Sequence record: AF466696.1
Direction: 5' to 3' (one strand)
DNA length: 3,128 bases
From: Escherichia phage Mu
The notes under the pieces: generated by a model
Databases searched by the model: none
What the model was told of the DNA's origin: nothing
Seen by the model: the letters and a program-made list of their open reading frames with translations, nothing else
Position numbers and translations under genes: made by a program
Shown here: piece by piece, positions 1-3,128 of the stretch
Layout: the number at the start of each line of letters is the position of its first letter
Position numbering within the stretch: the first letter of the stretch is position 1

Positions 1-40
1 TTATCCAAAACTCGGTTTACAGGAAACGGTAAATCAGGCT
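1..40. repeat. Left terminal inverted repeat; nt 1..25 is a Gin/Pin/Cin-type crossover site that is 1 bp short (TTATCCAAAAC-TC-GGTTTACAGGAA)
   Basis: Identical to the reverse complement of 3088..3128 except for one missing C in the outer half-site. The site has internal dyad symmetry (TTATCCAAAACC versus reverse complement TTCCTGTAAACC) around a central TC dinucleotide, as in hix/gix sites as I recall them. Confidence 0.85.
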
Positions 41-1019
41 AGGAACGCCGTGCAAAAGAATGGCGATACCTTGTCCGGTGGGCTTACTTTTGAAAACGAC
101 TCAATCCTTGCCTGGATTCGAAATACTGACTGGGCAAAGATTGGATTTAAAAATGATGCCGACAGCGACACTGATTCATACATGTGGTTTGAAACAGGCG
201 ACAACGGCAATGAATATTTCAAATGGAGAAGCAAACAAAGCACCACAACAAAAGACCTGATGAATCTTAAATGGGATGCTTTGTCTGTTCTTGTCAATGC
301 CATTGTAAATGGCGAAGTCATATCAAAATCAGCAAACGGCCTCCGTATTGCTTATGGTAATTACGGATTCTTTATTCGTAATGATGGTTCAAATACATAC
401 TTCATGTTGACAAACTCCGGTGACAACATGGGGACTTATAACGGATTAAGGCCATTATGGATTAATAACGCTACTGGCGCTGTTTCGATGGGGCGTGGTC
501 TCAATGTTTCAGGGGATACACTTTCACACCGTTTTGCTATTAACAGCAGTAATGGTATGTGGATTCAGATGCGCGATAACAACGCTATCTTTGGGAAAAA
601 TATAGTTAACACTGATAGCGCTCAGGCGTTGCTTCGCCAGAATCACGCCGACCGCAAATTTATGATTGGCGGTCTGGGAAATAAGCAATTTGGCATCTAC
701 ATGATTAATAACTCAAGGACAGCCAATGGCACCGATGGTCAGGCGTACATGGATAATAACGGAAACTGGTTATGCGGTGCTCAGGTCATTCCGGGAAATT
801 ACGCCAACTTTGACTCCCGCTACGTGCGTGACGTTCGGCTGGGAACTCAGTCACTGACTGGCGGCTTGTCTCGTGATTACAAGGCGACATCCGGTCATGT
901 TATTACAGGTTTTCATACCAATGGCGACTGGGAAATGCAGGGGAGGGGATGACAAAGTTTATATCCGTCCGGTTCAGAAGAATATCAATGGTACCTGGTA
1001 TAATGTAGCGAGCGCCTGA
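2..1019 (+). CDS. stf: Side tail fibre protein, variable C-terminal (receptor-binding) module A; 5'-partial (constant part lies upstream of the window), with an apparent frameshift near the 3' end
   Basis: The frame is open from nt 2 through the left crossover site ([33 protein letters not shown]...) to TGA 950..952, 317 codons; the ORF-track entry 50..952 is the GTG-initiated part of it. Composition is Gly/Asn/Thr/Ser-rich, typical of fibre distal domains. A conserved fibre tail [23 protein letters not shown] is encoded 948..1019 in another frame and ends 2 nt before the tfa ATG, so the body is cut off at 952. Confidence 0.8.
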
Positions 1020-1021
1020 TT

Positions 1022-1552
1022 ATGATGCATCTGAAAAACATTAAGTCAGAAAATCCAAAAACTAAAGAGCAATATCAGCTAACAAAGAATTTTGATGTTA
1101 TCTGGTTATGGTCCGAAGACGGGAAAAACTGGTATGAAGAAGTAAATAACTTTCAGGACGACACCATAAAGATTGTATGCCACGAAAATAATATTATTGT
1201 TGCCATAACCAAAGATGCCTCTACGCTTAATCCCGAAGGCTTTAGCGTCGTTGAAGATTCCAGATATAACAGCCAACCGCCGCGCTGATGATTCATGAAA
1301 GTAAATGTTTAATGATGGGAGCTGTAATTAAACGGATTTATACGGCAGACGAACAGCAACAACGAGCCGAATCACAAAAGGCCGCATTGCTTTCCGAAGC
1401 TGAATCAGTCATCCAGCCGCTGGAACGCGCTGTCAGGCTGAATATGGCGACGGATGAAGAACACGCACGACTGGGAGTCATGGGAACGCTACAGTGTTCT
1501 GGTCAGCCGTGTGGATACGGCAAATCCCGAATGGCCACAAAAGCCTGAATAA
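1022..1552 (+). pseudogene. tfa: Tail fibre assembly protein (Tfa/U family) A, apparently disrupted by three frame changes
   Basis: ORF 1022..1288 begins [24 protein letters not shown]...DGKNWYEE...NPEG, which resembles the Tfa N-terminus of E. coli cryptic prophages (TfaE-like, from memory). The middle of the protein (..[50 protein letters not shown]) is in the frame of ORF 1288..1548. The expected C-terminus [26 protein letters not shown] is back in the first frame and ends at TAA 1550..1552. Frame changes fall at about 1253..1261, 1288..1330 and 1471..1480. Confidence 0.75.
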
Positions 1553-1557
1553 AAATT

Positions 1558-1577
1558 AAGGCCCGATAGCGGGCCTT
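1558..1577. terminator. Probable bidirectional factor-independent terminator hairpin between the convergent tfa genes
   Basis: AAGGCCCG-ATAG-CGGGCCTT forms a perfect 8-bp stem with a 4-nt loop. On the - strand it is followed by a T-run (complement of AAAAATTAA at 1551..1559); on the + strand it is followed by a weaker CTCTCATTCT tract. It sits 5 nt after the tfa-A stop and 3 nt after the tfa-B stop. Confidence 0.5.
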
Positions 1578-1580
1578 CTC

Positions 1581-2112
1581 TCATTCTGGTTGTTCTGGAA
1601 ACGTTACTGGCAGGCTGGAGGTGTCTGTGGATTCGACCTTCTGCGCGTAGAACATCCACTCTGTTAATTTTTGTTTATTCTCGTCGGAAATGATGCCCAG
1701 CCGTAGCCTGTGAGTCCCATAGCTGTGTTTTATCCCTGACGAACTGTAGCAGGCTTTGCTTTTCATTTTCCGCTTGTTGCCTCTGCTCTTCCTCGGTATA
1801 AGTTCGCTTTATCACTACACCATCTTTGAAACATCCATTTACCCGAAATATCAGCCCGGCGATATTGCTGTAATATCAGGAAACCTCAACGACGTTTGCG
1901 CCTTCTGGATTAATTGCTGAAACATCCTTTTCAATACAAATAATAACGCCGTTGTGGTCAGACCATTTTCAACGTATCAAGCTGAAAGTTCTTTTGTTCC
2001 TCATACCAGTTTTTCCCATCCCCTGTATAAAGCCATTTGATGTTAAATTGTTTCGTTAGCTGGTATTGCTCTTTTGTTTTAAGGTTGCCAGCAGTAATAT
2101 TTTTTAAATCAT
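1581..2112 (-). pseudogene. tfa: Tail fibre assembly protein (Tfa/U family) B, disrupted by multiple small indels
   Basis: The ATG at 2112..2110 sits 2 nt after the stf-B stop but is followed immediately by an in-frame stop (ATG ATT TAA), consistent with 1 nt lost from an ATG CAT TTA AAA AAT start. Tfa segments are spread over several frames: [50 protein letters not shown] (ORF 1958..2185), then DHNGVIICIEKDVSAINPEGANVVEVS*, then FKDGVVIKRTYTEEEQRQQAENEKQSLLQFVRDKTQ, then RLGIISDENKQKLTEWMFYAQKVESTDTSSLPVTFPEQPE* (ORF 1581..1766). These are homologous to tfa-A on the + strand. Confidence 0.75.
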
Positions 2113-2114
2113 AA

Positions 2115-3126
2115 TTAAATACTCCCCGCGTTATACCACGTTCCATTAATGCAATACTGAATTGGCCTTGCCTGAATTGTATCAATTAATTCATCACGGT
2201 TTCCGTTACTGAACCCGTAACGACATAACCTGACCTGTCAGACCAGCCGGGACCATTCCATGTCTGAACAGATGACAGACCGCCAAGACGAATACCTGTA
2301 ATAAACCTTGAGTTACATTCTGCCTGCGTATATGCACCAACATCTCCCGCTGATGGCTTACGTGTTGTGGTGTAAATTTCTGACCAGTCAGCTTCGAATC
2401 CGTAACCATCACGCGCTGAACGATAAAAAATACCGCCGTTCCTGTAATTCACACGGCTGTACGGCAGGGCAACTCCCCGTATTCATATTGAAGTGGAGGA
2501 TTAATGTCGGCAGGGCAACTCCCCGTATTCATATTGAAGTGGAGGATTAATGTCGATGCGCCACCAATATTTGCGTTATAGACCCCGCTATTCCAGTTCC
2601 AGCCAACAGCTTTATCATTTCCGACAGTGCTTCCTGTTTGTCCTAAAGCAAATGCAGGCTGCTGGTTTTTCGTGTTGTAGTCTCGTCGCCAGCCAGGAGC
2701 ATAAGCATCACCATGATTAATATAAGTGAATTGAGCGTTAGTGATTCCGCCGCCGCTGGACGTACTCGGCGTAGTAACGCGTATGGTCATTGCGCCGCGA
2801 GTGCCAATAACTTCCACCACAGCACCTGCATGACAAATATTTCCGCAACCTGTATCTGTAATGACCTTATTGTTTGCATAAGCCCATGAGCCTTTGCACA
2901 TCCAGTAAGGATGGTTAAATGCCCCCTGACTCTCCAGCCACGAAATAAATTGTGCGGTTGTCCAGACCTGACTATCGCCACCAATATTCAGCCATGCGCT
3001 ATATGCGCGACAGGCCCCAATATTTTTGGTGAAGGTATCTTTTCCTGGAATATCTGCGCCGTTCTGGTTTTGCTGTAATGCGCCAGAAGCCTGATTTACC
3101 GTTTCCTGTAAACCGAGGTTTTGGAT
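2115..3126 (-). pseudogene. stf: Side tail fibre protein, variable C-terminal module B; 5'-partial on the - strand (would join the upstream constant part after inversion), disrupted by a 46-bp tandem duplication and frame changes
   Basis: On the - strand the frame is open from 3126 through the right crossover site ([81 protein letters not shown]..., continuing as ORF 2449..2901) to TGA at 2449..2451, 226 codons. Coding continues in a second frame as ORF 2186..2452 (NYRNGGIFYRSARDGYGFEADW...SGYVVTGSVTETVMN*). The conserved fibre tail ..[23 protein letters not shown] is in a third frame, ending with TAA at 2115..2117. Confidence 0.8.
2462..2555. repeat. Perfect direct tandem duplication, 2 x 46 bp (units 2464..2509 and 2510..2555) plus 2 flanking matching nt, inside stf-B
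   Basis: GCAGGGCAACTCCCCGTATTCATATTGAAGTGGAGGATTAATGTCG occurs twice back to back with 100% identity. On the - strand the two copies are read in different frames (..TLILHFNMNTGSCPA then DINPPLQYEYGELPC), and the frame stops at 2449 shortly after. Confidence 0.95.
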
Positions 3127-3128
3127 AA
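3088..3128. repeat. Right terminal inverted repeat; nt 3103..3128 is a full-length 26-bp crossover site (TTCCTGTAAACC-GA-GGTTTTGGATAA)
   Basis: Reverse complement is TTATCCAAAACCTCGGTTTACAGGAAACGGTAAATCAGGCT, matching nt 1..40 with one extra C. It shows the 12-2-12 half-site architecture typical of serine DNA invertase sites. Confidence 0.85.

Follow-up and report, generated by a model that had tools for sequence, protein, structure and literature searches.

A copy of the bacteriophage Mu G segment with interrupted fibre and chaperone genes, probably reflecting errors of sequence determination

The window, as we call the whole stretch of 3,128 nt analysed here, is by its sequence the bacteriophage Mu G segment, its two ends coinciding exactly with the outer edges of gixL and gixR. 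It aligns with positions 31954-35037 of the Mu genome (NC_000929) with 100% coverage and 98.6% identity, and Mu prophages in 11 E. coli genomes match it to the same extent (100% coverage, 98.6% identity). The next-nearest relatives are D108, D6, P1 and SfMu, at 89-93% identity. Mu and the window are collinear over the whole length and are alike in gene order, gixR, terminator hairpin and proteins, with the Mu annotation supplying S, U, U' and S' as well as the boundaries of the G segment at Mu 31966 and 35025. The G segment is the already known, founding example of its class of tail-fibre host-range switches, and since about 1980 it has served as the model of how phages switch host range through DNA inversion. 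Solved structures exist for Gin and for S with U, and Mu has a reference genome and many sequenced relatives. The window is therefore an ordinary one, of little importance overall. What sets this copy apart is a series of differences from reference Mu, and these are most probably errors of sequence determination or of record assembly, in a low-accuracy read of the Mu G segment that is probably a legacy of the time before automation.

Sv and U lie on the plus strand and U' and S'v on the minus strand, with a shared terminator hairpin between the two pairs. The features are the following.

1-40, no strand: left terminal inverted repeat arm (34 bp in its canonical Mu form)
1-25, no strand: gixL, left Gin crossover site, 25 nt with the central TC at nt 12-13, located by the NC_000929 alignment
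2-1019, plus strand: Sv, variable C-terminal portion of the G(+) tail fibre protein, S, from PDB 5yvq and Pfam Gp34_trimer
1022-1552, plus strand: U, tail fibre assembly chaperone for S (Mu Mup50; Pfam Caudo_TAP on the fragment 1288-1545)
1558-1577, no strand: G+C-rich hairpin, shared (bidirectional) terminator on which the stop codons of U and U' converge, from a terminator scan
1581-2112, minus strand: U', chaperone for S' (Mu Mup51; Pfam Caudo_TAP on the fragments 1584-1766 and 1678-1815)
2115-3126, minus strand: S'v, variable C-terminal portion of S', the G(-) fibre (Mu Mup52; translation and graft test)
2462-2553, no strand: perfect tandem duplication within S'v, two 46-nt copies at 100% identity
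3088-3128, no strand: right terminal inverted repeat arm, 41 nt
3103-3128, no strand: gixR, Gin crossover site, intact 26 bp with the central dinucleotide at 3115-3116, identical to Mu

The preliminary description had recognised two fibre C-termini facing each other, each with a Tfa-type chaperone, and this holds. Sv matches PDB 5yvq ('Tail fiber protein S', E = 1.8e-207), aligning without gaps to Mu S residues 169-480 with only four aligned positions that differ, and it contains the Pfam domain Gp34_trimer (7.7e-38), while Caudo_TAP is found on fragments of both U and U'. Compared with tail-fibre and Tfa proteins, the translations turned out to be Mu S, U, U' and S' themselves. The D108 annotation has rho-independent terminators, one strand and the other, at the place equivalent to the hairpin. 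No RNA families were found in the window by the Rfam scan, and the promoter scan gave fewer sites in the window than in shuffled sequence.

The same description had proposed an invertible cassette that swaps the receptor-binding domain on a constant fibre N-terminus, and the Mu reference context supports this. There, the constant fibre region expected upstream is present, since S (31458-32972) starts 496 nt upstream of the segment and reads across gixL, as is also seen in E. coli W. The serine recombinase of about 180-190 aa expected nearby is gin, which encodes 193 aa with the Pfam domains Resolvase and HTH_7 and starts 55 nt past gixR. Inversion of the G segment is visible in public data for the reference element: the E. 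coli W assemblies NC_017635 and NC_017664 carry an identical 3084-bp segment (294480-297563) between the same flanks in opposite orientations, so both of the orientations that had been predicted are on record.

The mechanism is established for Mu and is applied here from the reference context. The constant 5' part of S (Sc) would lie outside the segment, with transcription running into it, and in the G(+) orientation it would form one reading frame with Sv, the chaperone gene U coming next. Gin, with host Fis at the enhancer, would pair the two inverted 26-bp gix sites, cut at the central dinucleotide, turn one half by 180 degrees and religate. After inversion, Sc would be fused to S'v, followed by U', which would confer the other receptor specificity and host range. 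PMC3575834, from which the role of Fis is taken, describes Gin, gix, Fis and the rotation of one half by 180 degrees, and PMC4406740 describes the S/U and S'/U' pairs, the 34-bp inverted repeats and the G(+) and G(-) host ranges.

The terminal inverted repeats of 40/41 nt noticed beforehand do exist: against the reverse complement of 3088-3128, nt 1-40 match at 40 of 41 positions with one gap, and the ungapped part found in the repeat search (7-40 against 3088-3121) comprises 34 nt with 97% identity. This length is peculiar to the window. In Mu, D108, PEC422 and SfMu the two arms have only 34 bp in common, since the left arm there goes on as CAGGGCT or CAAGGCT, where that of the window reads TCAGGCT, as in the right arm. 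Both ends had been described as 12-2-12 dyads. This stands for the right end, where gixR has its 26 bp, the dyad symmetry being partial (7 of 12 half-site positions matching), and fails for the left end, which has 25 bp arranged as 11-2-12. On the other strand gixR reads TTATCCAAAACC-TC-GGTTTACAGGAA, identical to both Mu gix sites, and it matches the annotated cixR of P1 at 21 of 26 positions in the register of the annotated crossover. The left site, gixL, lacks one of the two C at Mu 31964-31965 and keeps the central TC. It would be a proper 26-bp site if the missing C were a reading error; as written, it is not.

As written, all four reading frames of the window are also interrupted. The frame of Sv is open at nt 2-952, and an additional G at nt 940 moves the last 26 codons into the frame of the ORF at 873-1019. 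The entry of the fibre frame had been placed at nt 2, but the real Mu frame enters at nt 3. Three +1 insertions (1254, 1317 and 1473) break U, as do nonsense changes at 1296 and 1303/1304. In U' there are +1 insertions at 1707, 1829, 1864 and 1881 as well as deletions of 2 nt at 1959 and of 4 nt at 2107, the latter leading to a stop at codon 3; together they break the gene. S'v is open from 3126 down to 2452 and is then interrupted, the changes being the 46-nt duplication and deletions of 2 nt at 2456 and 1 nt at 2207. When the window is grafted into the Mu flanks, the missing C of gixL produces a stop after 175 aa in the G(+) orientation, and the duplication produces one after 391 aa in G(-). 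The duplication, whose junction is flanked by a 2-nt microhomology (CG), is present neither in Mu nor in the four aligned relatives (D108, PEC422, SfMu and P1).

In total, 23 substitutions and 14 indel events separate the window from Mu, the latter including the 46-nt tandem duplication and the 1-nt loss in gixL. What the window adds to the Mu G segment is thus this duplication, the 25-bp gixL, the TCAGGCT left arm and a frameshift in every gene, whereas the Mu reference, two E. coli W copies and S17-1 are mutually identical or 1 nt apart. None of the 14 indels has a length that is a multiple of three, and most of the 1-nt indels sit in short homopolymer runs. The ratio of substitutions to indels is 23:14, against 242:7 in D108 (Fisher P = 2e-9) and 35-60:1 in real relatives. 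Most of the substitutions (18 of 23) are non-synonymous or nonsense; in a separate per-codon count, 16 of 24 differing codons are non-synonymous in the window and 77 of 192 in D108. G->A on the plus strand accounts for 11 of the 23 substitutions and is preceded by A in nine of these (P = 2e-5), with none of the sites in a CCWGG (Dcm-type) context when the contexts were inspected by eye. The central 1.1 kb (nt 1150-2250) contains 27 of 38 difference events (P = 7e-6), and the 575 nt at the right end only one change.

The G segments of D108, PEC422 and SfMu resemble the window in architecture, in the 34-bp terminal repeats and in the adjoining gin, at 90-93% identity. They differ in having diverged mainly through substitutions, and in many of their indels the length is a multiple of three; D108 and SfMu each have one gix with G, not C, beside the central dinucleotide. 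Over 44 differing columns, a comparison that omits the 46-nt duplication, the four relatives D108, PEC422, SfMu and P1 all have the Mu base at 35, while the window base occurs in all four at 2 columns and in three of the four at 1. The A at nt 36, the A at nt 887 and the T at nt 989 agree with relatives and not with reference Mu. Therefore, the template was probably a slightly different Mu stock, and some of the differences are not errors. Codon 462 of Mu S is polymorphic (Pro/Ser/Thr).

We favour sequencing or assembly errors for the remainder because the differences are unique to the window and have the profile of reading errors. About 40 differences break gixL and all four genes, and they would be errors rather than mutations in a living element. 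The decayed state that the preliminary description had seen in the cassette is thus probably not biological. Changes in homopolymer length and duplications flanked by microhomology are also products of replication slippage, which counts against errors of reading. Literature searches for a legacy sequence of the G segment on record that shows these discrepancies, or for a list of corrections, returned only general papers.

Real decay, in a defective Mu prophage, a long-kept laboratory construct or a mutagenised stock, seems unlikely to us. The fibre genes would have lost selection and accumulated slippage indels, the duplication and point mutations, and the 1-nt loss in gixL would have frozen the orientation. 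The involvement of all four genes and one crossover site is as expected without selection, and the 1-nt indels in homopolymer runs and the CG microhomology at the duplication junction suit slippage. Naturally damaged relatives are known, such as the Mu-like prophage PEC422, whose fibre gene has an annotated internal stop, and the states at nt 36, 887 and 989 would point to a real, distinct lineage. However, 14 frameshifting indels for only 23 substitutions depart widely from the ratio found in real relatives, and decay does not account for the strong AG->AA context and strand bias, nor for the clustering of events in the middle third with a nearly unchanged right end. Independent Mu copies are otherwise virtually invariant, and the tested variants occur in no other genome, plasmid, phage or metagenome contig of the searched collections. 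The duplication junction string has no exact match in viral or metagenome contigs, a 34-nt string with six window-specific variants has none in viral or species-representative genome contigs, and seven ORF products of the window have none among 15 billion proteins, although such absence from collections is weak evidence.

We also consider it unlikely that the record is the accurate sequence of a real Mu derivative with a dead switch, a 1-nt deletion in gixL, four destroyed genes and a gene-converted left repeat. The deletion would move a Gin half-site one base nearer to the cleavage centre, slippage indels and the 46-nt duplication would have destroyed all four fibre and chaperone genes, and gene conversion, with the right arm as donor, would have lengthened the left repeat from 34 to 40 nt. 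If the variants were true, this would be one more inactivated prophage module, and a natural gix spacing mutant would be a minor curiosity. Caution is needed with the features that only this copy of Mu G has, namely the frameshifts, the 25-bp left site and the 40/41-nt repeats, whose biological interpretation is unwarranted unless independent reads reproduce them.

Alteration of the known element in silico or by an assembly pipeline, as artificial noise or uncorrected consensus errors of long reads, is very improbable. The exact cut at the outer ends of the repeats, the differences being unique singletons and the homopolymer indels, which look like uncorrected long-read errors, would fit it. 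However, uniform noise would produce neither the preceding A in 9 of 11 G->A changes nor the regional clustering, and a perfect 46-nt duplication and G->C or A->T transversions are rare in long-read consensus errors.

That the window holds a new invertible cassette with a pair of fibre domains not described before, as had been suggested, is wrong to near certainty: beyond the general architecture nothing speaks for it, and against it stand the identity to the Mu G segment over the full length and the gapless alignment of Sv to Mu S, the archetype being represented by a structure (5yvq) and a complete reference genome.

A mosaic origin, with the divergent centre imported from another phage, was considered and rejected, since the best match of nt 1150-2250 is still Mu (97.2%, the next being 93.8%) and all four relatives have the Mu base at most variant positions of the centre.

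Among other systems, Pin/pix of e14, Hin/hix of Salmonella and Min of p15B have the same class of 26-bp sites and Fis- and enhancer-dependent serine invertases as Gin, but Hin switches a flagellin promoter and not fibre domains, and Min shuffles several segments. The C segment of P1 and P7 (Cin/cix) is a homologous switch, in which Sv, U, U' and S'v show about 90% identity across about 91% of the window and the invertase gene likewise adjoins the segment. It differs in being larger (4.2 kb), in the longer inverted repeats of P1, in crossover sites lying about 600 nt outside the G-homologous region, and in its recombinase Cin, which has its own enhancer.

Megablast searches matched the entire window to Mu (NC_000929/AF083977, 31954-35037) with 98.6% identity and 100% coverage, and equally well to the Mu prophages of 11 complete E. 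coli genomes, including W, LY180, KO11FL and S17-1. The next-closest sequences are D108 (92.8%) and D6, P1, SfMu, P88 and P1-like plasmids (89-93%). The Mu alignment and annotated parts identify the window as the G segment, ending at the outer edges of both 26-bp gix sites. It is the known Mu system, not merely one similar to it. The preliminary description was right about the cassette architecture and the inversion mechanism; its possibly undescribed pair of fibre domains is already known.

Annotated parts in Mu
31458-32972: S, with a 'G-segment boundary' at 31966
32975-33502: U
33531-34064, - strand: U'
34067-35024, - strand: C-terminal part of S', with the second G-segment boundary at 35025
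35092-35673: gin, with com and mom coming next

The flanks were checked in the reference context of Mu, the window itself carrying none. A fibre constant region and a serine recombinase gene, both anticipated beside the segment, are present: the constant part of S (Sc) starts 496 nt upstream and reads through gixL, and gin starts 55 nt past gixR, encoding a 193-aa protein with Resolvase and HTH_7 domains. Both orientations, also foreseen, occur in E. coli W, where assemblies NC_017635 and NC_017664 have a 3084-bp segment identical to that of Mu, both at 294480-297563, with gin joined to its left and Sc to its right in one and the reverse in the other. The pair is a public, ready-made case of Gin inversion caught in assemblies. 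The segment of LY180 and KO11FL agrees with the second W assembly (NC_017664). In Mu, dimers of Gin bound at both inverted gix sites synapse and are activated by Fis; cleavage at the central dinucleotide is followed by a 180-degree rotation of one half and religation (PMC3575834, PMC4406740). Transcription and translation come in from Sc, giving Sc-Sv and U in G(+) and Sc-S'v and U' in G(-) (PMC3575834, PMC4406740). The two fibres recognise different receptors, hence the different host ranges.

The 3128 nt of the window open with TTATCCAAAACTCGGTTTACAGGAAACGGTAAATCAGGCT and close with its reverse complement, which has one C more. The repeat search gave an ungapped core of 34 nt (7-40 versus 3088-3121, 97%); with one gap, the terminal arms are 40 and 41 nt long, 40 positions matching. 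The repeat length of 40/41 nt and the frame entering at nt 2, as first proposed, both stem from window-specific differences, the canonical repeat having 34 bp and the true frame entering at nt 3. The gixR site is identical to Mu gix, matches 21 of the 26 positions of the annotated P1 cixR, with the annotated crossover in register, and has partial dyad symmetry (7 of 12 half-site positions). In gixL one C is missing, leaving a 25-bp site (11-2-12). At nt 34-36, CAG of Mu is TCA in the window, so that the left arm continues like the right one. Beyond the canonical repeat (nt 34-40) the left arm reads TCAGGCT, exactly as the right arm, whereas Mu has CAGGGCT and D108, PEC422 and SfMu have CAAGGCT; the change turns an S residue from Arg to Gln and stems from either a misreading or gene conversion from arm to arm. 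One gix site each in D108 (gixL, L004 1501-1526) and SfMu (right site, L006 4576-4601) has AAAACGTCGG instead of AAAACCTCGG, a change adjoining the central dinucleotide. In the SfMu paper it is suggested that this change may reduce or abolish inversion (PMC4406740).

On the + strand, a long open frame (nt 2-952) is followed by broken ORFs to about nt 1550; the - strand mirrors this set, its last frame being open from 3126 down to 2452. The expected resemblance to tail-fibre and Tfa proteins was found: the translation of nt 2-949 matches PDB 5yvq ('Tail fiber protein S', E = 1.8e-207) and contains Pfam Gp34_trimer, and fragments of both chaperone genes match Pfam Caudo_TAP, as do intact Mu U and U' (~1e-37). 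A G+C-rich hairpin (1558-1577) lies between the convergent stops of U (1550-1552) and U' (1581-1583), where D108 has terminators annotated on both strands. Two internal inverted repeats (1194-1273 versus 1867-1946, 80 nt, 70%; 900-914 versus 2290-2304, 15 nt, 93%) are not extra recombination sites; they reflect diverged paralogues in opposed orientation, U with U' and the end of Sv with that of S'v.

Base-by-base alignment with Mu revealed 23 substitutions and 14 indel events, among them the following.

Length differences from Mu in the window
940, 1254, 1317, 1473, 1707, 1829, 1864, 1881: +1 insertions
1959: deletion of 2 nt
2107: deletion of 4 nt
2207: deletion of 1 nt
2456: deletion of 2 nt
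2462-2553: perfect tandem duplication of 46 nt, copies 100% identical (repeat search)

With the window grafted into Mu flanks, the S product is 175 aa long in G(+) and 391 aa in G(-), where Mu has 504 and 488 aa. U is interrupted by three frameshifts plus three nonsense changes, and U' by a stop at codon 3. The decayed state noticed earlier holds for the frames and gixL as written, and is probably not biological. As written, gixL falls short of the 26-bp definition and the genes are not open frames, failings best put down to the copy rather than the element.

We consider it likely that the differences are sequence errors. The G copies of reference Mu and both W assemblies are mutually identical, and that of S17-1 differs by one nucleotide. 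In 44 differing alignment columns (46-nt duplication left out), the Mu base is found in all four relatives (D108, PEC422, SfMu and P1) at 35, which makes the window states there singletons; the window's base is shared by all four only at nt 36 and 989, and by three at nt 887. No indel among the 14 has a length divisible by three, and the substitution:indel ratio is 23:14, versus 242:7 in D108 (Fisher P = 2e-9) and 220:4, 419:7 and 373:6 in the other relatives. Eighteen of the 23 substitutions are protein-changing or terminating; in a separate per-codon count, 16 of 24 differing codons are non-synonymous, versus 77 of 192 in D108. Counted on the + strand, G->A accounts for eleven substitutions and C->T for one, with A preceding 9 of the 11 G->A sites, compared with 20.5% of Mu G's (P = 2e-5). 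This bias is context- and strand-specific, as we infer would be expected from misread G bands after A on sequencing gels. Events are clustered, 27 of 38 in nt 1150-2250 (P = 7e-6) and one in nt 2554-3128. Real decay of this Mu copy is an improbable explanation: slippage does yield homopolymer indels and duplications flanked by microhomology, and the states at nt 36, 887 and 989 resemble genuine polymorphisms from another Mu stock, but the six observations just described (invariant Mu copies, singletons, indels, protein changes, G->A bias and clustering) count against it. A mosaic donor for the centre (nt 1150-2250) is excluded because its best match is still Mu. No match was obtained to either of two window-specific strings or to any of seven ORF products in the collections in which they were tested: viral, species-representative genome and metagenome sequences and a set of 15 billion proteins.

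The 46-nt duplication is flanked by CG microhomology, with the 2-nt deletion 6 nt upstream, and its first copy ends exactly at a TCGA (TaqI) cut position; artefactual merging of fragments or slippage could have produced it. The related G segment of E. coli PEC422 shows natural partial decay: in its Mu-like prophage (L007 3606-5072) the annotation lists the fibre gene as a pseudogene carrying an internal stop and flags the other fibre part as incomplete.

The Gp34_trimer domain (nt 131-463, Sv residues 44-154) is common to the Mu fibre and the proximal subunit of the T4 long tail fibre (PDB 4uxe, 5nxh, E ~1e-20), a case of fibre-module sharing across unrelated myophages. At nt 887 (Mu 32841, S codon 462), reference Mu, E. 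coli W and PDB 5yvq have CCA (Pro), Mu of E. coli S17-1 has TCA (Ser), and the window, D108, PEC422 and P1 have ACA (Thr). With three alleles, this position within the fibre's receptor-binding part appears to be truly polymorphic.

Follow-up and report, generated by a model that had tools for sequence, protein, structure and literature searches.

The DNA analysed here (the window) is a stretch of 3,128 nucleotides from Escherichia phage Mu, record AF466696.1, read 5' to 3' on one strand. It corresponds to the whole invertible G segment of phage Mu, with genes S, U, U' and S' flanked by gix inverted repeats (Table 1). Alignment of all 3128 nt with the reference Mu genome (NC_000929/AF083977, 31954-35037) returned 98.6% identity at 100% coverage. 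The Mu annotation of the matching interval lists S (tail fibre), U (fibre assembly), U' and S', places the boundaries of the G segment within S and S', and starts gin approximately 55 nt past the right repeat, where the window ends. The window was compared with 5,426 complete genomes of E. coli, with 50,697 phage records and, by string scan, with metagenome contigs. Eleven of the complete E. coli genomes, including strains W and S17-1, carry Mu copies, again 98.6% identical to the window. An earlier reading made without database searches (the sequence-only reading) had described two tail-fibre genes, 'stf-A' and 'stf-B', and an assembly gene, 'tfa'; these are Mu S, S' and U, respectively. Its observations on the fibre and tfa genes were sound, and the identification of the locus as the Mu G segment itself lay beyond a reading of that kind.

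The segment is about 3 kb long and is bounded by 34-bp inverted repeats with gix crossover sites. It holds the convergent pairs Sv-U and S'v-U', with S entering across the left repeat, and the reading frames are interrupted in the window. S is the tail-fibre protein made in the G(+) orientation, and the Gin-mediated switching between the fibre sets S/U and S'/U' is long established. The two repeats (7-40 and 3088-3121) are 97% complementary; at the very ends of the window the inverted repeat spans 34-40 nt and reads TTATCCAAAAC(C)TCGGTTTACAGGAAACGGTAAA. One C is missing from the left gix core, which reads AAAACTCGG, compared with AAAACCTCGG both in Mu and in the window's own right repeat; otherwise the ends match those of Mu. 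Without this C the crossover site would be damaged, and Sv would be out of frame with Sc at the segment boundary.

A separate observation concerns positions 31-40, where the window reads GTAAATCAGGCT, the same as the right-end repeat, and reference Mu reads GTAAACAGGGCT. The presence of GTAAATCAGGCT at the left end stretches the inverted repeat from 34 to approximately 40 nt and replaces N-R-A of S with N-Q-A. The two ends may have been confused in assembly, or a real conversion between the repeats may have occurred.

Table 1. Features of the window, the G segment of phage Mu, with the basis of each assignment.
Feature	Position	Strand	Basis
Left gix inverted repeat (G-segment boundary), inside the S reading frame	1..40	+	Inverted repeat I2; Mu alignment and annotation
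Variable part of Mu tail-fibre gene S (Sv), body up to premature TGA 950-952	1..952	+	ORF 50..952, 98.6% to Mu S
Frame-breaking insertion GGGGAGGGG, first run 4 G vs 3 in every other Mu copy	940..948	+	Pairwise alignment
Displaced C-terminal tail of S, conserved fibre tip region of all homologues	942..1019	+	Translation; PDB 5yvq_A residues 480-504
Tail-fibre assembly gene U, fragmented by private +1 insertions at 1254, 1317 and 1473	1022..1552	+	ORFs 1022..1288, 1288..1548, 1454..1552; Mu U alignment
GC-rich hairpin AAGGCCCGCTATCGGGCCTT with A/T-run flanks, terminator-like, between convergent U and U'	1558..1577	.	Terminator scan
Tail-fibre assembly gene U', broken by +1 insertions at 1707, 1829, 1864 and 1881, a 2-nt deletion after 1959 and a 4-nt deletion after 2107	1581..2112	-	Alignment; Mu annotation
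Variable part of alternative fibre gene S', broken by a 1-nt deletion after 2207, a 2-nt deletion after 2456 and a 46-nt duplication	2115..3128	-	Alignment
Right gix inverted repeat, identical to Mu	3088..3128	-	Inverted repeat I2; side-by-side comparison of ends

Within S, the long fibre ORF runs for 300 codons on the plus strand and ends ...GDWEMQGRG at the TGA, as had been read from the letters. The tail follows in the next frame (ORF 873..1019), with its TGA at 1017-1019 lying 2 nt before the ATG at 1022. The G-rich run that had been placed at 941-948 is indeed present but begins one base earlier, at 940. A single extra nucleotide in this run had been put forward as the cause of the break, and global alignment identified precisely that: the window has CAGGGGAGGGG at 940-948 where reference Mu has CAGGGAGGGG, an excess of exactly one G at 940-943 (GGGG as opposed to GGG), and deleting one G restores the full Mu S frame. 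The GGG of CAG-GGA-GGG-GAT is thus written as GGGG in the window, which shifts the frame into ...QGRG-stop and leaves the tail in the +1 frame. With the missing C in gix-L and the extra G, S is broken twice in the window and not once.

The displaced tail was taken in the sequence-only reading to be real coding sequence. Following removal of one G it is identical to the tail of PDB 5yvq_A, and it is far from being a chance ORF. Over the last 93 residues of 5yvq_A, the repaired protein of the window shows a single change (Thr for Pro), and repaired S as a whole carries three residue changes relative to Mu S (505 codons including the stop), namely Phe to Leu (502), Asp to His (527) and Pro to Thr (887). 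Residues 28-138 of the repaired protein match the Pfam family PF21446 (Gp34_trimer). The chain deposited as 'Tail fiber protein S' in PDB entries 5YVQ and 9KI1 is 504 residues long and its C-terminus is this tail, 5YVQ being the complex of the Mu fibre S with the chaperone TfaMu. TfaMu attaches to the distal fibre and remains on the virion (PMC9608196, PMC7289586).

At position 887 of the window, the first base of an S codon, three alleles occur. The window has A (Thr), reference Mu and E. coli W have C (Pro), and S17-1 Mu shares T (Ser) with a metagenome contig (RRZU010886631.1). Across the whole G segment this position is the sole difference between S17-1 Mu and the reference. Situated near the receptor-binding end of the fibre, it may represent a genuine host-range polymorphism.

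The extra G was found in the window only. The sequence GGGAGGGG is identical in reference Mu, S17-1 Mu, E. coli W Mu and the metagenome contig, and in 11 of the 11 E. coli genomes that contain the stretch, 165 nt were matched to the 166-nt query, one base shorter. The tract has 3 G in at least 15 independent copies and 4 G in the window alone. The G segment of E. coli W is 100% identical to reference Mu over 3084 nt, and that of the metagenome contig (5163-8246) matches Mu along its full length at 99.87% identity, with 4 substitutions and 0 gaps. An exact-string scan of metagenome contigs, with the reference string as its control, returned 0 matches to the extra-G string and 1 to the reference string; in viral_contigs and genome_contigs, exact-string scans recovered neither the extra-G string nor the reference string and so carry no weight here. 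Furthermore, the plasmid collection contained no close copy of the stretch, and the public gene index contained no exact match to the window's broken U fragment or to its S' fragment. As a side observation, the metagenome contig suggests that near-identical Mu circulates outside laboratory strains.

Among intact homologues, the tail is in frame with the fibre body in Mu, the E. coli W prophage, S17-1 Mu, SfMu, the P2-like phage NC_070904, D108 and P1. In SfMu, NC_070904, D108 and P1 the protein terminates ...RP(V/I)QK(N/Y)INGTWYNVA(S/Q)(A/V) followed by the stop, in the same frame as the body, and the tfa start codon lies within a few bases. A tblastn search with the repaired last 97 residues against all phage records returned 118 records, from which 60 rows were sampled evenly down the ranking; in 59 of the 59 uncut matches among these 60 rows, residue 94-97 was reached in a single in-frame piece. 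Intact fibres that end at the equivalent of ..MQGRG with no tail would have spoken against the earlier reading of the break, and there were none among the homologues examined. The window itself contains the C-terminus of a Tfa-dependent fibre, with RPxQ..INGTWYN at 966-1019 and the ATG of U at 1022, out of frame with the body.

The tail of the second fibre gene lies on the minus strand in the region of ~2115-2150. The homology of the S tail to this S' tail holds up, as does the statement that differences between the two copies fall mostly at third codon positions: this was the case for 4 of 4 differences in INGTWYN, all of them synonymous, and for 9 of 16 across the 14-codon RP..INGTWYN stretch. 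A point absent from the sequence-only reading is that the S' tail (2115-2230, minus strand) is likewise out of frame with its body. The S' body ends ...GYVVTGSVTETVMN and a stop, and the tail continues in another frame. This results from a private 1-nt deletion after 2207, whereby GTTAAC is written GTTAC, and is unrelated to the extra G.

The remaining genes are similarly affected. In U the three +1 insertions amount to a net +3, and the frame therefore returns at the end of the gene. In U' the 4-nt deletion falls just after the start codon and produces a stop two codons past the start. The duplication inside S' is an exact tandem copy of 46 nt (2462-2507 and 2508-2553), close to the 2-nt deletion after 2456; it is absent from other Mu copies and from relatives, and looks like a block that was entered twice. 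Between the convergent U and U', the annotation of D108 places rho-independent terminators on both strands at the position equivalent to the hairpin.

Taken together, the differences private to the window number 39, made up of 23 substitutions and 16 indel events. The indels comprise nine 1-nt insertions, six short deletions (1, 1, 2, 4, 1 and 2 nt) and the one exact 46-nt tandem duplication, and they interrupt S 2 times, the first of these within gix-L, U 3 times, U' 6 times and S' 3 times. Single-base insertions (9) outnumber deletions (6), the ratio of indels to substitutions is 16:23, and most of the 1-nt indels alter the homopolymer length of short runs. Four independent Mu copies (the reference, E. 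coli W, S17-1 RP4::Mu and RRZU010886631.1) stand only 0-4 substitutions apart from one another, with no indels, and share the window's indels and substitutions in no case. None of the window's indels occurs in D108, P1, P88 or SfMu, and these relatives agree with Mu at nearly all of the substituted positions. A few of the window's private states recur in them, namely the T at 989 in D108, P1, P88 and SfMu and the A at 887 in three of the four; 887 is C or T among the other Mu copies. Some of the differences may thus be genuine, and the sequenced template may have been a Mu isolate that departs a little from the others.

The substitutions have a direction of their own. At 11 of the 23 (956-2176), the window has A where Mu and its relatives have G, mostly right after an A, and the reverse occurs only twice. 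A one-strand bias of G to A is typical of a reading artefact.

We conclude that this version of the sequence contains an artefactual break at 950-952 and that the real S gene is uninterrupted, a reading to which we assign a probability of roughly 0.85. On this account the private differences would mostly have arisen as errors of base calling or of transcription when the sequence was determined at low accuracy. Insertions in short runs, strand-biased G-to-A changes and a perfect tandem repeat of a block argue for a sequence that was misread or mis-transcribed. We infer an error of the record, as opposed to a true mutation of the template. Biologically, the frame break is most likely not real, and is at most a private inactivating lesion of a known gene. 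A search of the literature available to the analysis found no report of errors in earlier G-segment sequences.

Damage that reaches all four genes together with the left recombination site is also what would be expected of a relic no longer under selection. Accordingly, an accurate sequence might have been obtained from a decayed or mutagenised copy of Mu, for example a defective prophage or an old clone kept in the laboratory, in which the four genes and gix-L are pseudogenes and the extra G is a real mutation of S. That one or two of the private substitutions correspond to states in related phages, and that 887 is truly polymorphic among Mu copies, would fit such an origin. In the decay of bacterial pseudogenes, however, substitutions far exceed indels and the bias is towards deletions. 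The window, conversely, has 16 indel events against just 23 substitutions in 3.1 kb, with single-base insertions dominant, and its substitutions are strongly strand-asymmetric, G being read as A in 11 of 23. Moreover, no copy of this kind was present among the 5,426 complete E. coli genomes, the 50,697 phage records or the metagenome scan, and Mu copies of very different origin are almost identical to one another. It is because of the homopolymer indels and the A-for-G substitutions (11 of 23) that we favour an error of reading or of the record over natural decay, which we consider unlikely. Were the lesion nonetheless true, it would amount to a plain inactivating mutation of a known gene.

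A functional break is far less probable still. In one form, S would contain a programmed +1 frameshift at GGA-UGA-C, with GGAGGGG serving as an internal Shine-Dalgarno stimulator on the pattern of prfB; in the other, the G-run would be a slipped-strand switch giving phase variation of fibre production. The site does resemble that of prfB in that the stop is UGA followed by C, directly after the SD-like purine-rich GGGGAGGGG, and in that the tail is reached by a +1 shift, the direction required. Recoding at this point would imply a junction peptide ..EMQGRGDKVYIR.. in the fibre. The prfB frameshift depends on a slippery P-site codon and an SD-like stimulator ~3 nt upstream. The window differs from prfB in that its P-site codon is not slippery, its spacing does not fit and conservation of the site is lacking: the P-site codon GGA is unable to re-pair in the +1 frame (GAU; tRNA-Gly), and the SD-like purine run abuts or overlaps the shift site rather than lying 3 nt upstream. 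Neither hallmark of a prfB-type site was found in S, that is, a frameshift conserved in homologues with the zero-frame stop retained, or a re-pairing P-site codon accompanied by a stimulator ~3 nt upstream. The other Mu copies and all homologues have a single ORF in which no shift is needed, and 15 other frame-breaking lesions in the same window are beyond rescue by recoding. Since the homologues are unshifted, the frameshift is not part of the design of the S gene.

Searches for RNA elements were negative. No Rfam family matches the window, and the RNA 3' of the shift site has no stable structure, folding worse than shuffled controls (z = +1.31). A programmed +1 frameshift was rejected on four grounds, namely the lack of conservation, of a slippery codon, of an Rfam family and of a stable downstream structure. 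Phase variation by slipped-strand mispairing was also rejected, the G tract being invariant at 3 G in at least 15 other copies. The long mononucleotide tract varying among isolates that characterises a contingency locus was not found here, and a tract of 4 G is too short for known slipped-strand switches. There is no evidence for recoding or phase variation in S. The most improbable reading of all is that the extra G is real and that GGGGAGGGG-A-UGA-C gives low-level +1 recoding, such that truncated and full-length S are both made, which if true would add control of the fibre at translation to the control by G inversion.

The significance of an artefactual break lies mainly in data quality. 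This version of the G segment is unfit for inferring pseudogenes, recoding or fibre truncation, and annotation pipelines run on it will yield fragmented calls for S, U, U' and S'. The fibre biology that it touches, including Gin switching and the conserved tip near the site of Tfa chaperone binding, was already known.

Comparison with known systems places the window firmly. It is unlike the Mu G segment in its 23 substitutions, 9 one-base insertions, 6 short deletions and 46-nt tandem duplication, and like it in gene order (S-U convergent with U'-S'), terminal inverted repeats and intergenic hairpin. Relative to Mu S in PDB 5YVQ (also 9KI1, and the S/S' chimera 8JU3), the protein of the window as written ends RG and lacks the last 23 residues. 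P1 and P7 (C segment, Cin), D108, SfMu, P88 and the P2 gene H family differ from the window in that their fibre genes are single-frame, and their identity over the last 97 residues is 60-65% or less. With these same phages the window shares the conserved C-terminal RP(V/I).. motif and a tfa/U start codon only a few bases further on.

Follow-up and report, generated by a model that had tools for sequence, protein, structure and literature searches.

Insertions and stops that break gene U in a copy of the phage Mu invertible G segment are probably not a real feature

The 3,128 bases analyzed here, which we call the window, are in their entirety the invertible G segment of phage Mu. By megablast they are 98.6% identical to Mu over 100% of their length (NC_000929/AF083977, 31954-35037), and the same full-length match of 98.6% is made to the Mu prophages of 11 complete E. 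coli genomes, including W, LY180, KO11FL and S17-1. Its first base opens gix-L and its last base closes gix-R, so that the ends of the window, beginning with TTATCCAAAAC and finishing with GGTTTTGGATAA, are the outer ends of the terminal inverted repeat. The annotation of NC_000929 places here the variable part of S (gp49), U (gp50), the opposed genes U' (gp51) and S' (gp52), and both boundaries of the G segment, with gin starting in Mu 67 bp past the right end of the window. The layout is that of a G segment, with opposed cassettes, Sv-U on the + strand and U'-Sv' on the - strand, lying between terminal inverted repeats. The inverted-repeat pair 7-40 / 3088-3121 is 34 nt in length and 97% complementary. 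The features are collected in Table 1.

Table 1. Features of the window, with coordinates counted from its first base
Feature	Coordinates	Strand	Basis or comment
Left inverted repeat with gix-L	1..33	+	Mu alignment, inverted-repeat pair, NC_000929 boundary annotation
Sv, variable C-terminal part of tail fiber gene S (gp49)	12..1019	+	tblastn, mapped annotation
Gene U (gp50, Mup50; 'tfa-A' of the earlier note), tail fiber assembly chaperone	1022..1552	+	97.5% DNA identity to Mu U
U segment 1, M1-E78, frame of 1022	1022..1255	+	Three-frame translation, tblastn
Insertion 1, extra A (single A in Mu becomes AA)	1254..1255	+	Mu GTTGAGATT, window GTTGAAGATT
U segment 2, I79-G99, frame of 1023	1257..1319	+	Translation; holds two stops
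Insertion 2, extra G (GG in Mu becomes GGG)	1317..1319	+	Mu GATGGAGC, window GATGGGAGC
U segment 3, G99-L150, frame of 1024	1318..1473	+	Three-frame translation, tblastn
Insertion 3, extra G (GG in Mu becomes GGG)	1473..1475	+	Mu ACTGGAGTC, window ACTGGGAGTC
U segment 4, E151-E175 and TAA, frame of 1022 again	1475..1552	+	Three-frame translation, tblastn
GC-rich hairpin between convergent U and U'	1558..1577		Terminator-like (- strand scan)
Gene U' (gp51), chaperone used in the G(-) orientation	1581..2112	-	Mu alignment, tblastn
Sv', variable part of S' (gp52)	2115..3115	-	Mu alignment, tblastn
46-bp unit CGGCAGGGCAACTCCCCGTATTCATATTGAAGTGGAGGATTAATGT in two tandem copies, 100% match	2462..2553		One copy in Mu and all relatives
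Right inverted repeat with gix-R	3095..3128	-	Identical to Mu

Mu is functional in both orientations of the segment. In the G(+) orientation U is a tail fiber assembly chaperone of 175 residues that is co-expressed with the fiber protein S; it folds the S fiber, and remains bound to S in the G(+) phage. After Gin-mediated inversion U and S are replaced by U' and S'. The use of gp49/gp50 and gp51/gp52 in the G(+) and G(-) orientations has been summarized (PMC11915804), as has the mechanism of Gin and gix (PMC3575834). The hairpin between the convergent genes U and U' contains no difference from Mu, and rho-independent terminators are annotated in the corresponding position of the D108 record.

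On the evidence of its sequence, the gene called tfa-A in an earlier note on this DNA is gene U of phage Mu. It lies directly downstream of its tail fiber gene, starting 2 nt past the end of S as it does in Mu, and is 531 nt in length compared with 528 nt in Mu. If the three inserted bases are taken out there is a frame of 175 codons, the product of which is identical to Mu gpU at 167 of 175 positions. This repaired product matches PDB 5YVQ_B, 'Tail fiber assembly protein U', with E = 4e-108, and belongs to the Pfam family Caudo_TAP (PF02413), scoring 111 bits where the curated cut-off is 22.1 (E = 5.8e-32).

As written in the window, U has no uninterrupted frame of ~175 codons. Global alignment of the window with NC_000929.1 31954-35037 was used to place the lesions, which divide the gene into four segments lying in three frames, with two in-frame stops. 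Each of the breaks between the segments is a one-base insertion, and the three fall within 1253..1261, 1288..1330 and 1471..1480, where the earlier note had expected them. That note had further claimed that the start and stop codons share a frame, and they do; the net change is +3, and segment 4 is back in the frame of 1022. Its description of the N-terminus, middle and C-terminus as each being in a different frame captures the splitting of the gene, but there are four segments, and the last 25 codons have returned to the first frame. The account of tfa-A as split by insertions is right as to the three +1 events but incomplete, in that segment 2 also contains two nonsense substitutions that went unmentioned there. 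These convert GGA to TGA at 1296-1298 (G92*) and TGG to TAA at 1302-1304 (W94*). Three-frame translation and tblastn with Mu gpU resolve the gene into these four segments and show no single continuous frame.

Of the ten codon changes in U, two are synonymous, six missense and two nonsense. Translated from its usual start, the gene runs to a TGA at 1286-1288, giving a product of 88 aa, and this N-terminal fragment would be the sole possible product of the gene as it stands. The other of the two longest ORFs is one of 86 aa (1288-1548), whose residues 11-62 match Caudo_TAP.

The damage extends over the whole segment. Compared with Mu the window has 23 substitutions and ~16 indel events, and tblastn reveals frameshifts in four of the four genes. 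The indels comprise nine single-base insertions (a T at 34-37, and those at 940, 1254, 1317, 1473, 1707, 1829, 1864 and 1881) and a duplication of 46 bp, versus six deletions (a C in the left gix, a G at ~36, AT at 1959, GTGC at 2107, A at 2207 and AA at ~2456). With 10 insertions to 6 deletions, the earlier impression of a cassette dominated by insertions, with at least two small deletions and the loss of 1 bp from the left crossover site, is borne out. The events are distributed as 6 in U' (532 bp), 4 in Sv, 3 in Sv' and 3 in U (531 bp).

In Sv an extra G at 940 converts GGG to GGGG and moves the last ~25 codons into another frame. A tblastn search with S accordingly returns residues 170-480 at 11-943 and residues 479-504 at 939-1016 in a different frame, and the ORF of Sv ends prematurely at 950-952, downstream of the insertion. 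Gene U' carries the insertions at 1707, 1829, 1864 and 1881 and the deletions of AT at 1959 and GTGC at 2107, with a net change of -2; it is damaged even more than U. In Sv' an A is deleted at 2207 and AA at ~2456, and 46 bp are duplicated perfectly in tandem. The junction of this duplication has only 2 bp of homology (CG) and lies 5 bp downstream of the AA deletion, and the two together give a net change of +44 that shifts the frame of S'.

The crossover sites differ in their state. The right site, gix-R, is that of Mu, while gix-L lacks a C next to the center of the site (position 10/11) and is thus 25 bp in place of 26. It reads TTATCCAAAA-CTCGGTTTACAGGAA, with TTATCCAAAA-CTCGG at its center, where the Mu site is TTATCCAAAACCTCGGTTTACAGGAA. 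Were this loss real, the altered spacing of the half-sites should prevent inversion by Gin. Immediately interior to the left repeat of 34 bp, positions 34-40 of the window read TCAGGCT, which is the sequence of the interior of the right repeat (3088-3095), where the left interior of Mu reads CAGGGCT; the inverted repeat is thereby extended to ~40 nt. Two errors, a mix-up between the ends or a short tract of conversion could each account for this change.

We find these lesions in this copy of the segment and in no other sequence searched. The copy in E. coli W is identical to the Mu reference over all 3,084 bp and that in S17-1 differs from it by a single base, so it is not the reference that stands apart. 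Among 5,426 complete E. coli genomes, 50,697 phage records and 72,556 plasmids, nothing is nearer to the window than Mu itself. Insertion 1, the extra A, is absent from Mu, D108, P1, SfMu and P88 and from the E. coli W and S17-1 copies. In a multiple alignment none of the indels of the window recurs in Mu, D108, P1, SfMu or P88, the sole apparent exception being a gap at the end of the alignment, at gix-L of P1.

Four 26-28-mers specific to the window, covering the three insertions in U and the junction of the duplication, were scanned, each against one or two of IMG/VR, GTDB genomes and JGI metagenomes. The first-insertion 26-mer was found in neither IMG/VR nor the GTDB genomes, and its Mu version is present in IMG/VR. 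The junction of the duplication (GGAGGATTAATGTCGGCAGGGCAACTCC) was found in neither IMG/VR nor the JGI metagenomes, the second-insertion 28-mer gave no match in the JGI metagenomes, and the third-insertion 27-mer none in the GTDB genomes. None of 15 ORF products of the window, alternative starts included, was returned by exact look-up in a collection of 15 billion proteins. The collections are large rather than exhaustive, GTDB representing each species by a single genome and the E. coli set being limited to complete genomes. Full-text searching of the literature, aimed at a legacy sequence of the G segment or at frameshifts described in it, brought up only general papers on Mu.

The window base is also found in a relative at 4 of the 23 substituted positions (887, 956, 989 and 1463). 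This is about the level expected by chance at variable sites, and polymorphism common to the relatives was therefore rejected as the source of the substitutions. Site 887 (Mu 32841) varies among true copies of Mu, being C in the reference and E. coli W, T in S17-1, and A in the window, D108, P1 and P88; it may be among the few genuine polymorphisms in the window. Three unrelated substitutions each create a new ATGA, namely CAGGA>CATGA at 1296, AAGGA>AATGA at 1313 and CAAGA>CATGA at 2831.

The main rival to the explanation that we favor below is real decay. The window would then be a Mu-derived prophage remnant in a living genome, its G segment without selection and its inversion locked by the 1-bp loss from gix-L. 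Cryptic prophages with broken tfa and stf genes are common in E. coli. Every frame and one cis site are broken here, as expected of a defective prophage, and a remnant free of all selection could in principle gain frameshifts in every gene. Moreover most of the single-base insertions (seven of nine) copy an adjacent base, which fits slippage by a polymerase. The statistical character of the changes nevertheless makes decay unlikely.

Indels are in excess. Natural relatives at a divergence of 5-8% have none in U and U'. Over the two genes together (1,144 bp), D108, P1, SfMu and P88 each differ from Mu by 78-93 substitutions and 0 indels, and an IMG/VR relative of 95.1% identity shows 100 mismatches with 0 gaps across 2,058 bp. 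The window differs from Mu in the same two genes by 16 substitutions and 9 indel events (Fisher p = 6e-12 versus the relatives). A neutral baseline was taken because the relatives are under selection. In E. coli mutation-accumulation studies indels arise at ~0.1 of the rate of substitutions, and at that ratio 23 substitutions predict ~2 indels. The ratio in the window is ~0.7, and the probability of at least 16 indels for spontaneous mutation is ~3e-9. Insertions are favored over deletions, opposite to the deletional bias found in bacterial pseudogenes.

The position of the indels is also at odds with decay. Not one of the 12 single-base indels touches a homopolymer run of at least 4 nt, of which there are 45 (13 of them at least 5 nt); all lie in runs of 0-3, and slippage is most frequent in the long runs. 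A longer run steeply raises the rate of replication slippage, and likewise that of the homopolymer errors made on pyrosequencing, semiconductor and nanopore instruments. With every single-base indel outside the long runs, slippage and platform homopolymer errors therefore fit poorly, and we disfavor natural slippage as well as the homopolymer errors of 454, Ion Torrent and nanopore reads as their source.

The substitutions show a marked asymmetry between the strands. Read on the + strand, 11 of 23 are G>A versus a single C>T (p = 0.006), with a span of 956-2176, and 9 of these 11 are AG>AA. G is the base replaced in 15 of the 23, although it makes up 22% of bases (p = 1e-5). The G>A bias continues unbroken across U, a + strand gene, and U', a - strand gene, and an 11:1 asymmetry over genes of both orientations is not what decay would give. 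By their sequence context none of the G>A changes is at a Dcm site (CCWGG), which removes deamination at such sites as their source. Sites that vary among the relatives account for 8 of the 23 substitutions compared with a background of 23% (p = 0.21), a share no larger than random placement would give; for the substitutions of the natural relatives the figure is 62-97%, a range inflated by their shared ancestry.

Lastly, the events are unevenly spread. Positions 1179-2207 hold 27 of them and the remaining 2,099 bases 12, corresponding to 26 versus 5.7 per kb (p = 4e-6), and six are packed into 1296-1327. A 4.6-fold variation in density is not expected along DNA that should all be neutral. Neither an intermediate nor a sister copy was found in the collections searched. 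In its indel share, insertion bias, avoidance of runs, strand asymmetry, uneven density and private lesions, the window departs from the signature of natural decay.

We consider it likely that the lesions in U, together with the ~34 other differences from Mu, are errors of sequence determination, assembly or record transcription rather than mutations that arose in a living element. What is established here is which locus this is, where each lesion lies and of what kind it is, that among the sequences searched the lesions occur in this copy alone, and how they behave statistically; it is from these points that we infer a technical cause. The earlier note had left the choice between biology and error open, holding that equal indel density in neighboring genes would point to error. 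Within the window the indels run through U', Sv and Sv' as well as U, and gix-L is hit too; by that argument the lesions point to sequencing error. Furthermore, damage to S, U, U', S' and gix-L together would leave a phage unable to infect in the G(+) or the G(-) state and unable to invert the segment; Mu is capable of infection and inversion alike.

The source of such errors was likely a low-accuracy read of Mu DNA, a legacy one or some other, with the center derived largely from one strand. A context-dependent confusion of G and A on one strand has the look of a systematic fault of read-out, as might arise, for example, in a single-strand gel read where G was told from A by lane intensity. 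The central region (1179-2207) behaves as though it came from a read of poorer quality, and we prefer variation in read quality as the explanation of the density pattern because uniformly neutral DNA should not show it. The 46-bp duplication resembles an overlap joined wrongly or a line entered twice.

Deliberate or experimental alteration seems quite unlikely to us, whether as an engineered construct, a mutagenized copy such as a chemically induced laboratory derivative of Mu, or a sequence corrupted in silico. The window starts and stops precisely where the gix repeats end on their outer sides, as an engineered copy might, and the clustered, one-strand G>A changes, with six events in 1296-1327, recall the co-mutation produced by alkylating agents. 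Such agents do not make 16 indel events and a 46-bp duplication, however, and a phage with all four fiber genes broken could be neither selected nor propagated. Random changes introduced in silico would not yield a bias specific to the context AG>AA. A diversity-generating retroelement was also considered and rejected, as its mutagenesis is adenine-specific and free of indels, and here there are 16 indels and all of the genes are affected.

It is very unlikely, in our estimation, that the lesions are real in the stronger sense of an inversion-locked fossil of the G segment, shaped by an unusual mutational process in which single bases go in away from homopolymer runs and AG turns into AA, the latter on one strand only. 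If they were, an error-prone step of single-strand copying would be a candidate for that process.

Programmed recoding, in which ribosomal frameshifting through the three frame changes would generate full-length Tfa, is excluded: the start and stop of U share a frame, and other tail chaperone genes of phages, lambda G/GT among them, do use programmed frameshifting, but three successive shifts would be needed, there is no X XXY YYZ slippery heptamer at 1254 (TTGAAGA), 1317 (ATGGGAG) or 1473 (CTGGGAG), the TGA at 1296-1298 and the TAA at 1302-1304 stand in frame inside segment 2, the insertions occur in 0 of the 7 intact homologs aligned, and all annotated homologs of U are single CDSs of 528 bp.

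The frame breaks in U are thus probably not a real feature. On the reading of technical error that we favor, the same cause as in U probably lies behind the damage to U', the base missing from gix-L, the 46-bp repeat and the 'insertion-biased decay', and any inferences about pseudogenization of a tail fiber cassette, a disabled gix, decay biased toward insertions or a 46-bp repeat would rest on what are most likely errors of the record. The underlying biology is the known one of Mu, at a textbook locus, and the main value of the analysis is as a flag on the quality of the record of that locus. Should the lesions be real after all, they would mark the cassette of an ordinary dead prophage whose spectrum of mutations is odd.

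It is useful to set the window beside natural systems. The tfa and stf genes of the cryptic prophages e14, Rac and Qin of E. coli K-12 are interrupted by frameshifts and stops. Natural decay of that kind is expected to be dominated by substitutions, biased toward deletion, symmetric between strands and common to related strains, and the window shows none of these properties. The same architecture, with chaperones of the Tfa family PF02413, is found in the C segment of P1/P7 (Cin), the G segment of D108, SfMu, P88, the B segment of Shigella (PinB) and the P segment of E. coli e14 (Pin), and the DNA of these related invertible cassettes is 89-93% identical to the window. In D108, P1, SfMu and P88 both U (528 bp) and U' (534 bp) are intact and have no indels relative to Mu. 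The window is much nearer to Mu, whose gene U (NP_050654.1; PDB 5YVQ chain B) occupies the same locus with the same gene order, the same 34-bp inverted repeats and the same intergenic hairpin. The identity is 98.6% for the DNA of the segment, 97.5% for the DNA of U and 167/175 for the repaired product, and the window differs in the three +1 insertions and two nonsense codons in U and in the 13 further indel events in the rest of the segment, the 46-bp duplication and the base lost from gix-L included.

Follow-up and report, generated by a model that had tools for sequence, protein, structure and literature searches.

A Perfect 46-nt Tandem Duplication in a Phage Mu G-Segment Record: Most Likely an Artefact of the Sequence Record

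Introduction

The orientation of the invertible G segment of phage Mu determines whether the S and U or the S' and U' genes are expressed, and hence which hosts can be infected (PMC4406740; PMC11915804). The window analysed here, which is the whole 3,128-nt stretch of DNA taken from the sequence record AF466696.1, contains a perfect tandem repeat of 46 nt that interrupts one of these genes. The question raised by this locus is whether the second copy arose in the DNA of a phage, a clone or a prophage, or during the compilation of the record itself. A first-pass annotation of the sequence had left both origins standing, that is, either recent slippage or duplication, or an assembly artefact.

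Identity and Layout of the Window

The window aligns over 100% of its length with positions 31954-35037 of phage Mu (NC_000929/AF083977), with an identity of 98.6%, and a substitution identity of 99.3%. It matches segments in eleven complete Escherichia coli genomes equally well, including that of E. coli W, in which the copy of the segment does not differ from the Mu reference. The Mu record annotates the matching stretch as the invertible G segment, with the boundaries of G falling within the terminal repeats, and places gin immediately outside it, while the window stops exactly at both crossover sites. The window is, then, the invertible G segment of phage Mu, from gix to gix, in the G(+) orientation. 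The growth of Mu on E. coli K-12 requires S and U (PMC4406740) and uses the G(+) fibres only, with S' being dispensable in this host (PMC4406740; PMC11915804).

The Mu record places S (gp49, variable part) and U (gp50) on one strand, with U' (gp51) and S' (gp52, variable part) on the opposite one. Both of these convergent gene sets are present in the window, the DNA of which is colinear with gp49-gp52 of Mu, although all four reading frames are interrupted. The Pfam matches on the Mu proteins are to Gp34_trimer and Phage_fiber_2, Caudo_TAP (twice), and gp37_C. Given that the window is the Mu G segment, with its known gene map, the gene named "stf-B" in the first-pass annotation is S', the G(-) tail-fibre gene. 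The features of the window are as follows:

1-40, + strand: left inverted repeat with the gix-L crossover site, lacking one C in comparison with both Mu and the right arm of the window
1-1019, + strand: Sv, variable C-terminal region of S (gp49), the tail-fibre gene of G(+), aligned to Mu 31954-32972
1022-1552, + strand: U (gp50), G(+) tail-fibre assembly protein; the Mu U protein matches Pfam Caudo_TAP
1558-1577, either strand: G+C-rich, terminator-like hairpin between the convergent U and U' genes, from a terminator scan
1581-2112, - strand: U' (gp51), G(-) tail-fibre assembly protein, colinear with Mu
2115-3128, - strand: S'v, variable C-terminal region of S' (gp52), the tail-fibre gene of G(-), with three breaks
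3088-3128, - strand: right inverted repeat with gix-R, identical to Mu

The hairpin at 1558-1577 (AAGGCCCGCTATCGGGCCTT) has eight pairs, six of them G-C, and was scored as terminator-like on the - strand; rho-independent terminators are annotated on both strands at the equivalent site of D108. An 80-nt inverted repeat (1194-1273 against 1867-1946, 70% complementary) was rejected as a separate structural element, as it stems from U and U' being paralogues encoded on opposite strands.

The terminal inverted repeats are approximately 34 bp in length (7-40 and 3088-3121) and are 97% complementary. The left crossover site reads TTATCCAAAAC-TCGG, with one C missing between positions 10 and 11, while the right arm reads AAAACCTCGG. 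The loss of this C is private to the window, with no match in IMG/VR; if it were real, the spacing of the gix-L half-sites would be changed, and inversion by Gin would probably be blocked. In addition to the frame breaks in the four genes, three small changes are found in the left inverted repeat. At positions 34-40, the left arm of the window (TCAGGCT) is the reverse complement of the right arm at 3088-3094, whereas the left flank of Mu has CAGGGCT. With this match, immediately interior to the 34-bp repeat, the inverted repeat of the window extends to about 40 nt, and reads of the left and right arms may have been mixed during compilation.

The Duplication and the S' Reading Frame

Only one tandem array was detected in the window by Tandem Repeats Finder, at 2462-2555, with a period of 46, 2.0 copies, 100% matches, no indels, and a score of 188. 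A second repeat search recovered the same two copies, head to tail and 100% identical, so the perfect double unit reported in the first-pass annotation is correct in both its description and its coordinates. The repeat is located in S'v (the variable part of gp52, the tail-fibre gene of G(-)) and is composed of:

2462-2507: copy 1 of the 46-nt unit, which encodes ...STLILHFNMNTGSCPA on the - strand
2508-2555: copy 2 of the unit (2508-2553), together with a 2-nt CG microhomology

The match runs on for these two nucleotides (2554-2555) because the unit and its downstream flank both begin with CG. At the junction of the two copies, GGAGGATTAATGT is followed directly by CGGCAGGGCAACTCC. The coding region of the unit falls inside a gp37_C-type domain (Pfam match, residues 168-261 of the annotated 328-aa S'). 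By arithmetic, rather than shuffling, the probability of a perfect 46-nt tandem arising by chance in 3.1 kb is of the order of 3000 x 4^-46, and chance does not explain the repeat.

On the - strand, the frame that enters from the right crossover site is that of Mu S' as far as ...GSCPA. Beyond this point, it continues through the second copy in 19 out-of-frame codons (DINPPLQYEYGELPCRTAV), and then reaches a stop at 2449-2451. Retranslation thus agrees with the earlier statements that a unit whose length is not a multiple of three shifts the frame, and that the open reading frame coming from the right crossover site ends at this stop. If the duplication were present in the DNA, S' would end after approximately residue 206 of its variable part, with the loss of about 116 C-terminal residues, and the G(-) particles would lack working fibres.

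The deletion of one copy in silico restores only ...GSCPAVQ before the frame breaks again, as the first-pass annotation had calculated by hand. This deletion and retranslation, which had been proposed there as a check, located the residual breaks at two points:

2456-2457: 2-nt loss in comparison with Mu ("AA" on the + strand, "TT" in the coding strand of S', within the V-Q-F codons), 5 nt from the repeat
2207: 1-nt loss (A) in comparison with Mu, which shifts the last 31 or so codons of S'

The same annotation had deduced at least one more 1-nt indel nearby. The nearby break is real, although it comes from the deletion of 2 nt, which is equivalent to a 1-nt insertion as far as the frame is concerned. 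When "AA" is put back following the removal of the copy, the frame is open as far as 2207, and when all three lesions are undone, a 322-codon S'v is recovered, with 320 of its 322 residues identical to Mu. Compensating frameshifts in S' were considered and rejected: the three lesions sum to +43 (+46, -2 and -1), which is not a multiple of three, so that they do not cancel.

Copy Number in Relatives and Databases

In an alignment with Mu, the identical prophage of E. coli W, D108, D6, P88, P1, and two E. coli prophages, no second copy of the unit was found in any of these sequences, and the "AA" missing at 2456/2457 is present in Mu, D108, P1, D6, P88, and the two E. coli prophages. Nor is there more than one copy in any of the eleven E. 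coli genomes whose segment is identical to that of Mu. When copies were counted in 55 related loci that were fetched for this purpose, with a threshold of eight mismatches, exactly one copy was found in 54, and two copies in none; the P1 locus was the one that fell below the threshold. The comparison with homologues suggested in the first-pass annotation came out as predicted there, with the relatives carrying a single copy in an intact frame, and no homologue being found with two copies in an intact frame.

A 70-nt query spanning the junction had no contiguous match in 5,426 complete E. coli genomes, 50,697 phage records, and 72,556 plasmids; it returned two-piece hits only, in which both halves collapsed onto the same 46-52 nt of each record. 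A 28-mer from the junction had no exact match in the GTDB species representatives, IMG/VR, or the JGI metagenome contigs, while the positive controls were recovered from IMG/VR, with the Mu-type left flank in 20 contigs and the single-copy right junction in 31. The collections searched omit many non-representative genomes (most of those of Shigella, for example) and old partial GenBank records.

At the protein level, the S' protein of PDB 8JU3 (crystal structure of Mori et al. 2024, as cited in PMC11915804) is the single-copy reference sequence, and is identical across residues 163-488. The products of two window-specific open reading frames (88 aa, 1022-1288; 150 aa, 2449-2901) had no exact match in an index of 153 billion genes, which is consistent with a unique record, without constituting proof of one. 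A protein word search with a 48-aa peptide spanning the junction returned no candidates, even though the first 29 residues of this peptide are those of Mu S'; as these residues ought to have been found, this negative is uninformative, and, judging by this query, negatives of the word search for short queries are unreliable. In the literature text searched, which does not include the Mu genome paper (doi 10.1006/jmbi.2002.5437), neither an older sequence of the Mu G segment nor a statement on its errors was found.

Other Differences from Mu

The duplication is only one of many differences between the window and Mu. The window is 44 nt longer than the 3084-nt Mu reference stretch, which is accounted for by the 46 nt of the duplication and the 2 nt lost beside it, with the remaining small indels cancelling one another. 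In all, there are 23 substitutions and 17 indel events, including the duplication, which is a ratio of 0.74, and no indel has a length divisible by three. These indels break all four genes, leaving none intact:

S: extra G at 940; the open reading frame at 50-952 stops early, and that at 873-1019 has the true C-terminal frame
U: extra bases at 1254, 1317 and 1473; the gene is split into open reading frames at 1022-1288, 1288-1548 and 1454-1552
U': insertions at 1707, 1829, 1864 and about 1883, with 2 nt missing at 1959 and 4 nt (GTGC) missing at 2107
S': breaks at 2207 and 2456/2457, and the duplication

This wider context, of 17 indels and four broken genes, was missed by the first-pass annotation, the sequence statements of which on the duplication hold nonetheless.

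Every indel and most of the substitutions are private to the window in an alignment of nine sequences. At the private columns of the window, seven relatives match Mu, despite differing from it by 5-10% elsewhere. In the conserved block at Mu 32998-34669, the relatives (93-95% identity) have 0-6 gap events and a gap/substitution ratio of 0.00-0.06, whereas the window (99.0% identity) has 13 gap events and a ratio of 0.76. The private losses of "AA", "GTGC" and the left-gix C had no matches in the collections scanned. Counted from the alignment with Mu, the insertions (11 events, including the duplication) outnumber the deletions (6 events). Natural bacterial pseudogenes have a much lower number of indels per substitution, with deletions predominating.

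The substitutions are also unevenly distributed between the strands. On the + strand, G>A outnumbers C>T by 11 to 1 (p=0.006), mostly as AG>AA, irrespective of which strand is coding, and the eleven G>A differences are located in 956-2176, in genes on both strands. This excess suggests a bias in the reading of one strand, and not a mutational process. Approximately 30 of the 39 or so difference events, as counted from the alignment, lie within 940-2207, and this clustering, together with the G>A bias, fits an uneven quality of reads from one strand. To the right of 2207, apart from the loss at 2456/2457 and the duplication, there is a single difference, a substitution at 2831, and none beyond it.

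The single-base insertions mostly double an adjacent base in runs of 1-3. At 887, 956 and 989, the window differs from Mu, and yet agrees with several or all of the other relatives; at 989, for example, T is found in the window and in six relatives, and C in Mu and E. coli W. The differences at these three positions may be true polymorphisms of the sequenced stock, and not errors.

Origin of the Duplication

The reading that best accounts for these data, to which we assign a probability of roughly 80%, is that of an error-laden record, in which two overlapping pieces appear to have been butt-joined, with the overlap kept twice. The duplication is most likely a record error because no other sequence examined has it, and because it is accompanied by sixteen other private, frame-breaking indels. 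A record error is recognised by private, function-destroying changes in a unique record, and such changes were found here, including in S and U, which are needed genes. The indel/substitution ratio, the excess of insertions, the one-strand bias, and the breaks in S and U all fit sequencing of uneven quality, rather than evolution. The artefact is nevertheless inferred rather than demonstrated, and the same applies to both the butt-joining mechanism and the kind of sequencing.

Under this reading, two overlapping pieces, either gel reads of restriction fragments or contigs, would have been joined with their 46-nt overlap untrimmed, and the 2-nt omission found 5 nt away would be part of the same bad join. 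It fits this reading that the omission is so close to the repeat in a right-hand third of the window that is otherwise nearly free of errors. An RsaI site (GT^AC) is found at 2459-2462, just ahead of copy 1, and a TaqI site (T^CGA) at 2553-2556, so that the duplicated unit is the RsaI-to-TaqI interval to within 1 nt. In a simulation with 13 common four-cutters, the chance of both ends lying so near to cut sites was about 2.4%, although this comparison was made post hoc, with a self-chosen set of enzymes, and the coincidence is no more than suggestive. The untrimmed overlap of two assembled contigs would look the same as a join of restriction fragments.

The duplication does require a different type of error from that of the other 39 or so differences, because the misreading of bases cannot make a 46-nt repeat, and, to our knowledge, there is no read-level error mode that yields a perfect duplication of this length. 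Nanopore-type error is not favoured as the source of the indels, as the insertions mostly extend runs of 1-3 bases, and not long homopolymers. The CG microhomology at the boundaries counts against an artefact, in that it also fits real slippage or illegitimate recombination, although identical head-to-tail copies with such a microhomology could come from an artefact as well.

The main alternative, which we consider unlikely, is that the DNA used for sequencing (a Mu stock, a cloned G fragment or a prophage) did carry the duplication, which would have arisen by slippage or unequal exchange at CG and knocked out S', while the other differences are sequencing errors. The perfect head-to-tail copies and the 2-nt microhomology at their boundary are what would be expected of a recent event. 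A real lesion of S' could also persist, because S' and U' are unselected when Mu is grown on K-12, where S' is dispensable and only the G(+) fibres are used (PMC4406740; PMC11915804). Set against this are the absence of the junction from every collection searched, the single copy in 54 of the 55 related loci, and the suggestive coincidence of the boundaries with the RsaI and TaqI sites. Of the 17 private indels, moreover, the duplication alone would have to be real; given that there are sixteen others, one of them only 5 nt away, the prior probability of any private indel being real is low. There is, accordingly, only a small chance of a real and recent 46-bp duplication in one Mu stock or clone, which would have abolished the G(-) host range and left G(+) growth intact. 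Such an event would represent the silent decay, during laboratory passage, of the unselected half of a host-range switch.

It is less probable still that the window in its entirety represents a genuine Mu-type prophage in decay, with four fibre pseudogenes, and that the duplication is one true lesion among many. Four broken genes and a damaged left gix might suit a locked, decaying element, and the databases searched hold few Shigella-type genomes, which are rich in pseudogenes. The indel/substitution ratio of 0.74, however, contrasts with the 0.00-0.06 of the natural relatives in the conserved block, the excess of insertions (11 against 6) runs opposite to the deletion bias of bacterial pseudogenes, and the 11 to 1 bias of G>A towards one strand also argues against decay. 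With a substitution identity to Mu of 99.3%, there would have been too little time for 17 indels to accumulate, and neither these indels nor most of the substitutions are shared with the relatives.

A programmed variant, in which the two-copy state is functional, as a slippage on/off switch of S' or an alternative form of the fibre, is suggested only by the fact that a host-range gene contains a tandem repeat, and is effectively refuted: there are just two copies of a unit that is not a multiple of three, the product is truncated with 19 junk residues, the adjacent 2-nt loss leaves the S' frame broken with either one or two copies, and no variation in copy number was found in 55 related loci or thousands of genomes.

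Of the two origins put forward in the first-pass annotation, then, the artefact is favoured over slippage by the unique junction and the sixteen other private indels. The four genes and one crossover site of the window differ from every other known copy in ways that resemble record errors, and the G segment of AF466696.1 is unsuitable for inferring pseudogenisation, the evolution of the fibre genes, or variation in the gix sites. The significance of the duplication is mainly one of quality control. A real duplication would amount to an ordinary null mutation of S', of local interest only, and would make no open question testable.

Comparison with Known Systems

The window shares with the Mu G segment its inverted-repeat ends, with their gix sites, and the order and orientation of Sv, U, U' and S'v. 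It differs from this segment by 44 additional nucleotides, 17 indels, 23 substitutions, and a left gix with one base less. The G segment of D108, the C segment of P1, P7 and D6, P88, SfMu, and the Mu-type prophages of E. coli have homologous U, U' and S' C-terminal regions, with an identity of 90-95%. Unlike the window, they have a single copy of the 46-nt unit and intact frames.

In comparison with tandem duplications produced by slippage, the window has the same perfect copies and a 2-nt CG microhomology at the junction, but differs in having no independent occurrence, and in the position of the repeat among evident record errors. With artefacts of joining or compilation, it shares the perfect head-to-tail copy, the uniqueness to one record, and the small error alongside, with boundaries that may correspond to fragment ends (RsaI and TaqI), although in the window such an artefact is identified by its context and by the lack of the duplication in other sequences. 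The element represented in the window is a textbook Mu G segment, and the duplication is best classed, most likely, as not being a real feature of it.

Follow-up and report, generated by a model that had tools for sequence, protein, structure and literature searches.

Frame breaks in both tail-fibre genes of a phage Mu G-segment sequence are most likely record-specific defects

The invertible segment and its genes

The window, by which we mean the whole 3128-nt stretch of DNA analysed here, matches positions 31954..35037 of phage Mu (NC_000929 / AF083977) in megablast with 98.6% identity over 100% of its length. The Mu copies in E. coli W, LY180, KO11FL, S17-1, B-766 and other strains match it equally well. 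The Mu annotation names this stretch the invertible G segment; the inverted repeats mark its limits, and immediately past the right one lies the invertase gene. By tblastn, Mu S, U, U' and S' fall on the window in the Mu order and orientation. The + strand encodes Sv and U, the - strand encodes U' and Sv', and all four lie between the Gin inverted repeats (Table 1). Judged by its sequence, we identify the window as a free-standing copy of the phage Mu invertible G segment, and we assign the two fibre genes, stf-A and stf-B in the first-pass annotation, to Mu S and Mu S', respectively.

The genes form two convergent sets, Sv-U and U'-Sv', each composed of the variable part of a fibre and a Caudo_TAP chaperone. 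The Mu proteins match the Pfam families Gp34_trimer, gp37_C and Caudo_TAP; neither the short tail peptide nor the 88-aa middle fragment of the window falls within any Pfam family. Mu and all relatives examined have unbroken frames for S, U, U' and S', and each of the window genes is split over two to four frames (by tblastn, two for S, three for S' and several for U and U').

The window begins and finishes with inverted repeats, TTATCCAAAAC(C)TCGGTTTACAGGAAACGGTAAA. These flanking repeats of ~34 bp carry the gix crossover sites, and their arms at 7..40 and 3088..3121 are 97% complementary. The left gix is without one C beside the central crossover dinucleotide (AAAAC-TCGG versus AAAACCTCGG). 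Window 31..40 reads AAATCAGGCT versus AAACAGGGCT in Mu, with a match to the right repeat that is longer by 7 nt and an Arg-to-Gln change in S. Inversion mediated by Gin decides between the expression of S/U and that of S'/U' and so sets the host range (PMC4406740). In this scheme the Gin recombinase inverts the 3 kb cassette between the 34-bp repeats, which links the constant N-terminal part of the fibre, located outside the window, either to Sv and U or to Sv' and U', with a switch of the host range.

Two further elements lie within the cassette. The hairpin between U and U' has 8 bp, is G+C-rich and is flanked by T-rich sequence; it is probably a bidirectional terminator, and D108 is so annotated at this place. 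An 80-nt inverted repeat (1194..1273 versus 1867..1946) with 70% complementarity is also present; it is no more than the homologous N-terminal regions of U and U' placed face to face.

Thus named, the locus shares with the Mu G segment its gene order, orientation and flanking inverted repeats, and its S and S' proteins are identical to those of Mu save for private differences. Unlike Mu, the window has ~15 indels, a 46-nt duplication, nonsense changes and a left gix without one base. The cassettes of D108, SfMu, P1 (C segment / Cin), P7, D6 and Mu-like E. coli prophages and plasmids have the same architecture and an almost identical S' tail. However, they are 89-93% identical and are not the same element, their frames are all intact, and their S variable parts diverge from that of Mu before the motif RPxQK.INGTWYN.

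Table 1. Positions of genes, repeats and lesions within the window
Feature	Position	Strand	Remark
Left inverted repeat, Gin crossover site gixL	1..40	+	C missing at 10/11 versus Mu and versus the right repeat of the window
stf-A, variable part of Mu tail fibre S, body frame	2..952	+	ends ..GDWEMQGRG* at premature TGA 950..952
stf-A tail, next frame	939..1019	+	tblastn with Mu S
stf-A lesion	940..943	+	GGGG versus GGG in Mu; one extra G shifts the tail by +1
U, tail-fibre assembly chaperone	1022..1552	+	fragmented: insertions at 1254, 1317, 1473; nonsense changes at 1296, 1303-1304
G+C-rich hairpin, terminator-like, between convergent U and U'	1558..1577	.	D108 terminators annotated at the same place
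U', chaperone of the alternative fibre	1581..2112	-	insertions at 1707, 1829, 1864, 1881; 2-nt deletion at 1959, 4-nt deletion at 2107
stf-B (Mu S') conserved C-terminal tail, shifted frame	2115..2206	-	private T>I at 2176
stf-B middle piece	2186..2455	-	S' residues 216-298 100% identical to Mu; past the lesion ..TETVMN* (stop 2186..2188)
stf-B lesion	2208..2208	-	single A where every other sequence has AA; causes the frame break
stf-B proximal piece	2455..3126	-	S' residues about 7-214, third frame (tblastn)
Perfect 46-nt tandem duplication in S'	2462..2553	-	with AA loss at 2456/2457; absent from Mu
Right inverted repeat, gixR	3088..3128	-	identical to Mu

The two frame breaks and the intact homologues

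The first-pass annotation described stf-B as a fibre body that stops in one frame and a conserved tail that continues in another, and this picture is reproduced here. The body frame stops at 2186..2188 (- strand ORF 2186..2452, ending ..SGYVVTGSVTETVMN*), and the tail proceeds in another frame of the - strand to TAA 2115..2117. The tail is also conserved as proposed: it is equal to the C-terminus of S' in Mu and in its relatives, save for the single substitution T>I at window 2176. Both frames are open across 2186..2237 (52 nt), therefore the lesion had to be within that span. The break had been placed inside 2115..2200, which is wrong: the one-base loss sits at window 2208. In the alignment with Mu and the relatives the coding strand reads GTAAC there, versus GTTAAC in the others, and the + strand reads GTTAC, versus GTTAAC.

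Loss of a G from the GGG run, which gives ..TGFSNG.., was considered as another position of the lesion and is ruled out by the alignments, as the loss falls in GTTAAC and the true reading is ..TGSVNG... We note that GTTAAC is a HpaI site, present in Mu and all relatives and destroyed by the lesion (window 2205..2209). The 46-nt duplication together with the AA loss forms the second frame break of stf-B, and its junction was found neither in IMG/VR nor in the GTDB representative genomes.

In stf-A, tblastn aligns S residues 170-480 with 11..943 (99% identity), and both frames are open across the junction for 95 nt. One base missing at 2208 accounts for the stf-B break and one extra G in 940..943 for that of stf-A. 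In real Mu, S' forms one uninterrupted reading frame.

Comparison with intact homologues bears this out, with one-frame read-through in six of six annotated relatives and 79 of 79 IMG/VR contigs. At the stf-B junction Mu, D108, P1, SfMu, an E. coli O111 prophage and plasmid pla2 carry the extra base and a single frame; they read ..SGYVVTGSVN(G/S).. and then the tail with an (I/V) variant, all in one frame. The junction pattern used for IMG/VR accepted either state, with or without the T; the T is present in all 79 contigs, and all those long enough reach the stop in the tail frame. The same junction pattern had zero matches in either state in the GTDB representative genomes, which is uninformative for the junction.

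Every E. coli record with the stf-A or the stf-B junction likewise reads through in one frame. For stf-B there are 657 such records in 5,426 complete genomes, the best of them matching at 97.3% (73 nt versus the 72-nt query), a value that reflects a single gap and, in addition, the private change at 2176. Had any of the 657 shared the gap, it would have scored above 97.3%, thus none does. The extra G of stf-A is absent from all 11 E. coli records with the Mu-specific junction in the same 5,426 genomes. The stf-A junction pattern had zero matches in IMG/VR, where the S variable part of Mu itself is rare. Mu has a single frame at this place, and five relatives with diverged S variable parts keep SGH..(T/S)G...RP(I/V)QK.INGTWYN in one frame, so the tail is conserved and normally contiguous with the body.

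The first-pass annotation had counted a corrected sequence with one continuous frame as refuting its reading. Such a sequence exists in the Mu reference genome and in the protein chains of PDB 5YVQ and 8JU3. The deposited chains are continuous through the tails, with 504 aa for S (5YVQ, 9KI1) and 488 aa for S' (8JU3); PMC11821841 refers to these entries as fibres gp49 and gp52 of Mu. The 5YVQ entry includes the chaperone's N-terminal domain as well, which attaches to the distal portion of the fibre (PMC9608196), therefore the tail region belongs to the folded, chaperone-dependent tip.

The breaks of the two genes had been placed at equivalent positions, and this is only partly the case. They are near-equivalent and lie ~six aligned codons apart: in the alignment of the S and S' proteins the stf-B lesion is at V|N of ..GSVNG.., and the stf-A lesion is at Q|G of ..EMQGG.., some six codons later. 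The opposite direction of the shifts is confirmed, with +1 base in stf-A and -1 base in stf-B. The coincidence of the positions, flagged as worth checking, is unremarkable, because at ~15 indels per 3128 nt the chance that one falls no more than 18 nt to either side of a given equivalent position is ~0.16, or ~16%. As the first-pass annotation argued, independent indels are favoured over a shared programmed frameshift, since one lesion is a 1-nt insertion, the other is a 1-nt deletion and each is private to this sequence.

Frameshift signals at the junctions

In principle the breaks could be programmed, with the ribosomes shifting by -1 in S' and by +1 in S and thus joining the fibre body to the conserved tail. 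We give this reading almost no credence. The overlap of open frames at each junction (52 nt in stf-B, 95 nt in stf-A) agrees with it, as does G_GGU_UCA within the stf-B overlap. The stf-A junction has GGG_AGG with a rare Arg codon, and a +1 slip there would restore the protein sequence of Mu. However, no canonical X_XXY_YYZ heptamer and no downstream structure above the shuffled controls accompany the junctions. A slippery heptamer XXXYYYZ is absent from all phases of the 52-nt stf-B overlap. The candidate GGGTTCA was rejected, as it is not X_XXY_YYZ under the strict test. The 90-nt folds around or downstream of each junction are no stabler than their shuffles (z = +0.39 for stf-B and +0.68 for stf-A).

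More decisive than the absent signals is that the two-frame layout occurs in no homologue examined: in 0 of 6 annotated relatives, 0 of 79 IMG/VR contigs, and 0 of 657 (stf-B) and 0 of 11 (stf-A) E. coli records. Programmed shifting would also require opposite shifts at the two sites, and ~13 further indels in the window are beyond rescue by frameshifting. In the programmed frameshifts of phage tail genes, such as that of the lambda G/GT tail assembly chaperone pair, the sites are conserved across relatives and carry a slippery heptamer. The window resembles such systems only superficially, in that a protein seems to run on in a second frame; unlike them, it has neither conservation in relatives nor a slippery heptamer.

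A related proposal takes the window as correctly sequenced DNA of a true Mu variant, in which slippage at GGG_AGG and G_GGU_UCA restores full-length S and S'. If it were true, translational recoding would act on both of the alternative tail fibres; we regard it as scarcely credible.

Private differences and the origin of the breaks

The base-by-base alignment of the window with Mu has 37 differing sites, both lesions among them. The two lesions belong to a set of ~15 private indels and about 25 private substitutions, by which all four genes are broken. The coding substitutions include 25 non-synonymous (5 of them nonsense) versus 8 synonymous changes, which is roughly the unselected ratio, and almost none of the private substitutions is common to any of five relatives. 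Single-base insertions outnumber deletions, and most single-base indels sit in short homopolymers. The 4-nt deletion of U' at 2107 falls in the second and third codons. On the + strand there are 11 G>A versus 2 C>T substitutions (binomial p = 0.022), and this strand bias suggests either errors of a single-strand read or a G-specific mutagen. Outside the private differences, the window and reference Mu agree at all sites. Of the independent Mu copies, those in W and B-766 match the reference at every site and that in S17-1 departs from it at 1. An exact look-up of the products of the broken ORFs returned none among ~15 billion proteins, and a look-up of contigs encoding such a product was likewise empty.

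Some differences of the window may be genuine strain variation: positions 36 and 989, and perhaps 887, agree with the relatives and not with Mu. Position 887 (Mu 32841, S codon 462) is C (Pro) in reference Mu, T (Ser) in S17-1 and A (Thr) in the window, D108 and P1. It is the sole difference between S17-1 and the reference across the whole G segment. Lying immediately ahead of the conserved SGHVITG motif, it may represent a true polymorphism or a site that affects host range.

We consider it quite probable that the frame break is a record-specific defect, which most likely arose as an error of sequence determination or assembly and involves no frameshifting mechanism. The two breaks are among ~15 private indels across all four genes, which points to poor sequence quality and not to biology. 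Both fibre and chaperone sets are broken in a sequence that is otherwise exactly Mu and ends at the repeats, and from this we infer errors in preference to mutation of the source DNA. A phage with both sets disrupted would have no host that it could infect. With manual chemical-sequencing gels, G read as A on one strand and bases doubled in short runs are typical. We suggest that the window may stem from an early gel-read, single-strand record of the G segment; the literature yielded nothing of use on such an older record or on a resequencing of it.

Alternatively, the lesions could be real and the window a defective copy of Mu, either the remains of a prophage in decay or a laboratory derivative after heavy mutagenesis, with S, U, U' and S' as pseudogenes. 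We find this unlikely, albeit a number of observations agree with it. Four of the four genes are broken, and the substitutions look unselected, as in a dead prophage. Short homopolymers, where most of the indels sit, are also where true slippage mutations arise, and a chemical mutagen could yield a strong G>A bias. However, no such copy is present in the 5,426 complete E. coli genomes, 50,697 phage records, 72,556 plasmids, IMG/VR or the GTDB representatives. The agreement of all non-private sites with reference Mu, together with the 0-1 differences among independent Mu copies, argues against a long separate history. Bacterial pseudogenes usually show a deletional bias, opposite to the excess of insertions in the window. 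Finally, the window ends exactly at the two inverted repeats, like a record of targeted sequencing and not like a fragment of a genome.

Taken by sequence comparison, the break is thus most likely an ordinary record-specific defect in a well-known locus and not a real feature. It matters solely as quality control, in that the window should be checked against the Mu reference before any biology is inferred from it. The same caution holds for every frame break, truncated ORF and odd repeat of the window, among them the break in stf-A, the fragmentation of U and U' and the duplicated 46 nt. The switching of fibres by Gin, with C-terminal tails that are part of one polypeptide, is long established, and the structures of both fibres have been solved.

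Follow-up and report, generated by a model that had tools for sequence, protein, structure and literature searches.

Since the late 1970s-1980s, the G segment of phage Mu and its invertase Gin have served as the model of Fis/enhancer-dependent DNA inversion. Hin, Gin and Cin constitute one family of Fis/enhancer-dependent invertases, and the Salmonella Hin/H-segment system shares with Mu both a serine invertase of this family and crossover sites of 26 bp (PMC3798978). Inversion of the 3-kb G segment by Gin and of the 4.2-kb C segment by Cin changes host range (PMC12529663). Three Fis sites are located inside the gin coding region (PMC3378877).

Here, we analyzed a single stretch of DNA of 3,128 nucleotides, which we refer to as the window. 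Its sequence identifies it as a copy of the invertible G segment of phage Mu, the 3-kb host-range switch. We consider it highly probable that the full explanation is a Mu G copy with gin and the enhancer external to it, in which most of the changes private to the window are errors or artificial. The Mu G layout with an external invertase and enhancer is already textbook knowledge; our result re-derives the known Mu G/Gin layout and has little significance beyond that.

The window resembles Mu G in sequence (98.6% identity), in gene order (Sv-U / U'-S'v) and in gixR, which is identical; it differs from Mu G by 23 substitutions and ~16 indel events, nearly all of which are private to the window. 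The G segment of phage D108 has the same architecture as that of Mu and aligned to 95% of the window with about 93% identity; D108 gin starts 54 nt after the right repeat. The C segment of P1/P7 carries a homologous Sv-U / U'-S'v cassette (~90% identity over 91% of the window), but at 4.2 kb it is longer than G, and its repeats are longer as well. In P1, too, the invertase is external, and the enhancer is annotated within the 5' part of cin (nt 19-90); however, P1 cin reads toward the segment, with its stop codon 4 nt from the cixL crossover, whereas Mu gin reads away, and the enhancer is ~0.5 kb from cixL in P1 versus ~0.1 kb from gixR in Mu (in the extracted loci, P1 cin occupies 6150-6710 and Mu gin 6139-6720 in locus-local numbering). 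By contrast, Salmonella hin and its enhancer are internal to the invertible segment; the window contains neither.

In the Mu switch, Sv-U on the plus strand and S'v-U' on the minus strand sit opposed between inverted 26-bp gix sites. Beyond one gix site are the constant 5' part of the fibre gene (Sc) and its promoter; beyond the other is gin, which encodes the serine invertase, starts ~55 nt from gix and reads away. The Fis-bound recombinational enhancer would fall within ~150 nt of the gin start. At this enhancer, Gin dimers bound to gixL and gixR synapse; Gin cleaves the central GA/TC dinucleotide and rotates by 180 degrees, and the inversion fuses Sc to either Sv or S'v.

Identity of the window and its crossover sites

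A sequence search matched the window to positions 31954-35037 of the Mu genome (NC_000929; AF083977) with 98.6% identity and 100% coverage. Mu prophages in 11 complete E. coli genomes matched with the same statistics as the reference (98.6%, 5545 bits, 3084-nt span). Within this interval, the Mu record places the variable part of S and U on one strand and U' and the variable part of S' on the opposite strand; the annotation runs S, U, U', S', the G-segment boundaries and then gin, and the two features labeled 'G-segment boundary' are at 31966 (approximately window nt 12) and 35025. The window is collinear with the canonical G(+) map of Mu. Its edges are the outer edges of gixL and gixR, its first bases being TTATCC and its last bases GGATAA. 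We identified the following features, given with window coordinates:

1-40, no strand: left inverted repeat (IR-L), which holds gixL at nt 1-25
2-1019, plus strand: Sv, variable C-terminal part of tail fibre S, expressed in G(+) (Gp34_trimer, 6.9e-38)
1022-1552, plus strand: U, tail fibre assembly chaperone for S (Caudo_TAP; Mu homology)
1558-1577, no strand: GC-rich hairpin (AAGGCCCGCTATCGGGCCTT) flanked on either side by T/A runs, in the gap where U and U' converge
1581-2112, minus strand: U', assembly chaperone for S' (Caudo_TAP; Mu homology)
2115-3126, minus strand: S'v, variable C-terminal part of the alternative fibre, expressed in G(-) (Mu homology)
3088-3128, no strand: right inverted repeat (IR-R), which contains an intact 26-bp gixR and is identical to Mu 35000-35037
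3103-3128: gixR, 26 bp, with two 12-bp half-sites and the 2-bp core GA at 3115-3116

The presence of two opposed fibre and chaperone sets, Sv-U on the plus strand and U'-S'v on the minus strand, as in tail-fibre inversion switches of the Mu G / P1 C / e14 P type, was confirmed by homology to the Mu proteins, which tiled the window as S (11-1016), U (1022-1549), U' (1584-2107) and S' (2118-3126). Sv is 99% identical to residues 170-480 of Mu S. What remains after this tiling is only a 30-nt intergenic stretch with the hairpin at 1558-1577. This hairpin probably acts as an intrinsic terminator in both directions; at the corresponding position, the D108 record has rho-independent terminators on both strands. 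An 80-nt inverted repeat (1194-1273 / 1867-1946) with 70% complementarity was also observed; it reflects the paralogy of U and U' and is no additional recombination site.

The terminal inverted repeat (7-40 / 3088-3121) is 34 nt long and 97% complementary. At the right end, gixR reads TTCCTGTAAACCGAGGTTTTGGATAA, with 0 mismatches to Mu gix; this sequence occurs only once in the window, was matched 0 times in 200 shuffles and corresponds base for base to Mu 35012-35037. Based on a global alignment, the window is without differences from Mu past nt 2831. At the left end, gixL has 25 nt instead of 26, as its outer half-site is short of one C (Mu 31964; window nt 11; AAAACC to AAAAC). As written, gixL has no ungapped match to the 26-mer, and its half-site register is broken; the missing C is probably a sequence error. 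Aside from this base, the outer half-sites at the two ends are reverse complements of each other. Within the window, we found no internal full gix site at ≤3 mismatches and no half-site at ≤2 mismatches.

Search for an invertase or enhancer inside the window

We used TBLASTN to align Mu Gin against six-frame translations of the window under permissive settings; the best match was 12 aa long, with E=0.29, whereas the positive control, in which Mu Gin was aligned to the Mu locus, gave 1.3e-131. Pfam analysis of the 10 longest ORFs identified no Resolvase and no HTH_7 domain; the only domains detected were Gp34_trimer, in Sv, and Caudo_TAP, in fragments of U and U'. With nhmmer, a profile of six invertase genes (those of Mu, E. 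coli W, P1, D108, the O111 prophage and the plasmid prophage) yielded nothing in the window at E≤100. A further profile of the 5' 200 nt of the invertase genes, which includes the enhancer, reached a best E of 1.1 in the window, with a negative bit score; a control profile made without Mu-type genes recovered Mu gin at 9.7e-59.

A scan for pairs of Fis sites (G-N13-C with an A/T-rich core, pairs spaced 46-50 bp) returned 4 pairs in the window versus 1.6 ± 1.5 in shuffles, and the same scan missed the annotated enhancer of P1; because this positive control failed, the scan was discounted. The statement that the window is without an enhancer refers to a homologue of the gin/cin enhancer, and to that sense only, as judged from the nucleotide profile.

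These results bear on an alternative in which the window is a Hin-like or multiple-inversion (Min- or shufflon-like) system that houses its recombinase, its enhancer or additional crossover sites internally. We consider this extremely improbable. No recombinase or enhancer homologue was detected inside; the two terminal gix sites are the only ones, with no internal full site or half-site beyond chance, which excludes a Min- or shufflon-like arrangement; and all of the DNA is assigned to S, U, U' and S'. Because the four Mu genes and the 30-nt terminator region account for the whole window, there is no space for a hidden gene, and because the window stops at the outer gix edges, it contains neither gin nor the enhancer. 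Among the specific candidates, a Hin-type switch was ruled out by the TBLASTN, Pfam and nhmmer results, and a multiple-inversion type such as p15B Min or the shufflons was ruled out since the crossover sites consist of the terminal pair only.

An earlier note on this DNA, which was made from the sequence of the window, had claimed that no ORF resembles a serine recombinase, that the invertase and its enhancer are absent from the inside and that the system is not Hin-like. The first claim was upheld by null results in all three types of search, with strong controls for TBLASTN and nhmmer, and the second was likewise upheld, for the enhancer as the absence of a gin/cin homologue. The third also held, with recombinase and enhancer homologues undetected between the crossover sites.

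The invertase in the flank and its side

In Mu, gin extends from 35092 to 35673; it starts 55 nt past the base that matches window nt 3128, with a 54-nt spacer between gixR and the gene, and it reads outward. We inspected 10 annotated relatives (Mu, D108, P1, SfMu, P88, P884B11, vB_YpM_39, E. coli W, the O111:H11 chromosome and the plasmid pla2 prophage), and in all 10 a DNA invertase is located directly outside the segment, opposite the constant part of the fibre. In Mu-type and P88-type loci, 54 nt separate the gix edge and the start codon of the invertase. Near-identical Mu and the other nine relatives agree with the claim of the earlier note that the invertase and a Fis-bound enhancer lie just outside one end of the segment. 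By analogy with these loci, gin would adjoin this particular copy as well, and the side on which it lies would likewise be assigned from them.

The P1 record contains an 'enhancer of Cin-mediated C-segment inversion' that corresponds to cin nt 19-90, and this region aligns well with gin nt 19-90. Because of its homology to the annotated P1 element, we infer that the Mu enhancer would be located at approximately 35110-35181, about 73-144 nt past the end of the window. A scan for sigma-70 promoters at the Mu gixR-gin junction returned no consensus matches.

The earlier note had also placed the recombinase beyond nt 3128, on the argument that the constant region of the fibre must be upstream of nt 1. 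The placement itself stands for the canonical G(+) map of Mu; however, the reasoning is invalid from the window alone. Fibre reading frames leave the segment at both ends (S from nt 2 on the plus strand, S' from nt 3126 on the minus strand), the outer half-sites are the same at both ends, and three of the 10 relatives are in the flipped state. Since outgoing fibre frames and the same outer half-sites occur at both ends, the side of the invertase is unreadable from the window; more generally, an invertible segment alone is insufficient to infer the side on which its invertase lies.

The source molecule could accordingly have been in G(-) relative to the window as written, with the invertase adjoining nt 1 rather than nt 3128. 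The outgoing fibre frames at both ends are compatible with this arrangement, as are the outer half-sites, which, the missing C aside, are reverse-complementary and so hide the orientation; moreover, the invertase is on the nt-1 side in E. coli W, the O111:H11 chromosome and SfMu. Against this, the window follows the canonical G(+) map of Mu, and the other seven relatives (Mu, D108, P1, plasmid pla2, P88, Yersinia phage vB_YpM_39 and P884B11) carry the invertase on the 3128 side. We regard an invertase on the nt-1 side as rather unlikely.

Sequence differences between the window and Mu

Based on the global alignment, the window differs from Mu by 23 substitutions and 17 gap blocks, which represent about 16 indel events. 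The lengths of the gap blocks are never divisible by 3, and every one of the four genes is broken by one or more of them. In Sv, an extra G at nt 940 causes a frameshift and a premature stop codon at 950-952. The 1-nt deletion in gixL would, in addition, put Sv out of frame with the constant part of Mu S; when the sequence is read directly with Mu Sc upstream of the deleted gixL, the S junction is frameshifted and a TAA is reached at nt 30-32. U is disrupted by 1-nt insertions at 1254, 1317 and 1473; in U', four insertions (1707, 1829, 1864, 1881), a 2-nt deletion (1960) and a 4-nt deletion (2108) have the same effect. S'v contains an exact 46-nt tandem duplication (2462-2507 / 2508-2553) whose two copies are 100% identical; relative to Mu, it also has a 2-nt deletion at ~2457, beside the duplication, and a 1-nt deletion at 2208. 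Taken literally, with gixL one base short and all four genes frameshifted, the switch encoded by the window would be non-functional.

Such a set of changes might be read as the natural decay of a Mu-type G cassette, with four pseudogenes, a crippled gixL and an adjoining invertase that is perhaps defective or lost. The changes that favor this reading are the ~16 indel events (17 gap blocks, none a multiple of 3) that break all four genes, and among them the 46-nt tandem duplication and the 1-nt deletion within gixL. However, at ~40 of the 45 alignment columns in which the window departs from Mu, the Mu state is shared by each of four relatives, themselves ~8-10% diverged; because these diverged relatives agree with Mu, the changes are private to the window and very recent. 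The composition of the changes also argues against natural decay. Of the 23 substitutions, 11 have A in the window for G in Mu, versus one complementary T-for-C; this strand bias (11/12; two-sided binomial about 0.006, by our own arithmetic) would not be expected from natural mutation, whereas base-calling or read errors typically produce one, and it suggests base-calling artefacts over natural mutation. Indel events make up ~40% of all differences, a further point against decay.

Sequence collections likewise speak against natural decay. Contigs of three kinds (viral, genome and metagenome) lacked the k-mer that spans the junction of the 46-nt duplication. For the gixL deletion, the viral contigs were the one large collection scanned; the variant was absent there and from the retrieved loci. 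An exact-sequence look-up of two of the frameshifted ORFs found them unrecorded among 153 billion gene positions. The Mu prophages in the 11 independent E. coli genomes, for their part, match the window just as the reference does.

Considering these points together, we judge a naturally decayed cassette of this type to be improbable, and we are very doubtful of a related reading in which a genuine natural cassette is in rapid pseudogenisation, with gixL inactive, the switch frozen and gin maybe dispensable, decayed or lost. The window looks less like a product of natural pseudogenisation than like a Mu G copy that is error-laden (e.g., through early manual sequencing) or was altered in some other way, and we infer that errors or artificial changes, rather than natural decay, account for most of the roughly 40 private differences. 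The apparent decay in the window needs a source check before it is given a biological reading. Whereas the earlier note had reasoned from decay inside the cassette to a recombinase that may itself be defective or absent, such decay carries no information on gin.

One discrepancy with Mu is located within the left inverted repeat. At window nt 34-37 (Mu 31987-31990), IR-L reads AAATCAGGCT, which is an exact match to IR-R, whereas the Mu reference reads AAACAGGGCT. Of these columns, two have the Mu base in all four relatives and one has the window base; the discrepancy could be an error in either record or a polymorphic site.
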